Source: Candidatus Bathyarchaeota archaeon
GTDB lineage: Archaea > Thermoproteota > Bathyarchaeia > Bathyarchaeales > Bathycorpusculaceae
DNA length: 64,000 bases
Assembly: GCA_963702095.1 (NCBI GenBank)
Contig: OY969706.1
Coordinates: 800,001 to 864,000, forward strand
Direction: 5' to 3'
Numbering within the stretch: position 1 is the first letter of the stretch; the number at the start of each line of letters is the position of its first letter. Under the pieces are notes generated by a model. It worked only from the letters and a program-made list of their open reading frames with translations. It made no database searches and was not told the DNA's origin. Position numbers and translations under genes: made by a program. Below are positions 1 to 64,000 of this stretch, piece by piece.

Positions 1-449
1 CAGGCAAATATGTGGTGCCCAGTCGCCACTTCAGCATCGCCCGAGTGTACCGCCCTGAAATAACCGACCGCACGCATCTGAGCGAATTCAACCAGGTGGA
101 AGGCATCATACTCGACGAAAAACTAACCTTAAAAGACCTCTTAGGCGTCTTGGGCAAGTTTGCGCTCGAGATTGCGGGCGCCGACAAAGTCCGCTTCAAA
201 CCCGATTATTTCCCCTTCACCGAACCCAGCGTCGAACTCAGCGCCTACAAGGAGGGCTATGGCTGGATTGAATTCGGCGGTTCAGGCATATTCCGCCCTG
301 AAGTCACCGTGCCACTCGGCGTCAAAGCGCCCGTCATCGCATGGGGCTTGGGTGTGGATCGGTTGTTTATGATGCGCTCGGGAATTAGTGATATCCGCAT
401 GATTTTTAGTCAGGACCTTGATTGGCTGCGCAAAAAACAGGTGACCTAA
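1..449 (+). CDS. pheS: Phenylalanyl-tRNA synthetase alpha subunit, C-terminal part (begins before window)
   Basis: Motifs [32 protein letters not shown]; directly upstream of pheT. Confidence 0.97.
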
Positions 450-450
450 G

Positions 451-2160
451 ATGCCGACGATAGATGTTGACTACGCTGAACTGGAACGTTTACTCCATGT
501 GTGCTTGAATGGTGACATGGAGAAACTCGACGATATTTTGGCTTATGTTAAAGCTGAAGTGAAAGGCTACGACCAAAAAGAAGGCTCCCTTAGCATTGAG
601 ATGAAGGATACTGCGCGCTCTGACCTCTGGAGTGTGGAGGGCTTAGCAAGGGCGTTGCAAGGCTACCTCGGAGGGGAAATGGGCCTCAAAGCCTACTCCG
701 CCGGCGAATCCGCGGTCGACGTCTACGTGGACGCCAACCTCTGCCCTATCCGACCCTACATCTGCTGCAGCGTCGTCAAAGACATCCGCCTCTGTGACGA
801 AGTCATCAAAGGCATCATGCACCTACAAGACAAACTTGACCAGACACAGGGCAGGAGCCGCCAGAAAACCAGCATCGGCATCTACAGCCTCGACTTAATC
901 AAGCCGCCCATCCAGTACAAAGCCGTCAAACCCCAAGATGTCGCCTTTGTGCCGTTGGGCTTCACAGAAAACATGGCGCTCGACGAAATCCTCGAAAAAC
1001 ACCCCAAAGGCCAAGAATACGGCCACATAGTCAAACGCAACACACTCTACCCGATGCTGTTTGACAGCGAAGGCAAAGTGCTCTCGTTCCCCCCCATCAT
1101 CAACAGCAGCGACTTGGGCAAAATCACCGAGGACAGCCGCAACCTTCTCGTCGAAGTCACAGGTACACTGCACAAAACCGTGCTCAACACCTTGAACTTG
1201 GTAACTTTGGCGTTGATTGACCGTGGAGGCAAAGCCTACAGCGCAACCATTCATTATCCCAAAGGCGCCGAATACACAGAGGACATGGTGGTGACGCCTG
1301 ATTTTAGTAATCGCCGCTGGGAACTCAGTGTGGAAGAGACTAATCGCCTGTTGGGCTTAAAGTTGACTGCGGAAGAGATCGCCGATTTACTGGGCGTCGC
1401 GGGGTTAGGCGTGGAGAAAGTCGCCGCTGACAAACTTACCGTGCTGGTGCCCTGCTACCGCATAGACGTCATGCACCAAGTGGACATCATCGAGGACGTC
1501 GCCATCGCTTACGGTTACAACAACATAACGCCGCTGTGGCGTGAGCTGCCCACCACTGGTAAAGCCAAAGCCGACGAGCATCTTATAGGCATCGCAAGGG
1601 ACCTAATGGTCGGGTTAGGCTACCAAGAAGTCCTCAACACCACCCTAACCAACCCCGAAACGCTCTTCAAAAAAATGAACATTCCATCGAACCCCGTTAT
1701 CGAGTTATCCAACCCCAAAGTCAACACCATGACATGCCTGCGCAACTGGCTCCTGCCCGGACTCATTGAGTTCCTTAGCATCAACCAATCGGTGGAGTTT
1801 CCCCAGAGAATCTTTGAACTCGGCAAAGTTACCTTACCCGACGACACAGCGGAGACCAAGACACGGGACGAAAACTGGCTCTCAGCCGTAACTGCGCACC
1901 CAAACGCCAACTTTAGCGAAATCAAATCTGCCCTGGACTCGTTTATGGCGAATTTCGGCGTCGAGTTCCAAATCCAAGAGGCGGCGCATCCGAGTTTTAT
2001 CGAGGGCAGAGTGGGCAAAATCATAGTTGACGGCAAAGAAGTCGGCGTGGTCGGTGAAATCACTCCATTGGTGCTTGAAGCGTGGAAGCTTGAGAATCCA
2101 GCGGCGGCGTTTGAACTTAACTTTCAAACCTTAGCCAACCAAAAAACCTGTCCACAGTAA
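451..2160 (+). CDS. pheT: Phenylalanyl-tRNA synthetase beta subunit (archaeal type)
   Basis: RSDLWSVEG, LSFPPIINS, YRIDVMHQVDIIEDVAIAYGYN, HPSFIEGR. Confidence 0.97.
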   Translation: MPTIDVDYAELERLLHVCLNGDMEKLDDILAYVKAEVKGYDQKEGSLSIEMKDTARSDLWSVEGLARALQGYLGGEMGLKAYSAGESAVDVYVDANLCPIRPYICCSVVKDIRLCDEVIKGIMHLQDKLDQTQGRSRQKTSIGIYSLDLIKPPIQYKAVKPQDVAFVPLGFTENMALDEILEKHPKGQEYGHIVKRNTLYPMLFDSEGKVLSFPPIINSSDLGKITEDSRNLLVEVTGTLHKTVLNTLNLVTLALIDRGGKAYSATIHYPKGAEYTEDMVVTPDFSNRRWELSVEETNRLLGLKLTAEEIADLLGVAGLGVEKVAADKLTVLVPCYRIDVMHQVDIIEDVAIAYGYNNITPLWRELPTTGKAKADEHLIGIARDLMVGLGYQEVLNTTLTNPETLFKKMNIPSNPVIELSNPKVNTMTCLRNWLLPGLIEFLSINQSVEFPQRIFELGKVTLPDDTAETKTRDENWLSAVTAHPNANFSEIKSALDSFMANFGVEFQIQEAAHPSFIEGRVGKIIVDGKEVGVVGEITPLVLEAWKLENPAAAFELNFQTLANQKTCPQ

Positions 2161-2174
2161 ACCATAGGAATCAG

Positions 2175-2292
2175 TTTTTTTCTATAGTTGTTGTTGACGA
2201 AAACCGCCTATACACAACAACAACCAGCGGGCTTTGCAGCAAATTATGTTTTAGCATCAGCGTTAAATTTAAGCTCCAATCCAGTTGTGCAA
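2175..2292 (+). repeat. Dispersed repeat family B, copy 1
   Basis: T-tract then TAGTTGTTGTTGACGAAAACCGCCTATACACAACAACAACC hairpin; matches 35090-35235, 46684-46805, 50180-50314. Confidence 0.8.
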
Positions 2293-2325
2293 TTAGCCAC
2301 ATCAAAACAACAAAACCTGAGGAAG

Positions 2326-3123
2326 TTAAAACCATGACAGTGTCCCGTTTTTCCTCGCTTTTCTTAGGCACCAAGCGTACACGCCATACCCAAACGGCAC
2401 AATAATGGCGCACATCAACGCCAAAATCAGTATGTAGGGCAGCACCATCTGTATGGTCCAACCTGTTAGCATCAAGCGTATGCTGGTGAAGAAGTAGTAT
2501 TGGGGCAGCACGTAGCTTATGGCTTGAAGTATCGGCGGCATAACCGTTGGCGGAAACAAAACGTTGCCAAACAGTGTGGTGGCTATGGTTATTAGTGCGG
2601 TGACGGGGTCGCCCTGTTTGGTTAAGATGAGGATGCCTGCGCCGATCATGCTAAAACCCAAAAAGGTGCCGATGCCCAGCGCCAAAACAATCAGGGTGCC
2701 CAAGACGTTGATGCTTAAGTCTACGCCGAAAAATATCACGCCAATAAGCAAATACACCACGACGACGGCGGTGCTCCAGATGAACCCCCAAAGCGAACTG
2801 CCCACAATAAAGGTGCGTAGCCCAGTCGGCGAAACCAGCACTTCTTCTAGCGCCCAGGGGTTGATTGTTTTCTGCACCAGCGTCAACGCCTGCGTGAGGT
2901 AACTGTTGAACGCTAAGCCGATAATGAGGTAGGTGGTAAAGTTCATGTTATACATTTCTTGGACGCTTTGGCTAACAGCACTGTTACCTAAGAACGCGAA
3001 GGAGAGAGCGCCGAAAAGGGCGGTGGCGACCAAGATGACGATGTTGGTTTTGTAGGTGCTGAAGCTGATGATGTCGCGTTTCATGAAGTAAAAAATTTTT
3101 TCCAGTTCATCCCACGCCGTCAC
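2326..3123 (-). CDS. ABC-2 type transporter permease
   Basis: About six TM segments, LEEVLVSP and FPP...LP motifs; coupled to ATPase gene. Confidence 0.85.
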   Translation of the reverse strand: MTAWDELEKIFYFMKRDIISFSTYKTNIVILVATALFGALSFAFLGNSAVSQSVQEMYNMNFTTYLIIGLAFNSYLTQALTLVQKTINPWALEEVLVSPTGLRTFIVGSSLWGFIWSTAVVVVYLLIGVIFFGVDLSINVLGTLIVLALGIGTFLGFSMIGAGILILTKQGDPVTALITIATTLFGNVLFPPTVMPPILQAISYVLPQYYFFTSIRLMLTGWTIQMVLPYILILALMCAIIVPFGYGVYAWCLRKARKNGTLSWF

Positions 3124-4142
3124 GCCTCAGTCCTCCCAGTCAACTCGATAAACGCATCTTCTAAGGTGGGTTCTTCTCGGCGGTAATTCACCAGTTTAAT
3201 GCCTTCCAAATAGAGGAAACTGAAGACAGAGGGCACCGCGTCTACGCCTTTGAGTTCCACACAGAACCCCCTCTGCCCCACGCCCGTGTTGTACTGGTCG
3301 TTTTCTGAGGCGTTGACGACCGCTGGCAAACCGTAGAGTTTTTCGATCTGCGCTGGACTGATGGATTCGACGACTATGTAGATGCGTTCTTTCTCTTTAA
3401 TCATGGCTCGGATCGCGTCGGGGGTGTCACAGGCGATAAGGCGGCACTTTCTTAAGATGCCGATTTGGTCGCATATCTGCGCTGCCTCCTCAATGTAGTG
3501 GGTGGTGTATAACACGGTTTTGCCTGTTTCCCGCACGGTTTGCTGCACGAAATCCCGGATGTTACGCGACGAGATCACGTCTAACCCAACCGTGGGTTCG
3601 TCTAAGAGCAGGATAGGCGGATCAGGAAGCAGCGTTCGCGCCAACGCTAACTTTCGTTTCATGCCGCCCGAGTAGCGTTGGTACAAGTCGTAGACGCTGT
3701 TTTCTAATCCGACGAGCCGCAGCACCTCTAAGATGCGTTCTGGGCGTTTCTGGCGGGGAACGTTGTAGATGGAGGCGTAGAATTCGAGGTTGCGGTAGCC
3801 GTTTAGCCTCCAAAAAAACCCGCGTTCCCCAACACTAAAAAGCGTGCCCAAGGACCGTTTAACCTGCATCGGCTCTTTGAGGATGTCATAGCCGTTGATT
3901 AATGCGGTGCCGCTGTCGGGGGGCAGCAGGGTGCAGAGCATCTTGACGAGGGTGGTTTTGCCTGCTCCGTTGGGTCCTAGGAGCCCAAAAAGCTGCCCTT
4001 TTTTGATGGTTAAGGTGAGGTTGTTTACGGCGTTGAGGGTGACAGTTTTTCGGCGGCTAAGCAGTTTGCTGTGTTCGGCGGGCATTTTGGTTTTGAATGT
4101 TTTTGTTAGGTTGATTGTTTTGATGGCATGTTCGTTCTGCAA
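3120..4142 (-). CDS. ABC transporter ATP-binding protein (DrrA/CcmA-like exporter)
   Basis: Walker A GPNGAGKT, YSGGM signature, LLDEPT, TTHY, C-terminal EPTLEDAF. Confidence 0.95.
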   Translation of the reverse strand: MQNEHAIKTINLTKTFKTKMPAEHSKLLSRRKTVTLNAVNNLTLTIKKGQLFGLLGPNGAGKTTLVKMLCTLLPPDSGTALINGYDILKEPMQVKRSLGTLFSVGERGFFWRLNGYRNLEFYASIYNVPRQKRPERILEVLRLVGLENSVYDLYQRYSGGMKRKLALARTLLPDPPILLLDEPTVGLDVISSRNIRDFVQQTVRETGKTVLYTTHYIEEAAQICDQIGILRKCRLIACDTPDAIRAMIKEKERIYIVVESISPAQIEKLYGLPAVVNASENDQYNTGVGQRGFCVELKGVDAVPSVFSFLYLEGIKLVNYRREEPTLEDAFIELTGRTEA

Positions 4143-4266
4143 CCGCTAAACCTCTGATTTTTAAGGGAAAGAATGCACAACAACCATATTTTGCTGTGCT
4201 GAATGAGCATTTTAGGCGTTTTTTTGCAAAAAAAGCCTCAAATACGCAGCCGTACAACCACAGGGT

Positions 4267-4935
4267 ATGCTGCCAAAAGTGGTCGTGTATAATTCAGTTA
4301 GCGTTGACGGCGCAATTAAGGATTTCGACGTAGACATCGCATTGCACTACGAGGTGTTAGGCAGGTTAGGCGCTGACGCGTTGCTTGTGGGTTCCCAAAC
4401 CGCCAAATCCGGCATCGAGTTGTTCCTCAAGGAGGTGCCGCCTGAAGAAGAAAGCGACTATCAAAAACCCTCAACCAGAGCCGGTGACGGACGACCAATA
4501 TGGGTTATTCCCGACAGTCGAGGCATCCTCCAAGGTCTGCTGCATGTTCACCGCAAATCAGGCTACGCCAAAGACATAGTTGTTTTAGTTTCCAAGTCCA
4601 CATCCAAACAGTATCTCGATTACCTAGCTAAGAGGCACTATGATTACATAGTTGCTGGAAACGACCACGTCGATTACCGAGTGGCGCTTGAAGAACTACA
4701 TAGGCGCTTCGGCATAGAAAAAGTGGTAACCGACAGCGGCGGCGTCTTGGTCGGCGTGTTGCTTGAGCAGGGTTTGGTGGATGAGTTGCAGCTGCTTGTT
4801 GCCCCTGAATTGGTAGGCAAAAAAGCGGAGAACCTATTTCGAGGCTTAGGGCGCAGTGTGAAGCTGGAGTTTGTCAGTTGTGACGTCATCAAGGGGCATG
4901 TGCTGTTGAGCTATCGCGTTTCTAAGCGGATGTAG
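4267..4935 (+). CDS. RibD C-terminal-type reductase (pyrimidine reductase/DHFR-like)
   Basis: SVDG N-terminal motif, DSRG, GG..L, GLVDEL.L.VAP. Confidence 0.85.
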   Translation: MLPKVVVYNSVSVDGAIKDFDVDIALHYEVLGRLGADALLVGSQTAKSGIELFLKEVPPEEESDYQKPSTRAGDGRPIWVIPDSRGILQGLLHVHRKSGYAKDIVVLVSKSTSKQYLDYLAKRHYDYIVAGNDHVDYRVALEELHRRFGIEKVVTDSGGVLVGVLLEQGLVDELQLLVAPELVGKKAENLFRGLGRSVKLEFVSCDVIKGHVLLSYRVSKRM

Positions 4936-4970
4936 CTAAGAGTAATGGTATGTGCTGATTGGTCTCTGCG

Positions 4971-5849
4971 TTATTGAACTGGGAGCTTGGCGGAGTCTAT
5001 TTCTGTCATGATTGAGGCGCCATTCCTCCTGACAAGTCGCATCGAAGCAAACACGTTTATGCCTAAAGACACCCAAACCGCCAACAACGTAGGCATTATG
5101 ACATCAGTAATTTGTATACCATAAACAATGCGGTAGGGTGAACTAAAAAGCACACTGAACAGTATCAGCGTAAGCAACATGGTGACTACAAAATGTGCAA
5201 GCACAACAACACGGTACTTCTTCATAACGCTCACGAGACTAAGCAAAGCGTGGTGGGTTTGGCTGTCGCCGACTGGTTGGCGCTGGAGTTTCTTGTAGAA
5301 TCCATGAGAGTAGCCCATATAACTCCAAAGTGAGGTTGTGTCTTTTGAGGCGACCGCCTGCATAAAATAGCGGAATTGGTCGTCTGAGCTGGGGTTTGGC
5401 TGCACCCAATACTTGTAGCCGTAAACAAACCCATAAACCAACACCTCATTTGCCCTCTCGTACCTGCTGAAACAGATACCGCTTACCGCCAAATCAGCAA
5501 TCATAAACGGAAAGAACATGAATAACCCAAACGGCGCATACTCTGCAGAACCCAAAAACGCCAAAACCAAAAGAAACGGCACCATAAACAAAGCCAAACC
5601 CGCCAAAGGCACCTCCCAAACAAACGCTTCAGACTGCTTGGAAAGTTTTGAGAGAACCACTCTGAGTTCTAACACCGCCAACAAGGCTCCTGCGGCGACT
5701 CCGAAAAGTAAGTAGCCAAAGCGGGTTAGGTTTAGCCAGTCCAAGTTGACAGTTGCTAAGTACATGAAAACTGCAATGGGAATGGACACTATGATGGCGT
5801 AGACTAGGCGGGTTTGCCCTATGGGAACGCCTAACTTACCAAGCGACAA
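4971..5849 (-). CDS. Hypothetical multi-pass membrane protein
   Basis: 292 aa ORF with about six hydrophobic segments. Confidence 0.65.
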   Translation of the reverse strand: MSLGKLGVPIGQTRLVYAIIVSIPIAVFMYLATVNLDWLNLTRFGYLLFGVAAGALLAVLELRVVLSKLSKQSEAFVWEVPLAGLALFMVPFLLVLAFLGSAEYAPFGLFMFFPFMIADLAVSGICFSRYERANEVLVYGFVYGYKYWVQPNPSSDDQFRYFMQAVASKDTTSLWSYMGYSHGFYKKLQRQPVGDSQTHHALLSLVSVMKKYRVVVLAHFVVTMLLTLILFSVLFSSPYRIVYGIQITDVIMPTLLAVWVSLGINVFASMRLVRRNGASIMTEIDSAKLPVQ

Positions 5850-5906
5850 TTACTCTTTCAACCAACCAATTACAACGTTGGTTTAAATTAAAAAAAGTTA
5901 TGTATG

Positions 5907-7163
5907 TTAGGCGATTACGATTTTCTTGTCTAAAGCAGCGGCGATGTTGCGTTCGATGGTGTGTTTGAGGTTGCCTATTTTATCCACGGTTTCTTTGTAG
6001 CTGTTGGCCTTGACGGTTTCGTGGGTTTCCACGCTGGTCTTACGAATCTTTAACTGGTCAAGCTGCTCTTGGTGCTGGGTCAAATTCTGCTTTATCTCAT
6101 CCATCTTCGAGGAAGCCAGCAACTGATTGCGGTTAGTAGCCATCTCGGTGCACCGGATCTGCAGGTTAGCAAGCGAATTGTTACGTAGTATTTCGTTCAC
6201 TGTCTGTTCAGCTTTGCGTTGCTTATCGGGCTTGAGTTTAAGCGTGTCCTTAGCCATCATGCCCTCGAGCTTCTCCAAAATCCCCCTCAGTTCAGGGTAA
6301 CCCGGCTGCTCAGACACCAACGCGTCAAAGGGCTGGTCTAGGTACTGGTTGATTTTTTTGAGTTCGTCGGGTGTGATGCCGCCTCCGCCGCCTGAAGTGG
6401 CAAGTGCCTGCATCTTGATGAAGGGTTTCTGGAGGTGCCGCAATGTGTTTTTGAGTTCGTTGCTTAGGTTTTCTATTTCGGCGTTGATGAGGTTGAGTTT
6501 GTCTATGGGTCCTTTGCTTTTTAAGTCGCTGATTTTCTGTTCTAAATCAGAGATTTCCTGCTCAAGCGGTATGCGCTCGTTTTGTATGTTGGTTTTATCC
6601 TGTTCGATGATGGAGAGTTGCTGCTCTATACCTTGCAACTCATTTAGTTGCAAAAGCGCTTCTTCAAGCGTTTTTGTTTTAACATACTCTTTTGTGACGT
6701 AATCGTTTAGGGCGTTGTAGGCTTGTCTGGCTTTTTCGTAGGTCTGCAAGAATCTTCGCCGGTCCATAATGAAGAAGGGGGAGATGCGGGGGAACCAGTT
6801 TTTGATGTCTATGTCGGTTACGTAGAGGACTTTTTGGATTTCTTGCACATAACGGTTCATGCTGTCATATGAGACTTGTTCGGGCGAAGTAAGTTTTCTG
6901 AATCGGTCGAGGAATAACCGAGTGAGTTTGTTGAGGGCTCGGGCGCGGTTGTAGAGTTTCATGTTTCTTTTTTCGATTTCTTTGCCGCTTAAATCGAAGA
7001 GTTGTTTGCTGATGTCTGTTAGGGCTTGGATTTGGAGGTTCATGTTGTCGCGGAGTGTTTTGGCTTGGGCATGGACTGGGGTGAGGACTGTGCTGGTTTG
7101 TGTTTCTAGCCAATGTTTTGCTTCTTCTGAGGATGAGAATTGGGTGGTTGCTTCAGTCAACAA
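5907..7163 (-). CDS. Hypothetical coiled-coil protein
   Basis: 418 aa, extensive heptad pattern rich in E/K/Q/L. Confidence 0.75.
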   Translation of the reverse strand: MLTEATTQFSSSEEAKHWLETQTSTVLTPVHAQAKTLRDNMNLQIQALTDISKQLFDLSGKEIEKRNMKLYNRARALNKLTRLFLDRFRKLTSPEQVSYDSMNRYVQEIQKVLYVTDIDIKNWFPRISPFFIMDRRRFLQTYEKARQAYNALNDYVTKEYVKTKTLEEALLQLNELQGIEQQLSIIEQDKTNIQNERIPLEQEISDLEQKISDLKSKGPIDKLNLINAEIENLSNELKNTLRHLQKPFIKMQALATSGGGGGITPDELKKINQYLDQPFDALVSEQPGYPELRGILEKLEGMMAKDTLKLKPDKQRKAEQTVNEILRNNSLANLQIRCTEMATNRNQLLASSKMDEIKQNLTQHQEQLDQLKIRKTSVETHETVKANSYKETVDKIGNLKHTIERNIAAALDKKIVIA

Positions 7164-7267
7164 GGTTCACGCATCTTAATGTTAGTGTTTGGTTGTTTAT
7201 CAATTTTAGCCATAATTCAATCCAAATTGGCACTCTTTTTTAGGTAGCTACTCTTAAATAGCTAACC

Positions 7268-7894
7268 GTGCCCATAGAAAACAAGCAGGCAACAGAAATG
7301 AACACAAAAACAAGCACACGAACACTCGCCCTTATCATAATCTTCGTCGCACTAGCAGTCGCGCTAAACGTCTATGGACCGAAAATTCCTTTCCCGCTCG
7401 CCCCCTTCCTCTTCTTTCAGCTGTGGGAAATTCCCATAGTCATAGCATTCCTCGCCATAGGCGTAAAACCTGGTGTCGCCGTAGCAGTCATTAACTCAAT
7501 AGTTCTAGTGTTTGTTTTCCAGGGGGAACTGCCAACTGGTCCCTTTTATAATCTCATAGCAGTCCTATCGATGTTCTTAGGCATATACATCCCATATAAA
7601 ATAGCAACCCTACGCTGTAGAACTGAAAGTCTAACCGAATATCTTAGACACCACAAAGTAATAATCACTATAGCAGCAACAGCCTCAGGCATGGCTACAC
7701 GCATACTCATAACAACGGTCGTTAACTACTTCGCCCTACAGCAGCCCTATCCAATCGGCTTTGGGCTACCCCAAATCGATGCGTTACTCTTCCTACCCGC
7801 AGGCGCAGTCTTTAATGCCATAGTTGCACTATACACTATTCCCTTAGCATTCGCTATAACGGTCGCTGTCACTTCAAGAGTAAAAATACAGTAA
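7268..7894 (+). CDS. ECF transporter S-component-like membrane protein
   Basis: IP...PFL.F..WEIP motif and six TM pattern typical of S components. Confidence 0.7.
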   Translation: MPIENKQATEMNTKTSTRTLALIIIFVALAVALNVYGPKIPFPLAPFLFFQLWEIPIVIAFLAIGVKPGVAVAVINSIVLVFVFQGELPTGPFYNLIAVLSMFLGIYIPYKIATLRCRTESLTEYLRHHKVIITIAATASGMATRILITTVVNYFALQQPYPIGFGLPQIDALLFLPAGAVFNAIVALYTIPLAFAITVAVTSRVKIQ

Positions 7895-8026
7895 CAAGAA
7901 ATACTCAGCTACTATATGCCCATCACATGCGTGTTCAACGCTACACTTGCGCTTTACACTATTCCTCTGGGTTACATTATTGCTGTGGTGATAAAGCGGA
8001 ACCTAAGACACGCCAACATGGTATAA
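7895..8026 (+). pseudogene. Relic second copy of the ECF S-component C-terminus, in frame after the stop codon
   Basis: Translates QEILSYYMPITCVFNATLALYTIPLGYIIAVVIKRNLRHANMV*, aligning to VFNAIVALYTIPLAFAI of the upstream gene. Confidence 0.65.
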
Positions 8027-8086
8027 CGGCAGATCAATTTTCTGTTGACCGCAATCTTTGTTGGAGCATATGGAATATTTCCAATT

Positions 8087-8270
8087 CATGCATGCATTCA
8101 CACGCACATCGCGCCTGCCTCTGCATGGAAGCATGCACTGGGTGTGGAGAAAAACAATCTCGCCACACCGAAACAGACGCTAAAACTGTTGCACCCCCAA
8201 AACACAACGCAGCCCACAACAGTCCTGTGGCACCCCGCAAACCGCCACACCCACATAAAGAGACAAAAAT
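8087..8270 (+). repeat. Dispersed repeat family A, copy 1
   Basis: CCACACCGAAACAGACGCTAAAA...GTGGCACCCCGCAAACCGCCACACCCACATAAAGAGA; near identical over ~100 nt to the reverse complement of part of copy 3. Confidence 0.9.
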
Positions 8271-8310
8271 CTTTCAACACAAATTGAACTCAAAATAAAA
8301 AAAGAAAAAA

Positions 8311-9270
8311 TTAGAAGCCCAAGGCTTGCGCAAGCACCTTAGGATTAATCTGCCCTGCCTTGAAGGTTCTGCCCGTCTTAGCATTGTTAATCATGAGCAG
8401 CGCTGGAGCAAATAGGCCACCGTCTATCTTGTAGAAGTCTTTGCCTGCGTCGAGGAAGATTTGCAAAAACGGTTTGCCGTAGTCTTTCGAGTTAACCGAA
8501 GGAGCATCCTTGACTAATTGTTGCAGTTTAGCTTCATCATCGTAGTCAACAGTCAGATACACGGTTCCACCGTAGAGGATAACGTCGTTGGTTCTTGCCA
8601 TCGCCACCTCGAAATCTGGACCCACAGGCGGAATCGGCGCATAACCCATCGCGTAACGGATAACTTTAGGGTCCAATCCCAAAGTGTGCAGTTTGTGAAT
8701 GCCGACTTCGACAACGCGGCCTGCAACCTGCGTTAACCCTGCAACACTGGCGGTTGGAGCCACAACCACAATCAAGTTTGAAGCGGCGACGTTGCTGTTT
8801 TTGCAGACTTTCTCAACTAAGACGTCCGTGGGCAGCACGTTGCTCTCAAGAGTGATTACGGCTTTGTCAGATTGGTCGGTGTAACCGATTTCCTCGTAGA
8901 TTTCTTTGGGTTTTAACGCGATTGCTCGCACTGGGCCTGAGCCGATGGCGATGTTGTCGCCGTCTTTTATGCGCCAACCCGCAAACTGGCTGCCCAGCAT
9001 TGCGATGGCGGGGTAATCGGATGTGATGGTTACTGAGGGGAAAGTGAGGTCGCCGTAGTTTTTGAAGCCTAATTCTGCTTTGCCTGCGCCGCCTAAACAG
9101 AGTTCAGTTAAGATTTTGCCTGCTTCAAAGCCGCCTGATGCCTTGACGCCTGCATCGATGATGGTGGCTCCAGCAGACGATTTAGTGACCACTACACCGT
9201 AAGATTTAGGGTTCTCAAGTAATTTCTGAGCTTTTTCCCAAGCCAATTGGTTTACGCTTATGTTACCCAT
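8311..9270 (-). CDS. mch: Methenyltetrahydromethanopterin cyclohydrolase
   Basis: IDAG, GSQFAGW, GSGP.RA, APTAS.AG, RTND.ILYGG, DFYKID..LFAPA. Confidence 0.95.
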   Translation of the reverse strand: MGNISVNQLAWEKAQKLLENPKSYGVVVTKSSAGATIIDAGVKASGGFEAGKILTELCLGGAGKAELGFKNYGDLTFPSVTITSDYPAIAMLGSQFAGWRIKDGDNIAIGSGPVRAIALKPKEIYEEIGYTDQSDKAVITLESNVLPTDVLVEKVCKNSNVAASNLIVVVAPTASVAGLTQVAGRVVEVGIHKLHTLGLDPKVIRYAMGYAPIPPVGPDFEVAMARTNDVILYGGTVYLTVDYDDEAKLQQLVKDAPSVNSKDYGKPFLQIFLDAGKDFYKIDGGLFAPALLMINNAKTGRTFKAGQINPKVLAQALGF

Positions 9271-9341
9271 ATGTTTTCACCTAAACAAGCATCCATAGTG
9301 GATGAGGCTTAAAATATTAAAGTTAACGCTACAGCAAAAGC

Positions 9342-10148
9342 TTATGGTACTTGCGAGATGCCTGAACCGCCCGTGGTATCTATGCTTCCCAAGGTGGGGT
9401 TGCCTTTGTAGTAGAGGTGGGCACCTCCGCTTAAGTCCCCACTTATGGTGCCACTGGCGTTAACGGTGCATTGGCTTCCCCCACTCAAATCCACATGGGC
9501 ATTGTTAACTTGGAAGTCTGCGAGGTTAAAGTTAGCTCCACCCGAACCCACCAATGTAACGTCCACGCCTTGCCCAGTCATGGTGAGGCGACTTCCCCCT
9601 GAGAGGTCAGCGCCAAAATTGGTTACCAAATTGAGGTTCTGCGCATTGACAACTGACCCGCCAGACGCCTGCACCTGCTCCAGGTTTGGCATGGTGACTT
9701 CAGCTTTTAACGCTGTAGGCTGGTAGCCTATGCCTGGTTTCATATGAATTTCTAAGGTGCTTCCCGACTTGTGAATATCAACGTACTGTTGGAGGTTGTC
9801 GTCAGTTGTAACTTTAATGCTGTAGATGCTTCCCTGCGTAACCTCGACGTTAAAGCCGCCGCTTGGAGAAACAGCGGTGAAACCGTCGATGTCGATCTGC
9901 TGGGTTGACAGTTGACCTGAGCCGACATGACCAAACAGTCCGCCGCCCCAAACGGATACCAAGACGATTGCGACTGCTGCAACCGCCAAAATAACAATGC
10001 CCACAATCACCAAAGGGTTTAGTGATCTGTTCTCGTTTCTACGCCTGTTTTCGTAAGGCTGCTGTTGGACGGCGACGGGGGTGCCGCATTTGGGGCAGTA
10101 CGTCATATCTGGCTCAAGTTTGGCTCCGCATTTTCGACAATAACTCAA
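9342..10148 (-). CDS. Zinc ribbon + TM + DUF2807 (GIN/adhesin-like beta-helix) protein
   Basis: YCRKCG...YCPKCG, TM helix, repeated LSGGS motifs, YYKGNP end. Confidence 0.85.
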   Translation of the reverse strand: MSYCRKCGAKLEPDMTYCPKCGTPVAVQQQPYENRRRNENRSLNPLVIVGIVILAVAAVAIVLVSVWGGGLFGHVGSGQLSTQQIDIDGFTAVSPSGGFNVEVTQGSIYSIKVTTDDNLQQYVDIHKSGSTLEIHMKPGIGYQPTALKAEVTMPNLEQVQASGGSVVNAQNLNLVTNFGADLSGGSRLTMTGQGVDVTLVGSGGANFNLADFQVNNAHVDLSGGSQCTVNASGTISGDLSGGAHLYYKGNPTLGSIDTTGGSGISQVP

Positions 10149-10303
10149 CTACATCTCCATTTTGTACTTGTATGCCTATGCAAATAAGATTTTCCATCCG
10201 CAGGTGACCCCTTTGTTTCTCACGGAAGCCCTTGTTGTAGGCACAAAGCAGTCACAACTTCTAAAGAACCGCATCATAAACTCACTAACTTGAGGCGAAG
10301 ACC

Positions 10304-10885
10304 TTGAAAATTGCGATAATCGGAAAAGGCAACGTTGGAACTGCCCTCTCAAAAGGTTTAAGCAGAGTTGGCTACGAAATCAAATTCGGACACCGCGACC
10401 CCAAAGAGCCCGTGGCAGAAGCTGCAAAATGGGGAGAAGTCATCATTCTCGCCGTTCCACACAGCAACGCGAATGACGCCAGGGCAGCCGTCAAACCCTA
10501 CGCCGACGGAAAAACCATCATAGACGTCATGAACGCGATACCACCAAACATGGAATTGGGCATAAGCTGCGAAACCTCCTCTGCAGAGGAAACCCAGAAA
10601 AAACTTCCCCAAGCGCACGTCGTTAAAGCTTTCAACACCGTTTTCGCCCCTAACCAAAGCAGCGGCAGAATCGGCGACCAACAGTTAACAGCATTTATCG
10701 CCGGCGACGATGCAGAAGCCAAGCAAACGGTGATGCAGATGACCCGTGACATCGGCTTTGATCCCGTTGACTGTGGTCCGTTGAAGTCTGCTCGGTACTT
10801 AGAGGCGATGGGTATTTTGATAATTAATTTAGCGTTTACCTATGGCAGGGGGACGAAAACTGGTTACAGGCTAATCAGAGGCTAA
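10304..10885 (+). CDS. F420H2:NADP+ oxidoreductase family protein
   Basis: GKGNVG Rossmann motif, LAVP, VVKAFNT, AGDD, GFDPVDCG. Confidence 0.85.
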   Translation: MKIAIIGKGNVGTALSKGLSRVGYEIKFGHRDPKEPVAEAAKWGEVIILAVPHSNANDARAAVKPYADGKTIIDVMNAIPPNMELGISCETSSAEETQKKLPQAHVVKAFNTVFAPNQSSGRIGDQQLTAFIAGDDAEAKQTVMQMTRDIGFDPVDCGPLKSARYLEAMGILIINLAFTYGRGTKTGYRLIRG

Positions 10886-10896
10886 GTCAGGCAGTT

Positions 10897-11625
10897 CTAT
10901 GAGGAATCCATGGACATTATTGAATTGTAGACTTGTGACGCTATGATGTCTGCGCCTTCGTCGGTTGGGTGTACTCCGTCCGCTGTGTATTCGCTGTGGT
11001 TGCCGAAGGCATTATAAACATCCACAGTGGACAAGTTGAGGTTGCTTGCCACATTATCTATGTGTGGAATCACTGAATTAGAGAAAGTTGTTTCATTCAA
11101 ACTTAAACTGTTGTTGAAAATCGGCGGAGACCTCACCAATACGATTTCGGGTGTACTGTAGAGCTTTTGGAATGAGGAAATTAACACGCTGTATTCTTGC
11201 TCAAAACAAGTCTGGTACTTGGTGTAGTCGTTTCTGGCATCATTTGTTCCCAGCATTATCACGACAATTTCTGGCTGGAAAGATTCGGCGACATAAAACT
11301 TCGACTCCATCATGTACGGTGTTTCCGACTCAAGCGTAACCGTAGTTCCGCTTACACCAAAGTTCCCAACCGAATAGTTGGCGCCTAGCATAGTGGCAAG
11401 CTTCGCGGTGTACCCGCTTTTTTCTGTGATGCTGTCGCCGACGCAGGCTACGCGGATGGGGTATGTGATGTGTTGTTCTTGAGTGGAACCGACAATACAA
11501 AATAATCCTGTTGATACCGTCATGACCGCAATTGCCAAGGCAAGCAGCTTTAGTTTCGGATTCATCTCTGAGTCTAAACCTATACCTTGGACAATACTGT
11601 GTGTATTAAACTTGTTGACAAGCAA
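10897..11625 (-). CDS. Membrane-anchored SGNH/GDSL esterase (true start probably near MNPKLK)
   Basis: GDSIT, GVSG, LGTND, DGVHP blocks; N-terminal hydrophobic segment. Confidence 0.9.
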   Translation of the reverse strand: MLVNKFNTHSIVQGIGLDSEMNPKLKLLALAIAVMTVSTGLFCIVGSTQEQHITYPIRVACVGDSITEKSGYTAKLATMLGANYSVGNFGVSGTTVTLESETPYMMESKFYVAESFQPEIVVIMLGTNDARNDYTKYQTCFEQEYSVLISSFQKLYSTPEIVLVRSPPIFNNSLSLNETTFSNSVIPHIDNVASNLNLSTVDVYNAFGNHSEYTADGVHPTDEGADIIASQVYNSIMSMDSS

Positions 11626-11706
11626 GTTCTATTCTTCAACAATGATACCGCTTATTGGTTTGATAGGTATAGGCGGAATCGTTCAGCGAATGTGCCATCA
11701 GGGATT

Positions 11707-12780
11707 TTATCCGAGTAGCTTCTTGAAGCCCGGTATCTGTTTCAGAGCCAAGATAACACCCAATGTAAGGAACAGTACAATCACCGTCATTATGGGCACA
11801 CCGATAACCGAGTTTATGACATTGCCGTTAATCGCTAATCCCAAATACCCGTTTTGAACCGACTCCAAAACAATCACGTGAAACAGGAATATCGGCAGCG
11901 AGTTTTGGCTTATTGATGCGATTAACTTTCTGGTCTTCGACGGCTTCTGTTTTTCCACAGTAGTCGTCGCTTGGGGGTTTTGTAGGGTGATTAGAAGCAG
12001 AAACAGGGGGGCTGCTGCGAGGATTAATGTTGGGCTTAGGTATTGCTGGAAAAAGAACATTTCTTTTCCACCCACTGTGGCGGCGATGGCGTAGGTGTTG
12101 ATTGCAGTTAAAGCCACGCCCAAACCGATTAAAAGCCACAGCAACCGCCGACGAGTAGTCTTTACCGTTAGCAAAAATGCCCCTAAAATAAAGTAGCCTG
12201 CATAACCCGTGAAGGTTAAGACGTTGTCATCTAAATAAAATGGGGTTACAAGATGGATAAGTGGCATTATGGAAGCGCTAGCAAACCACAGTATAAGCGC
12301 GTATTTTACGATGTTGAGGCTAGCATGCGCCATCAACACACGAATCAGGGGTGTTAGCAAGTACAGGCCGATGAGCAGGTAAATGTACCAGAACTGGTAG
12401 TATGGCCCTGTTAAGACACCCTGCACAACAGCGCCCGCTGTTAAGGGTTGTTGTTGTACGCCAAAAAACCAAACAAAATAGACAAGACCCGCGAAAATAA
12501 CTGGCAAGCCTATGCGGTCCCAACGTTTCTTAAAGAAAACCTTCAGCGACTCATTGAATTGACTGGGCTGCAAAAGCAAGACGCCTGTGAGCATTAGAAA
12601 CAGTGGAACGCCGATTCTTCCGATGCTCTGGTAAAAGTCTACGGTGACCCAGCGGATCTGTTCAAAAGAAGTCATCTGCTGAATGGTTAAGTCATTTTGG
12701 GAATGGAGAAGAATAACCAGTGTTATAGCTACGGCTCGAATGATGTCTACGCGGTAGGAGAACCCACTATTCTGCCCCAA
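11707..12780 (-). CDS. Acyltransferase-3 family membrane O-acetyltransferase (WecH/OafA-like)
   Basis: DIIRAVAI..VILLH, VPLF.MLTG, KKR..RI, FWYI, S..IFLFH; about ten TMs. Confidence 0.9.
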   Translation of the reverse strand: MGQNSGFSYRVDIIRAVAITLVILLHSQNDLTIQQMTSFEQIRWVTVDFYQSIGRIGVPLFLMLTGVLLLQPSQFNESLKVFFKKRWDRIGLPVIFAGLVYFVWFFGVQQQPLTAGAVVQGVLTGPYYQFWYIYLLIGLYLLTPLIRVLMAHASLNIVKYALILWFASASIMPLIHLVTPFYLDDNVLTFTGYAGYFILGAFLLTVKTTRRRLLWLLIGLGVALTAINTYAIAATVGGKEMFFFQQYLSPTLILAAAPLFLLLITLQNPQATTTVEKQKPSKTRKLIASISQNSLPIFLFHVIVLESVQNGYLGLAINGNVINSVIGVPIMTVIVLFLTLGVILALKQIPGFKKLLG

Positions 12781-12862
12781 CCATGCTCCCCCTGCCCCGC
12801 TATTCTTTTGATGCGTTTAGAATATAAATTTTAACCCAATCAAAGAATTTTAGTTTACTTTT

Positions 12863-13669
12863 TTACCTGCCAACATAGTTCAAAGCAGAATAAACTGTGT
12901 CAGCAATGATTTGGGCGCCCTCGTTAGTTGGGTGAACGCCATCAATGAACAACTCTTCGTGACCCGCCAGAGGCGTGTTTGCATCTATCAACCTGCAGCC
13001 AGTCTGGTTTGCTATAATTTTTATGTCTGGAATAATCTTTTGGAATAACAGTAATCCGCTCAGGTCTACGGTGTTTTGGTAGATGGGCGGCGGCTCAACA
13101 AGCCACACCTCTGGTTTGCTTGGAAGCGACTGGAACTGGGCAATCAACGCGGTGTAGTCGGAGATGAATTTGACGCTGGATTCGTTGAGGTTTGCGTCGG
13201 CATCGTTGGTTCCCAGCATGATAATAACGATGTTGGGCTGGAAGTCTTTTGCGACGGTACAGGCGGTTTCGTTGATGAATGCTTTGCATGATTCTATGTA
13301 GACTGCGACTCCGTCTACTCCGAAGTCGCCGACGATGTAGCTGGAGCCCAGCAAATGCCACAAATCAAGCGTGTACTGGGTTCCTCTGGTTAAGCTATCG
13401 CCGACACAGGCTACGCGTATGGGTTCGGTTTGGATTTCACCTTTTGAGTTGACGGTTATCATGTAGGCTTCTGCACCTGCTGAAACGAGTAAAATCGCAA
13501 CCGCAATCGCCAGCAGTTTCACGGTATGATTCATAGCTCTGTGTTGTTTGGGTTTACTTTTAAGTTTTAAACAATTGCGTGGAAAATTATGTGCTTTGAA
13601 ATGGGTATATATGCAGTTTGCATGAACCGAGTTTAAATAAATAATCAATAAGTTAATATCCGCCGCCAA
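12863..13669 (-). CDS. Membrane-anchored SGNH/GDSL esterase, paralog of 10897-11625 (true start probably MNHTVK, ~13534)
   Basis: GDSLT, LGTND, DGVHP; shares PIRVACVGDS and HPT.EGA.IIA with the paralog. Confidence 0.9.
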   Translation of the reverse strand: MAADINLLIIYLNSVHANCIYTHFKAHNFPRNCLKLKSKPKQHRAMNHTVKLLAIAVAILLVSAGAEAYMITVNSKGEIQTEPIRVACVGDSLTRGTQYTLDLWHLLGSSYIVGDFGVDGVAVYIESCKAFINETACTVAKDFQPNIVIIMLGTNDADANLNESSVKFISDYTALIAQFQSLPSKPEVWLVEPPPIYQNTVDLSGLLLFQKIIPDIKIIANQTGCRLIDANTPLAGHEELFIDGVHPTNEGAQIIADTVYSALNYVGR

Positions 13670-13777
13670 AGCTTTTGCGGTAAAACATAGGGCGCACCAA
13701 AAAATAAGCCCGCCTAAATTGGAGTTTAACCCCCAATTCTTGGAAAATTAAAATGAAAATAACTGGAGTTACAAATA

Positions 13778-15038
13778 TTGAAAATTGAAGTTTTGGGAGG
13801 AGCCAGAGAAGTCGGCGGCTCATGCATCTCCGTCGTAACAGACTCAGCTAAAATAGCGCTGGATTATGGCGCAAAAATCGACGATGTTATACCTAAAAAG
13901 TTGCCGAAGGATTTCGACGCCGTATTTATCAGTCACGCCCACCTGGACCACACTGGTAGCCTTCTGAGCTTATGCAAAAACAACAGCCCAACTATAGTTG
14001 GCTCAGAAATAACCCGTGATGTAACTGTTGACCTTCTCCACGACATGGTCAGTATTCAACAGGAAAAAGGCAACCTAGAATTCGACGACAGTCACGCAGA
14101 AAAAGTGAATAACTGTTGGTGGAGCCGGGACTCCGTTGCGTTGCCCGGTGTCAAGGTTATGCTTCAATCTGCCGGTCACGTTGCAGGCGCAAAAATGACC
14201 AGTTTCGAAGCAGAAAAGAAACGGGTCATTTACACAGGAGATTTCTGTCTTCACGACTCGGAGATACTTCATGGCGCTAAACTCGAAACGCTTCCTAAAA
14301 GCCCCGATCTGCTGATTATGGAATCGACTTATGGCGGAAAAGTTACGCCAGCCCCGTCATGAATTAGTTGACACGTTTATGCAGCAGATGCAGACGGTTA
14401 TGGATCGCAGAGGCAACATTTTGATTCCCACCTTCGCGTTCCACCGCAGCCAAGAAATGGCAAAGCGGATTGACACAGCCATAGAACGTGGAATATTGCC
14501 CCGCTACAACGTTTACACGATCTCTAACCTTGCCCACCGCATAAACAGTTACTTCAACCAAAACAAGCAGCTATTCACCAAAGAAATAAAGCAGCAGAAA
14601 CAGCCCTTCAACTACCGCCATGTCAAGCACCTGTACAGGACTAACCAGATTAAGGAACCAGCCATCGTTGTATGCACGTCAGGGTTTGGCCATGCAGGCG
14701 CAAGCCTACGTTTACTATCTGATTGGTCACAGGACAAAGACAACTGCGTCATCTTAACATCTGGGTATCTGCCTCCTGACAGCCCGCTTAAGCAGGCTAA
14801 GGAAGAGGGTTTCTTCAAAACTGAAGAGGAAGTGGTGACTATGCGTTCGGAGATATGCCAGATTGAACTTTCAGGCCACGCAGACCAAGTGGAGCTTGTA
14901 AAGTTCATCAGCAAGTTGAAGCCCAAACAGACCCTTCTTGTCCACGGCGACCTAGAACAGGCAGAGTTGCTGTCTGAACAAGTTTCAAGTTTGACCGATG
15001 TGGTTATTCCCAAGCAGAACGAGGTCTTCGACGTCTAA
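13778..15038 (+). CDS. Beta-CASP metallo-beta-lactamase ribonuclease without KH domains; split by a +1 frameshift near 14340
   Basis: GGAREVGGS, HAHLDH, AGH, YTGD, ESTYG, then RSQE, SGHAD, VHG; removing one A from GGAAAAG joins the two ORFs. Confidence 0.88.
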
Positions 15039-16348
15039 CTCTGCTGGGTTGACCTAAACCTCAACAACGCCGCTAAGCCTCCCAAAGCGTTAAGTGACTT
15101 TTTCTCTTCTGAAGACGAAGAAATCACTTCAACACTCGCATTGCTCTGCACAGCCAAATCCTCCAACACATCCACTATGTCTTTTTCCCGCAACTCGTAT
15201 GAGGTTGCCCCGCATTTCTGGCAGGGAATCGCTATCATTTCTTGTGCAGCTTGAGTTTTATTTGCGGACAACTCCTTTTTGGGTGTCCCACATTTCTTGC
15301 ATACTGCATCGATTTCAGCTATGTCGGTGTTGTCGGCGACTATTGCCACTTGCACTTCAGCCTTGTTTAGGGCGTTTATCACTTGGTCCAATCCGTAGGT
15401 GGCTAAGCCGTCTGGTTTGCGTAGTTCCGAGAACAGGCGCTGCATGATTTTTTGCTCTTCGGGTCCACACATGTTCTTGAGGAGTTCTTCGGATTTGCAG
15501 ATGACTTCTTTGATGCCTGCTTTATCGACGGATTGGGTGTCCACAGTGTCCAGCAGCATGTTGGAGAGTTCATAGTGCAAAAAGTCGCCTTTCAAGAAAT
15601 CGTTTTTTGTTTGCCCCGGTCCGCCCGCCAATAAGACGTTGACTTGTTTTTTCAGGAAGTTCTTGACTGCGTGTTCTGCGACGCGGTGGAAGAACGCTGT
15701 CAACTCCATGTCGCGTTCTCTTTCGTATCGTCTCTGGCTCTGCCCGCCTTTCCTGGTTTTGCCCGGAACACCCGAGGAGATATTATCCACTACTTCGAGG
15801 TGTTCACCGGTGAGTATGCCGAAACTGGCGTCTTTCGCGTCTAGGGTGAGGATTCCAACGATTTTTGGGTCTCTTAGCATTTCCCGTAGAGGCTCTAAAT
15901 GGAAGTAGTCGTCAACATTGAATTGGTAGGTTGTCAGTGGTTCTGGGGGAATTATGGTTTCAACGGTTAAGGCTTCTTTCTCTCCCCCTGATACGTGTGT
16001 TCCAGCGAAAACCGCCAGCCCATTCTCAGAAGTCTCTTTCAGCTGCCTCAGATGTTGCATAGTGCCTTTAAGAGTGGCTTGAAACCTGTCGTTTAGCCGC
16101 TCCGACCCTAAGTTAATTGATTCCAATTCCTTCTTTAGAAAAGCAACCGACTGGTCCAGAGAGGCTACAAAAGGAACATAGAATGAGACGAATTCTCGCC
16201 CTTTCCCCTGCAAGTCGGATAGGCGTGCGATTTGTTTTCTGAGTTTATGCTGTTTCACTGAGTTAGTTGATGCCAACTGGCAAGAGTAGAAATGGGTGTT
16301 TCTGTTGACGGACAAATCTGAAACCTTAACTATACTATGGCACCGCAA
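15035..16348 (-). CDS. Divergent aRF1/eRF1-family peptide release factor paralog (likely start TTG at 16276). The ORF track labels it +, but the protein reads on the minus strand
   Basis: GKTRKGGQSQRRYER, GPG..K, ENGLAVFAG, CKKC..CQKC minidomain, LGGLAALLRF. Confidence 0.9.
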   Translation of the reverse strand: MRCHSIVKVSDLSVNRNTHFYSCQLASTNSVKQHKLRKQIARLSDLQGKGREFVSFYVPFVASLDQSVAFLKKELESINLGSERLNDRFQATLKGTMQHLRQLKETSENGLAVFAGTHVSGGEKEALTVETIIPPEPLTTYQFNVDDYFHLEPLREMLRDPKIVGILTLDAKDASFGILTGEHLEVVDNISSGVPGKTRKGGQSQRRYERERDMELTAFFHRVAEHAVKNFLKKQVNVLLAGGPGQTKNDFLKGDFLHYELSNMLLDTVDTQSVDKAGIKEVICKSEELLKNMCGPEEQKIMQRLFSELRKPDGLATYGLDQVINALNKAEVQVAIVADNTDIAEIDAVCKKCGTPKKELSANKTQAAQEMIAIPCQKCGATSYELREKDIVDVLEDLAVQSNASVEVISSSSEEKKSLNALGGLAALLRFRSTQQS

Positions 16349-16372
16349 AATTCAAACCTATCGCATCAGAGC

Positions 16373-16708
16373 TTAATGTCTTAGCAGCTTGGGCAACAGG
16401 CAGAAACCGGCGAAAGTCCAAAGCAGCACCCAGCAGCCAAAGGTGAACGCGAAGTAGTCCAGTGTCCAGTCGCTGCATACAAACGCCAAGTAAAACCATG
16501 TTACAAACGCCAAAATGACCCCTAAAAGGAGCGCCCTTGGAAAAAAGAATTTGAAACCAGCGAATAACGCGTTGATTTTTTGGTTCATGCTTGCATGTTT
16601 CGGGGCTTGTTTTTTAAAGACTTCGGCGTTTTGCCCATAAATGGGTTCGACCGCTGAGTCGTAAAAGATGTGTAAAATTGGTGAGGGCGGGGGCCCCCAA
16701 ACGAACAA
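16373..16708 (-). CDS. Small hypothetical membrane protein (start uncertain, perhaps MNQKIN)
   Basis: Two hydrophobic helices in the C-terminal half. Confidence 0.4.
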   Translation of the reverse strand: MFVWGPPPSPILHIFYDSAVEPIYGQNAEVFKKQAPKHASMNQKINALFAGFKFFFPRALLLGVILAFVTWFYLAFVCSDWTLDYFAFTFGCWVLLWTFAGFCLLPKLLRH

Positions 16709-16844
16709 CTATTGAAACCCATTACGCAAGGCAGCTTAAAAGAGGATACTCCGACTCTCGATATATCCAGAGACTGTTGAGCAATCAAACGACATTTTAT
16801 GGGAGACTTTAAAGCGCACCCTTTCGGGAAATAGTAACGTAACG

Positions 16845-17889
16845 GTGCCCAAAAAAATGAGGACGCTCACCAAGTTGATCATAACTGTGTTGGCAGTAGT
16901 CCTTATAGTCAGCAGTACTTTGTTAGTGCTCGCCAACTACCACGTTGCAAGCGATGTTTTAACCCCGACTAAACAATATCCACAGGTTTATATCCGCTCC
17001 AACGGTGAAATCGAAACAAACGGCGCCAATTCCTCAGCGGTGCCAATCAGTCGCAACGGCAACATTTGCACATTAAATGCAGCCATGGAATTAGAAAACA
17101 TGACTATTGAAAAAAGCAAAATAGTGTTTGACGGCAACTATTTCCCAATTCAAATAGTGGGACCCGGCGGTTACAAACATGGACCGACTTTAGCGTATCT
17201 GAATGTCATACGCGCAGAAAACGTAACGGTTCGCAATCTAAATGTTCCCCTCTTTCAGTTGCTTTTCCATGATTGTTGGTCCTGCCAAGCGTTGAACAGC
17301 AAACTTTGTTTCAGTCATAATGAATAACAGTAGAGCCATCTCCGTTTCTGAGATCAGCATTGAGTATGGCGCAACCGTGGACTTGACGAATTCAAGCGAT
17401 TGCACCGTATCCAACAGCACGGTAGCGAACTTCGGACTAAGGAACGCTTATCATAACAAACTGCTCAACAACAACATGAGTGTTGTGAAAGAACTTGCCC
17501 TAAGCATAGTTGATTCAAGCAGCAACCTGTTTTACGGAAACAGGATCGAGCGGTCAATCAGATTGCTCGAAATCTCGGGCTCTTCAGGCAATAACCTGTT
17601 TGTAGGCCACTATGTTCAGGGCTCCTTCAACTACGACCCCACCATCAAAAGCTCGGGAACTAATACGTTTTACCATAACAACTTTGTTTACGTCTACTGG
17701 AACCAAACTTTAACCTCAACGCCTAACATGTGGGATGGCAATTACTGGAATGACTATCACGGGGTAGATGCTAACGGTGATGGCATAGGCGATTCTCCGC
17801 ATCTTATTGACGCCAACAATCAGGATAGGCACCCATTGATGAACCCAGTGGATTTAAGCTTAGAACCCCAACCACAAACATTACCTTGA
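16845..17889 (+). CDS. Secreted NosD/CASH parallel beta-helix protein; split by a frameshift near 17302
   Basis: Signal anchor, YI.SNG, FYHNNF, GNYWNDY.G.D.NGDGIGD.P..ID.NNQD.HPLM motif. Confidence 0.8.
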
Positions 17890-17965
17890 CAACCCTTTAA
17901 TCTTGAACTTTTCGAAGCAGATTCCAACAATAAAGACTCTTTTGTCAATGATTTCTCGTATGGTT

Positions 17966-18075
17966 TGCAGGGGGTGGGATTCGAGCTCGCAACTCAGTGG
18001 GTATATCGCCCGCCTTACCCCCTTTTTAACAGTAAATCACGTTTTTGTTCTCTCTCTTTGAGTGGATTTGCCAGT
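17966..18075 (-). repeat. Ectopic tRNA-Leu 3' end + linker + terminal fragment of repeat A
   Basis: Reverse complement ...CAAAGAGAGAGAACA...ACTGTTAAAAAGGGGGTAAGGCGGGCGATATACCCACTGAGTTGCGAGCTCGAATCCCACCCCCTGCA matches 57295-57376 and the last 19 nt of the tRNA (56157-56175). Confidence 0.85.
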
Positions 18076-18340
18076 ATATACCGAAGCTGTCTTCAAAATA
18101 ATTCAGGAGAGTTCGGTTTTTCACAAAAAGTTTCAATTCTTATGCCAGTCAGAACCAAGCTAAGCCCCATAATCATGCTTTCGTTTGCTAAATTAGCCGT
18201 AACTTGTTACCATTAATGCTCAATTTTGCATTGTAATTCTATGTTTTACAAAGATTGATTTGAAACCTGTGACATATTCTTATCGTTGAAATATAGGTTA
18301 AAACACTGGTTGACAGTGGAACTTCAAAGAGTGAAACAGT

Positions 18341-18589
18341 ATGTCAAACGATTCTGCTCCAGAAGATTGGTCCAACCGCCGAACTGCAACACTAGACTTT
18401 ATAATTAAAAGTTTAAAGGAACACGAGCAAAATCTAGATAAGCTGATCGGTAAACTGATGGAACTCAAGCAACAGATAGATGATACAAAAGAGGTCTATA
18501 GTCGCTTCGAAGAAATAGAAGTCAGCATCGGCAATTTGGAAAGCGAAATTAAACGCTTAAGCGGCTACATCTCGGCTTCAAAAAAATAG
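18341..18589 (+). CDS. Small coiled-coil hypothetical protein
   Basis: LDFII..LKEHE.NLD.LI; heptad pattern. Confidence 0.65.
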   Translation: MSNDSAPEDWSNRRTATLDFIIKSLKEHEQNLDKLIGKLMELKQQIDDTKEVYSRFEEIEVSIGNLESEIKRLSGYISASKK

Positions 18590-18690
18590 CGCATTGTGGT
18601 GCACGCCTCTTAAGATGCATTTTTTGAGTGTGTTTGTTCTTGGGATATATTCATGCATATTACATATTTTTATAAATATGTTAGAGTATT

Positions 18691-19008
18691 TTGCTTTGTG
18701 AAATAACAGTTAAGATAAAAGAAAGGAAGTGGGATATCACGATAGACCTCAAAGAGAATAAGAAAATCAGTCAACTGTATGAACGGACAGGGTCTAGGCA
18801 TCCACAGAAAAACGGGTTTGCAATTTGCCCAGAATGTGGACAAGAACTTCTTATCACACCGACACTCTTAGAAATGAGTCAAGTGATCGAAAACCACGTT
18901 GACTTACATAAGACTGTTTACCAATCCGACTCTTCCCTCGAGGTCACTAAACATCTACGGATTCGGCTCTCTTTGATGTGGCAGGTTTTAGATCAAAAAG
19001 GAATATAG
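18691..19008 (+). CDS. Small hypothetical protein with C2H2-like Zn motif
   Basis: CPECG...ENHVDLH. Confidence 0.55.
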   Translation: MLCEITVKIKERKWDITIDLKENKKISQLYERTGSRHPQKNGFAICPECGQELLITPTLLEMSQVIENHVDLHKTVYQSDSSLEVTKHLRIRLSLMWQVLDQKGI

Positions 19009-19040
19009 TGATTGACCAGTTCTCGCGGGCCAAACGGTAC

Positions 19041-19245
19041 TTTTCTGTTCTCTCTCTTTGTGTGGGTATGGCCGTTTACGGGGCACCACAAGAAAGGTTG
19101 TGTGAGTGATTGTTTTTTTGGGGAAGCATTGTTTTTTGGCGTCTGTTTTGGTGTGGGAAGTGCGTTTTCCACCACACAACCAACATCCCATGCAGAAACC
19201 ACTCCCGTGTGAATGTGAAACCACGTATCGTTTGCTTTCTTAGCG
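19041..19245 (-). repeat. Dispersed repeat family A, copy 2
   Basis: About four mismatches over ~118 nt versus copy 4 (57196-57314), by eye. Confidence 0.9.
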
Positions 19246-19405
19246 ACCGACAGAGAACAGCAAAAAACAGCACAACACAGATCAGGCACCAACAACCCCC
19301 ACACAAACCCAGCCCCACCCACAAAACACAACCCCCATCCAGAAAACCCCACAAAACAAACACAAATGTAATTCTGATAAAAGTCAAAAAACAAAAAATC
19401 ATGTG

Positions 19406-19666
19406 TTAAATGTATGCTTCATCGTGGTGGGCATACTTTATTATTTGTACAGTTGAGGGGTTTTCTGTCACTCGGTATATGAGTACAAATGATCCTGTGT
19501 GGACTCTGCGGAGGCTTTCTATGGGGTGTTTTAGGGTTTTGAATTGGTAGGGGTCGGTTAGGACCTGGTTGATTTTCTTGTTTATAGCCTCTAGTTGTAC
19601 TCGGTCTTTTTTGAGGAGTTTGTGGAAGGTTTTTGAGACTTCTGCTTCGATTTCAAGGCTGTACAC
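19406..19666 (-). CDS. RelE/ParE-family toxin
   Basis: 86 aa, K.LK..., RRVH.GSFVLIY, HHDEAY; downstream of antitoxin. Confidence 0.85.
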   Translation of the reverse strand: MYSLEIEAEVSKTFHKLLKKDRVQLEAINKKINQVLTDPYQFKTLKHPIESLRRVHTGSFVLIYRVTENPSTVQIIKYAHHDEAYI

Positions 19667-19670
19667 GCAA

Positions 19671-19922
19671 TCACTTTAGCCCGTACTCTTCCGCGAAATC
19701 CTTAACTTTTATGAATTTGCCGTTTTTGGCGGTAGCTTCTATTTCCGCTGCAAACTCTGGTCGTAGTTGGGGTTCCAGTTCGCATTCTTCATAGCGTTTG
19801 ATGATTATGCTTAGGGCTTGGCTTTTGTCTTTGAGTCCGTATTTTGCTTTGACTATGTTGATTACTCGGTTCTCCCGATCATCTATGTCTATGACGTTTT
19901 TTACCATTTGAACCGCCTTCAA
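19671..19922 (-). CDS. Antitoxin (DUF2683-like)
   Basis: NRVINIVKAKYGLKDKSQA, EPQLRPEF. Confidence 0.8.
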   Translation of the reverse strand: MKAVQMVKNVIDIDDRENRVINIVKAKYGLKDKSQALSIIIKRYEECELEPQLRPEFAAEIEATAKNGKFIKVKDFAEEYGLK

Positions 19923-19937
19923 TTACGCCATGTAATT
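19921..19937. promoter_or_regulatory. Inverted repeat, probable TA autoregulatory operator
   Basis: AATTAC-GCCAT-GTAATT at the antitoxin start. Confidence 0.4.
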
Positions 19938-20216
19938 GCGTGTAACTAGAGATTATTTAATTATTGTCGATGTGCCCAAATTAAACGGGAAAAAGATAAG
20001 GTGGGCTTAGGTGTGTGGGATTGCTCTTTGTTGTTTTGTTGTAAGTGGGTTTGGTGTTAGAGGGTTTGGGCTTGTTTTGTTCTGGTGTTTTTCGCGGGTT
20101 TTTGGGTGTGTTTCTGGGAAAGTTTAATATGGTTTATAGTCGATTGGGGTTGTATTAGCAGGTTCAACTTGTAGTAAGTAAATACTTAACAAGTCTGCAT
20201 GGAGAAGGTGGGGTAA

Positions 20217-20525
20217 ATGAACTTAAAACTATACGCTGTCAAGAACAGCAACCAAAAAACCGAGCGCGTCCAACTAGTCGTCGTCGACCTCGACCGCAGC
20301 CATCGCTACCCACTCAACTTCGTCTGTGTCCTGCCACGTTACTTCCGCATCCTAGAGAAACGCAGTAGCAAGTTTGCAAAGCTCTTCGGAGACAGAAGCC
20401 TCCCAACCGCCAAGAAACTCTTAGAGGAAGCCAAGCACCGTGAAGGCGACCCCGAAATCCAAACTGTCATATCGCGGCGCATCAAAGACATCGACGCTAA
20501 AGACCTAAGTCCGCAGCAACTCTAA
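20217..20525 (+). CDS. Hypothetical protein
   Basis: 102 aa, DLD....YP.NFVC.LP motif, purine-rich leader. Confidence 0.7.
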   Translation: MNLKLYAVKNSNQKTERVQLVVVDLDRSHRYPLNFVCVLPRYFRILEKRSSKFAKLFGDRSLPTAKKLLEEAKHREGDPEIQTVISRRIKDIDAKDLSPQQL

Positions 20526-20542
20526 CTTCTCAGCTTTTTTAA

Positions 20543-21751
20543 TTACTTTTGGGCGAGAAGCAGCGTAAGCAAAAACTCGTTCTCCAACAAACCAAAACCG
20601 CCCCCCCTCGCGGAGACCTCGTCGAATTTTTCCACGCCGTCAGGCATCAGCGAAGGCGCAGCTATGGCGAAGGGCACGGGGTCGCGTGTGTGGGTGCGAA
20701 CGTTGACGGGGGTGGGGTGGTCGGGTAAGACGGCGATGGCGTAGGGTTCGTCGAGGGCGTCCATGATTCTGCCTATGCAGCGTCTGTCGAGGTCTTCGAT
20801 GCACTTGACTTTAAGCCTCCAGTCGCCTATGTGCCCCGCTTCGTCGGGCGCTTCCACATGCACAAAGACCAAGTCGTTGGTCTCCAGCGCTTTGATGGCG
20901 GCGTCGGCTTTACCCTCATAGTTGGTATCTGCCAAGCCAGTTGCGCCCGGCACAGAAATGATCTCCATCCCCGCGTAAGTGCCCAAACCCTTCACCAAGT
21001 CCACGGCGGAAATGACTGCAGAATGTACACCAAACTTCTCTTTAAGCGTGGGCATCGACGGTTTTTTGCCGCCGCCCCAAGGCCAAATCAAATTCCCCGG
21101 ACGCTTACCCGCCGCCACTCTGGCGAGGTTAACCGGATGCACCCGCAAAATTTCCCGCGACCCCAAAATCATGCCCCGCAGCAACCCCGCATCCGCCTCG
21201 GCTTCTGGCACCAGCGCTTTTGGCAACACGGCGGCGGTGGGAGCTCCGGCGACGTCGTGGGGTGGACTGCATTTTACCTGTTCAGGGTGGAGGAAGTTGC
21301 GTAGGATCAAGAAGTGGCGGTAGTCGAGTCCGGGGTAAAATTCGATTTGTCCTGGTTTGCCGAAGGCTTGCTGGACTGCGGCTATGAGTTGCGTGGCTTC
21401 GGGGGTGGTTATGTGTCCTGCGGAGTAATCGGCGATTTTGCCCTCTGCCTCGGTTATGATGTTGCAGCGGTAGGCGGTGTCCTCGGCGCTCAATGTGATG
21501 TTGCGTGACGGCGCTTCGAGGGGTCCTCTGCCGGTGCAGTAGACGCGGGGGTCGTAGCTTAGGATGGAGCAGATGGCTACTTCTGAGCCGGGGGTGCATT
21601 GGTCGGGGACGTTTTTGATGAGTCCGCTTCTGCCCTTTGCCGCTATCGCATCCATATATGGTTTGACTGCGGCTTGAAGGGGAGTTCTGTTATCCAATTC
21701 TGCAATGGGGTAATCTGCCATGCCGTCTCCGATGACAAGGACATACTTCAT
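20543..21751 (-). CDS. apgM: Cofactor-independent phosphoglycerate mutase (archaeal type)
   Basis: GDGMAD, TPL, GSEVA, GRGPLEA, HVEAPDEAGH, DHPTP, H..DPVPF. Confidence 0.93.
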   Translation of the reverse strand: MKYVLVIGDGMADYPIAELDNRTPLQAAVKPYMDAIAAKGRSGLIKNVPDQCTPGSEVAICSILSYDPRVYCTGRGPLEAPSRNITLSAEDTAYRCNIITEAEGKIADYSAGHITTPEATQLIAAVQQAFGKPGQIEFYPGLDYRHFLILRNFLHPEQVKCSPPHDVAGAPTAAVLPKALVPEAEADAGLLRGMILGSREILRVHPVNLARVAAGKRPGNLIWPWGGGKKPSMPTLKEKFGVHSAVISAVDLVKGLGTYAGMEIISVPGATGLADTNYEGKADAAIKALETNDLVFVHVEAPDEAGHIGDWRLKVKCIEDLDRRCIGRIMDALDEPYAIAVLPDHPTPVNVRTHTRDPVPFAIAAPSLMPDGVEKFDEVSARGGGFGLLENEFLLTLLLAQK

Positions 21752-21924
21752 GCTCTATCCAACCAGGTTTGGCTCCTATATGCAGCCGCGTATTTAATTA
21801 CTTACTGCTAAGTGCGCTTTTTAATGGAGGGCACCGAATTCACTTTCACCCACCCCTCCCCACCGCAAAAACACCCTACACTCAATCGTTTTAAATACCG
21901 CCAAAGACAATTCAACCTAAAGCT

Positions 21925-23016
21925 GTGAAACCCATGTCAGAAGACACCGACACCCAACCAGAAGAAAATATCGAAATTGAAAACACTGAACCTGTAGAAG
22001 AAAAAAGCGAACTGATGCAACGAATGGAAGAAAACAAGAAAAAATACGAGTTCATAGAAGACCTCCCGGGAGTCGGCCCCGCAACCGCCGCAAAACTCCG
22101 TGAACTAGGCTACCACACCGTCGAATCCTTAGCGATGGCTACAAGCCGCGAACTTGAACCAGTCGGTGTCAGCGAAAAAAAAGCCTTCCAAATCATCGAA
22201 GCCGCCCGATCATCCATCGGCATAGCCTTTATCCGCGCCGACGAACTCTTCAAAATGCGCAAAACCGTCGCCCGCATAACCACAGGCAGCAAAGCACTCG
22301 ACAAAATCCTCGACGGCGGATTAGAAACCCAAACCATAACCGAATTCTACGGCGAATACGGCAGCGGCAAAAGCCAAATGTGCCATCAACTCTGCATCAA
22401 CGTCCAGTTGCCCCGAGAGAGAGGCGGATTAAACGGCGGCGTCCTCTACGTGGACACAGAAAACACGTTCCGCTTAGAACGTATTGTGCAGATGGCAAAA
22501 TTCGCCGGGTTAGATCCAGAGCAAGCCGTCAAAAACATCATTTACGCCGAAGCCTACACAAGCGACCACCAAATGTTTCTGCTTGAGAACGCCGATGAAA
22601 TCATCAAAGCCAACAACATCAAACTCATCATCGTTGACTCCCTCACGGCGCACTTCCGCAGCGAATACATTGGCAGAGAAATGCTTGCGTCACGCCAGCA
22701 GAAACTTAACAAGCACATGCACAAACTCGTCGCCCTCGCACGTGCATTCAACGCTGTGGCAGTGGTCACCAACCAAGTTATGGCGAAGCCGGACCAGTTC
22801 TTCGGCGACGCAATCCACCCCATTGGCGGCAACATAGTGGGACACACAAGCCACACTCGCCTGTACCTACGCCGGGCCTCGCATGGTCCAATCCGCATCG
22901 CAAGGCTGGTTTCAAGTCCATATTTGCCTGAGGGAGAGGAAATCCTTAAAGTCACCGAGAACGGAATAGAAGATGTCTCCGAAGAGGAGAAAGCAACTAA
23001 ACCCCGTGGACGCTAA
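21925..23016 (+). CDS. radA: DNA repair and recombination protein RadA
   Basis: LPGVGP HhH, GEYGSGKSQ, DTENTFR, HFRSEY.GR..LA.RQQ, TNQV. Confidence 0.98.
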   Translation: MKPMSEDTDTQPEENIEIENTEPVEEKSELMQRMEENKKKYEFIEDLPGVGPATAAKLRELGYHTVESLAMATSRELEPVGVSEKKAFQIIEAARSSIGIAFIRADELFKMRKTVARITTGSKALDKILDGGLETQTITEFYGEYGSGKSQMCHQLCINVQLPRERGGLNGGVLYVDTENTFRLERIVQMAKFAGLDPEQAVKNIIYAEAYTSDHQMFLLENADEIIKANNIKLIIVDSLTAHFRSEYIGREMLASRQQKLNKHMHKLVALARAFNAVAVVTNQVMAKPDQFFGDAIHPIGGNIVGHTSHTRLYLRRASHGPIRIARLVSSPYLPEGEEILKVTENGIEDVSEEEKATKPRGR

Positions 23017-23018
23017 AT

Positions 23019-23480
23019 ATGCCGATAGCCCAAGCCTTAGTTACCCGGTACTTTCAGCTCATAGTGAGCAGGCAGTTCGCTGAAGCTGAACGTGAATTAG
23101 AACGTGTTAAACAGAAGATGCAGAAAACCGAGTGGAACAGAGGGTACTTCCGTGCGCTCTACGGCATGTATCTCTCGCGTAAAAACGCCGCCGACGACTA
23201 CGCTTTCTTTTCTAAACTGGATTTAACCGATAAAGTTGCACTAAACACTTACCGCAAAGAATTCCTCGCACATATGGGTAACGGGTTGCATGGGGACTTT
23301 GACCGCGGCTACTTTTCAGCTTGGGCAGACTGCATGCGCATCCTTAGCCGCATGGAGTTACCCGCAGGTCAACCGGCGAAGGCGTCTAATGAAGAAGAAA
23401 AAATTGAGACCCTTCGAAGCGACAAAAGCCAAGCCACAATCGCTAATTTCTTAAAAGAAGCAAACGAAAACAAGGAATAA
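23019..23480 (+). CDS. Hypothetical protein coupled to radA
   Basis: Starts 2 nt after the radA stop; WNRGY..AL.G and FDRGYF.AW internal repeat. Confidence 0.75.
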   Translation: MPIAQALVTRYFQLIVSRQFAEAERELERVKQKMQKTEWNRGYFRALYGMYLSRKNAADDYAFFSKLDLTDKVALNTYRKEFLAHMGNGLHGDFDRGYFSAWADCMRILSRMELPAGQPAKASNEEEKIETLRSDKSQATIANFLKEANENKE

Positions 23481-23485
23481 AAGGT

Positions 23486-23785
23486 CTATACCGCTCCGGT
23501 GAAGACCAAGATTATTGTGTAGAAGAGTACGAAGAAGGCCAGCCAAGAAAAGAAGTACATGCCTATGCCTGTGCTTAGTATCTTGGATTGTTTTTCGATT
23601 TTGGTTTTGTAGACTGATCGGAAGATGTAGTAGGTGACGAAGTAAACCAGCAACGCTACGGTTATGCTGTTTATGAGTGTTGTGTAGTCCATCATGGGCT
23701 GGAGTGTTGCGAAGATGGCTGTTATTACTGCTGCAACAATGCCCATAGCTACTCTTGTCCAGTAAAGTTGTTTGATGGGAGTCAT
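23486..23785 (-). CDS. Three-TM membrane protein, EMC6/Rab5ip-like
   Basis: LYW.R...G..A first helix and GIG.YFF.WL...L.YT last helix resemble EMC6. Confidence 0.6.
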   Translation of the reverse strand: MTPIKQLYWTRVAMGIVAAVITAIFATLQPMMDYTTLINSITVALLVYFVTYYIFRSVYKTKIEKQSKILSTGIGMYFFSWLAFFVLFYTIILVFTGAV

Positions 23786-23939
23786 GTGAACCTAATCCTT
23801 GGGGTTTAATATTTTGTTCTTACTTAAAAAAGATGCTCATATTAATCGTTATTGCCCCCCATAGAGTGGGTGTCTGGGCGGTTTTGAGTGAAAACGGTTA
23901 TTTTATAGGCAAACAACTATAGAAGCCACTGGTGCCTGT

Positions 23940-25994
23940 ATGCCAAAAAAAGACTTCACTAGCTTCGACCTCGCCGCCGCAATCAAAGAACTCCAGCCTA
24001 CAGTGGCTGATAGCCGAGTGAACAACATCTACCAATTCGGCGAAAAAACCCTCATATTCAAACTCCACAGAACCGACATGCCGCCCATACGCCTTGTTGT
24101 TGAAGCAGGCAGAAGACTCCACTTAACCAGTTACGCCGAGGAAAGCCCCGCTGAACCACCACCGTTCTGCATGACCCTGCGCAAGTACCTCCGCGACTCA
24201 TGGCTAAGAACAGTCGTCCAATATGAGTTTGAACGCATAGTCACCCTAACCTTCGAAACCAAAACAGGCTTGCTCCACTTGGTTGTGGAGTTGTTCGGCG
24301 ACGGCAACATGATATTAACTAACGAAAAAGGCACTATCATCCAAGCTATGTACTTCAAGCACATGCGTGACCGAGACATCCAACGCAACCAACCCCTGGT
24401 TTATCCGCCGGCAAGCGGCAGAAACCCCTTCAAAGTAACCGAGCAAGAACTCGAAGAAGGATTGCGCAAGGCGGATGATGCGGAGGTTGTGCGTGTGTTG
24501 GCGCGGTTTCTGGGTTTAGGCGGCGTTTACGCTGAAGAATTGCTGCTTCGGGCAACCGTTGAGAAAATAAAAAAATGTAACGCCCTAACGACTGAGGATG
24601 TTTCAGCGCTCTTTGGTGCCTTGCAAGGATTGCTTTTAGCTGTAGCTGAGACAAAGTTTGAGCCAAGCATCATCCTCGACAACGAAGATGGTTTCGTTGA
24701 TGCGGTGCCCTTCAAACTTAGGCGCTATGAAGGCTGCAAAACCCAGCCGTACCCGACCTTCAACGCCGCACTTGACGAGTTCTATCTGCGGGTAACTGCG
24801 GTGGAGAGGGCAGCGGGCACCGTAGAAGTTGACAAGTTAAAACAGGAAGCAGCGCGGCTCAAACGCATGGTCGCCGACCAAGAGAAATCGATCGCTGAAG
24901 AAGAAAAGAAAACGGCGCGGGACAAGCAAATCGGCGACACCATCTACGCCCATTTCAATGAACTCCAAACTTTTCTGGAGCAACTTCTCAAAGCCAACAC
25001 TCAGGGCTACGATTGGAAGGCGATTGTGGCGCAGGTTATGGCTGCTAAAAAAGCAGGCAAATCCCCCATGTGTTATGTGGAGTCGTTTGATAGTAAAAAC
25101 CTCGCTTTGAACCTAGGTGTGGACGGCTACAATTTCAGTTTGACTCTGCGCAAATCCCTCTTCGACAACGCTAACGAGTACTATGAGAGGGGGAAGCGGG
25201 CGAAAGAGAAATCCCAAGGGGCTTTGGTGGCTTTGGAGGATTCAAAGACGAAACTGGCGCGTGCAGAACGCGAACTCCGCGGGGCGGAAGAGCTCAAAAG
25301 CCTCAAGCCCGCCCAAATCATGGAAGCCCTCTCTAAACGCAAAGAAGAAATGGCCAACCGCGAGTGGTATGAGAAATATCGTTGGTTCACCACCTCCGAC
25401 GGTTTCTTGGTGGTGGCGGGCAAGGACACGGTAAGCAACGAAGTGCTCATCAAAAAAAACACTGCCCAAGAGGACATGGTATTCCACGCTGAAATTACGG
25501 GGTCGCCCTTCGTTGTGATAAAAGCTGAAGGCAGACCCATAAGCGAACAAGCCCTCAAAGAGGCGGCTGAGTACGCGGCGTCTTTTTCGCGTGCTTGGCG
25601 GGAGAACGCGGGTTCAGCGGACGTTTACTGGGTTAAGGTTGACCAACTTAGCAAGAGCGGCCCCAGCGGTGAATCCGTCCCGCACGGCGCCTTTTTTGTG
25701 GTGGGCAAACGTAACTGGTACCAGAATACGCCTTTGCGGGTTGCAATTGGCGTATGTGTGGGGGAGGAAACAGGGTTTGTCGGCGGCCCAATCGACGCAG
25801 TGAAAGCAAAAACCAAAACTTATGTTGTCCTTCAGCCAGGCGACTATCAGGGCAAAGAGTTGCTGCAGATGATTATGCGTACATTAACCGCGAAACTATC
25901 TAAGGAGCAGAGGGAGAAAGCAGGCAAAACCAGCATTGAACAGGTGCGGGAGTACGTGCCCTACACCAAAGGTGCCATAAGCCCCAAAACCTAG
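23940..25994 (+). CDS. rqcH: Ribosome quality control factor Rqc2/RqcH (NFACT family)
   Basis: F.M.LRK.L, ERI, ELFGDGN, NA..YY, WYEKYRWF, GKD..SNE, FHAE..GSP, GAF.V.GKRN. Confidence 0.93.
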   Translation: MPKKDFTSFDLAAAIKELQPTVADSRVNNIYQFGEKTLIFKLHRTDMPPIRLVVEAGRRLHLTSYAEESPAEPPPFCMTLRKYLRDSWLRTVVQYEFERIVTLTFETKTGLLHLVVELFGDGNMILTNEKGTIIQAMYFKHMRDRDIQRNQPLVYPPASGRNPFKVTEQELEEGLRKADDAEVVRVLARFLGLGGVYAEELLLRATVEKIKKCNALTTEDVSALFGALQGLLLAVAETKFEPSIILDNEDGFVDAVPFKLRRYEGCKTQPYPTFNAALDEFYLRVTAVERAAGTVEVDKLKQEAARLKRMVADQEKSIAEEEKKTARDKQIGDTIYAHFNELQTFLEQLLKANTQGYDWKAIVAQVMAAKKAGKSPMCYVESFDSKNLALNLGVDGYNFSLTLRKSLFDNANEYYERGKRAKEKSQGALVALEDSKTKLARAERELRGAEELKSLKPAQIMEALSKRKEEMANREWYEKYRWFTTSDGFLVVAGKDTVSNEVLIKKNTAQEDMVFHAEITGSPFVVIKAEGRPISEQALKEAAEYAASFSRAWRENAGSADVYWVKVDQLSKSGPSGESVPHGAFFVVGKRNWYQNTPLRVAIGVCVGEETGFVGGPIDAVKAKTKTYVVLQPGDYQGKELLQMIMRTLTAKLSKEQREKAGKTSIEQVREYVPYTKGAISPKT

Positions 25995-26011
25995 TTTAAA
26001 AGTGCTTCTAG

Positions 26012-26945
26012 TTAGTTGTGAGGTTTAGCGTCTACTCGTTTCTGATGTATTACTATCAGGGCAATTACTATTAATGCGCTGACACCAACGCCTGTTAAAA
26101 CCGCTGGCAACTCAATTTTTTGAGCCTCTTGCTGTGATGTAGAGGGTGTAGCTACTGTGAAGTTTATGGTCTGTGCAGCGCCAATGTTTCCTACTTCATC
26201 AACCGCATAAACAATGATGCTGTGCGCTCCGTTCGATAAACCTGTCAGTGTTTGATTCTCTGTGGCAGATACGTTTGCTTGCCCGTCAAGACTGTAGGAA
26301 AACGTGCATCGCGGCTTGTTAGCTGAAAAGTTGAGGTTTTCGTCGGAGGTGTTGTATGTTGCCGTTGAGGGAGAAGATACTGTGATTGTAGGCGGTATAG
26401 AATCGATTTTGAAGTTGACCGTGGAGAAGGTGGCGCCTACGAAATTACCGTATGAAATGTAATTTTGTTCTTCCTGTATCCAAACCATGATGTAATGTAA
26501 CCCTTGGGTTTAGATTAGCGATTGATGCGCTACATACCCAGACACAATCCGCTTTCTGCGTTATAGTGATGTTTACGTTACTGCTTGCGATGAAGCCTGC
26601 CCTATTTGGGTTCCAATGTTCTAAATCAATATCTCTGCTAGACATTATGTCATAGTCTAGGTAGCAGCCGTACCTGAAGAAGGGCTGAAAAAGTGCTACA
26701 GGGGCAGCTTCAAGCGGCGGCACAGTACTGTTGATTTCAATTGTTACTTTGATGTCGTCAGCGTTGTAGACCTTGTTTTGAGGCGATATTATCGTGACTG
26801 TTTGTGAGGGTTTCCCTTCAACGGTTGTCTTGGCACCTGTGTTTTGGGCTTGAACTGCTAGGTTTTGTTCGTTTTGGGCAAGCAGAATCCAAAGGGAGAG
26901 TAGTAGCGCTACTGTTAAGGTGAGATGTTTGACCGTTTTGTGCAT
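26012..26945 (-). CDS. Secreted Ig-like protein with C-terminal TM anchor; split by a frameshift near 26510
   Basis: Signal peptide, I.SP.N..Y, YSLDG..N, L..G.H.I.VYA.D..GN; TM + basic tail. Confidence 0.75.
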
Positions 26946-27087
26946 GGTTACTTTGGGTTTGTTTTTGCAATTTAATGCTTCTCGTCAAGGTTTCTTGACT
27001 AAACAACTTTTTGATAGTAAGTGTTCTTGGCGCTTTGCTTTGCCGTAGCCTCCCAATCCCCCTATTTACTAGTCGATTAAATTTTGG

Positions 27088-27232
27088 GTTTTTCGTTTTT
27101 CTATTGTTAGAAGAAGAGCGCTTCGCCCTTGCTCATCATCTTCTTGGGGGCTTGGCAGGCGGCTGTGTTTTGTGTTCTACAGTGGATATGGGTTGCTGGC
27201 TGGTTGTGGAATAAACCTCAAGCAGAACAGAA
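27088..27232 (+). repeat. Dispersed repeat family B, copy 2 (hairpin sequence swapped)
   Basis: GGCGGCTG...TGGGTTGCTGGCTGGTTGTGG...AAGCAGAACA matches copy 3; hairpin reads GAAGAAGAG...CTCATCATCTTC. Confidence 0.7.
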
Positions 27233-27379
27233 GAACCCTTTGCTCTATTAAAGTGGCAAACTGTGCAAATTTATGGCATATGTACTGAAATAGAAATATT
27301 TCCGTGGGGGAACAAGCCATTAAATAACTTCCACAGTATAGGTTGACTTGAGAAAGGATAGGAAAGGAGAAGGCTAGCC

Positions 27380-27955
27380 GTGCAACCTGCAATCGAGTAC
27401 ATAGAGGAACAAATCCGACAGTACGCTCAGGACTTTCTGCGAAGCGAATATGGAGAACAGGCTATAGAAAAAATCGCTCCAATCCGAATATGTGCCGTCG
27501 ACGCCTATGACACCGGCGGAGTATCCGAAGCATCGGAAACAGATGTTAAAGTCGCTGTAAAACGAGATGTCAACGCAGGCAAACTAACCCCTACTACAAA
27601 GCTGATTCTCCGCCATGAATTGGGGCACATCCTAGAAAATTCGATGTCTTATGGCGAGTTCGACGAAGAAATCGAACATGAAAAGCAAGCGTGGGATAAA
27701 GCTAAACCGAAAAACGCCGCCGAAAAATGGTACAGAAACATCTCTATTAGAACGCATCTTGACCCTTTGAAGATGAAGGCAATAGGGTTCCCTACACCTG
27801 AGACGAAACTGTCGCCTCAGCAGCTTCGGATGGGCACGGTTTTGGAGGTTGAGCGGATGAAGAAGGGCAGCGTCTGGGTGGATGAATTGTTGGCGATGCG
27901 GTATGCGATGGCAAACCTCGTCGAAAACCCCCATTACTACGACGGCACCCCCTAA
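27380..27955 (+). CDS. Hypothetical zincin-like metalloprotein
   Basis: LRHELGHIL (HExxH) with downstream E..AW. Confidence 0.65.
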   Translation: MQPAIEYIEEQIRQYAQDFLRSEYGEQAIEKIAPIRICAVDAYDTGGVSEASETDVKVAVKRDVNAGKLTPTTKLILRHELGHILENSMSYGEFDEEIEHEKQAWDKAKPKNAAEKWYRNISIRTHLDPLKMKAIGFPTPETKLSPQQLRMGTVLEVERMKKGSVWVDELLAMRYAMANLVENPHYYDGTP

Positions 27956-28021
27956 TCAGGCGTTTTATGCTGGTTTTTGGCTAAAGGGTTAAAGCATCCC
28001 TGCATCGGATAAATAGAGCAG

Positions 28022-30919
28022 ATGCAAACTCCATCTGTTTCCTGCTTCAACTTACTCGCCCAACCCGTCCAAAAAGCCTTGGCTGAACTGGGTTTTGTAG
28101 AGCCTACGCTGCCCCAAACCAGAGCCCTCCAGCCGATTCTAGCTGGTGAAAACGTGCTTTTGATTGCGCCGACTGGCAGCGGCAAAACCGAAGCCGTCCT
28201 CCTCCCCATCCTCTCCAAACTGGTCGAAGAAAAAACACAGACCCTCAATCAGAATGGCATCAAAGTCATCTACATCACGCCCCTGCGAGCCCTCAACCGC
28301 GACATGCTCAAGCGACTCATGCACTGGGGCCAACGCTTAGGCATCAGCGTGGAGGTGCGGCATGGCGACACCGAACAAAAAACCCGGCGTATGCAAGCCA
28401 AAAAACCACCCCAAATCCTCGTCACCACCCCTGAAACCCTGCAGGCGATTCTCCCCGGTTCACAGATGCGGCGGCACCTCCGAAACGTCAAGTACGTGGT
28501 GGTGGATGAAGTGCACGATTTAGCCGGCAGCAAAAGGGGGGCACAGCTTTCGGTTGCACTGGAGCGGCTGCGGCTGGTTACAACGGGAGAGTTCCAAAGA
28601 ATCGGGTTATCAGCCACCGTCGGCAACCCAGAGGAAATCTCACACTACCTAGCGGGAACCAGAAGAAAAATCAGCGTCATCACGGCATCGCCGCAGAAGA
28701 GCTACCGCTACAGCGTCGAAAATCCCTCGCCCACCGAAGCGGACTATGAGTTGGCGGGGAAACTGGAGACTTCTCCTGAGGCAGCATCGCGGATTAGGCG
28801 TATCTTGGAGTTAGTGGATAGCCACCAGTCCACGCTCATCTTTGTTAACAGCCGCACCGTCGCCGAGGTTTTGGGGCATAAGCTGGCGCAGTTGGGCAGA
28901 GAAGACGTCGCCGTCCACCATGGTTCCATCAGTAAAGAGGAACGCATCGCAATCGAGGATGCCTTCAAAATGGGGCAGCTCAGAGCCATTATCTGCACCA
29001 GCACCTTGGAGTTGGGGATTGATGTGGGGCAGGTGGATTTGGTTGTGCAGTACATGTCGCCAAGGCAAGTCAACAGCCTCATCCAGAGGGTGGGCAGAAG
29101 CGGCCACAGTCTGGGCAGGGAATCCGAGGGCACCATAATCACTGTTTACCCCGACGACATGTTGGAGGCTTTGGCGTCGATTAAAAACGCAAAGGCGCAC
29201 CTTCTTGAACCCGTGGTAATGCATGTGGTAGCGCTGGATGTTTTGGCGCATCAAGTCGCGGGGGTACTCATGGATACCCAGCAGCCAGTCGCCACCGTCG
29301 ACCTATCACGGCTAATCCATCGAAGTTACCTGTATCGAAACCTCCAGAAAACCGAACTTGCGGACCTGCTACGCTTTTTAGACAGCCTCAACCAAATAAG
29401 ACTAAACCAAGACGAAACCACCTTGACCAAAACCAGAAAAACCCGCCCCTACTACTACGAAAACCTATCCATGATACCCGACGAACGCCGCTACCCCGTC
29501 GTCAACATCATCAGCGACCGCAAAATCGGCACCTTAGGCGACGAATTCATGGCTCTCCACGCAAGGGTCGGCTTAAACTTCATCATGAAAGGCAAAGTCT
29601 GGCGTATCGTGCAGATAGAGGAGGAAGCGGGCACGGTGCATGTTGTGCCTTCCGAGGATCCGATGGCGTCGGTTCCGGGTTGGGACGGAGAGATTTTGCC
29701 TGTGCCCTACGAGTTGGCGCAGCAGACAGGGCAGAACCGCACGCGAATCGCCCAAGTGCTCAAAGAAACAGGCGACCCCACGGTGGCTGCGGAAGTGCTG
29801 GCGAAGGAGTTGGGCTCCGACAAAGCCAGCATGACACAGGCAATCAGCGAAATCTATGAGCACTTACAAGTTGGGGCGCCATTGCCCACGCAGAACCACG
29901 TCGTCTTAGAGGTGTATGACCGCTATATTGTGGTACATGCGTGCTTCGGCGAACTCGTTAACAAGACGTTGGGCGGCATCTTTGACAGTGTCCTCTCCGA
30001 GCGAGAGGTCATTAGCGGCTGGTGGACAGACGGTTACCGCATCCTGATCGAGGCGCCACGGAAGCTAAACAAGTTGGAGCTCGCGGAGTTGCCGCAGACC
30101 CTATTCGGTTTAAGCGACGAAGCTGTGGATTATGCGTTTAAGAAGTATTTGGACGCCAAATTCCCCTTCGGCTACAAAATGAAGTCCGTCGCCGAACGCT
30201 TCGGCGTGTTGCCACGCGGCAAAACCATGAGTTACCAGCGTCAAGCTGAACTTAAAGCCCACTTCGACAACACCCCCATCTACCGCGAAACCATCCGCGA
30301 AGCCATGATGGAAAAAGTCGATTTAGACCGCTCCAAACAAATCATGCATGAAGTCAAAGATGGCAAAATCAAAGTCACCACTTATCAGAGCTACGAGAAA
30401 CCTACGCCGCTCGCCTACCATATCCTCTCCAAATACGGCGACGTCACAGAGTTGATGGCACCCGAAAAAGTCTTAGTCAACAACATTGACAAGCTAAAGA
30501 TGGCTATCGACGCCCGCGAAACAACACTGTTGTGCATGAAATGCGGACAGTGGACCACTCACCAGAAAATCAAGGATTTGCCAGAGGAGCCCCAATGCGG
30601 CAACTGCGGCTCTGGCTTGCTGGCGCCTTTGTACCGCAGCCAAGACGTAAATCACTTGCAGGATGCGTTGAGACGGCGGCGGGAGGGCAAAGAGTTGCCG
30701 CCTGAGGAACTAAAAGAACTCAGCCAAGCCAGACGCAAAGCCGACTTGATCTTGAGCTATGGCAAAGAAGCCGTCCGAGCCTTGCAGGTGAAGGGTGTGG
30801 GTCCCGAGACGGCATCGCGAATCTTGGGCAAGATGCATCCCCAAAAAGACGATTTCTACATGGATTTGCTTAAGGCGAAGATTCAATTCTTGCGGACAAG
30901 AGAATACTGGGACAAATAG
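28022..30919 (+). CDS. lhr: Lhr-family SF2 helicase with Cys-rich C-terminus
   Basis: APTGSGKT, TPLRAL, TTPETL, DEVH, LSAT, HHGS, LELGID, QRVGRSGH; CMKC..CGNC and HhH. Confidence 0.95.
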   Translation: MQTPSVSCFNLLAQPVQKALAELGFVEPTLPQTRALQPILAGENVLLIAPTGSGKTEAVLLPILSKLVEEKTQTLNQNGIKVIYITPLRALNRDMLKRLMHWGQRLGISVEVRHGDTEQKTRRMQAKKPPQILVTTPETLQAILPGSQMRRHLRNVKYVVVDEVHDLAGSKRGAQLSVALERLRLVTTGEFQRIGLSATVGNPEEISHYLAGTRRKISVITASPQKSYRYSVENPSPTEADYELAGKLETSPEAASRIRRILELVDSHQSTLIFVNSRTVAEVLGHKLAQLGREDVAVHHGSISKEERIAIEDAFKMGQLRAIICTSTLELGIDVGQVDLVVQYMSPRQVNSLIQRVGRSGHSLGRESEGTIITVYPDDMLEALASIKNAKAHLLEPVVMHVVALDVLAHQVAGVLMDTQQPVATVDLSRLIHRSYLYRNLQKTELADLLRFLDSLNQIRLNQDETTLTKTRKTRPYYYENLSMIPDERRYPVVNIISDRKIGTLGDEFMALHARVGLNFIMKGKVWRIVQIEEEAGTVHVVPSEDPMASVPGWDGEILPVPYELAQQTGQNRTRIAQVLKETGDPTVAAEVLAKELGSDKASMTQAISEIYEHLQVGAPLPTQNHVVLEVYDRYIVVHACFGELVNKTLGGIFDSVLSEREVISGWWTDGYRILIEAPRKLNKLELAELPQTLFGLSDEAVDYAFKKYLDAKFPFGYKMKSVAERFGVLPRGKTMSYQRQAELKAHFDNTPIYRETIREAMMEKVDLDRSKQIMHEVKDGKIKVTTYQSYEKPTPLAYHILSKYGDVTELMAPEKVLVNNIDKLKMAIDARETTLLCMKCGQWTTHQKIKDLPEEPQCGNCGSGLLAPLYRSQDVNHLQDALRRRREGKELPPEELKELSQARRKADLILSYGKEAVRALQVKGVGPETASRILGKMHPQKDDFYMDLLKAKIQFLRTREYWDK

Positions 30920-30946
30920 ATGGTTAAATGTGGCTTCTGCGATGAC

Positions 30947-31369
30947 TTAACCAAGTGGAACACGGGTTACTTCTTTTACCTTATCAAAATCTTTGTCGTC
31001 ACTGATAATGGTCTTCAATCTACGGTTAATCGCTGAAGCAATATGGATTGAGTCTCGTGGTTTTAAGTTGTAATTGTTCATCAATCCTTGCGCTTGACTG
31101 AGAATATTTTCATCGACCTCTATGAACTGCAAATTAATGAATCCGAGCAGCTTTTGCCCTTGATTTAGCGCCTCGTCCTTACCCATAAATTTTCTTACCG
31201 CCCAGACAATCTCATCCCATGTTAAAGTTGAGGTGAAAGCTAACAACTCGCCTTTCGCTATACTTATTAGAATTTCGTTAGCCTTCTTTACCCGTGGGTT
31301 TATCTCTTGGGAGTACAATATTGGGTAAACAAAAACATTAGAGTCAACGTATGCCAACTCTTTCCTCAA
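30947..31369 (-). CDS. vapC: VapC PIN-domain toxin
   Basis: YVDSNVF, TWDE, RDSIH.ASA, SDDKDFD. Confidence 0.9.
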   Translation of the reverse strand: MRKELAYVDSNVFVYPILYSQEINPRVKKANEILISIAKGELLAFTSTLTWDEIVWAVRKFMGKDEALNQGQKLLGFINLQFIEVDENILSQAQGLMNNYNLKPRDSIHIASAINRRLKTIISDDKDFDKVKEVTRVPLG

Positions 31370-31607
31370 CTTCCTCTTCTAATAGCTCCTTAATGTTAAC
31401 CCATTTTTTTAGTTTCGGAGCAGCAGTAGTCACAAAATATTCAGCGTAGCTGCCGCTAACTTCAGGTTTTTTTATAACTATTTCCTTCTCTCGCAATTCA
31501 AGGACTACCTCCACTCCAGGTTTTAATCCTAGAGCGTCCCGCATTGGTTTTGGAATTACTACTTGTCCCTTAGGTCCAACATTTCTTGTAGGCATTCTCT
31601 TGACCAA
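31344..31607 (-). CDS. AbrB/MazE/SpoVT-family antitoxin
   Basis: KGQVVIPK..R..LGLKPG; overlaps the PIN gene. Confidence 0.9.
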   Translation of the reverse strand: MVKRMPTRNVGPKGQVVIPKPMRDALGLKPGVEVVLELREKEIVIKKPEVSGSYAEYFVTTAAPKLKKWVNIKELLEEEVEERVGIR

Positions 31608-31779
31608 ATAGCCAATGGTTCAACCGAATATTTATACTTTCCAACAAATCGGTATAACTTTTCGAACCGACTATGACCCCCAAAAAACGACATTCGAGTG
31701 AATGCGGAAAGCTAATTGGGTAGCAAAGAGTTTTAGCTAAGAACACCAATTCTTCCTCAACAAATCACCGTAGGTTTAG

Positions 31780-32505
31780 TTGATGCCTCTAAAAGCTGTT
31801 CTCTTCGACATGTTCGATACTTTGATGCTTATTGAGAAAGACCATGAATTCTATGCGCCGTCTCTGCAGCGGATGTATCGGTATCTAAAGGGGCAAGGCG
31901 TCGATGTGCCGTTTGAAAAGTTCGAGGAAACCTACATTCGCGAACGGGACCGATTATACGCCGAAGCAGACCTAAACTTGGAGGAACCCCACTTCAACGT
32001 CCGCGTCTCTGAAACACTCAAAAGCTTAGGCTACAATTACCCCACAACAGACCCCATCGTGGCGGCTGCGACCGACGAGTTCTGCGAAGAATTCATGAAA
32101 TATGTCCGCATCGACTCCGACGCAGAAGAAGCACTCAAGGGGCTGTATGGAAAATATAAGCTGGGTGTTGTCTCAAACTTTGCCATCCCTGAATGTGTGC
32201 TTAAACTGCTCAAATCAGGGGGCATTGACCGATTTTTTGACTTGGTGGTGGTTTCCGGTGCCATCAACAAACGCAAGCCCGCAGCAGAAATCTTTGAAAG
32301 AGCCCTCGCTATGCTTGGGGTTTCAGCGGCTGAGACAGTTTTTGTCGGCGACACTTTGGACGCTGATATTGAGGGGGCAAAAGCGGTTGGAATACACGCC
32401 GTCTACATTGAGCGTCGGCTTCAACACTCAGTAAAAGTTTGTCCCGATCAAACAATTAAAAGCCTAAAAGAATTGCCCTCTGCACTACAACGCTGTAATC
32501 TTTAG
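31780..32505 (+). CDS. HAD-superfamily hydrolase
   Basis: FDMFDTL, VSN, KP...IF, VGD...DI.GA. Confidence 0.9.
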   Translation: MMPLKAVLFDMFDTLMLIEKDHEFYAPSLQRMYRYLKGQGVDVPFEKFEETYIRERDRLYAEADLNLEEPHFNVRVSETLKSLGYNYPTTDPIVAAATDEFCEEFMKYVRIDSDAEEALKGLYGKYKLGVVSNFAIPECVLKLLKSGGIDRFFDLVVVSGAINKRKPAAEIFERALAMLGVSAAETVFVGDTLDADIEGAKAVGIHAVYIERRLQHSVKVCPDQTIKSLKELPSALQRCNL

Positions 32506-32930
32506 GTTAACTGTGGGTTTTTTCGTATGGGGTCGTTTGCGTCCAGCATCTTGGTTAATTCATTATGGCGTTTGAGGAAACCTAATCCTTTGCTTGTTAT
32601 TACGTATCCTTCTTTGCCATCCACGTACGATTGGATGATTAACCCGTTATCAAGTAGAAAAGCAAGGTAATCGTTTAGTTGTGTGAAACTCAGGTTTGCT
32701 TTATACATTATTTTGGTTTTAAGGCTGCCTTTACGCGCAATGTCAAGCATGTTAGCCACTATGCTTAGCTGGTCACGTCTTCTCTGTTTTGCTTCAAGCA
32801 AAGCGTTGAACACCAATACCTGTCTCTCTTCGTTTGTATGTTGCTTATAACGCTTTGTTATAGGCACAAGCCTACCACAAGTAACAACAAAGAAGAGTAA
32901 ACATACAAGAATATGGAAACCATACGCCAA
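32502..32930 (-). CDS. Winged-helix transcription regulator (true start probably downstream, ~32812)
   Basis: RRDQL.I...L, KT.IMYKANLS, Y.IT.KG. Confidence 0.8.
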   Translation of the reverse strand: MAYGFHILVCLLFFVVTCGRLVPITKRYKQHTNEERQVLVFNALLEAKQRRRDQLSIVANMLDIARKGSLKTKIMYKANLSFTQLNDYLAFLLDNGLIIQSYVDGKEGYVITSKGLGFLKRHNELTKMLDANDPIRKNPQLT

Positions 32931-33485
32931 CCAAAACTAAAGAAAACCTTTACTGCAACCGCGAGACACATCAACTGGGAAAAAACCATGCTTATAGGCG
33001 CAATTTCAGACTCACATGACAACCTCCCTCTTATAGAAAAAGCCGTAAAAATCCTCAACGAACAAAAAGTAGAGTTAGTTTTGCATGCAGGCGACTACGT
33101 GGCAGGCTTTACGCTGGCTAAACTAAAAAAACTCAACTGCCCTCTCATCGGCGTCTTTGGCAACAACGACGGCGACCATGAACTGCTCAAAAAACGCTTC
33201 AGCGAAACAGAAAACTGCACCATCCACGACCGCTTTGCAGCCATAACCGTGGAAGGCTACAAAATCGCATTGTTGCATGGCGATGAGTTGGAACTGCTCT
33301 GCGCCATCATAGACAGCGGCTACTTCAACGCAGTCATCCACGGCCACAGCCACAACCGCAGCATCGAACAAAAAGGCAAAACTCTATCAGTGAACCCCGG
33401 CGAACTCTGCGGTTACCTCACAGGCAAACCCAGCATCGCCCTACTGGACACAGCCAAAAACGAAGCAACATTCGTTGATTTGTAG
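32913..33485 (+). CDS. YfcE/MJ0936-family metallophosphoesterase (start probably 32988)
   Basis: SDSHDN, HAGD, GNND, HG, GHSH, NPG. Confidence 0.92.
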   Translation: METIRQPKLKKTFTATARHINWEKTMLIGAISDSHDNLPLIEKAVKILNEQKVELVLHAGDYVAGFTLAKLKKLNCPLIGVFGNNDGDHELLKKRFSETENCTIHDRFAAITVEGYKIALLHGDELELLCAIIDSGYFNAVIHGHSHNRSIEQKGKTLSVNPGELCGYLTGKPSIALLDTAKNEATFVDL

Positions 33486-33568
33486 ACGCCTATCACCAAT
33501 CACATAACTTTATTCTCTGCAGTTGGGCGCTAGAGCAGTGATTACTCTGCGTTGGAGGTGAACTGGTT

Positions 33569-33688
33569 TTGAGTAAAAATCGTGCAAACAAAAAGGACCT
33601 CACCGTTGAAGAAGCAGGCAAAATGGGCGGACAGAAAGTCAAGAAACTAGTTGCGGAAGGCAAAGAACACGAAGAAGAAAACTGGTAA
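33569..33688 (+). CDS. 39-aa KGG-like/stress microprotein (not in the ORF track)
   Basis: GGAGGTG RBS at 33554-33560, TTG start; MSKNRANKKDLTVEEAGKMGGQKVKKLVAEGKEHEEENW. Confidence 0.75.
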   Translation: MSKNRANKKDLTVEEAGKMGGQKVKKLVAEGKEHEEENW

Positions 33689-33916
33689 ACGCAGCCTTTG
33701 CGAAGGAAAAAAAATAAAAGGGCAAGTTTTTTGGGACTTGCTAATTTTCCTGTTTAGCTTTCAGATCAGCGTTTTCTTTTTTCAGCGTAAAAAGGTATTC
33801 AAAAAAGAGCTTTTAACTTATAGCAAACTGTGAGATCACAAGAAGTTAATGTTTCAACCAAAAGAGTAAGCGATTTACCGTAAGCCTTTTATCAAAATCG
33901 TGCTCCAATTTTAATT

Positions 33917-34639
33917 ATGGTAAAGTTGGGAAATTTAGCCGCATTTTTTGTTATTACCTTAACCATCTTAAGCATAGTTCTAGTGAACCCTGGGTGCGCA
34001 CAGGTAGGCGTAACCAACCCATCAACACCCAGCTTCGGGGTCAACTATGAAATAGTTCCCATTGATATTCCCCCTGTTTATGGCGTGGACCAATCAACTG
34101 GAAAAGCGGTGGTTACTAAGGCAGGCTACACTGCATACGACGAAACGGTCTTTATTACAATCCTTAATCAACCTTTTGTTCCTTATAAAGACTCAGACGA
34201 CAACAATATACAATTGTTCTATAGCATGAGATGGAAGGCGCCAAGAAATAATTCTTGGGTAGAACCGGTGAATACAACTCAATCAAATGAAGAGCGAACC
34301 ATTTGCACTTTTGATTTTATGGGAAATTACCACAAGGAGTTAGAAGGATTGGATATTCCACTTGGCAGCGAAACTGATTTTCAAGTTGAAGCATCCATAG
34401 GATATTACACAACTGATAATGTTTTCGTAGGTAAATCAAGCGGCTGGACTAATCCACAGGCAATACAGCATGCGGCCAATTACTCTGCGTCGCCATCTGG
34501 CTCGTCTGCAATTCCAAATTCATCTGTGTTGTTTGGTCTTGATTGGGTAGGTGTCGTTGTTATTGCGTTGTTGGCTGTGGTGGTGGCGTTGTTGTTGGTT
34601 GTTGTGGTTGTGTACCTGCGTAGAAAAAGCGTTTGGTAA
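33917..34639 (+). CDS. Secreted hypothetical protein with C-terminal TM anchor
   Basis: Signal peptide, I.NQPF, DFQVEA.IG, SGW; Val-rich TM + RRK. Confidence 0.75.
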   Translation: MVKLGNLAAFFVITLTILSIVLVNPGCAQVGVTNPSTPSFGVNYEIVPIDIPPVYGVDQSTGKAVVTKAGYTAYDETVFITILNQPFVPYKDSDDNNIQLFYSMRWKAPRNNSWVEPVNTTQSNEERTICTFDFMGNYHKELEGLDIPLGSETDFQVEASIGYYTTDNVFVGKSSGWTNPQAIQHAANYSASPSGSSAIPNSSVLFGLDWVGVVVIALLAVVVALLLVVVVVYLRRKSVW

Positions 34640-34674
34640 CCAGCTAGGAATTAGCGGCATTCCAAGCTCAGCGG

Positions 34675-34863
34675 CTATTTTTCCGATTTATTTCCGCTTC
34701 CCTTATGCAGTGCCTCTGACATCAAACTCAACTCTTTAACGTAATCCATAAGTGTCATCTGCATTGTTTCGCTTTCGCTTGTGCCCAGCCGTGTCGATAG
34801 CACTGTTAGTATTTCCTTTTGCTCTTTGCTGAGCACCACTTTTACTATAAGCTTTCTAGCCAA
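34675..34863 (-). CDS. Small ribbon-helix-helix-like DNA-binding protein
   Basis: MARKLIVKVVLSKEQKEIL..L..RLG.SESE pattern (beta strand then helix-G-S-helix). Confidence 0.6.
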   Translation of the reverse strand: MARKLIVKVVLSKEQKEILTVLSTRLGTSESETMQMTLMDYVKELSLMSEALHKGSGNKSEK

Positions 34864-35089
34864 ACCTTCACGCTTCCCCCTTTTTCTTTCTAGCCGACCC
34901 CATCGCCCCCATCTCAGGCGACCCATAGGTGAACTGTACATTCTGCTTCTTCGGTTTGGATACTTATTAACGTAGTATTAGGGGTATGAAACGTAGTAGA
35001 AGTACTATGAGCGCACCATCTAAGCGAAACTCCGCCTGTGTGGTTGTGTTTTTGTGTAGGAGAAGCAGGGCGGCGGCGTTTTAGCGTGC

Positions 35090-35235
35090 TTGTTTCTGCT
35101 TGTTGCTTGCGCCACAACCAGCCAGCAACCCAAAGCAGACGCAGACACAAAAAAGCAGCCGCCGATACAGTCCGTTGGTAGTTGTTGTGTATAGGCGGTT
35201 TTCACCAACAACAACTAAAGAAAACACTGAAAAAC
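35090..35235 (-). repeat. Dispersed repeat family B, copy 3
   Basis: CCACAACCAGCCAGCAAC...GTTGTTGTGTATAGGCGGTTTTCACCAACAACAACTA. Confidence 0.85.
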
Positions 35236-35266
35236 AACAGCACACACCTAAGTCCCGTTTTCAAAG

Positions 35267-35530
35267 TCACGGTTTCTCGTAGGCTTCAATTAAGGCGGCT
35301 GCGGCTTTGGCTTTATCTGAAGCTTCGTTGAAACGGTACATGTGCACCCGCCCATACACATACTCCACGATGAGACCGTCTGACATGAGAATTTTGAGGT
35401 GCTCAACAGTCGAGGAGTAGTTCATGTTTATCCTTCGCGCTATTTCTGAGGCGTTTAACGAACGCAAATTATAGATTAATTTCAGGATTTTCATGCGGGG
35501 CTTAGACGAGAAAACCTCTTCAAACTCCAC
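35267..35530 (-). CDS. ArsR-like winged-helix protein coupled to cdc6
   Basis: R.KILK, SEIARR...NYS....HL..L...GL; overlaps the cdc6 stop. Confidence 0.85.
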   Translation of the reverse strand: MEFEEVFSSKPRMKILKLIYNLRSLNASEIARRINMNYSSTVEHLKILMSDGLIVEYVYGRVHMYRFNEASDKAKAAAALIEAYEKP

Positions 35531-36717
35531 TAAACCCCCCTCCCTTCCACGGCTAAACTGCCACGCAACTGCTTCTCCAACTCCACCGCAGGAATCGTTG
35601 GCAGCGAAATCTGGGTGGTTCTACCCCGAATCGATGCCTGAGCAACCTGCGTTTTTAAAATCCCCAGTTGGGCGAAGCGTTGAGTGTAACTGTAGATTTG
35701 GGTATGGCTGTTTGGGGTTTCGCCATATTCTTCGCAGATGACCTGATAGGTTTGCTCTATCTCTGTGAGTGAGGTGTAGGCTTCTTTGTTTTCGATGAAC
35801 GTGCGTGCGACGGCAAGCAAAAAGAGGCGTTCATGCAACCCCAAAGATTCCAGTTCACTGCGCCGCAAACTCGGCACAATACTCGAAACTGCTTGGCGCA
35901 CATACTCTGGCTCCAACCTCTCTGCGTCCTGTGCATCAGCGTACTTGCCGGCGCGCCACAACAATTCAATGCCGAACCGTGCGTTCCCCGTCTCGGAATG
36001 CGCCAACTCCGCAACCAAATCCACCACATCCCCGCCTACCACGCCGGATTCAAATGCCAAGTCCACGCGGTCGCCTAAGATGTCGATGAGTTCTGCTTTG
36101 CCGTAGCGTTCCAGTCGAATGATGCTGCGTTGCAGGGTGCTTTTTGCGCTTTCATCGAGTTGTGTGGTGGCGTCGAGGTTGCGCATTATGAAAATGAAGG
36201 ATAGCCGCTGCGGTTTGTCATGCCGCATTTCTTGGAAGCGGGTAAGTTTGTACACGGCGTCGCTGCCTTCTTTTTCTATTAGGCTGTCAAATTCGTCCAG
36301 CGCAAGTATCATGGTGGCGTCTTCTTCGTCAAGCACTTGCATCAAGGCAGAGAGGATTTCTTCTGCACCGTAGCCGCGGCTGGGATAGTTGGGTTGAAAA
36401 GCAATGATGGCTTGGTACAGAATCGGCTGGAGGCTACCCCGGTATTCGCGACAGTTAACGTGGACATAGCGGAATTTTATGCCTCGGCGGTTCGCCTGTG
36501 AAGTGAGGTTTGCGCCGAAGTTCTGTGCCAACACGGTTTTACCCGTGCCCACATCGCCAGTTAAGATTACTCGTTGCGCCATTTTGCCGGGGCATTGGAG
36601 GATAAAATTGAAGAATTCGCCCAGTATCCGTTGCTGGGTTTCTCGGTGGCGGAGCTGCGGGGGGATGTAGTTTATGTCCAGTTTGGATTCATCTTTGAAG
36701 ATGCTTTGTCGCGGCAC
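35530..36717 (-). CDS. cdc6: Orc1/Cdc6 replication initiator
   Basis: Y.P..L.HRE, GDVGTGKT, VNC, LDEFD, GNAR, C-terminal wHTH. Confidence 0.95.
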   Translation of the reverse strand: MPRQSIFKDESKLDINYIPPQLRHRETQQRILGEFFNFILQCPGKMAQRVILTGDVGTGKTVLAQNFGANLTSQANRRGIKFRYVHVNCREYRGSLQPILYQAIIAFQPNYPSRGYGAEEILSALMQVLDEEDATMILALDEFDSLIEKEGSDAVYKLTRFQEMRHDKPQRLSFIFIMRNLDATTQLDESAKSTLQRSIIRLERYGKAELIDILGDRVDLAFESGVVGGDVVDLVAELAHSETGNARFGIELLWRAGKYADAQDAERLEPEYVRQAVSSIVPSLRRSELESLGLHERLFLLAVARTFIENKEAYTSLTEIEQTYQVICEEYGETPNSHTQIYSYTQRFAQLGILKTQVAQASIRGRTTQISLPTIPAVELEKQLRGSLAVEGRGV

Positions 36718-36816
36718 ATCTGTTTCCTCAGGAGTTAACGTGGAGTAAAGGTAATACTACAAATTCAAACAAAACACTAATAAATGCATTCTGCAATCCA
36801 TATTTTCCGACAAACA

Positions 36817-37398
36817 ATGATTCCGAAATATTTCTTTCTCACAAAAGGCGTGGGCAAACATAAAGAACAACTCCAATCCTTCGAATTAGCCCTCCGAGAT
36901 GCAGGCATCCAAATGTGCAACCTTGTCAGCGTCTCCAGCATCGTCCCACCAGGCTGCGAACTTATCACCCGAGAAAAGGGACTCAAAATGATTTCCCCCG
37001 GAGAAATCACCTTTGTCGTCATCGCCCGCAACGCAACCAACGAACCCCACCGCCTCGTCGCCTCATCAGTCGGCGTCGCCATCCCCAGCGGCAAAAACCA
37101 GTACGGCTACCTTAGCGAACACCACAGTTTCGGACAAACAGACGAAACCGCAGGCGACTACGCAGAAGACCTCGCCGCAACCATGCTTGCAACCACCATG
37201 GGTATACAGTTTGACCCAGAAACCGCCTGGGACGAACGCAAAAAAATCTTCAAAACAACCGGTCTCATCATCAAAACCGCCAACACCACCCAAAGCGCAG
37301 CAGGCGACAAAAACGGACTCTGGACCACCACTGTGGCAGCAGCAGTCTTGGTGCCAGCGGAAAACGGCGAACTAGTGAAAGAAAAGAAAAGCAAGTAA
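36817..37398 (+). CDS. pdaD: Pyruvoyl-dependent arginine decarboxylase
   Basis: SFE.ALRDAGI...NLV.VSSI.PP, GYLSEHH, AEDLAA.MLA. Confidence 0.92.
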
Positions 37399-37462
37399 GT
37401 TACTTGCCTGATTTTTCGCGTAAGTTTCGTCTTTTCTTTTTTCAGTTTTTCTCTGCAACTAT

Positions 37463-39405
37463 TTGCCGATTATTTCATACCTGAGCGACTATAGTGATTC
37501 TTACAGTTATATCCTTTTTTTGCCCTTCTTCGCAGGATTCCTTTTTTACTTAAAAAAAGACCTTGTTAATGCCTCAGTATCGGTAAACCAAACACAAAAA
37601 AGACAACTGCCGCAGTATTTTGACAAGCTTCTAGGAGTCATCCTGATTTTAACCGCAGTTATTTTCTACTGGTATGGCTCAAACACTTTTTACCCACTTG
37701 AGTACCACCTAAGCTAGCTTCCAATCTTCTTAGCAGGTGTTGTTCTGCTTCTCCTAAATCGCTATGCCCTTCGTGCTCTGATTTTTCCGATTCTGTTCCT
37801 GTTCTTTTTGGTTCCCATACCCTCCACTGTTCTCTATGCTGCCGGAGGAGCCATGGCTAATTTTAACACGCAAGTGGCTTTCGGCGTTTTAAGCGGTGTA
37901 CATGTGCCTGTTACTTTATCGACTTCTAATGGACCCCCACTTTGGTTCTAACAACTGCTGCGGGTACTCCCACTTCGTTCTCTGTTGACCTGCCCTGTTC
38001 CGGAATTTATTCGTTAATAGCGTTTGTCATGTTTGGGGCTTTCTTTGCGTTTGTCGCTCAGAATTCAGTATTTAAGAAGCTGCTGCTGTTTGCTTCCGGC
38101 TTCTTCGTGTTTGCTTTGCTTAATCTTCTACGTATTATAGGTATAATTTCAGTAGGTTACTGGCTGGGGGAAGAAGCAGCAATGTTTCTCCACTCCATAG
38201 CCGGATTAATCTTGATAGTTTTCGGCGCATTCTTGGTTTTAATAATATCTGATAAGCTTTTGAAAATGAAGATTCAGACAAGACCTCAAGAAATTCTGCC
38301 CTGCCCAAAATGCTCATCGAAGCCGATTAAGTTGAAGGCGTTCTGTGAGGGCTGCGGCAGATTTTTAGGGAGGAGAAACTGGGCGTTTTCTAAAAAGACT
38401 TATGTGACGATGTTGCTTCTGCTCTTGGCCTGTTTAATCGTTGTTCAAACGATTCAGGCGCCGACTTTTGTAACTGCTAAGGGCGAGATTGAGTATTCAT
38501 CAAGCAATGTGAACCAGGAACCAGTGAATCTTTTTCCCCCAATAACTGATTACCAACTCAGTTACCTCTACAGGGACACTGCTTATGAGCAGCTTACGGG
38601 TCAGGATTTGTCTGCAATGTACTATTACGGCGCTAAAAACAATTCAAAATTCAGCATCTACGCAGACATCGGCGTCGCGGGCAGTCTTACTGCCCTTCAC
38701 AACTGGGAATCCTGCTTAATATCCTACCAGACGGCTCAGGGACACAATCCTTTGGTCACAACTTTAGATCAAAGAGCAGTTGAGCTTCTCTCAGGCTCCA
38801 ATTTGGTTGCGCAGTTTCTCGCGTTCGACAACACGGATGGCACCCGACAGATAACGCTGTACTGGTTTGAGAAAGCAACCGTTAAAACAGGCGTAAGCGT
38901 GGAACAGAAGTACGTGCGTATTAGCTTGATTGTTCTTACCAACCAAACCACTGGCATCGCTGAACCGGAAAAAGAACTCTTCGACGCCGGGCAAGTTATA
39001 GCTGCTAAGTGGGAACCGCTTAAGAGTCAAGCGTTAATCAGCTTGGGTATTCCGGCTCAACAGGGGTTGCTGGCAGCGTTGAGCATCTTATTCGTCGGCG
39101 CATTCGCGGTGCAGTATTTTGCTGAGCAAAGAAAAATCGGCATCGACACAAAAATCTTTAGCAGCTACGGATCGGCAAAAGAGCGAATTGTTTTGGAGGC
39201 TATGAAGAACTTGTCTGGGAAAAACAAGAACCTGACAGGCGCAGAGATCACAGAGGCAGTTGCGGAGGCAAGGGGCAAAAAAGTGAGCGCTAAAGTGGTT
39301 CAGGCGGTTTTGCTTCGACTGGAACAGCATGGCTTTGTTAAGCGCAAGCTCGTTTCCATCGGCAACTCACCTAAGATCGTGTGGACGTATAGAAGCACAG
39401 AATAA
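37463..39405 (+). CDS. Exosortase/archaeosortase-family protein fused to a Zn ribbon, an EpsI-like domain and a C-terminal wHTH; in-frame TAG at 37715-37717
   Basis: FP..FL.F.VP.P, PCSG (Cys), NLLRI (Arg), FLH (His); CPKC..CEGC; LHNWESC; frame stays open after the TAG. Confidence 0.8.
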
Positions 39406-39436
39406 AGCTGCTTCCACCTCTGAGGGCAAGAATGCG

Positions 39437-39630
39437 TTTTTTCTCTTTATGTGGGTGTGGCGTTTTGCGGGGTGCCACAGGACTGGTTGTGGGCTGCGTT
39501 GTGTTTGGGGGGTGCAACAGTTTTTAGCGTCTGTTTCGGTGTGGATCTGCGTTTTCTTCCACACGCCTTGCATGGCGGCATGTTGAGTTGGGCCCATTTG
39601 GATGTGGAAGCATGTACCGTCGCTTTTTAC
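39437..39630 (-). repeat. Dispersed repeat family A, copy 3
   Basis: TTCTCTTTATGTGGGTGTGGCG...GCGTCTGTTTCGGTGTGG; near identical to copy 1. Confidence 0.9.
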
Positions 39631-39806
39631 TGTGCGCGAAATCAATGAGGAGCAAGGAACAGCACAGTACAATCGAGCACTAGCATAACCCAAACAAAAG
39701 CACACCGCTATCACACTCCGAACGCAATCCCCAATAAACATCCCCACAATCCAAAAAAAGCATTAACAGAATCAGCTAACCAAACGAACTAATTCTAATT
39801 GCTATT

Positions 39807-41357
39807 TTAACCTATTTCATCAGTGGGCTCGAACCTTTTTCTCTTTTTAAAAATCAAGGTTAACCCAACGGCAATAGCGGCTATGGGGGGTAATGCCAAG
39901 CCAGTAACGTATTTACCGTTAGAGCTTGGAGTGGGGTCGGCTGTTGAGGTTGTAGTGGGTAAGGGCGTAGGAGTTGATGTAGAGGGAGATGTTGTGGTAG
40001 ACCAAGGTGTCGGTGTTGGTGTCGGCGAAGTCGGCGTGGCTGTCGGGGTTGCTGTTGGATTTGGCGAAGAGGTTAGTTTTGGAGTAGTTGATGTCATCGG
40101 CGCCGGTATGGGGTTTGGCGTTGGCGAGACTGATGGATTAGGAGTTGATGAAGGGGTTAGAGTTGGACTTGGCGTTGGAGTTACCGACATGGTTGGTATA
40201 GGTGTAGGCGAGGGGGCAGGCGTTGTTATTTGGAGCCATTTTTGGTAAATCAAGCCTTGAGTATTGGGGCCCCCTGTTGAGTCAACAAACGCAAAGATAT
40301 TGATATCTCTAAACCACCAGACGCCCCAGCTCCATTTGTGATCAGAGAAAATATGCAAGATATTATCATACTGGGTCAGTTCAGACGGAGAACCCACCGT
40401 TATTCCCATTTCACCGAAGTAAATGGGATAAAGCTTGGAAGCATCTAACACTCCGCTGGCAGTGAAAGCATTCATTAAACCAGTGTAATCTGTCGGGTTC
40501 CCCCAAGCGCCAAGATGTCCAAAGTGGGTGTACAGATGGAATGAGAGCACAAAGTTGTTGTCAGGGATGCTTTGAACGTATGGCAAGTAATCACTTACAT
40601 TGATTCCTCCCCAGTTGCCGTCAATGACAAATGGTTGTTGGGCCCCAGAGTTTCGGGAATTAGCAATTATTGGGTTCACCACATTGGCAAAAAAGTCCGC
40701 TCTGGCTGCTTCACCCGCGTAAATGTCAGCGTGAGGTTCATTCCATACTTCGAAAAGTACGTTGGGGTAACCTTTGAGGTCATTAACCAGTTGCCCATAG
40801 AAATCGATGAATGCTTGCTTACTTGGTATCACTGTTTCGGTGGCGGTTAATGTTTGGTATGATTGGTCTCCTTGATAGGGGGGATAGGGCAAAGCATTTG
40901 ATTGCCACTCACCCGATGGGTCACCACTATATAGAACGGACCATGGCGCGACTGTAACATAGATCCCGCGTTGTTGAGCTTGAGCGATAACGTAGCGTAA
41001 GTTGGCTCGGTTGTCATCCATATTTTTTAGCCATAGCTCCACTGACATCGTTATTCTAAGACTGTTAAATCCCCAATTCTGCATCAAATCAAGCTGCTCG
41101 GCTGCGGCTGAAATATCAAATGTGAAACCGCTTTTTGTCATCCAGCCGCCCTGCCCGTTATTTACGAAGTCACCTGTTGTTCCCCTCAGGACAACTGGGT
41201 TTCCAAGACTGTTAACAAGCTGGGTTCCCTGCCTATGAAGGGTGTCAGTTGATGCGAGAGGTGTTGGTGTCGATGCATCCACACTATACATTAGAAAACT
41301 AACCACTAAAAGGGCTATCAAAAGTAGGGCTGTTGTGCATTGCTTACTTTTTAGCAT
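39807..41357 (-). CDS. Secreted GH5 glycoside hydrolase with Pro/Thr linker and C-terminal TM anchor
   Basis: Signal peptide, GFN.LR, EVWNEP (acid/base), SFHLY, GEMG (nucleophile), PT repeats, TM + KKRKR. Confidence 0.88.
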   Translation of the reverse strand: MLKSKQCTTALLLIALLVVSFLMYSVDASTPTPLASTDTLHRQGTQLVNSLGNPVVLRGTTGDFVNNGQGGWMTKSGFTFDISAAAEQLDLMQNWGFNSLRITMSVELWLKNMDDNRANLRYVIAQAQQRGIYVTVAPWSVLYSGDPSGEWQSNALPYPPYQGDQSYQTLTATETVIPSKQAFIDFYGQLVNDLKGYPNVLFEVWNEPHADIYAGEAARADFFANVVNPIIANSRNSGAQQPFVIDGNWGGINVSDYLPYVQSIPDNNFVLSFHLYTHFGHLGAWGNPTDYTGLMNAFTASGVLDASKLYPIYFGEMGITVGSPSELTQYDNILHIFSDHKWSWGVWWFRDINIFAFVDSTGGPNTQGLIYQKWLQITTPAPSPTPIPTMSVTPTPSPTLTPSSTPNPSVSPTPNPIPAPMTSTTPKLTSSPNPTATPTATPTSPTPTPTPWSTTTSPSTSTPTPLPTTTSTADPTPSSNGKYVTGLALPPIAAIAVGLTLIFKKRKRFEPTDEIG

Positions 41358-41563
41358 TGGGATGCCAACTTTTTGCAGGCACTACGCTTCGATCAAATTT
41401 AAGCCTTTACGGTTTAAGGGCAATCGGGTGTATAACAGTCGATGTAGCAGTTTATTATACCGTTTCTGCAATAGGCAATCAACTTAGCTGGTGCCCTGAC
41501 TTGAAAAGAACTGCTTTATACTGGTGCTCTATACTTTCAAGGGTTCAAGGAGAGCAGTGATAG

Positions 41564-41893
41564 TTGCAGTTGGAAGAGATGAAAAAAGAAATCGAAGCCT
41601 TAGTCATCGCTAAAGGATTCTACAATAAACCTGAGGACATCCCCAAAAAGTTGCTTTTCGCGTTTATCGAGCTAGGCGAAGCCAGCGACGCATGGAAGAA
41701 GGGGCTGGGTGAAGAAAAGCTCGCTGAGGAACTCATCGACGTAATCTTCTACATCCTCGACGCCAGCCGCTTAGCGTGCCCCCGCATGAACATGGATGAA
41801 GTTTTCGCCAAGAAACTCGCCAAGAACTTGGGCAGACCCTACCAGTACGGCGAGGGACACCGCAGCAATCAGAGCGGGGAAACCCAAAAGTAA
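41564..41893 (+). CDS. MazG-like NTP pyrophosphohydrolase
   Basis: ELGE...A..K...EEL.D. Confidence 0.85.
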   Translation: MQLEEMKKEIEALVIAKGFYNKPEDIPKKLLFAFIELGEASDAWKKGLGEEKLAEELIDVIFYILDASRLACPRMNMDEVFAKKLAKNLGRPYQYGEGHRSNQSGETQK

Positions 41894-41938
41894 CGCCAAG
41901 TTTTTATCCGCAAGCCGCGGATATGGTGTTGATTCACC

Positions 41939-42361
41939 GTGGACTTCACCTATCCCCCCAACGTCTCTTTCGCCTGCAATGGCTGCGGCTTGTGCTGTGG
42001 CGATACAGACCACAAACGGCGGCATATACTGCTGCTGGAAAGCGAAGCCGAAGAGATATCTGCGCAAACCGGGTTGCCCATCGAGGACTTTGCAGTTGAA
42101 TCAAACGGTACCCAACCATACATCTATGAAATGAAGAAGGTTGAGGGCGACTGTATCTTCCTAAAAAAAAACCGATGCAACATCTATGAGCATAGGGCGC
42201 TGATTTGCAGGTTCTACCCCTTTGAACTAAAGTTTGACGTGAACAGAAACATGCATGTTTTCACTTTTACCCTTGAGTGCCCAACCATTAATACGGGCAG
42301 GGCGCTTTCCAAAAAGGATTTTGAGGAACTTTTCGAGTTGGCTAAGCAGCGTTTGCTTTAA
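41939..42361 (+). CDS. YkgJ-family CxxCxxCC cysteine-cluster protein
   Basis: CNGCGLCC, CIFL...C.IYE.R..CRFYPF. Confidence 0.88.
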   Translation: MDFTYPPNVSFACNGCGLCCGDTDHKRRHILLLESEAEEISAQTGLPIEDFAVESNGTQPYIYEMKKVEGDCIFLKKNRCNIYEHRALICRFYPFELKFDVNRNMHVFTFTLECPTINTGRALSKKDFEELFELAKQRLL

Positions 42362-42854
42362 GCTGCCCCAGCACATCAGCCTGCTCGAGGGTGACGCCGC
42401 AGTAGTGGCATTTCAGCACAAGCGGCTCCTCATGTTTGACCTCGAATCGGGTGTGGATGGGTTCTTCGCTGTTGCTTACGCATTGGGGATTGGCGCATTT
42501 GAGGATGCCCTCTATGGTGTGGGGGAGCTTAACTTCCAGTTTTTTGATGACCTCATAGTTCTGAATAATGTTAATCGAGGCGTGTGGTGCGACAAGGGCG
42601 ATGCGGTTTACTTCTTGGGGGCTAAGTGCTTTGCCTTCGATTTTTATGATGTCTTTGGCGCCGAAGCTTTTACTGGGTACATTAATCGCAATGGTCATCA
42701 CACGTCCTTCTTTGCCTGTTATCCCCAAAATTTTAATCACGTCAAGTGCGAAGCCGCCGCGGATGTGATCGATGACTGTGCCGTCTTTGATTTTTGAAAC
42801 CCGAAGTTCCCTCTCACTCATAGCAGTCCCAAAAGAAGGCATTGCATACGCCAA
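42342..42854 (-). CDS. pyrI: Aspartate carbamoyltransferase regulatory subunit
   Basis: V..I..GTVIDHI, KD.IKIE, C.NP.CVSN, CHYC. Confidence 0.95.
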   Translation of the reverse strand: MAYAMPSFGTAMSERELRVSKIKDGTVIDHIRGGFALDVIKILGITGKEGRVMTIAINVPSKSFGAKDIIKIEGKALSPQEVNRIALVAPHASINIIQNYEVIKKLEVKLPHTIEGILKCANPQCVSNSEEPIHTRFEVKHEEPLVLKCHYCGVTLEQADVLGQLKANAA

Positions 42855-42881
42855 GATAAGAGTTTACCGAAAAAAGGGCGG

Positions 42882-43595
42882 TTAAGAACGGAGGTTGATG
42901 ACGGTTGTTCCCGAGAACTTGTCAAAGTACCGCATGAACGCGTCGTTTTTGATGCGCCAACCAAACAGCAAATCAAACGGCAAAAGCGGCAGGACTTTGC
43001 CGAAGTTGCGGACGGCTGCGTGGTCGTAACTCATTTTTTTGCCGTCTGTGCGCACGACTTTGATGCCGATGATGCGTTTGCCTATGCTTTGGCCGTTGAA
43101 GCCTTCCAGAAGGGTGGAGTAGAGCCAGAGCAAGCCGATTGTGATGAAAAGTGCGGTGCCAACGGTGTTGGATAAGAACAGGGAGATGTCTGGTGAAATT
43201 AAGCCGGGGACAACGATGATGGTCATGGTTATTGCAAGGATTAATCCGAAGTCTATGAGGAAAGCGAACATGCGATTCCTGAAAGACGCCAGGGGAAGTG
43301 AACTCGCTCTGCCCTGTACGTCGGCGGCTTCTGCCCAGCCTTCGACATCGTGGATGATACGGACTGCGCTTTCTCCTGCTCGGCTAAGCTTGTATTTGCC
43401 ATTTGGGGTTTGCTCTATGAAAGGTGCGAGGGCGCGGAGGTGGAAGCTGAGTTTGCCTGTGTCGACTTTAAGCATGTTCAGCAAATCTGTGAAGGAGGAC
43501 TCACCGTTGTTACTAAGATCAAGTAGTATGTCCCTTCGCAATGGATGGGATAGGACTGAAAGTACCTTGGAAACATTTTCTTGGTTTACTGCCAT
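42882..43595 (-). CDS. wHTH-RDD fusion membrane protein
   Basis: LSHP.RR.IL, L.FHL; R..AFLID, GQS.GK...G.KVV. Confidence 0.85.
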   Translation of the reverse strand: MAVNQENVSKVLSVLSHPLRRDILLDLSNNGESSFTDLLNMLKVDTGKLSFHLRALAPFIEQTPNGKYKLSRAGESAVRIIHDVEGWAEAADVQGRASSLPLASFRNRMFAFLIDFGLILAITMTIIVVPGLISPDISLFLSNTVGTALFITIGLLWLYSTLLEGFNGQSIGKRIIGIKVVRTDGKKMSYDHAAVRNFGKVLPLLPFDLLFGWRIKNDAFMRYFDKFSGTTVINLRS

Positions 43596-43760
43596 TTTAT
43601 AGACCAGGGAGTTTTACTAATCAATGATATCTATTTGGTGCACACGTTTGGCATATAGCCCATTTAATTCCGTTTCTCCCATATAAGCAACACCTAAAAA
43701 AAGGCAAAATACACCGTCGACTAGTTTAATAGTGAAAAACAACCTATTAAACGATTAGTT

Positions 43761-44660
43761 ATGTCAAGCGCCGACACAGCAGTCAAAATATTTCGGGAAC
43801 TGGAAAGCGAAGACTTCAGAATACTCCACATCATCGAAGCAGCCATGGCAAAAAGGGAATTCGTCCCCATAGAACAAATAGAAAAATACAGCAAAGTCCC
43901 CCTCGACCGCATCACCTACACCCTTGGCAAACTAGACAAACTAAACCTAATCTACCGAACCCGCACCGCCTACACAGGATACACCCTAAACTACGCCGGA
44001 TACGACTGCCTCGCCATAAACGCCCTTGTAAAAGCAGACATCATCAGCTCTTTTGGGCAAACCCTAGGAGTCGGCAAAGAAGCAGACGTTTACGACGCAC
44101 TCAGCCAAAGCGGCAAGCGCATAGCAGTCAAGTTCCACCGGTTAGGCAGAATCAGTTTTAGGCAAACCCGACGCAAACGCGGCTACATCCGGGAGCATTC
44201 AACATGGCTTTTCCAGTCGCATATAGCGGCGGAGAAAGAGTTTCAAGCCATGAAATTAGCCTACCAAAACGGAGTGGCAGTTCCAGAACCCCTCAGCCAA
44301 AACCGCCACGTCATCGCCATGGGCATGATTGAAGGTGGCGAATTAGGCAAATACAAAGACATAGGCAAACCCGAAAAAGTGCTGCGGGAAATCCTGCGCA
44401 ACGTCAAAAAAGCCTACACAAAAGCCCACCTTATACATGCAGACCTAAGTGAATACAACATTATTTTGCAGCCTGACGGGCACATTTTGATTATTGATTG
44501 GCCCCAAGCAGTAAAAACTGACCATGCCAACGCGGCGGAGTTGCTTGAGAGGGATTTGAGAAATGTGCTGACGTTTTTTTACCGTAAATTCAGCTTGGAA
44601 TTGGCTGTGGAAGAAGCTTGCCAATACGTGGTGGGGGAAGCAGGTCGCTTGCCCGTTTAG
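43761..44660 (+). CDS. rio2: RIO2-family Ser/Thr kinase
   Basis: GYD.LA, GVGKEADVY, KFHRLG..SF, HADLSEYNI, IIDWPQ. Confidence 0.93.
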   Translation: MSSADTAVKIFRELESEDFRILHIIEAAMAKREFVPIEQIEKYSKVPLDRITYTLGKLDKLNLIYRTRTAYTGYTLNYAGYDCLAINALVKADIISSFGQTLGVGKEADVYDALSQSGKRIAVKFHRLGRISFRQTRRKRGYIREHSTWLFQSHIAAEKEFQAMKLAYQNGVAVPEPLSQNRHVIAMGMIEGGELGKYKDIGKPEKVLREILRNVKKAYTKAHLIHADLSEYNIILQPDGHILIIDWPQAVKTDHANAAELLERDLRNVLTFFYRKFSLELAVEEACQYVVGEAGRLPV

Positions 44661-44905
44661 TGTATGTTGGCGTTTAGAACAATGTAGAGGACGTTGTTTC
44701 CGCGGAGAAGCACGTTGCCGTAGTTGGTCATTAACTGGTCTTCTTTGACTTCGGTGGCGCCTTCCAAGAGAATGTTCATGTGGCCGTTGACCTTGATCAT
44801 TTTTCCCTTGTATTCATAGCCGTTTTTGAGAACAACCTCGATATTGCCATGTAACTGTTTAATGAGCACGTTTAATGGTTTTTTACTTGGTTCCATCATC
44901 GACAT
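44657..44905 (-). CDS. Sm/Lsm-like RNA-binding protein
   Basis: V.LKNG..Y.G.......MN..L, G.V.LRG.NV. Confidence 0.93.
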   Translation of the reverse strand: MSMMEPSKKPLNVLIKQLHGNIEVVLKNGYEYKGKMIKVNGHMNILLEGATEVKEDQLMTNYGNVLLRGNNVLYIVLNANIH

Positions 44906-45241
44906 TACTGGTCACTGTCCAATGCTGTTTAATATGCAAGAACCTCCTACCAAATATAAAAGCCTTATGAATACGGGTACTGTCAACTCTACGTCTGTTG
45001 CCTTTCCATGTAAACTTTCGTCTGTTTATGGGTTAAATAAAAGAAAGAATTGCGGGGCTAACCTTGTGATTTCTGTCGAGCCGAGCATTTGAGTTCTGAG
45101 CGATAAGCGGGTTGGCTGTCTGAGTGCTGAGCAAATACGGCTAGGAAAACGGATAAAAAATAGTAGAGGGATAGCGGAGAACTCACGCCTTTAATCATGC
45201 CCTGCTTGCACCGAGACAAGTCGCAATATTGTCCGTGAGTC

Positions 45242-45555
45242 TTATCCGCTACCCTTTCTCTCTTTGCTAGCGTTTTGAATCAGAGTTAACCACTTATTTT
45301 TGCCTTCAACTTTAATTCCACATGCTTCGGCTGGGGTTCTGCCTTCAAGTGCCATGTGAGGGCGAACATAGTTATGGAAAATCTGGTAGCCTTGAAGAAT
45401 AGGGGTTTCGTTGATTTTTAAGCCCCGCATTGTCTTTTCTCGGTCACGGATTTCACCATTCAACCGTTCCATTTTGTTGTTGTTCTTGTCGCCTCGGATA
45501 GTGATGTGCGCCGAATATGCTGAGTTTGGGTTCTTTTTACTGTAAAACGCTTTTA
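45242..45555 (-). mobile_element. C-terminal relic of a DDE transposase (IS6/IS1-like)
   Basis: NNNKMERLNGEIRDREK.MRGLK...YQIFHNYVRPH.AL.G.TPAE; no N-terminal part. Confidence 0.75.
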
Positions 45556-45606
45556 AAAAATTCAGTTGCGTAATTTTACTCCAGAAAAGAGGGGAAGGTT
45601 GGGAGA

Positions 45607-45897
45607 CTACAGTTTCGCTATGATCGAGAGCGCCGCAACCACCAGGAATGCTATGCCTGTCCAGAACAAGTCGCCGCCAGTTAGGAAATACACTATCAAC
45701 GCAACGATAATCGCGGGGATAAGCACTATGAAGAGTTTGACGAGAACAATGATGACTAAACCGATGATTACCAATACGATAAGAAGAGTCAAATCCAACC
45801 CGCTGATTCCCAAACTGTCCAGTACTGAGTGAACAATCGCCATCATAAGAGGCACAAAATACATTGCTTTCTCCTCAAAAGAGGTTATAGCAAGCAA
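45607..45897 (-). CDS. Small hydrophobic membrane protein
   Basis: Almost entirely hydrophobic, 96 aa. Confidence 0.65.
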   Translation of the reverse strand: MLAITSFEEKAMYFVPLMMAIVHSVLDSLGISGLDLTLLIVLVIIGLVIIVLVKLFIVLIPAIIVALIVYFLTGGDLFWTGIAFLVVAALSIIAKL

Positions 45898-45931
45898 GTA
45901 ATATGCTTTTTGGGAAATTAAGCGCTAACCC

Positions 45932-46402
45932 TTAAGCCATTTTGCCCCGAAGCTTACTTAGCACCTCGTCCTCTACCCACTTCTCACCCTGCAATGTCAA
46001 CTTGAAATCAGGCTTGTTAGGATCAGGCTTGAACACTTGGCCACGCTTGGTCATTTCGTTTAGGCGGGCGGGCACCATAACTTTGATTCCGCTGGACTCC
46101 AAAAGCTTCTGCACCCCCGCGGCAGTGTTACGCCGATCGTCCGAGGCATAAAGGATCAAGCCCACGGATTCATAGTGAGTCAAGTTTTCCCTTGTAACGA
46201 TTACTGGTCCTTCGGTGGTGGTTTCGACGATGCCTTTTAGCTGCGCTCCAGAGGGGGTCAGGCGGTTGGTGACGAAATCAGAGAGTTTTTCGGTAAAGTC
46301 TTCAGGTATGCTGCCCAGCATGTCGAGGATTTCCTGGGGGGTTTCGCCTTCGATTATGACTTCGCCGAAAGGGGTTTTGATGCGGGCTTCAATGTGTTTC
46401 AA
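45932..46402 (-). CDS. Hypothetical protein with probable wHTH C-terminus
   Basis: ARLNEM.K.G.V, FKLT..G. Confidence 0.7.
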   Translation of the reverse strand: MKHIEARIKTPFGEVIIEGETPQEILDMLGSIPEDFTEKLSDFVTNRLTPSGAQLKGIVETTTEGPVIVTRENLTHYESVGLILYASDDRRNTAAGVQKLLESSGIKVMVPARLNEMTKRGQVFKPDPNKPDFKLTLQGEKWVEDEVLSKLRGKMA

Positions 46403-46683
46403 CGGTTGTGCCTCATAGGGCTATATGGTGTACTATGCTTTTTAGGATTTGCGACAGGTTTACAGCAAAGCGCCTAAACAAATGCTTATCAAGCTATCAC
46501 CCACACAACCAAAAAAGGAATCAAATGCAGGTTGGTTTCCAAGCCAGACTTGAACCGGCGACCCTTGGTGCATAAAGCCAAACGTCCTAATGGCTCAGGT
46601 GGTTGTGTTTTTGCTTAAGGGGTTGAGTGTTTTAGGGGTTAAGTTCGGGTTGCTTTGGCGGATCTTAGAGAAGATTGGTGTTG

Positions 46684-46805
46684 ATTGCACAACCAGCCAG
46701 CAACGTGGATTAAACGCCAAAACAGAAGCAGCGTCTCTTAAACAAGCCGTTGGTTGTTGTTGTGCATAGCAGGTTTCTGCCAACAACAACTATAATAAAA
46801 CAACC
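46684..46805 (-). repeat. Dispersed repeat family B, copy 4
   Basis: CACAACCAGCCAGCAAC...GTTGTTGTTGTGCATAGCAGGTTTCTGCCAACAACAACTA. Confidence 0.85.
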
Positions 46806-46834
46806 AAAACACAAAATGAACCCCTAAAAAAGGG

Positions 46835-48741
46835 CTATTTGAGACGTTCCCGCAAGAGTTTGCCAACAAGCTCAGGGTTTGCTTTTCCACGGACTTCTTT
46901 CATGGCGGCGCCCATCAGCATGCCAAACGCGTTCTTGCCCAACTTTTCGATTTGGGCTTTGTTGGCGGCGACGATGCGGTCGATGATTGGGCCAATTCTC
47001 CTTCTGTGAACATTTTCAGCCCCAAAGCAGCGGTTGCGTCCTGCAATGTTTTGTCTTCGTTTTGGGCTAGCCAGCTAAACACATCTGCGATGGCTTCTTT
47101 GGCAAGTTCGCCGGAGCCGACGGCTTTGAAGATGACGCTGATTTGTTCGTCTGAGACATGTTCGGTGTGGATGCCCTCCCTTTGCAGCGCCTTTACGGTT
47201 TCGGTAAGGAAAGCTGCGATTGTAGAGGCTGGAACACCGCTGGTTTTGGCTGTTTCCTCAAAGAGGGTGATGTATTCGGAGTCGATGAGTTGTTTGGCGA
47301 GTTTTTCGTTGAGGCTGTACTGTTTGGTGAGGCGGGCGAGTTTTTTGTCAGCTGGCTCAGGCAGATGCGAGCGCACATCCGTCACTAATTCGGCTGTGAT
47401 TGGTTGCGGGGGGATGTCGGTTTCAGGGTACATGCGTGCGGCGCCTGGGCGGGGTCGCATGTAACGGGTTGTGCCGTCGTCTTTGGCTGTTCTGGTCTCC
47501 TGCGGAATACAGGCGAGGGCTTCTCTGCAGCGTTCAACGACTGCTTTGAGGGCGTCATGGGTGTTTTCGGCTGTGTCGGCTACGAACACCACGGCGTCGC
47601 CTTCAGAGGCGCTAACTGCTTTTCTAAGTTCTGTGACTTCTTCGGGTGTGATGCCATAGTTGGCGAGCACCTCGTCGGTGTGGAATATGCCGCCGACTCT
47701 GCCCCAGAATTTAGCGTAATCAGATAATTCGCTGCCTAAGCGGAAGTTTGGCATTAATTCGCGCCCGGTTAAACCGTTGAATCCAGGTAGTTTTACGGCG
47801 AGGACTTTTTGGTTCTTGTCTACTGCTTTGCGGATGACTTTGCTTTTGGTGGCTTGGAAGAGTCCAGTGACGTCGATAAACTCTGCCTTTAACAAGGTTG
47901 ATGTTATGCCCCTTTTAGCGAGTTCTCCTTTGATGGCGATTAAGTTTAGTTGGCGCTGGACCTCATAATCGACGACGGTCGAGATTAATTCGAGTTCCTG
48001 AACACCTTTAATCTCAATTAAAGCCCCGTTTGGCAGTGAAACGTTTAGGTCCTGACGAATCGTGCCCAAGCCACGCATGACTTTGCCTGTGTCTCGCAGT
48101 ATTCTGCCGATGGCAAACGCGACTTCCTGCGCTTCCTGCGGCGAATAGATGACGGGTGCCGTTGCAACTTCGATAAGTGGGATGCCTAATCGGTCGATGC
48201 GGTAACGGATGGTTTTGCCCTCGTCCATAGTGCCTGTTTTGCGGGCGGCGTCTTCTTCGAGGCTGGAGGCTTGCATGGGGATGACTTTGTCGCCGACTTT
48301 TATCCAGCCGTCCAACGCGATGATGGCGGTGCGCTGGAAACCCGTGGTGTTGCTGCCGTCGATGACGGTTTTGCGCATGACGTGGACTTCGTCGACGGGC
48401 TGCATATTCATCATAAGCGAAGCCATCAACACGACTTCCACCGCGTCTATGTTTATGGGGTGCGGGGGCTCCTCATCCATTTCGACCAGGCAACTGCTTT
48501 TGCGATTGGCTTCATAGAGGATTTTAACGCCCTTCTGGAACTCAAAGTAGGCTGCAGGGTCAACTTGCCCCAGTTCACTCTGGGTGGGGCGCAATCGGCG
48601 CAAAAATGTGATTTCGGGGTCTTCCTTGAAGAGGAGGGGTGGGCAACTGCAGAACAGTTTGCTGTTGACGTTTAGTTGCTGGTGGATTTCTAAGCCGACT
48701 TTTAAACCGACTTTCGCGTAGTCAATGGTTGTTTTGGACAT
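46835..48741 (-). CDS. gatE: Glu-tRNA(Gln) amidotransferase subunit E; one-base frameshift near 46988
   Basis: GLEIHQQL, KLFC, DEEPPH, MRK.VIDGSN..GFQRT, RGLGTIRQD, RPGAARMYPETD; shifted frame resumes IIDRIV...LMG.AMKEVRGKA to a TAG at 46835. Confidence 0.95.
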
Positions 48742-50093
48742 TATTGTTGACCTCCTTCATAGTGCAGCGTGCCTTCCTGTGGCAACGTGCGCGACGAGTA
48801 TTCGCCTGCAATGTTGGTTTTAAGCAGTTTTATGGCTTCTTGCGGGTCATCGGTTTGCCCCAGAGCCCACATGAGCTTCACTAAGCCTGTTTCGGGGAAC
48901 AAGTCCTCCAAGGGCACGACGCCAAAACTCTGCAAGTCGCGCCCAGTATCGTAAACGTTCATGTCTACGCGTCCCCAGATGCACTGCGAAGCCAACGCAA
49001 CCACCACGCCCTTGGCGGTTGCATGTTTGATTGCTTCGAAGCAGAATTTGCTCACATGACCCAAGCCTGAGCCTTCGAGTAAGATGCCTTTGAAGCCTTT
49101 TTCGACATAAAAGTCGATTACCGAGGGGTCAAGTCCAGGGTAGAATTTGACCAATGCCACTTTGTCGCTGAAGTCTGGTTTGAGGATCAGTTTGCGTTTG
49201 GGGTCACGTTTCTGGTAGGTGTCACCGGTCATGGTGACTTTGAGGTCTTGGATTCTGGCGATGGGGAAGCCGTTGACGGATTTGAAAGTGTCCCTTCTGC
49301 TGGTGTGGCACTTGCGTACTTTGACGCCTCGGTGTACAACGATTGAGGTGTCCGAGACGGTTTCATGCATCGCTAACCCAACCTCTGCGAACGGACCCTC
49401 ACCCGCGGCTTTGACTGCGCCTATGAGGTTGGTTGCGGCGTCGCTGCTGGGTCGGTCAGAAGACCGTTGGGCGCCAACTAAGATAACTGGGACTGGGAGG
49501 TTCTGCAACGCGAAGCTCAGTGCCGCTGAAGTGTAAGCCATGGTGTCTGTGCCATGGGCGATTACAACTCCGTCCACTCCCTCCTTAATGCGTTGGGCAA
49601 TTTTTTTAGCGAGTTCCGTCCAGTCCTGCTGCCGAAGGTTCTCGCTGTAAATGCTAAACACAATTTCGGTGTCCACACGGGCTAAATCAGCAAGTTCAGG
49701 GACGACGCCGTAGAGGTCGCTTGCGGACATGGCTGAGCGGACGGCGCCTGTTCGGTAGTCCACGCGGCTGGCGATGGTGCCGCCTGTACTCATGATGACC
49801 ACGTGTGGAAGTGCAGGGTTCTGTTTGGGCAGCGGCGGCGCCTCGAATTTGGGCGGGGACCCTTTACCGATTTTCTCCACTTGCACGTCCGCTGCGGCGT
49901 CTATGCCGATGTTGTAGCCGCTTTTCATTTTGATGATGATGGCGGAGCCTTCGCCGAAACGTGGGATCAAGATGCCCTCGTAGGTTTTGCTTTTGCTGGT
50001 GATTTTTAGGATGTCGCCGATGTTGCAGTCGGCTGCTTTGAGGAGGCGCAGTGCCATGCCCCGGTAACCTGAATCGTCAGCTTTGTCGCTCAT
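48741..50093 (-). CDS. gatD: Glu-tRNA(Gln) amidotransferase subunit D
   Basis: K.KSGYNIG, TGGTIAS.VDY.TG, HGTDT, GAQRSSDRPSSD, K.HTSRRD. Confidence 0.97.
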   Translation of the reverse strand: MSDKADDSGYRGMALRLLKAADCNIGDILKITSKSKTYEGILIPRFGEGSAIIIKMKSGYNIGIDAAADVQVEKIGKGSPPKFEAPPLPKQNPALPHVVIMSTGGTIASRVDYRTGAVRSAMSASDLYGVVPELADLARVDTEIVFSIYSENLRQQDWTELAKKIAQRIKEGVDGVVIAHGTDTMAYTSAALSFALQNLPVPVILVGAQRSSDRPSSDAATNLIGAVKAAGEGPFAEVGLAMHETVSDTSIVVHRGVKVRKCHTSRRDTFKSVNGFPIARIQDLKVTMTGDTYQKRDPKRKLILKPDFSDKVALVKFYPGLDPSVIDFYVEKGFKGILLEGSGLGHVSKFCFEAIKHATAKGVVVALASQCIWGRVDMNVYDTGRDLQSFGVVPLEDLFPETGLVKLMWALGQTDDPQEAIKLLKTNIAGEYSSRTLPQEGTLHYEGGQQ

Positions 50094-50179
50094 CTAAAAG
50101 CCTCTGTTTCTGTGGAAAGATATGGGTCTTAGTCTTTAACCTTATCGTGAACAAACGTTAACTAAGTATCTTAGGTCAA

Positions 50180-50314
50180 ATTTTTATTTGATGTTGTTGC
50201 TGAGAAGCCCCTATACACAACAACAACCTGTGGCGTTTGTGGTGCAATGCTTTTTGGGGGCAGCGTTTGGTTTAGTTTGCTGATTGGTTGTGAAGCAAAA
50301 CGCAAGCAGAACAG
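50180..50314 (+). repeat. Dispersed repeat family B, copy 5
   Basis: GTTGTTGCTGAGAAGCCCCTATACACAACAACAACC...TTGCTGATTGGTTGTG...AAGCAGAACA. Confidence 0.75.
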
Positions 50315-50369
50315 ATTTTTGATCTACTGGTAAAACCAAATAAGAGAATACCCCGTTGTAAATAGTTCG

Positions 50370-51752
50370 ATGCACATGAAGACTGCTATGGGGTTAGTTG
50401 TACTGTTGGTCGCTTTGCTGCTGGCTGCTCCATTCTTTGCCTCAGCGGCTCAATCCACACAGTTGGATTGGAGCAGAACTTACCCCCGAGCGTCCGAAAC
50501 AACAAGCGACAACATACCAATCACCCACACTGACGGAGGAGCAGCCTTTACCCAAACAGGCGACGGCGGATACCTAATCGTTGCAAGCCTCAGAGACTAC
50601 TTTTACCGTGGGGAACATACAGGCGGCGACGAATCATACAAAGGGAGTATGATAAAAACTAACTCATCTGGAGCGGTGGAGTGGCAAAGGGAGGTATCGC
50701 CCTCGATTTCGCTGAATGCACAGGAAGTTTATTGGGTTGCGGATACGGGTTATGTGGTTGTTGCCGGCTACTACATTTACCTATTTAATGAGCGAGGGCA
50801 ACTGGAGTCGAACGTAACGTTCGGCTGCCAAATCTTCGGAGTTCAGCAAACAAGCGACGGCTATGTGTTTGTCTGTAAAAGCCAAGATTTCAGCTTCATA
50901 GGAACCGACAGGGAATTCAATGTCCAATGGAACAAGTCACTCAGTTTTGTCCCACACGATGGCGACATGGCACTTGCAGAGGCCAGTGGCAGCGGTTACA
51001 TCTTAGTTGGTTACACATACAACTTCCCCACCACAGCTGGCGTCAACTCACCCAACATTTGGATTATCAAAACCGATGCAAACGGTGATATACGGTTCAC
51101 TAAAAGCTACAATTTCTACGACCAATTAGGCATAAAACAGACAAACCCCATCCTACTCGACAATGCATTTGTCGTTTCCACAGGCGACGGGTATTTCCTC
51201 GCTGGAACAGCCGAGTTCAGGGACAGCAACTTTAACTCGCCCTTCTTGGTCAAGTTGGCTTCGGACTGCAACTGGTTGTGGAGCCGAACCTACGCTTCGA
51301 GCCCCCGCGACAACAGCTTCGTCTATACAGCCGTCAAAACGCCCGACGATGGATTATTCATTGTTGGGTCTTATGCTTCTCAGCCCATCGGATGGCACTC
51401 TAACACCTACGACGTGTCACTGCTGTTCAAGATTAACGCCTTAGGCGACGTTACACTGAACCAAACGTTTAGCAGCGTGGAGGACTATCATCCAGGTGCT
51501 GCATCTGATGTGCTCGTTATGGGCGATGGGGCTTACGCAGTTTTGGGTTCACTAGACAATTCAATTTGGCTTGCCAAGTTTACACCAGACACCGCAAAAG
51601 CCTCGGGTTCTCCAGAGATAAACCCTTCTCAGTCGTCAATAATCTGGTCTGCAGCAGCCATTGTTGCGGCTGTAGTTGCCGCTGTTGTGGTAGCCCTGTT
51701 TTACGTCAAGAAACACAAGAAGACACCGAATCAACCATACAGCAGAGTTTGA
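50370..51752 (+). CDS. Secreted beta-propeller-like protein with C-terminal TM anchor
   Basis: Repeated QT.DGGY and KTD.NG...W...Y units; TM + KKHKK. Confidence 0.8.
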   Translation: MHMKTAMGLVVLLVALLLAAPFFASAAQSTQLDWSRTYPRASETTSDNIPITHTDGGAAFTQTGDGGYLIVASLRDYFYRGEHTGGDESYKGSMIKTNSSGAVEWQREVSPSISLNAQEVYWVADTGYVVVAGYYIYLFNERGQLESNVTFGCQIFGVQQTSDGYVFVCKSQDFSFIGTDREFNVQWNKSLSFVPHDGDMALAEASGSGYILVGYTYNFPTTAGVNSPNIWIIKTDANGDIRFTKSYNFYDQLGIKQTNPILLDNAFVVSTGDGYFLAGTAEFRDSNFNSPFLVKLASDCNWLWSRTYASSPRDNSFVYTAVKTPDDGLFIVGSYASQPIGWHSNTYDVSLLFKINALGDVTLNQTFSSVEDYHPGAASDVLVMGDGAYAVLGSLDNSIWLAKFTPDTAKASGSPEINPSQSSIIWSAAAIVAAVVAAVVVALFYVKKHKKTPNQPYSRV

Positions 51753-53343
51753 TTACTGCAGGTTCTTCGAAACGTAAACGCCGTCCCGTAGGTAACCCAA
51801 ACGCATATAGTACCGCCTCGTCCCCAACGCGCTAATAACCAAAAGTTTTTTGACGCCAAACTCCTTCCACGCAATCCGTTCGGCTTCCGCCAGCAACTCT
51901 TTGCCGTAGCCGCGGTGCTGCCAAGCGCCGTCACTTCGTTTGCCCACTGGCACAAGAGGACCGTAAACATGGAGTTCGCGGACGATGGCGGATGGGACCT
52001 CGGTGATTTCTTGTCGGTGAGCTTTTGCTGAGGGAATGCGGAGTCGCAGGTAGCCCAGAAGCACGTTGTTTTGGGGGTCTTCGGCTGAGATGAAGAGTTC
52101 GGTGCCGCCGGATGCTTCATAGCGGGTGGTTAGGACCTTGACTTTTTCGAGGTCAGGTTTAACACCGTCAACCTGCAGACGGTGGCCTACTTCACGGCAA
52201 CGGATACATTGGCAATGCAGACCGCTCTCCGCCAACTTCTGCTGGGCAAGCTCACGCAGGTTGCTCTTTTTTACTCCCGCCAAAATCAGCTGCGCTGGAA
52301 TGTCCCGTTGTACACGCATTACACGGATCCATTTTGGGATGAACTGCTTGATTTGGGCGATAACTTCAGCCGCCTCCTCCGTAGTGTACGGTGTGTAGGT
52401 ACCCTGCTGGTACCATTGATAGGCTTTGGTGCCTGCGATGGCAAGGCACGGATAAATCTTAATCATATCAGGCATAAACGCTGGGTCGGTGAAGATGCGC
52501 CTGAAGGCTTCAACGTCTTTTTCTGGGTTGCTCCCAGGCATGCCAGGCATCATGTGGTAAACAATTTTTAGCCCCGCATCCTTGGCAACCTGCGTCGCCT
52601 CAGCCACATCTGCAACAGTGTGTGTTCTACCGACAAGCTGATAGATTGCATCGTCGGGGTTCTGCACGCCCAACTCGATGCGGGTTACGCCCATGGAGAG
52701 CATGGCGTCGATGTGAGGTTGCTTAGCCCAGTCGGGACGGGTTTCCACGGTTATGCCTACGTTGCGGGTTGCGCTGACTTCAGCATTTACCTTTGCCTCT
52801 TCAAGGCTACCCGAAGTTTTGCCTGTGATGGCGTCGAGGCAACGCTGAATAAACCACGTCTGGTACTCCGTTGGGGTGGCTGGGAAGGTGCCGCCCATGA
52901 CGATTAGCTCGATTTTATCGACTTTGTGCCCGATTTGGGTCAACTGCTCGATGCGGCTTATGACCTGACTGTAGGGGTCAAAATTGTTTTGTGCACCACG
53001 CATGGCGGCTGGCTCGTGTCCTGTGTAGCTCTGCGGCGACCCAGTTGAGGGGCCTTCCGGGGCAGTATGCGCAGGGTTCTGGCTGCGGGCAGAGGTAGGG
53101 TTTGGTCATGGTGGCAACGACTGTGACGCCGCTGATGGTGCGTGTGGTTTTGCGTTTGAGAAGCGGAAGAAGCACCTTGGATTCTTCTGGGGTTAGTTGG
53201 GCAATGATGTCTGCGCTGGAGGGGACTTTGGGCAGGTGGTATTTGCCTGCAGTCTTGATTTTGAGTTTGTTTACATCGTTACGTGTAGGTGATTGTGTAG
53301 AGAGAAGGGTTTCGATGATTTCACGAAGCGCAGTATCTGTCAA
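51753..53343 (-). CDS. elp3: Elp3 radical SAM/GNAT tRNA U34 carboxymethyltransferase; split by a +1 frameshift near 53055
   Basis: RT.SGV, CP...C.YCPG, GGTF, ETRPD, ELGVQ, RVQRDIP, CIRCREV, RELHVYG, QH.GYG. Confidence 0.95.
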
Positions 53344-53427
53344 GAGTGAAAGCCGAATTAGAGTTTAATTTACAAATAGATAAAGTACACTAGCTAAAAA
53401 ACGCTGAATAAAAGAAAATAATTCCAC

Positions 53428-53592
53428 TTATTGCATCCAGTTTTGCCCGGCTTTCCGTTGCAGAATCGTACGTTTTTCGTAGTTGCGTCTGTTCCGGTTT
53501 TTGGGGCTTGGAGCTGTCCTTTCTTGAGCTGTGACTTTTGGGGTTTGAGACCTTACTTTTCCAGCTTTTGAGAGTGAACCGTGAGTTGGCAT
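53428..53592 (-). CDS. rps30e: 30S ribosomal protein S30e (not in the ORF track)
   Basis: MPTHGSLSKAGKVRSQTPKV...RNRRNYEKR. Confidence 0.95.
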   Translation of the reverse strand: MPTHGSLSKAGKVRSQTPKVTAQERTAPSPKNRNRRNYEKRTILQRKAGQNWMQ

Positions 53593-54089
53593 ATTTTACA
53601 CCTTTTGCACAATAAGCAGAAACGGTACACTTAAACCTTTACCCATCAAAAGAGAAGACAGCCGCGCCAAAAAAAGTGGAATGTTGACGGCTAAACGCCG
53701 TATGTTTCCACCCTTGAAATTTTGTATAGGCCAGGTCTAAGCCTTACTGTTGACGCAGCCCACCAAACTATGTCTTGGCCGCAACAGATTCTTTGTGCTG
53801 CTTGGAATCTGCTGCTCATAGCAGGATGCTTCAACACTTAGCAATGTTCAGCCCAAAAAGGCAATGTTTTGGTCGCGTGCCAATCTTTCGCTGTTTGAAT
53901 CAGCACGCATCAATGCCTTAATGCACTGCTTCTAAAGCATGCTCCCTGACCTACACAAACGTTAGAGCCTGACTAAGTAATAAGTTTTGCGACAAATCTA
54001 CACCAAAAAATAGCAATTATGTATAATATGATACATTTAAGACTTCAAACACAATTTCGCCGTCACCACTTACAGAAGACATTGACCGT

Positions 54090-54266
54090 TTACTGAGTTA
54101 CAATCAAATGTTGGCGACGCAAGTCTTCCCGCTGCTTCTGTTCCCCTCGAACGCGTCGATCACGCTTATCAACCTCAGCGTTAAACCGCAAATCCTCATC
54201 CAAATGCCAACTAGCACGACGTTCCCGACGATGTATCTCTTTCGCGTCATAACGATTTTCAGCCAT
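54090..54266 (-). CDS. 58-aa highly charged microprotein (not in the ORF track)
   Basis: MAENRYDAKEIHRRERRASWHLDEDLRFNAEVDKRDRRVRGEQKQREDLRRQHLIVTQ; G-rich leader. Confidence 0.5.
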   Translation of the reverse strand: MAENRYDAKEIHRRERRASWHLDEDLRFNAEVDKRDRRVRGEQKQREDLRRQHLIVTQ

Positions 54267-54395
54267 CCTCCAAACGCCCCTAAAGAAAAAGTCGCAAACA
54301 GAAATTTATCACTTTTTAGAACCACTTTCTGCTCAGTCAACCTTCTGCTTTTTTATAAAGTATAAGCGTTCATACATGGAAGAGGAAGTAACCGG

Positions 54396-54686
54396 ATGGA
54401 AACCGAATATGAGGGGGTCCCCAGAAACAAGATTTCATGGCACCCCATTATAGACTATCAGAAATGCGTCAGTTGCGGCAAATGCGTCGACTTTTGCCAC
54501 TCGAATGCCTTCGGAGTCAAAGAGGAGAAGGGTAAAAAGAGAGCTATTATTAGAGACATAGATGCATGTGTGGTTTTCTGTAGAGGTTGCGAAGACATTT
54601 GCCCCGCTGGAGCCATCAGTCATCCCTCAGTAGAGAAAACTCAAGAAAGCATTGACAAGTTTAAGGTAGAGTCAAAGGCTGATTAG
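54396..54686 (+). CDS. 2x[4Fe-4S] ferredoxin-like protein
   Basis: CVSCGKCVDFC and CVVFCRGCEDICP. Confidence 0.9.
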   Translation: METEYEGVPRNKISWHPIIDYQKCVSCGKCVDFCHSNAFGVKEEKGKKRAIIRDIDACVVFCRGCEDICPAGAISHPSVEKTQESIDKFKVESKAD

Positions 54687-54865
54687 CGGAAAAAAGTTTT
54701 TTCCTTAAGTAAGAAGGAGTCAACTGGCCGCTAAAGCGCTTGAATCGAATTCAAACTTTCAACCGATCTAAAGATTAAGTATAAAAGTTGCCGCCATCAT
54801 ATTTTAATGTAGAGTGGTTTCATAGCTTATAATTTAGCGATTGATTCCGTTTTAAAGGTGGAAAA

Positions 54866-56002
54866 ATGGACTCTCAGATTTGTTCTAAATGTGTTTTAAC
54901 TAGCGCTTTTCCTAGAATAAACTTTGACAGCAAAGGCGTATGCTCCGTCTGCCATGCATACGATAAATGGTGGGGAAACTGGAACGCCGAGAAACAGAAA
55001 AAAAGCCTCATCCTACAGAAAATCTGCAAAACAGCCAAAAACAAGCACCGAGAGTTCGACGCCTTGGTTCCCCTATCCGGCGGCAAAGACAGCACTTACG
55101 TCTTGTATGTTGCACAGAAGAAGCTGGGGCTGAAATGTTTAGCTTACACATTAGACATAGGTTACCTCTCAGACCACGCCAAAAGAAATGTCGAGCAGAC
55201 CTGCAGGGCGCTGGGAGTGGAACACTTGTATTATCGCTTGGACCAAGAGCTCACTAACCAGTTGTTTAACGTTTTTATGAAAAAGACTGGTTGGTTCTGC
55301 TCGGTGTGCATGCGTGCCATCCAAATGTCCACTTTCCGGATAGCTGAGATGTTTCAGGTTCCTCTGATAATAAAGGGCAGTTCAATGAGGACGGAGTTGC
55401 CGCTTGCCCGTGAAATGTTCCAAGGTGGCGACCCAGCACACGTTCAGAGGGTCCTAAAAGATGAACCTATCGCCCATGAATGCCGACGTTTACTTGATAG
55501 GGGAGCGAGCTTTCAGAGAAGAATGGGTTACATGATGTTTTTGATGTCTGGACAGAAAAAGCTGCGCTCCTATGCATACTTTAACTTGGCAGACTATGCT
55601 GAATGGGATTACGACTTAATCCAAAAGACCATTCGCAGCGAATTATCTTGGACATCCCCCCAAGAAAGCGAACACATGGACTGCATCATTCACCCCATCC
55701 AAAAATACATTCACAACCGGCGATTCCCCAACCTGGAAATGCAAAGATTAACCTACGCCCGACTCGTCATGGCGGGGTTCATGAGCCGTGAAGAAGCCTT
55801 GCGTAGACTGGAACAGGAGCCAAGCTATAAGGTCCCAGAAGATACCATGAGCCTTTTTCTCAAAAACATCGGTATGAACCGTGAAGAATTCGACCGCTAT
55901 GTGGATATGGGTCCACGACACCTCCAGTACCACCCCAACCCCGGTGTAGCGTTGAGGTGGGCAAAGAAAATTTTTCCGATACCAGACGCAGGCACATACT
56001 AG
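54866..56002 (+). CDS. N-acetyl sugar amidotransferase-like PP-loop protein (WbpG-like)
   Basis: CSKC..CSVC, SGGKDS, C..C, H.DC, G.MSREEAL. Confidence 0.8.
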   Translation: MDSQICSKCVLTSAFPRINFDSKGVCSVCHAYDKWWGNWNAEKQKKSLILQKICKTAKNKHREFDALVPLSGGKDSTYVLYVAQKKLGLKCLAYTLDIGYLSDHAKRNVEQTCRALGVEHLYYRLDQELTNQLFNVFMKKTGWFCSVCMRAIQMSTFRIAEMFQVPLIIKGSSMRTELPLAREMFQGGDPAHVQRVLKDEPIAHECRRLLDRGASFQRRMGYMMFLMSGQKKLRSYAYFNLADYAEWDYDLIQKTIRSELSWTSPQESEHMDCIIHPIQKYIHNRRFPNLEMQRLTYARLVMAGFMSREEALRRLEQEPSYKVPEDTMSLFLKNIGMNREEFDRYVDMGPRHLQYHPNPGVALRWAKKIFPIPDAGTY

Positions 56003-56090
56003 TCGCGGCACTACGGTTTTCGGGTTGACTCTACAGGTGTATTTATCAGTAAGGGTTAATTTGAACATCTGCAACTATCGTAGATTACGC

Positions 56091-56175
56091 GCAGGGGTCG
56101 CCGAGCCAGGTCAAAGGCGTAGGCTTCAGGAGCCTATCCTGCAGAGGTTCGTGGGTTCGAATCCCACCCCCTGCA
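56091..56175 (+). tRNA. tRNA-Leu (CAG), long variable arm, CCA not encoded
   Basis: GCAGGGG/CCCCTGC acceptor stem, TAGGC-TTCAGGA-GCCTA anticodon arm, GTGGGTTCGAATCCCAC T arm. Confidence 0.95.
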
Positions 56176-56366
56176 CTTCAACGTGAACCCCTGTTGTGGA
56201 TTGATATGTTTCTGTTCTGTGTTCTGGTTCATAATTCTTAACCTTCTCAAACAACCGCTTTCTATGTCTGATTTCCTTTAAGATTTCTTCTAACAGGTTT
56301 ATTCAAAAAAAGGTTTTTTCCTGCTTGAAATTGTCAGTTCTCAATAAACGCTCGAAATTCAGCTCT

Positions 56367-56777
56367 TTAAAGAGGTTTGAAATCATCAAAATGAATCAAG
56401 AGTTCATTAATCATATCCACATATTTAGTAGCCATGCCTGTTTCGTTAGAAGAAACAAAACATAGATTGCCTTTGTCGCCACTATGGAAAGTGATAATTT
56501 CAGTTTGAAAACTACGCTTAATAACAAGTTGTGTTAGATCAGAATACCCTTGTGATTGAGGGTAAACTTCTAAAATATCGCTCAAGTGTATTTCTCGCTC
56601 AATCGTCTTTTTGTGGAGAAAAAGTAACCGCTTATTGGTTATGCAAAGGTTTCTATGCCTACCAATCACTCCTCCGTCAAAAATCACTTTCTCTTCAGAC
56701 TTAATATAATCCATAGCAAACCCCGATTTCCTTGTTGCCGATGAAACATTTAGATTTATACGCGTATTATTCAGCAC
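56367..56777 (-). CDS. Hypothetical protein, possible PH/GRAM-like fold
   Basis: L.ITNKRL.F...I.LSDI pattern; AT-rich island cargo. Confidence 0.5.
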   Translation of the reverse strand: MLNNTRINLNVSSATRKSGFAMDYIKSEEKVIFDGGVIGRHRNLCITNKRLLFLHKKTIEREIHLSDILEVYPQSQGYSDLTQLVIKRSFQTEIITFHSGDKGNLCFVSSNETGMATKYVDMINELLIHFDDFKPL

Positions 56778-56877
56778 AGACAGAGTGAGTTTTCGCTAAA
56801 GTAGGGGTTTTATTACTATGACAAGGTAGCAGCGCGCTAAATCGCTAAACCGATTGGAGAAATTAGCTGTCTATTAG

Positions 56878-56975
56878 ATGTGCAGTGCCGTCTGGGCAGT
56901 AGACTTTGTCCCAAACTTGGGCTTTTTTAAAGCGCTCCTTACATTGGGCTAATTGAAGTGCGCATCCTTCACAAT
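56878..56975 (+). repeat. Repeat family C, copy 1
   Basis: GTGCCGTCTGGGCA.TA.ACTTT...CCCA plus GT.CGCATCC.TC.CAAT ~70 nt later; shared with 60172-60268. Confidence 0.55.
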
Positions 56976-57109
56976 TTTTACTTAACAGACAAAACACCTC
57001 TTTTAATTTAATTAGATAAATACTGGATGGTTCAAAGAAATAAATATTGTCTTATAAAGATACATTTTCTAAAGTAAGATTTCGTCCAAATTCGTAATCC
57101 CCTCCACCA

Positions 57110-57320
57110 CTTTTGGAAAAATGTGTTTGGTATGCACCGGCACACCCACATGCCGACCATTCCAACATGGACCCATGCAGAGCATGTGGAGAAAAACACA
57201 CTTCCCACACCAAAACAGACGCCAAAAAACAATGCTTCCCCAAAAAAACAATCACTCACACAACCTTTCTTGTGGTGCCCCGTAAACTGCCACACCCACA
57301 TAAAGAGAGAGAACACAAAC
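57110..57320 (+). repeat. Dispersed repeat family A, copy 4
   Basis: Full motif set; flanked by T-arm-like sequences at 57091-57110 and 57364-57376. Confidence 0.9.
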
Positions 57321-57490
57321 TGTTAAAAAAGGGGATGAGGCGGGCGATATCTCACTGAGTTGCGGGTTCGAATCCCTTTTTGACCCTTCGTGTTAGATTA
57401 ATATGAATAAAAATAGCAAAATAAGATGAAAAAAGAGTCTTTTCGGTGGTTCGCCGAGTCTTTGTTACTTGAGCAGAAACGTTGCGTAAA

Positions 57491-57709
57491 CTATACTTCG
57501 TTGTAGAGGTTGCATTTTGGGCACTTTAACACGACATTCTTGAATTTTCCTTCGATGATAGTCTCGCCTATCTTTGCTCCGCAATTGCCACATAGATAAG
57601 TAGTGTTACCGCCCTTGTTTTTTATTACTGGCAACGTTTTAGATGCATAAACGGTTGTTCCCTTTTTTGATTCGGGTATAACATTTAATTTTCTGTCCAT
57701 TTTATCCAC
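57491..57709 (-). CDS. Small Zn-ribbon protein
   Basis: YLCGNCG...LKCPKC. Confidence 0.65.
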   Translation of the reverse strand: MDKMDRKLNVIPESKKGTTVYASKTLPVIKNKGGNTTYLCGNCGAKIGETIIEGKFKNVVLKCPKCNLYNEV

Positions 57710-57844
57710 TTACTCGGGTTTAGTTGGTTTGACTCAGATTAAAACTTTATTGCTTATCGATCCTTCAACGGGAAGGCCCCAAAACATTGAGGAAAACAAA
57801 ATGTTGACGATATAATAGGTTCGAATCCCACCCCCTGCACCTTG

Positions 57845-58045
57845 TTTTTGAAAATGCGTTCGGCATGCAACGCCACATCCACACGTCAACCAATCCAACA
57901 TGAACCCATGCTGGGCATGTGGAGAAAATCACTCTTCCCACACTGAAATAACAATAGGAATTCAGCCCAAACCCAAAAAGCAATCCAATTCTCAAGCAAT
58001 CTCGTGGTGCTCCGTAAACCGCCACCCACATAAAGTGAGAAAAAG
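57845..58045 (+). repeat. Dispersed repeat family A, copy 5
   Basis: TTTTGAAAATGCGTTCGGCATGC...CATGTGGAGAAAA...GTGGTGCTCCGTAAACCGCCACCCACATAAAG; starts 4 nt after the tRNA 3' duplicate. Confidence 0.85.
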
Positions 58046-58538
58046 AGGGTTAGGTGATGTAGGGGGTCTTTTTTTGTTTTTTTGGTTCTCTGGGGGAGTC
58101 ACCCCAGGTTAGGAGCCACTGGTTAGGGTCCGAAGAGAGGGGGTTACGGGAACATGGTGACTTCGGTGAACTGCGCGCCCTTAGCATCCTTACAGGCGGC
58201 AAGCAAATTCTTAAGTAAGTCATCGCTCCAATCACACATAATCCAAGCCTCCTCCCCCAAAGAATCAGTAGCTACCCAACGCAAAAATAATCCCCAACCG
58301 CCAACCCCATCACCGGACAACTCTCATCAACCTCCGCATAACCCCAACCATATGCACCCTAAAAACACCCGCCCCCCAAATCACCAAAACGAACCCCATC
58401 CACAAACACCCACAAAAACCCTCCAACAAAGCTGCTTCCCAAACCAAACACCAACAAAAAAACCACATCACCAAAACAAAAACTGTACACCCGTACAACA
58501 ACCCTGCAACATAAGACAGCACCACACAATACTTATAT

Positions 58539-58556
58539 TTAAGTCTTAAGACTTAA
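58539..58556. promoter_or_regulatory. Perfect 18-bp palindrome next to the TATA-like box upstream of ftsZ
   Basis: CTTATAT followed by TTAAGTCTTAAGACTTAA. Confidence 0.55.
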
Positions 58557-58557
58557 G

Positions 58558-59664
58558 ATGTATATATCTAAGCGGGGGATTAATATCTTAAACGAACAGC
58601 AAGAAAATGTGTATCAAGAAACTCCATTTGTTGAGACTCAAGAGGAAAAGATTGAGAAATATGCCAGGATGGCGGTGCCGACTGTTGCTGCCGTTGGTTT
58701 AGGTGGCGGTGGTTGTAACGTTATTAGCTGGTGTAAGGAAAAAGGGATTTCTGGTGGTAAGTTGGTTGCGGTGAATACTGATGCTACGCATCTTCGGATT
58801 GTTAAGGCGGACAAGAGGATTCTGATCGGCGAGAAGATTACTCGCGGGTTGGGTGCTGGTGGTTACCCTGAGGTGGGTGAGCGTGCTCTGTATGAATCAG
58901 CGAACGAGGTTATTCATGAGTTGACTAAGTCGAACATTATATTCTTGGTTGCTGGACTCGGCGGAGGCACAGGCACTGGTTCAATCGTTGGTTTAGCTGA
59001 TGTTTTGCGTAAGAGATTCGCAGACGCTCCAATGGCGCCTTTGATCGTCGGCGTCGTCACCTTGCCGTTTGAAGTTGAAACTGCAAGAATGGCCGCAGCT
59101 AAAAAAGGGTTGAGCCGCCTCAAATCAGTATGCGACTCAGTTGTGGTCATCGACAACAACCGACTGGTCAAAGTAGCAGGCAACCTGCCCTTCAGAGAAG
59201 CCTTAGGCGTCGCCAACACAACTGTGGGCAAATTCGTTAAAGGCGTAACAGAAACCATCACCACAGCGAGCTTAATCAACCTCGACTATGCAGACCTCAA
59301 AGCAATCATGAGCGGCTCCGGCTTGGCATCCATCGGCATCGGCGAAGGCAGCGGCGAAAGCCGCGTTGAAGGCGCAGTTGACAAAGCCCTAAACGGACGA
59401 CTCTTAGACATCGAAGACGTAACCAAAGCCAAAGGACTCCTAATCCACGTCTCAGGCGGCGAAGACCTAACACTGAGCGAAGTCAACCGAGCAGCAGAAA
59501 TCATGAAACGCAGCCTGCCACCAAACGTAAAAATCATTTGGGGCGCACGCGTTGACCCAGAACTCAAAGGCGCAGTCTCAGTCATGGCAGTCGTCACCGG
59601 CGTCGAAAGCGCATTCCTCAAAAAGAGCGAAAAACACATCGGCAGACTAAAATTCAACCTCTAA
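58558..59664 (+). CDS. ftsZ: Cell division GTPase FtsZ (start uncertain)
   Basis: GLGGGGCN, NTD, GLGAGG.P, GLGGGTGTG, DNN, INLDYAD, IWGA. Confidence 0.95.
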   Translation: MYISKRGINILNEQQENVYQETPFVETQEEKIEKYARMAVPTVAAVGLGGGGCNVISWCKEKGISGGKLVAVNTDATHLRIVKADKRILIGEKITRGLGAGGYPEVGERALYESANEVIHELTKSNIIFLVAGLGGGTGTGSIVGLADVLRKRFADAPMAPLIVGVVTLPFEVETARMAAAKKGLSRLKSVCDSVVVIDNNRLVKVAGNLPFREALGVANTTVGKFVKGVTETITTASLINLDYADLKAIMSGSGLASIGIGEGSGESRVEGAVDKALNGRLLDIEDVTKAKGLLIHVSGGEDLTLSEVNRAAEIMKRSLPPNVKIIWGARVDPELKGAVSVMAVVTGVESAFLKKSEKHIGRLKFNL

Positions 59665-59754
59665 ACCCAAGTTTAGAGCTCAACAACTTTTTCTTTTCTT
59701 TTTTGTCTATAATTCTATCACCAGTTCTCAAACCAACATATCACAGAACACAAC

Positions 59755-59960
59755 CTGTTCTTTCTCTTTATGTGGGTGTGGTGGCTTATGGGATGCCACA
59801 AGAAGGCAGCAGAGAGCGGTTGCTTTTTGCGGAAGCATTGTGTTTCGGCTTCTGTTTCGGTGTGGGATAATCGATTTCTTGCACACATGGTGCATGGTTC
59901 TATGTTGAAGCGGTCGGGATGTGTGTGAATGCATGTATCTTTTGTCTTTTTAGCGTGGCA
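59755..59960 (-). repeat. Dispersed repeat family A, copy 6
   Basis: TTCTCTTTATGTGGGTGTGG...TCTGTTTCGGTGTGG...GTGTGAATGCATG. Confidence 0.85.
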
Positions 59961-60171
59961 GTGAATGGTAATGGTCAGCGCATTGCAAGCGGACACTAGC
60001 ATAGCCCAAGTCATGGCAACTTCTGCCAGCTCTCACTTCCAACCCAACCGAACCAAAAAACCTCAGGATATCCCTCTTCTATGGGTCACTTAAACAAAAA
60101 AAGCGTATGAAAGAATACTTAGGCTATTCTTCCTTGTTTGGGTACTTATGCTAGGCTTGCTTCGTCAACCA

Positions 60172-60268
60172 GGTGCGCTGTGCCGTCTGGGCAATAAACT
60201 TTTTCGCCCAAGTTGACTCTGCGGTATCTTTGCATGCAGACCCGTATTAGTCCGCATCCGTCGCAATC
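60172..60268 (+). repeat. Repeat family C, copy 2
   Basis: GTGCCGTCTGGGCA at 60180-60193; GTCCGCATCCGTCGCAAT at 60250-60267. Confidence 0.55.
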
Positions 60269-60418
60269 TCGCGAAATCACTTATGTTTCACTCCTCTCCC
60301 TTCGCGGATTGGATAGACAGGGTCATGAATGGATTTAAGTTATTTTACATCTTAGTGCTGGGTGCTGCGGTAACCTTAAGTGGGGGCAAACTGTTTTGGC
60401 TCTTGGAAATCGGTTGAA

Positions 60419-60922
60419 ATGGATACCCTAGCCTTTGCAAACCTGGTCTTAGACGTAGCCAGCATAGTAAACTTTATTGCTCTTCTTTGGATGCTGCGGG
60501 CAATACTTAAAAACCGAAATTACCTAAGAGGCTTCAGCGCGATAGGGTCTTTTTTAACTTTCATATCATTGGTGGGGTTTGAATTGGCTTATCACCTGTT
60601 GGGAAACGTGGTGGGTTTCGCTTTTGGCTTAGGAACCGTGTCTTTCTGGTTCATCGTATTTGTTTACACTCTCAGACAGGAACTAAGAGATCGAAAAAAA
60701 ACCAGTCACAGGCGCTCAACTGATTGGAAACTGAATCTTGAATTGTGTACCTTTGCCTTCGGTGCTTTCAAAACCTATGGAGCCGCCATGCGCCTCGATG
60801 ACGCGTTTGCACACGGCCAGACCGAACCCTTGTCCCCGTGGTTTAGTCGTGAACAATGGGGTAAAAATCTGGTTTCTTATTTTTTCAGCTATGCCGACAC
60901 CGGTGTCTTGTACAGTGACTGA
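60419..60922 (+). CDS. Small three-TM membrane protein; 3' end overlaps the kinase by ~200 nt, so the true stop is uncertain
   Basis: Three hydrophobic helices followed by RQELRDRKK. Confidence 0.5.
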   Translation: MDTLAFANLVLDVASIVNFIALLWMLRAILKNRNYLRGFSAIGSFLTFISLVGFELAYHLLGNVVGFAFGLGTVSFWFIVFVYTLRQELRDRKKTSHRRSTDWKLNLELCTFAFGAFKTYGAAMRLDDAFAHGQTEPLSPWFSREQWGKNLVSYFFSYADTGVLYSD

Positions 60923-62746
60923 TATTTGACCTTGGGGTTTTACTTGTGCGGTGATGTTTAGGTTGCCGCCGTTTGGCATCGCCTGCACAGCGTTAGTGAC
61001 CAGGTTGATTAGGACACGTTTTAGGAGTTGGGGGTCCGCTTTTATCTGGGGAAAATGACCCATAACTTGGGTTTCTACCATTATGTTGCTGGGTACGGCG
61101 ACGGTTTCTAAAACGTTGGTTATGAGGTCTTTTAGGTTGACGGGTTCTTTGTCTATTTTTACAGGCACCACAAACGCTTGCAGGTCTGAAACGATCTTGT
61201 CCATGTAGCCGATTTGTTCTTCAATAACGCGTATGCTTTCCTGCAGGTTGCTCTTTGCTTCGCCCGATGCCAGAGAATCCACGTCGCCCTTCGCCAGGTA
61301 CAGTTCGCCGGTTAAGGTTTGAAGGGGGTTGCGTAGGTCATGTCCAACCATGCCTGCGGTTTGTCCAATAGCGACTAAACGTTCCGTATCTTTAAGCTGC
61401 TTTGTGCGGTCTTGAATAATTTGTTCCAGTACCCCTGCTTGCCTCTCCAAGCTTTTCTGAAGTGCTTTTTGCTCGCTGATATCTCGGACAATGGACCATA
61501 TGCCTATGACTTTTCCTTTTCCATCAGTTAACCGCCAGGTTCTAACTGAAGCAGGAAAAACTGAACCATCCTCTCGTATGTATTCTCGCTCAAAAACAAA
61601 TGATCTGCCAGTCTGGATTACTTTGCTCGTAATTTTTTCCCTTTGCTCATGCCACTTTTCAGGCAGCAACTGCTTAACCGTTAACTGTTTTAGCTCTTTC
61701 TTGGTGTACCCCAACATTTTAGCGTAGGCTTGGTTGCAGTCAATCATTTTTCCCTCGAGGTCACGAGCCATAATTCCATCACGGGTTGTCTCATACAACC
61801 GCCTGTACCTTTTCTCCGCGGAAATCAGCGCCTGTTCTGCTTTTTTGCTTTCGGTTACATTGTGAGCAACTACTAGTGCGCCCCGTGGTTTTCCGTTCGC
61901 CCACATTAGCCTGACCTCAAAAACCCCCCAAAGGTCGCTTCCATCTTTAGTTTTTATGCGGTACTCAACCGTGGGGTTTACTTTTTTTCCCTCGGAGAGT
62001 CTTTGGAGTCGTTGTTCGAAGAGTCGCCTGCTTTCGGGATATAGCAGGTCCAAGGGGTTCATGTTTAATAGTTCTTGTTCGCTGTACCCCAAAAAATGGC
62101 ATACGGCATCGTTTACGTTTTTGAATTTTGAAGCCTGATAATCTATCTCGTAGATTCCTGTGGGCGCATGTTTTAGGAGGTAACGATATTTCTGTAGGCT
62201 CTCTTTTAAGTCCGCTTCAATTTGCCTACGTTCAGAGAGCTTCCGTTGATTTGCAAGTTTCTGATCAGTAATATCCATCAACGATGATATGCAATAACCC
62301 TTTTTTGGGCAATGAACGGTGGAGAAGTAGTAGCTCTTGCTGTTAGGATAGTGGACCTCAAATCCTTGAGGTATTCCCGTCGTCGCCACCCTGCCACAAA
62401 CAGAGACCCAGTTTACTGGACCATTTTCAATTCGCGGGTAAGCTTCGGCGAAGGTTCTATTGATCAATTGTTCTCTTTTTATTCCAAGGGCTTTTGAGAA
62501 TTCAGGGTTAACGTCAAGCGTTATGAAATCTACTGGAACGCCGTTTCTATCGTAAATAATTTTCTTTAACGCTATTCCCACAGATAAATTGTTAAAGAAA
62601 AACTCGAAGTGCCTGCGATTAACTGCTAACTCTTCAAAATAATCCTCTGCTGCTTTATCCTGGTCTATGATTTTTCTGGATACCTTTACGGTAGGAATCT
62701 GTTTTTTCGCTGTTTTCTGGGAAGTTTCGATAGTTGGCGACTTCAC
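60716..62746 (-). CDS. Cytoplasmic multi-PAS sensor histidine kinase
   Basis: Three PAS/PAC repeats, HDLRNPL, NL..NA, DTG.G, F.PLFTTK..GQGFGL. Confidence 0.93.
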   Translation of the reverse strand: MKSPTIETSQKTAKKQIPTVKVSRKIIDQDKAAEDYFEELAVNRRHFEFFFNNLSVGIALKKIIYDRNGVPVDFITLDVNPEFSKALGIKREQLINRTFAEAYPRIENGPVNWVSVCGRVATTGIPQGFEVHYPNSKSYYFSTVHCPKKGYCISSLMDITDQKLANQRKLSERRQIEADLKESLQKYRYLLKHAPTGIYEIDYQASKFKNVNDAVCHFLGYSEQELLNMNPLDLLYPESRRLFEQRLQRLSEGKKVNPTVEYRIKTKDGSDLWGVFEVRLMWANGKPRGALVVAHNVTESKKAEQALISAEKRYRRLYETTRDGIMARDLEGKMIDCNQAYAKMLGYTKKELKQLTVKQLLPEKWHEQREKITSKVIQTGRSFVFEREYIREDGSVFPASVRTWRLTDGKGKVIGIWSIVRDISEQKALQKSLERQAGVLEQIIQDRTKQLKDTERLVAIGQTAGMVGHDLRNPLQTLTGELYLAKGDVDSLASGEAKSNLQESIRVIEEQIGYMDKIVSDLQAFVVPVKIDKEPVNLKDLITNVLETVAVPSNIMVETQVMGHFPQIKADPQLLKRVLINLVTNAVQAMPNGGNLNITAQVKPQGQISVTVQDTGVGIAEKIRNQIFTPLFTTKPRGQGFGLAVCKRVIEAHGGSIGFESTEGKGTQFKIQFPIS

Positions 62747-62854
62747 CTATCAGAGAACCCCATTCATAGTTGGGGGTTGTTTGAATAAAAAACTTTCCAA
62801 TATTTCCTTTTTCAACAGTCATTTTATAACTATATTTAATGAAAATTAGACAAA

Positions 62855-63736
62855 TCATTCTCTGTTGCCATTTAAAACGATTGAATATCTAAAGACACCG
62901 TTAGTCGGCGCCAACGAATAACTTAAACCAGCCCAAGAAAACCGCCGCATAGTACGCTCCCAACCCCGAAAAAGCCGCGCATCCACCCTTTTTTTTAGTG
63001 TAAAAGAAAGCAATCCATTACTGGTCTGCAGAGACGCCGCAGAAGCAGACACAGGGTCCCATGCGCCAATCTGTTTGCCTACCAAAGCGTTGCCGCTGCT
63101 GTCAACGTATTTTTGGAAGATACCCGAACCCTGCTCATTTAAAACTAGGATTTCTTGGCAATTGTTGAGGGTAACCTTGGAAAAGTCTGCTTCAACCTCG
63201 ATGCCGAAAGGTTGACAGTGGTACCGCACCGTGATTGTTCCCCTCGGCTTAACGGTTTGGAACTCGGTTTTTATTTTGAATAATTGGCGGGTTTCCATTA
63301 TTTTGTTGAAGAGAAAGTTAAGGTTTTTGTGTTTTAAATATAGACGCTGAAAGATTTTTCTAAGCGTTGAGTAAACATTATCGTTGATAGGGGTTGATTC
63401 ACCCAAAGTCTTGACTGACACAGTATTGAGGTTAAAGACTTTGGTGAGGATACAACCGCCGGATTCGCTCTCCTCAAAACTGACTTCCGCAGCATTGGAA
63501 AAAAAGGTTTTATCAGCGTACTTCACTATCGGAAGACCCAACCCTACGCCTTCCTCAATCAACTCTCTGTCCCCCCACAGCAGCACCAGCCCTTTTTGCA
63601 GCGACGCTGTTTCAAGGCAGCTGGGACGGCAATCCCTGTAGAGACGCACAGACAACCGACTCGAGAAGGGCACGGTGTATTGTTCTAGAAGACTGGTTGA
63701 AGCAAGGTTTGTTGGCAAAACAGCACCAAAAAACAA
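62855..63736 (-). CDS. Hypothetical protein
   Basis: 293 aa ORF with LQKGL, EEG.G.G.P, NEQG, WAGL motifs. Confidence 0.7.
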   Translation of the reverse strand: MFFGAVLPTNLASTSLLEQYTVPFSSRLSVRLYRDCRPSCLETASLQKGLVLLWGDRELIEEGVGLGLPIVKYADKTFFSNAAEVSFEESESGGCILTKVFNLNTVSVKTLGESTPINDNVYSTLRKIFQRLYLKHKNLNFLFNKIMETRQLFKIKTEFQTVKPRGTITVRYHCQPFGIEVEADFSKVTLNNCQEILVLNEQGSGIFQKYVDSSGNALVGKQIGAWDPVSASAASLQTSNGLLSFTLKKRVDARLFRGWERTMRRFSWAGLSYSLAPTNGVFRYSIVLNGNRE

Positions 63737-63773
63737 TTTGGCTATCCATCAACACATATAGGTGCATTGGCAA

Positions 63774-64000
63774 TTAAGACTGTTTCCTTTTAGCCGCGGC
63801 AGGCTGGTTCGAACCAACCTTAAAAAGTATGCCTAACGCGACGATGTACCAGACCACAGTGATTGCGAACCGAACCGCAAGCCGAACCGTGCCAAAATCA
63901 ACGTCAAAAGCCTCCTTAAGCGGTATAACAGGCGGATACACCAGAAAAAACAGTTGCGGCAAAGAGGCATTGAGAACAAGAAAGGCCAGTGGAACAATCC
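63774..64000 (-). CDS. Membrane protein, C-terminal part (begins beyond window)
   Basis: Open frame to the window edge; hydrophobic helices + basic tail. Confidence 0.6.
   Translation of the reverse strand, partial: IVPLAFLVLNASLPQLFFLVYPPVIPLKEAFDVDFGTVRLAVRFAITVVWYIVALGILFKVGSNQPAAAKRKQS

What the first reader, a model, noticed from the sequence alone, without database searches (positions are those of the whole stretch)
15035..16348. aRF1 paralog with intact GGQ but no stop-codon recognition motifs
Seen: the M domain (GKTRKGGQSQRRYER), C domain and Zn minidomain are intact. The N-domain positions equivalent to GTS/GTE, (TAS)NIKS and YxCxxxF read GRE, ESINLGS and FNVDDYF. Established: these three motifs decode stop codons in aRF1/eRF1, GGQ hydrolyses peptidyl-tRNA, and Pelota lacks GGQ. 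Inference: a codon-independent or re-specified release factor, possibly an archaeal ribosome-rescue hydrolase (functionally like ArfB or Vms1) acting with Rqc2, which is encoded 8 kb away.
Basis: partly seen in the sequence, partly recalled or inferred. Interest (0 to 1): 0.75.

Follow-up and report, generated by a model that had tools for sequence, protein, structure and literature searches.

The report
Stop-codon-blind accessory aRF1 copy in Bathyarchaeia
This soil archaeon carries, beside its normal translation-termination factor, an intact extra copy that can no longer read stop codons but keeps the loop that reaches the ribosome's catalytic centre, and the supposedly essential glutamine of that loop is freely replaced in related species.

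Summary
Window 15035-16348(-) holds an intact aRF1 homolog (TIGR03676 354.5 bits). Its likely CDS is 15035-16315, 426 aa, from a conserved TTG. GKGRE, NLGS and FNVDDYF replace the GTS, NIKS and YxCxxxF motifs, while the GGQ loop and Zn ribbon are kept. The genome also has a canonical aRF1 (512.9 bits; TASNIKS, YRCDSRF, GGQ) and Pelota.

- The gene belongs to a fast-evolving clade under purifying selection (NG86 dN/dS 0.15-0.37). It was found in 23 of 201 genomes of one Bathyarchaeia family and in no other family sampled.
- All 55 species-level orthologs lack the decoding motifs, and those loops vary among them.
- The Gln of GGQ is not conserved: 25 of 55 orthologs have S, W, E, A or M, with at least 8 changes on the tree. 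The flanking K-G-G-x-S-Q-R-R-Y-E-R never changes.
- A Tyr needed for aEF1A binding in A. pernix aRF1 is Ser in 24 of 25 paralogs.
- The Rqc2 linkage is not conserved (0 of 5 genomes), and no neighbour is conserved.

My best reading is a codon-blind A-site factor that engages the peptidyl-transferase centre. Whether it hydrolyses peptidyl-tRNA is open. It is a new variant of a known kind.

The parts
15035..16315 (-). Most likely CDS of the aRF1 paralog (426 aa plus stop), starting at a conserved TTG. The maximal ORF runs to 16348.
   Evidence: TTG stands at the same place in 38 of 46 orthologs whose upstream 57 nt could be read.
16323..16325 (-). Shine-Dalgarno-like GGT, 7 nt upstream of the TTG start (GGTG in many orthologs).
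   Evidence: Upstream alignment of 62 sequences; window sequence.
16259..16315 (-). 19-residue N-terminal extension (LSVNRNTHFYSCQLASTNS). It is conserved in the main paralog clade (consensus MVxEKxTHF[HY]xCQ[MLI]ATTNS; Cys invariant) and absent from canonical aRF1. It is predicted disordered.
   Evidence: C12 invariant, F9 at least 90%; pLDDT 36-37.
15869..16258 (-). N domain. It keeps the eRF1 N-domain fold but lacks the decoding motifs.
   Evidence: Foldseek against the eRF1 N-domain 2llx: TM 0.79, rmsd 2.0 A. This is the least conserved domain of the paralog (52% identity vs 84% for canonical aRF1).
16193..16207 (-). GKGRE, at the position of the GTS loop (GSHTE in the genome's own canonical aRF1).
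16103..16114 (-). NLGS, at the position of NIKS. The loop is variable among orthologs and only the following Ser-Glu is conserved.
15902..15922 (-). FNVDDYF, at the position of YxCxxxF. The Cys is replaced by V/I/A/L across the clade.
15464..15868 (-). M domain (Pfam eRF1_2).
   Evidence: This is the most conserved domain of the paralog (27 of 135 sites never change).
15719..15763 (-). GKTRKGGQSQRRYER, the PTC loop and the start of the Arg-rich helix. GGQ itself is at 15740-15748. The flanking residues are invariant in the clade and the Gln is variable.
15530..15532 (-). Ser at the position of A. pernix aRF1 Tyr257, an aEF1A contact needed for binding.
   Evidence: Passages of PMC3467058. The column is Tyr in 37 of 45 canonical-type rows and Ser in 24 of 25 paralog rows.
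15038..15463 (-). C domain (Pfam eRF1_3) with the inserted Zn ribbon. The four Cys lie at 15212-15301.
   Evidence: (C339, C342, C365, C368 invariant).

Best explanation
This is a functional, accessory second copy of the archaeal class-I release factor that has given up reading codons.

Shown:
- The gene is intact and under purifying selection.
- It keeps the three-domain aRF1 fold and the Zn ribbon.
- Across the whole clade, the Gly-Gly loop and the following SQRRYER helix never change. In aRF1/eRF1 these elements reach the peptidyl-transferase centre.
- All three stop-codon-reading motifs are gone, and the loops that carried them differ from species to species.
- The genome has its own ordinary aRF1 and Pelota.

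Inferred:
- The protein enters the ribosomal A site whatever the codon and places its GG loop in the peptidyl-transferase centre.
- There it most likely releases, or at least engages, peptidyl-tRNA on ribosomes that the normal factors do not resolve (stalled or idle ribosomes).
- It does so as an optional, low-expression helper (conserved TTG start), not as part of the core machinery.
- Whatever it does does not need the glutamine side chain. If it hydrolyses, catalysis must rest on the GG backbone geometry.
- It is not tied to Rqc2, and its contact with aEF1A is altered.
For: - Family assignment: TIGR03676 354.5 bits, above the cut-off. The best solved relatives are aRF1/eRF1 (4af1 E 1.1e-54; Foldseek 4af1 E 2e-31, eRF1 N-domain TM 0.79).
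- Canonical aRF1 and Pelota are present. They are the only other aeRF1-type M domains found in the genome.
- Decoding motifs: absent in 0 of 120 top protein hits and in 55 of 55 genomic orthologs, and variable among them.
- PTC loop: K-G-G-x-S-Q-R-R-Y-E-R has 0 parsimony steps on a tree of 53 paralogs, where the median M-domain site has 6.
- Selection: NG86 dN/dS is 0.15-0.37 over the whole gene in 19 close pairs, and mostly below 1 in each domain. None of the 55 orthologs read shows an internal stop.
- In non-hydrolytic relatives (Dom34, most baeRF-1 families, Balon) the GGQ loop is lost as a whole (passages of PMC6514570, and PMC10901736). Its strict retention here therefore argues for a PTC-directed role.
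- In bacterial RFs the backbone amide of the Gln, not its side chain, is held to catalyse hydrolysis (passage of PMC6742477).
Against: - The Gln is replaced in 25 of 55 orthologous loci (16 S, 4 W, 3 E, 1 A, 1 M) and in 33 of 120 protein hits. This takes at least 8 changes on the tree, including one return to Q. True release factors keep this Gln universally (recalled).
- The Tyr matching A. pernix Y257, necessary for aEF1A binding (PMC3467058), is Ser in 24 of 25 paralogs. The Phe matching F289 is Leu in 25 of 25.
- No conserved neighbour gives functional context.
- The gene is sporadic (23 of 201 family genomes), so it is dispensable.
- The one tested precedent, the second aRF1 of Methanosarcina barkeri, was reported as not the active one in vitro (PMC12626013 passage; details recalled).
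- There is no expression evidence.
Confidence: 0.4

Rival explanations
1. It is a non-hydrolytic A-site and PTC occupant. It would act either as a ribosome hibernation or protection factor, as Balon does in bacteria, or as a Pelota-like splitting cofactor. It would hold or clear ribosomes without cutting peptidyl-tRNA.
For: - The Gln is dispensable.
- NIKS is lost, as in Balon (PMC10901736 passages).
- The aEF1A-contact residues are altered, and Balon too does not use the EF-Tu-GTP interface.
- The gene has an accessory distribution in MAGs whose record titles suggest soil and peat sampling projects.
- Foldseek also hits Balon chains (8v9j, E 1.8e-15).
Against: - Balon and Pelota have lost the GGQ loop altogether, whereas here GG and its flanks are invariant.
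- The NCBIfam Rv2629-family score is 30.7 against a cut-off of 320, and the pelota score is 69.7 against 177.65.
- The N domain has the eRF1 fold, not Pelota's.
Confidence: 0.3
2. It is a competitor or regulator of termination. As an aRF1 look-alike it would titrate a partner (aEF1A, ABCE1 or the GGQ methyltransferase) or block the A site at stop codons to modulate read-through.
For: - The aRF1 scaffold and C domain are fully retained.
- The conserved weak TTG start suggests low, controlled expression.
- Clade-specific fixed changes sit at the GTPase interface.
Against: - No suppressor or Pyl tRNA was found in the genome (41 tRNAs, none with a CUA, UUA or UCA anticodon).
- No recoding context was seen.
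- The strict conservation of the PTC loop is not explained by partner titration.
Confidence: 0.1
3. It is a re-specified decoder: a release factor that now recognises another codon or only a subset of the stop codons.
For: The N-domain fold is retained, and some N-domain residues are conserved within the clade.
Against: - The loops at the NIKS, GTS and YxCxxxF positions differ widely between orthologs. A fixed new specificity would conserve them.
- The canonical aRF1 carries all three motifs.
- No suppressor tRNA was found.
Confidence: 0.05
4. It is a duplicate on its way to loss, with no function of its own.
For: - It evolves faster than the canonical copy in every domain (N/M/C identity 52/65/58% vs 84/82/72% across the same 5 genomes).
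- Its distribution is sporadic.
Against: - Reading frames are intact in all 55 orthologs read.
- NG86 dN/dS is 0.15-0.37.
- 27 of 135 M-domain sites are invariant.
- The start codon, the SD and a clade-specific N-terminal extension are conserved.
Confidence: 0.05

Closest known systems
Canonical aRF1/eRF1 (e.g. H. salinarum aRF1 4af1, A. pernix aRF1 3agk/3vmf, human eRF1)
   Same: Three-domain architecture and fold, the GG loop with the SQRRYER helix, and the Zn-ribbon insertion in the C domain. The HMM score is above the aRF1 equivalog cut-off.
   Different: - No NIKS, YxCxxxF or GTS motif.
- The Gln is not conserved among orthologs.
- Tyr to Ser at an aEF1A contact.
- An extra conserved N-terminal tail.
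- Accessory, sporadic distribution and a much faster rate.
Second aRF1 copies of other archaea, notably Methanosarcina aRF1-2
   Same: It is an extra aRF1 gene beside a functional one. PMC12626013 (passages read) reports two copies in 4.3% of sampled archaeal genomes (n = 81). It also reports that only one of the two M. barkeri copies was shown to read all three stops.
   Different: - I had no Methanosarcina aRF1-2 sequence in hand, so relatedness and motif state were not compared.
- The present clade is confined to one Bathyarchaeia family in the genomes searched.
- That paper's Table S9 (supplement, closed) may list such genomes.
Balon / Rv2629 family (bacterial aeRF1-like hibernation factor)
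   Same: An aeRF1-type three-domain protein that lacks NIKS and binds, by inference here, independently of the codon. The GTPase interface is altered.
   Different: - Balon has no GGQ loop; it has an HP motif and a lasso loop.
- The family score here is far below the cut-off (30.7 vs 320).
- The paralog is a recent offshoot of archaeal aRF1 at about 40% identity, not a Balon relative.
Pelota/Dom34
   Same: A codon-independent A-site factor of the same superfamily, used for stalled ribosomes.
   Different: - Pelota has an Sm-like N domain and no GG(Q) loop (PMC6514570).
- This protein has the eRF1-type N fold and an invariant GG loop.
- The genome has its own Pelota.
Vms1/ANKZF1 and the archaeal aVLRF-1 family; bacterial ArfB (by function only)
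   Same: The same idea of a release-factor-derived, stop-codon-independent peptidyl-tRNA hydrolase.
   Different: - aVLRF-1 lacks the C-terminal domain and has an N-terminal coiled coil (PMC6514570 passage). This protein has the C domain and no such extension.
- ArfB belongs to the unrelated bacterial RF fold.
- No linkage to NFACT/Rqc2 is conserved.

Membership tests
aRF1/eRF1 class-I release factor | Three-domain aeRF1 architecture, scoring above the curated family cut-off | tested here: met
   TIGR03676 354.5 vs 234.7 bits. Fold match to 4af1 and eRF1 structures.
aRF1/eRF1 class-I release factor | NIKS loop (stop-codon U1 recognition) | tested here: not met
   NLGS here. NIKS is found in 0 of 120 homologs and in none of 55 loci.
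aRF1/eRF1 class-I release factor | YxCxxxF motif | tested here: not met
   FNVDDYF here. The Cys is replaced throughout the clade.
aRF1/eRF1 class-I release factor | GTS loop | tested here: not met
   GKGRE here, and variable in orthologs.
aRF1/eRF1 class-I release factor | Universally conserved GGQ | tested here: inconclusive
   GGQ is present in this gene. The Gln is replaced in 25 of 55 orthologous loci, while GG and the flanks are invariant.
aRF1/eRF1 class-I release factor | aEF1A/eRF3 contact Tyr (A. pernix Y257) | tested here: not met
   Ser in 24 of 25 paralog rows; Tyr in 37 of 45 canonical-type rows.
aRF1/eRF1 class-I release factor | Stop-codon-dependent peptide release | not testable with these tools
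   Needs a reconstituted termination assay.
Pelota/Dom34 | Family HMM score above cut-off; Sm-like N domain; no GGQ loop | tested here: not met
   TIGR00111 69.7 vs 177.65 bits. The N domain matches the eRF1 N-domain. The GG loop is present.
Balon / Rv2629 hibernation factor | Family HMM score above cut-off; absence of both NIKS and GGQ | tested here: not met
   NF052289 30.7 vs 320 bits. NIKS is absent but the GG(Q) loop is retained.
Balon / Rv2629 hibernation factor | HP motif, lasso loop, binding to hibernating ribosomes | not tested
   Features taken from PMC10901736 passages. I did not map them.
aVLRF-1 / Vms1-like release factors | Loss of the C-terminal (Pelota-type) domain and an N-terminal coiled coil | tested here: not met
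   The eRF1_3 domain is present. The model shows no coiled-coil extension. The acVLRF1 NCBIfam score is 38 vs 125.
Methanosarcina-type aRF1-2 | Orthology to the M. barkeri / M. acetivorans second copy | not tested

The most novel reading that the evidence does not exclude
A lineage of archaeal release-factor derivatives that work at the peptidyl-transferase centre without reading a codon and without the 'universal' catalytic glutamine. There are two versions. In one, it is a Gln-independent rescue hydrolase. That would show in nature that the GG backbone suffices, with Q, S, E, A, M and W swapped within closely related species. In the other, it is an archaeal counterpart of Balon that arose independently and recently from aRF1 itself, caught at an intermediate stage with the GG loop still in place.
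Probability: 0.25. Interest if true: 0.75.

Novelty: new variant of a known kind. Interest (0 to 1): 0.5.

Why it matters
Extra aRF1 genes in archaea are known, but none has an assigned function. This clade offers a natural experiment. It has dozens of intact orthologs in which the decoding loops are free to vary and the GG loop is frozen. The catalytic Gln has been exchanged at least 8 times, including among species whose copies differ at only about 0.1-0.2 synonymous changes per synonymous site.

Testing a GGQ member beside natural GGS, GGE and GGW members would answer three questions directly:
- Does an aeRF1-type factor need the Gln side chain?
- Do archaea have a codon-independent release or ribosome-parking factor besides Pelota?
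- How does a termination factor get repurposed?

It also warns annotators. All these genes pass as 'peptide chain release factor aRF-1'.

Tried and rejected
- Rqc2 partnership: rejected. NFACT lies on another contig or 177 kb away in 5 of 5 other paralog-bearing genomes.
- Operon context: none found. Clustering the ORFs of 57 loci gave no real neighbour family in more than 7 loci. The adjacent beta-CASP RNase is next door in only 4 of 56 loci. A Pfam scan of 101 upstream neighbour ORFs gave at most 7 hits to any family, generic methyltransferases. I did not scan the 103 downstream ORFs.
- Altered genetic code or Pyl: ARAGORN found 41 tRNAs and no suppressor anticodon.
- Viral origin: only 3 distant hits (31-34% identity) in viral contigs.
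- Origin of the paralog: unresolved. In a quick LG+G4 tree it is sister to NIKS-bearing P0124/P0131 rather than to the family's own canonical aRF1. An AU test does not reject paralogs plus own canonical copies as one clade (p 0.235). P0124 has no close match in 121 genomes of the order (best 49% identity).
- Complex prediction with the genome's aEF1A: no verdict.
- Sequencing runs: no RNA holder listed, and only small DNA shares. I laid no reads.
- Protein Atlas: only generic aRF1 and baeRF10 clusters.
- Earlier scan notes by place and by sequence: nothing.
- Literature: searches listed no paper describing a Bathyarchaeia aRF1 paralog. One search was swamped by Arf1 GTPase papers. PMC6514570 has no occurrence of 'Bathyarchae', and 10.1101/2024.11.12.623245 has no mention of release factors.
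Full report
OBSERVATION

- It is an aRF1 by score (TIGR03676 354.5 bits, cut-off 234.7).
- It matches Pfam eRF1_2 and eRF1_3, but no eRF1_1 match is listed at E <= 0.01.
- Its best solved relative is H. salinarum aRF1 (4af1, E 1.1e-54).
- The printed alignment places GKGRE opposite GSGTQ, NLGS opposite NIKS and FNVDDYF opposite YHCDSAF. GKTRKGGQSQRRYER aligns to the GGQ loop.
- The four Cys of the Zn ribbon are invariant among orthologs.
- I checked all coordinates by translation.

THE GENE MODEL

The codon at 16258 (GTG here) is GTA, GTT or GCA in many orthologs, so it is not the start. A TTG 57 nt upstream (window 16315) stands at that place in 38 of 46 orthologs whose upstream 57 nt could be read. 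It is preceded by a GGT(G) motif.

This adds a 19-residue N-terminal tail (consensus MVxEKxTHF[HY]xCQ[MLI]ATTNS; the Cys is invariant in alignment A3).
- Canonical aRF1s lack the tail, and so does the deepest GGW branch of the paralog clade.
- AlphaFold2 leaves it disordered (pLDDT 36-37).

The rest of the model has mean pLDDT 74.6-74.8.
- It matches aRF1/eRF1 structures as a whole (4af1 E 2e-31).
- Its N domain matches the eRF1 N-domain (2llx, TM 0.79, rmsd 2.0 A).
- So the decoding domain is kept as a fold; it has not been exchanged for a Pelota-type domain.

THE GENOME

The window lies in a single 2.94-Mb contig. Related loci are almost all from Bathyarchaeia MAGs.

The genome encodes three aeRF1-type proteins and no more that these models find:
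- a canonical aRF1 at C1:274127-275353 (512.9 bits) with TASNIKS, YRCDSRF and GGQ;
- the paralog;
- Pelota.

It has one full aEF1A. ARAGORN finds 41 tRNAs and none with a suppressor anticodon. There is no sign of a changed code.

THE FAMILY

The paralog is a member of a large clade.
- The 120 best hits in the 5.8-billion-protein collection (57-98% identity) all lack NIKS.
- 56 loci were recovered from species-representative genomes. A full paralog-type gene could be read in 55 of them, and all 55 have degenerate sequences at the three motif positions.
- These sequences are not conserved among orthologs. The NIKS position, for example, reads MKSE, SESE, RESE, VENE and so on. This argues against a new fixed codon specificity.

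Distribution is narrow and patchy.
- In a sample of 201 genomes of the class, paralog-level matches (at least 52% identity) occur in 7, all of one family.
- In 201 genomes of that family they occur in 23: 16 of 99 high-quality genomes, and 10 of 70 genera.
- Some MAGs carry two copies (L027/L029 and L032/L035).

SELECTION AND RATE

- Across five genomes that hold both copies, mean pairwise identity per domain (N/M/C) is 52/65/58% for the paralog against 84/82/72% for the canonical gene. The paralog is faster everywhere. Its N domain has gone from the best conserved to the least conserved domain.
- Nei-Gojobori dN/dS in 19 close, non-identical pairs is 0.15-0.37 overall. It is mostly below 1 in each domain, but single-domain values are noisy where dS is near zero.
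- Reading frames are intact. The 'stops inside' in five rows and in the G187 row occur where the match runs to query residue 404-405, and for G187 (L063) the frame was read open to the C-terminus; I take them to be the natural stop of a shorter C-terminus, but did not check the other four loci.
- So this is a functional gene under moderate purifying selection, not a pseudogene.
- The paralog tree groups genomes differently from the canonical tree: G000 with G193, and G038 with G169. Together with the lack of synteny, this suggests transfer or differential loss within the family. I did not test this formally.

THE GLUTAMINE

This is the main new point.
- Among the 55 orthologous loci, however, the residue is Q in 30, S in 16, W in 4, E in 3, A in 1 and M in 1. 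33 of the 120 protein hits lack the string GGQ.
- On a tree of 53 full-length paralogs built without that column, the site needs at least 8 changes. These include a GGQ group nested inside GGS sequences, whose neighbouring residues change with it (KSG to KTV). That looks like recombination.
- Q, E, A, M and S forms occur among sequences only 0.1-0.2 synonymous changes per synonymous site apart.
- The site behaves like an average M-domain site: 8 steps against a median of 6, and 47% of M-domain sites have as many or more. The flanking K, G, G, S, Q, R, R, Y, E, R positions have 0 steps.
- So the loop geometry is under strict constraint and the Gln side chain is under none.

WHAT THIS MEANS FOR MECHANISM

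Relatives of the superfamily that do not hydrolyse (Dom34/Pelota, most bacterial baeRF-1 families, Balon) have lost the GGQ loop as a whole (passages of PMC6514570 and PMC10901736). An invariant GG loop plus an Arg-rich helix therefore points to a function at the peptidyl-transferase centre.

For bacterial RFs the Gln backbone amide is held to be the catalytic group (passage of PMC6742477). I recall, without having re-read them, mutational studies in which the side chain could be changed with partial retention of activity in vitro. Hydrolysis without Gln is thus conceivable. Equally, a factor that only occupies the centre would not need the Gln.

I therefore commit to a codon-blind A-site factor that engages the peptidyl-transferase centre. 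Release of peptidyl-tRNA on stalled ribosomes is the most likely output (0.4). A non-hydrolytic parking or splitting role is the main rival (0.3).

THE GTPASE INTERFACE

PMC3467058 (passages) names the A. pernix aRF1 residues that contact aEF1A, and states that Tyr257 is necessary for binding.
- I mapped them through the printed 3agk alignment and then tallied the columns.
- That column is Tyr in 37 of 45 canonical-type rows and Ser in 24 of 25 paralog rows.
- The F289 column is Phe in 39 of 45 canonical-type rows and Leu in 25 of 25 paralog rows.
- G228 and D254 are kept in both groups.

Delivery by aEF1A-GTP in the canonical manner is therefore doubtful.

CONTEXT

- NFACT/Rqc2 is real (23940-25994; PF05833 E 4.6e-69). 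In five other genomes with the paralog it lies on another contig (4 genomes) or 177 kb away (1 genome).
- No neighbour family is shared by more than 7 of 57 loci.
- The convergent beta-CASP RNase next door is a neighbour only in the four closest relatives.
- Neighbours are ordinary chromosomal genes: tRNA-intron endonuclease, tRNA synthetases, methyltransferases.
- No close relative is found in viral contigs.

WHAT IS KNOWN

PMC12626013 (passages) reports that 4.3% of sampled archaeal genomes (n = 81) encode two aRF1 copies. It also reports that copy number rises with genome size, and that in M. barkeri one of two copies was shown to read all three stops. Here too, the holders listed tend to be the larger genomes (median about 2.1 Mb against about 1.6 Mb for the 20 non-holders listed of 178). 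That paper's supplement, which may list Bathyarchaeia, was closed.

I found no paper on this clade.

Other aRF1 lineages with GGW, GGF or GGE, and a separate NIKS-less clade that keeps GGQ, appear among the representatives. Repurposing of aRF1 copies therefore seems recurrent.

VERDICT

- It is a new variant of a known kind.
- Interest is moderate (0.5).

Noticed in passing
window 13778-15038 (+): The convergent neighbour is a beta-CASP/RMMBL metallo-beta-lactamase ribonuclease, split into two overlapping ORFs (13778-14362 and 14331-15038). One extra base near 14353, in a GCCCC run, is absent from the one-frame genes of L005 and L006. It is either a real frameshift or an assembly indel.
   Followed up: partly
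L001 1470-1500 (G000:C1, about 274096-274126): The genome's canonical aRF1 has no in-frame start before its conserved N-terminus. A TTG followed by an A8 run lies in the neighbouring frame. With one A fewer it would read MSTAKK..., as the canonical genes of 4 relatives do (L-S-T/A-A/S/P-K-K). This is probably a homopolymer error of the single-contig assembly. A programmed shift on the A run was not excluded.
   Followed up: partly
window 23940-25994 (+) and 21925-23016 (+): An NFACT/Rqc2 homolog (NFACT_N plus NFACT-R_1) and RadA. Both are ordinary, and neither is linked to the paralog in other genomes.
   Followed up: yes
proteins P0123, P0126, P0129 and about 30 others: Many aRF1 homologs of 500-1450 aa match the query in two or three pieces that break at query residue 173/174, inside GGQ. 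These look like inteins inserted at the catalytic motif, as earlier scan notes describe.
   Followed up: no
proteins P0137, P0144, P0172, P0176, P0178, P0250-P0255: Other archaeal aRF1 lineages carry GGW, GGF or GGE with NIKS kept. A separate long-stemmed clade (P0250, P0251, P0253, P0255) lacks NIKS and YxCxxxF but keeps GGQ. Their organisms are not named in the sources.
   Followed up: no
G000:C1:1235811-1235888 (outside the window): ARAGORN calls a tRNA of undetermined identity with a four-base anticodon written (ttcg).
   Followed up: no
L082 (G000:C1:1817825-1818295, outside the window): A 323-aa open frame matches only positions 229-383 of the EF-1alpha model (domains II-III) and has no G domain.
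   Followed up: no
window 16313-16315 and orthologous loci: The paralog family uses a conserved TTG start codon (38 of 46 orthologs read). This may keep expression low.
   Followed up: partly

Follow-up and report, generated by a model that had tools for sequence, protein, structure and literature searches.

Family A, a dispersed intergenic repeat confined to one Bathyarchaeia genus, is probably an orphan BOX/BIME-like element

We found that a non-coding sequence of ~190 nt, here called family A, is a dispersed repeat with about 100 copies lying almost solely between genes in the genome of a Candidatus Bathyarchaeota archaeon. It was recognized in a 64-kb stretch of that genome (the window; 64,000 nucleotides), where six copies are present. 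Most copies are old and have a counterpart at the same position in the nearest species. Within the repeat, about half of the columns are held constant and the remainder are randomised. Family A is confined to one genus of Bathyarchaeia. We think that it is probably an orphan, non-autonomous interspersed repeat of that genus, similar in kind to BOX and BIME elements.

Searching the 2.94-Mb genome with nhmmer gave 112 matches to family A, 94 of them near full length. Almost all of the near-full-length copies (92/94) were intergenic according to our own gene calls, which came from a crude caller of our own making that overlooked at least one short gene. Copies were spread across all ten 300-kb bins of the genome, and over these bins there was no strand bias by replichore. 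The partial matches were deletion variants rather than the ends of a longer element.

The two strands of the core differ strongly in composition, one being rich in C+A and the other in G+T. The core consists of five alternating CCACA/TGTGG segments and contains two conserved hairpins of 5-6 bp each (GTGTGG...CCACAC and TGTGGC...GCCACA), a CATGG..CCATG palindrome and several A5/T5 runs. An 11-nt direct repeat, CACAYCCACAT, lies close to both ends. One end is sharp (...CACATAAAGAGA(R)AAAA). The opposite end is variable and modular, with short forms, forms with a 65-nt L-module (22 copies) and forms with longer extensions. Among the 20 listed pairs that were at least 88% identical, the right end fell at model positions 179-193, except in one internally deleted pair (162). 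In the most similar pairs, the left end fell at -9/-11, -58/-62/-79, -217 or -366.

All six near-full-length copies reported for the window in the first-pass annotation were recovered with nhmmer (Table 1), and the conserved blocks described there are present as written. A seventh, terminal fragment was less certain: there is a 40-nt stretch with an 80% match to copy 2, and the profile missed it at E 1e-3. The claim that copies form near-identical pairs held in part. Copies 2 and 4 were 94.8% identical over 135 nt (the 3' part) and copies 1 and 3 were 88.6% identical over 140 nt, so the identity is partial. Recent copying had been inferred from these pairs. They are not evidence for recent copying of whole elements, because the copies are mosaics.

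Table 1. Copies of family A and neighbouring tRNA features in the window
Feature	Position	Strand	Basis
Family A copy 1, short form	8088-8270	+ (C+A-rich strand)	nhmmer 155 bits, model 3-187
Possible family A end fragment, weak	18039-18078	.	40 nt, 80% match to 19039-19078 (family D9)
Family A copy 2	19045-19229	-	nhmmer 171 bits
Family A copy 3	39435-39618	-	nhmmer 150 bits
tRNA-Leu (CAG), context, outside the repeat	56091-56176	+	ARAGORN; Rfam RF00005 54.7 bits
Family A copy 4	57110-57315 (core 57128-57315 plus ~18-nt leader)	+	nhmmer 170 bits
23-nt direct duplicate of the tRNA-Leu 3' end (56154-56176)	57818-57840	+	pattern search
Family A copy 5 (flagged copy)	57845-58048 (core 57862-58048 plus leader)	+	nhmmer 146 bits
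Family A copy 6, long form	59755-60030 (core 59755-59939 plus L-module to ~60030)	-	nhmmer 155 bits

Copies of family A swap parts through ectopic recombination. In two pairs of mosaic copies, the left 290-370 nt were identical and the right parts were ~75-80% identical. Copies also lose internal sequence by deletion between their direct repeats, leaving "solo" forms. At the site of copy 4, for example, the genome G007 has the same left junction (AATTCGTAATCCCC) and only a solo form, with the left end fused to the right at CCACAT. Solo forms were seen solely in genomes with family A. None was found in the 56 genomes of the genus that are without it, and we therefore rejected the idea that solo forms are pre-existing targets. 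Family A copies also coincide with rearrangement. Synteny was broken at copies in 7/19 loci with both flanks mapped, and the assembly of G007 is interrupted precisely at the copy that follows ftsZ.

Family A was found in 44/100 genomes of the genus, with from 1 to at least 24 scored matches each; G007 had 80 matches. Beyond the genus, it was found in 1/15 genomes of the same taxonomic family, and the 95 genomes from other families of the order gave no match. The claim that the family is previously undescribed stands, in that Rfam gave no match and our literature search found no account of such repeats in Bathyarchaeia.

Comparison with G007 indicated how the copies have aged. In 9-10 of the 12 collinear G007 loci, there was a copy at the same G000 site with the same junctions and orientation. 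Of the window copies, copy 6 is matched in G007 by a copy after ftsZ in the same place and orientation (G007:C140:1231-1409), copy 1 has a positional counterpart that is internally deleted, and the copy 2 locus holds a partial counterpart. We measured constraint on 17 positional pairs, with 4-fold codon sites taken from the flanking genes (n=7047). The block columns (about 97) were 0.896 identical (1418/1583), and the variable columns were 0.456 identical (330/724), where 0.43 is expected by chance. The 4-fold codon sites of the flanking genes were 0.652 identical; first codon positions were 0.907 identical. The variable columns diverge faster than 4-fold sites. Since the blocks are 90% identical compared to 65% at 4-fold sites, and the variable columns are at chance, the blocks are constrained. 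Constraint in old, immobile copies is unlike the decay of a purely selfish element and points to a function in place.

These results could also be explained if family A were mainly a cis-element used by the host and not a selfish repeat, a possibility that we regard as real and less favored. Under this alternative, each copy would offer about seven CCACA/TGTGG sites to a lineage-specific DNA- or RNA-binding protein, or would act as a hairpin switch at gene ends, and purifying selection would operate on each site. The block columns do evolve about as slowly as first codon positions, junctions and orientation are kept between species, and the conserved columns form contiguous runs without 3-base periodicity. 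In addition, the segments could pair as 1:2, 2:3, 3:4 and 4:5, and such alternative pairing of complementary segments would force sequence invariance without covariation. However, more than half of the genus (56/100 genomes) gave no match to the repeat and copy number ranges from 1 to ~100, which would be unusual for something that the host depends on. Copies have also been cut down to solo forms by deletion or have had another family take their place, and no candidate partner protein was found.

The replacing family, family B, is a second repeat of ~190 nt with at least 59 copies in the genome that contains the window. In one intergenic slot, family A is present in G007 and family B in G000. 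A related reading, which we consider rather doubtful, is that family A (perhaps with family B) is neither junk nor a decaying transposon and instead represents a novel type of chromosomal cis-element in archaea. About a hundred copies at fixed positions would each bear an array of about seven CCACA/TGTGG sites, the five alternating complementary segments could form alternative hairpins, and purifying selection would keep the sites evolving as slowly as first codon positions while the spacers are actively scrambled. If so, family A could serve as a docking site for a lineage-specific protein that organises the chromosome or insulates transcription units. Alternatively, it could be a bistable one-directional terminator.

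The position of copies relative to genes was partly as the first-pass annotation had claimed. In the window, the AAAGAGA end was 30-91 nt from a stop codon in 4/6 copies: 41 nt from a convergent gene end for copy 1 and 30 nt from a gene end for copy 3, with the G+T strand of copy 2 beginning 37 nt past the stop of ORF 18691-19008 and copy 6 beginning 91 nt past the ftsZ stop. The fixed orientation did not extend to the whole genome, where the bias was modest. The AAAGAGA end faced the gene 3' end in 56/94 copies (56:38; binomial p 0.08), and in tandem spacers the orientation of family A was 32:17 (p 0.044). Copies of family B likewise lie 45-65 nt from stop codons, with no bias in orientation. 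Because family B has the same distance to stop codons and no bias, the nearness of family A to stop codons may just reflect where inserts are tolerated.

RNA-level explanations fared less well. It is quite unlikely, in our judgment, that family A copies are structured non-coding RNA genes (small RNAs or 3'-UTR RNAs) with a selected fold. Three local hairpins are kept in nearly all copies, as this explanation would predict. In contrast, compensatory changes were found at 0/14 consensus pairs on the C+A strand and, in one sequence each, at 2/22 on the G+T strand. The covariation term was about 0, and the top mutual-information pairs were not Watson-Crick. Folding z-scores were -0.86 and -0.53 for the two strands (19/94 copies sampled). 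No Rfam family matched at gathering score, the best sub-threshold match having an E of 0.06, far under the cut-off. Reading by eye, we saw no BRE/TATA at a fixed place of the type that precedes this genome's tRNAs. The structured, REP-like RNA offered as an alternative in the first-pass annotation is therefore supported neither by covariation nor by folding energy. In one copy, the G+T-rich left extension folds against the C+A-rich core as a long hairpin, which is expected from base composition. Two RNA runs had 6-7% of words; their contigs came mostly from relatives, one exact contig lay inside ftsZ and no usable contig fell on the repeats, so these runs speak neither for nor against expression.

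Family A does not appear to encode a protein. Reading frames are not conserved, as had been noted: ORFs that start at the conserved ATG of the G+T strand have a median of 25 codons, and this ATG is missing in 17/83 copies. We therefore rejected a small protein on the G+T strand, given the lack of a conserved ORF and of 3-base periodicity in the conserved columns.

We looked for signs of a known type of mobile element. The absence of terminal inverted repeats was confirmed: inverted pairs in four copies were all internal (CCACA/TGTGG) and none joined both ends. No target-site duplication was found in the flanks of the four most similar pairs. The CACAYCCACAT repeat belongs to every copy and so is not a target duplication. 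Elements of the IS200/IS605 type likewise lack terminal inverted repeats and target duplications. Family A might be a non-autonomous derivative of such an element (a PATE, possibly with an omega-RNA-like scaffold) or a REP/RAYT derivative, and its subterminal hairpins and one sharply defined end are consistent with this. We nevertheless consider this origin highly improbable. The genome has no match to the Y1 transposase (PF01797; control genomes gave matches) or to TnpB (PF07282), and both are missing from all listed high-copy genomes. Across the 100 genomes of the genus, the presence of Y1 and TnpB is opposed to that of the repeat: Y1 transposases were found in 9/44 genomes with the repeat and 24/56 without it, and strong TnpB matches were in five genomes (G019, G021, G042, G047 and G064), all without the repeat. 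Furthermore, variable segments and flanks had no guide-like matches beyond shuffled controls. The longest exact matches elsewhere were 11.7 and 12.0 nt, compared to 11.3 and 11.3 nt in shuffles, and we rejected a use of the variable segments as guides.

The tRNA-Leu locus in the window had suggested that family A is a miniature element that an integrase mobilises in trans, with tRNA-like att sites as targets. The last 23 nt of the tRNA-Leu are indeed perfectly duplicated directly before copy 5, 1,664 nt downstream of the original (2 pattern matches, 0 expected). A degenerate look-alike of the tRNA-Leu end precedes copy 4, and GGGTTCGAATCCC comes after it. We found no such association in the family as a whole. 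A T-arm-like motif was within 80 nt of only 2/112 matches, both of them the copies at the tRNA-Leu locus. Matches were not enriched near the 41 tRNA genes, with 9/112 within 2 kb of a tRNA compared to 6.4 +/- 2.4 under random placement. The lack of genome-wide enrichment is the outcome that the first-pass annotation had itself set as a refutation of mobilisation at att sites. The local evidence also weakens on inspection. The left flank of copy 4 is an ordinary conserved flank in G007, and copies 4 and 5, which have a common leader, look like one local duplication (over 117 nt, the leader and 5' part of copy 5 match those of copy 4 at 79% identity; family D2). The 1.66-kb stretch between the tRNA-Leu end and its duplicate contains two small ORFs and no integrase domains, and no long copy carrying an integrase or reverse transcriptase was found in the genome. 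We conclude that family A is not a tRNA-targeting element, and we give almost no credence to integrase-driven movement. The tRNA-Leu setting of copies 4 and 5 would be coincidental, the local outcome of a separate duplication or insertion linked to the tRNA. Of the original description as an element, what survives is that family A is dispersed, non-coding, without terminal inverted repeats and undescribed.

Several other candidates were rejected. A SINE-like repeat derived from a retroelement and casposon end scars had no matching enzymes in the genome (RT, PF00078, and Cas1, PF01867; 0 matches each), and the terminal inverted repeats and ~14-bp target-site duplication expected of casposon scars are missing as well. 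There were no matches to the IS110 transposase. A Y2 transposase search also gave no matches, in this genome or in the control genomes, and is therefore uninformative. The genome contains no IS-sized multicopy repeats, so no parent IS with matching ends was seen. Copies are not clustered in arrays, as integron attC sites or gene cassettes would be. Three close inverted pairs flank housekeeping genes without a transposase (TFB, SUI1, a MiaB-like radical-SAM enzyme, a CbbQ-type ATPase and a DNA-alkylation repair protein) and are not composite transposons. An apparent copy split by a 17.6-kb insert (genome 155655/173378) proved to be two unrelated copies, one of them an internal deletion variant. 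A 17-nt end pattern was found at 30 loci in viral contigs, with one weak 46-nt model match (14 bits), and we attribute these to chance.

We did not catch a transposition event. For the two best recent pairs, gene conversion is an alternative reading, and the check for empty-site loci gave no clean empty site among the compared genomes. At the best candidate, after ftsZ in G059, the copy is absent, but the downstream gene differs.

If family A is an orphan BOX/BIME-like repeat, as we favor, it would have spread through an unknown trans-acting activity or through recombination, leaving neither terminal inverted repeats nor target duplications. It would have persisted through use of its conserved motifs in cis. 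The likeliest such use may be as a one-directional 3'-end or terminator-type module, since the G+T strand has hairpins and three or four T5 runs and tends to share the direction of the upstream gene. The terminator idea does not account for the invariant CCACA/TGTGG motifs. As another candidate use, each copy may be a platform with several sites for a sequence-specific protein.

In soils and sediments, Bathyarchaeia rank among the most abundant uncultured archaea, and to our knowledge almost nothing is known of their non-coding DNA. At least two repeat families of ~190 nt are present in one genus. The repeats are markers of genome rearrangement between species and give rise to contig breaks in metagenome assemblies. 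The 90% conserved blocks next to randomised spacers, at the same sites in two species, are a concrete and testable sign of function.

Families A and B fit none of the classes MITE, REP/RAYT, IS200/IS605 derivative, retroelement or casposon scar. Like MITEs, including the SM elements of Sulfolobus, family A is small, non-coding, intergenic, high-copy, patchy and non-autonomous. However, the terminal inverted repeats and target-site duplications that define MITEs are missing and no parent IS was found. Among the alternatives raised in the first-pass annotation, REP-type repeats in the broad sense are the closest fit. REP units are G+C-rich palindromes of 20-40 nt, and enterobacterial REP/BIME are moved by RAYT (Y1) transposases. 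Family A shares with REP/BIME an extragenic location, often at gene 3' ends, a mosaic of modules, the lack of target-site duplications and an association with recombination and rearrangement hotspots. It differs from REP in its 190-nt unit, which contains two hairpins of 5-6 bp and has little overall dyad symmetry. It differs from REP/BIME in that Y1/RAYT is missing from its own genome and, within the genus, opposes the repeat.

The pneumococcal BOX elements are bacterial intergenic repeats with a modular boxA-boxB-boxC structure, and we know of no transposase for them. BOX and family A are alike in length (~100-200 nt), in having about a hundred dispersed intergenic copies, optional modules and hairpins, and in their narrow lineage. 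Family A is, as expected of a BOX-like orphan, dispersed, modular and hairpin-bearing, with no mobilising enzyme found. The two are not related in sequence, family A being C+A/G+T asymmetric and built on a repeated 5-nt motif. For family A, constraint in place was measured here across species.

We found that family A, a non-coding dispersed repeat of ~190 nt, is present in the window in six near-full copies. Gapless repeat finding and alignment agree on this number, as does the first-pass annotation. A profile built from the six copies gave 112 matches at E < 1e-3 in the window's own genome (one contig, 2,937,366 bases; the window is C1:800001-864000). Of these, 94 span model positions <=12 to >=178, and 92 of the 94 near-full copies overlap no gene, as called with a crude purpose-made gene caller. 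With a sequence-only model, family A was found in 44 of the 100 genus genomes sampled (1 to at least 24 matches per genome), in 1 of 15 genomes from other genera of the same family, and in none of 95 genomes from other families of the order. G007, the nearest species compared, gave 80 matches when searched alone. Viral contigs gave chance matches only. At the Rfam gathering score tRNA-Leu was the sole match in the window, and a permissive scan of 57000-60200 came close to no family's cut-off. We found no description of such a repeat in the literature on Bathyarchaeia/Bathyarchaeota repeats and mobile elements.

Locations of family A copies and neighboring features
Feature	Frame	Location	Strand
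Copy 1	window	8088-8270	+
Copy 2	window	19045-19229	-
Copy 3	window	39435-39618	-
Copy 4	window	57110-57315	+
Copy 5	window	57845-58048	+
Copy 6	window	59755-60030	-
tRNA-Leu 3' end, 23 nt	window	56154-56176	
Direct duplicate of that end	window	57818-57840	
Degenerate tRNA-Leu 3'-end look-alike	window	~57086-57110	
T-arm-like piece, GGGTTCGAATCCC	window	57364-57376	
Family D8, core GTGCCGTCTGGGCA	window	56869-56910; 60164-60205	
C+A-rich tracts	window	58240-58530; 19230-19400	
Family D3	window	35113-35224; 46688-46799	
Family B	window	27036-27225; 50252-50315	
Deletion between CCACACC repeats	own genome	155655	
Solo form	own genome	1722344-1722367	
Inverted pair	own genome	571947-572131 / 579609-579793	
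Inverted pair	own genome	1628923-1629079 / 1632374-1632527	
Inverted pair	own genome	2128554-2128725 / 2131605-2131772	

On the C+A-rich strand, the consensus runs from GATACATGCTTTCACATCCACA through a variable stretch, CATGGAGCCATG and a short variable stretch to GTGTGGAGAAAAAC. A loop and TCCCACACCGAAACAGAC follow, then an A-rich, semi-variable region containing AAAAAGCAAC, 16 nt of variable sequence, GTCTTGTGGCACCCCGYAAACCGCCACACCCACATAAAGAGA and a tail of purines. Five alternating segments carry CCACA or its complement TGTGG and form two hairpins, present in nearly every copy, and an 11-nt direct repeat, CACAYCCACAT, lies close to each end. Ends were read from 20 listed copy pairs (>=88% identity). 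Among these, the AAAGAGA (right) end is sharply defined and falls at model position 179-193 (one internally deleted pair: 162), and the left end is variable, at -9/-11, -58/-62/-79, -217 or -366. A 65-nt L-module on the left side is common to 22 copies. Family A is not protein-coding, because the ORF from the conserved ATG of the G+T strand has a median of 25 codons, this ATG is missing in 17 of 83 copies, and the conserved columns form contiguous runs with no 3-base rhythm. The lack of conserved reading frames and of terminal inverted repeats had been noticed at first pass; we too found no such inverted repeats in family A, and no target duplications at the most similar pairs.

We found that family A is old and that its blocks and variable parts evolve differently. 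Flanking genes are 81-94% identical between G007 and the window's genome (0.652 at 4-fold sites; 7,047 sites). Thirty G007 loci were compared, with both flanks mapped in 19. Flanks lie side by side in the window's genome for 12 of the 30, and 9-10 of these 12 carry family A in the same position. The two genomes likewise share copies downstream of ftsZ and at the positions of copies 1 and 2. Junctions and orientation are identical in the pairwise alignments. Positional orthologs were no more similar than random pairs (median ortholog rank, 21 of 94). Across 17 positional pairs, the 97 block columns were 0.896 identical, a pace close to that of first codon positions (0.907). In contrast, the 47 variable columns were 0.456 identical (chance, 0.43; non-orthologous pairs, 0.426) and change faster than 4-fold sites. 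Some form of selection acts on the blocks, since unbiased gene conversion alone cannot split columns into conserved and non-conserved. In two copy pairs, identity extends over 290-370 nt and ends within the core, where the copies diverge. The scrambled variable parts fit ectopic exchange, which may not be the whole explanation.

At seven of the 19 loci with both flanks mapped (L199, L200, L211, L213, L215, L216 and L219), the flanks are far apart in the window's genome. Most of these loci have a copy next to one or both of the separated sites (both for L199), so family A marks rearrangement breakpoints between the two genomes. Copies also lose internal sequence by deletion between their own direct repeats, as between two CCACACC repeats (see table). 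Solo forms, in which the left end is joined to the right end at CCACAT, were seen at one site in the window's genome and, in G007, at the locus corresponding to copy 4. At the former, G007 appears to carry a full copy (one mapped flank; the direct alignment is unclear). Solo forms are decay products, since they are seen only where family A occurs; none was found in 56 genomes without family A, and we rejected the notion that they are empty targets.

The G007 assembly breaks at or beside repeat copies (contigs C140, C57, C43 and C110), once between ftsZ and the next gene and once within the tRNA-Leu region. Short-read Bathyarchaeia MAGs are probably less contiguous because of family A repeats.

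The AAAGAGA end faces a gene 3' end in 56 of 94 copies (median distance, 55 nt). In co-directional spacers the G+T strand has the direction of the genes 32 times and the opposite direction 17 times (p 0.044). The first-pass annotation had placed four of the six long window copies near stop codons in a fixed orientation; we, too, see this pattern in four of the six, and genome-wide it is a modest bias. The other side of family A lies on average 120-150 nt further from genes. Our interpretation is that, on this side, many copies reach further out as diverged sequence.

Family B, a second dispersed intergenic repeat (~150-190 nt, one strand G+T-rich), occurs in the window and genome-wide. Counting alignments of >=100 nt, it has at least 59 copies (83 blastn matches), and none overlaps a gene. 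The sequence (T)ATAGGGGAGGGGAGAGGTCGGCAG, seemingly a module on the right of family A, is actually the head of family B; family B lies within 150 nt of just 2 of the 94 family A copies. In one intergenic spacer, G007 has family A where the window's genome has family B. Family B lies 45-65 nt from stop codons and about 150 nt from gene starts, with no orientation bias. Because this spacing is similar, the closeness of family A to stop codons may merely reflect where inserts are tolerated.

The conserved motifs of family A would work in cis. The G+T strand has hairpins and three or four T5 runs. From these and the modest orientation bias, our first guess is a one-directional 3'-end or terminator module. 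The main rival is that the motifs form a protein-binding array.

A structured RNA, one of two readings offered at first pass, fares less well. Folding 26 copies with RNAalifold yielded -9.6 kcal/mol for one strand and -9.8 kcal/mol for the other (covariation terms, 0.04 and -0.44). Compensatory change was seen in 0/14 and 2/22 consensus pairs, mutual information across family A gave no Watson-Crick pairs, and folding z-scores were -0.86 and -0.53 (19 of 94 copies). Together with the lack of an Rfam match, these values argue against a conserved fold; the hairpins are conserved as sequence, not structure. RNA sequencing runs contributed no usable coverage of the repeats.

The other reading, mobilization at tRNA-like att sites, came from the surroundings of copies 4 and 5. 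The last 23 nt of tRNA-Leu do recur 1,664 nt downstream, directly before copy 5, as annotated. Copies 4 and 5 have a leader in common (family D2; 79% identity over 117 nt) and look like one local duplication. A degenerate look-alike of the tRNA end and a further T-arm-like piece were also seen here. Between the two tRNA-Leu ends are two small ORFs (136 and 72 aa; sub-threshold domain matches only) and no integrase. In G007, conservation reaches as far as copy 4 and takes in the tRNA, the first ORF and this copy's left junction. This stretch looks like the remnants of at least one old tRNA-linked insertion or duplication. No family-wide tRNA link is seen: of 112 matches, 2 have a T-arm-like motif within 80 nt, exactly copies 4 and 5, and 9 are within 2 kb of any of 41 tRNA genes, versus 6.4 +/- 2.4 with random placement.

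Other repeats were seen in the window. The 42-nt family D8 repeat (79% identity) is conserved in G007. Instead of a non-coding repeat, it may be where a small zinc-ribbon gene ends. Wetland metatranscriptome RNA contigs match both D8 places at <90% likeness and so come from relatives. A ~290-nt, very C+A-rich low-complexity tract lies upstream of the ftsZ promoter region, and similar tracts follow copy 2. The family A profile is blind to the ftsZ tract; such tracts are possibly repeat copies that have decayed, or else a feature of their own. Family D3 is a 112-nt two-copy direct repeat (71% identical).

The window's genome had no matches to TnpB, Y1 transposase, reverse transcriptase, IS110 transposase or Cas1, each detected in control genomes. 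No long copy carrying an integrase or reverse transcriptase, for which the first pass proposed to look, was found. An IS91 Y2 search gave zero matches anywhere, control genomes included. Genome self-comparison revealed no IS-like multicopy repeat, and what close inverted family A pairs enclose is housekeeping genes. Y1 was found in 9 of 44 genus genomes with family A versus 24 of 56 without (100 genomes); strong TnpB matches came from five, all without family A. Three inverted pairs around housekeeping genes are 99.5%, 98.3% and 93% alike and 3-7.6 kb apart, and may reflect local gene conversion or invertible segments. As a MITE, REP/RAYT element, IS200/IS605 derivative, casposon scar or retroelement, family A fails the defining tests.

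With the anatomy, range, age, block constraint, mosaicism, decay routes and rearrangement link documented here, family A is, on balance, rather likely an old, orphan, modular interspersed repeat. It would once have spread through a trans-acting activity or by recombination. In behavior it is closest to the pneumococcal BOX and enterobacterial BIME mosaics.
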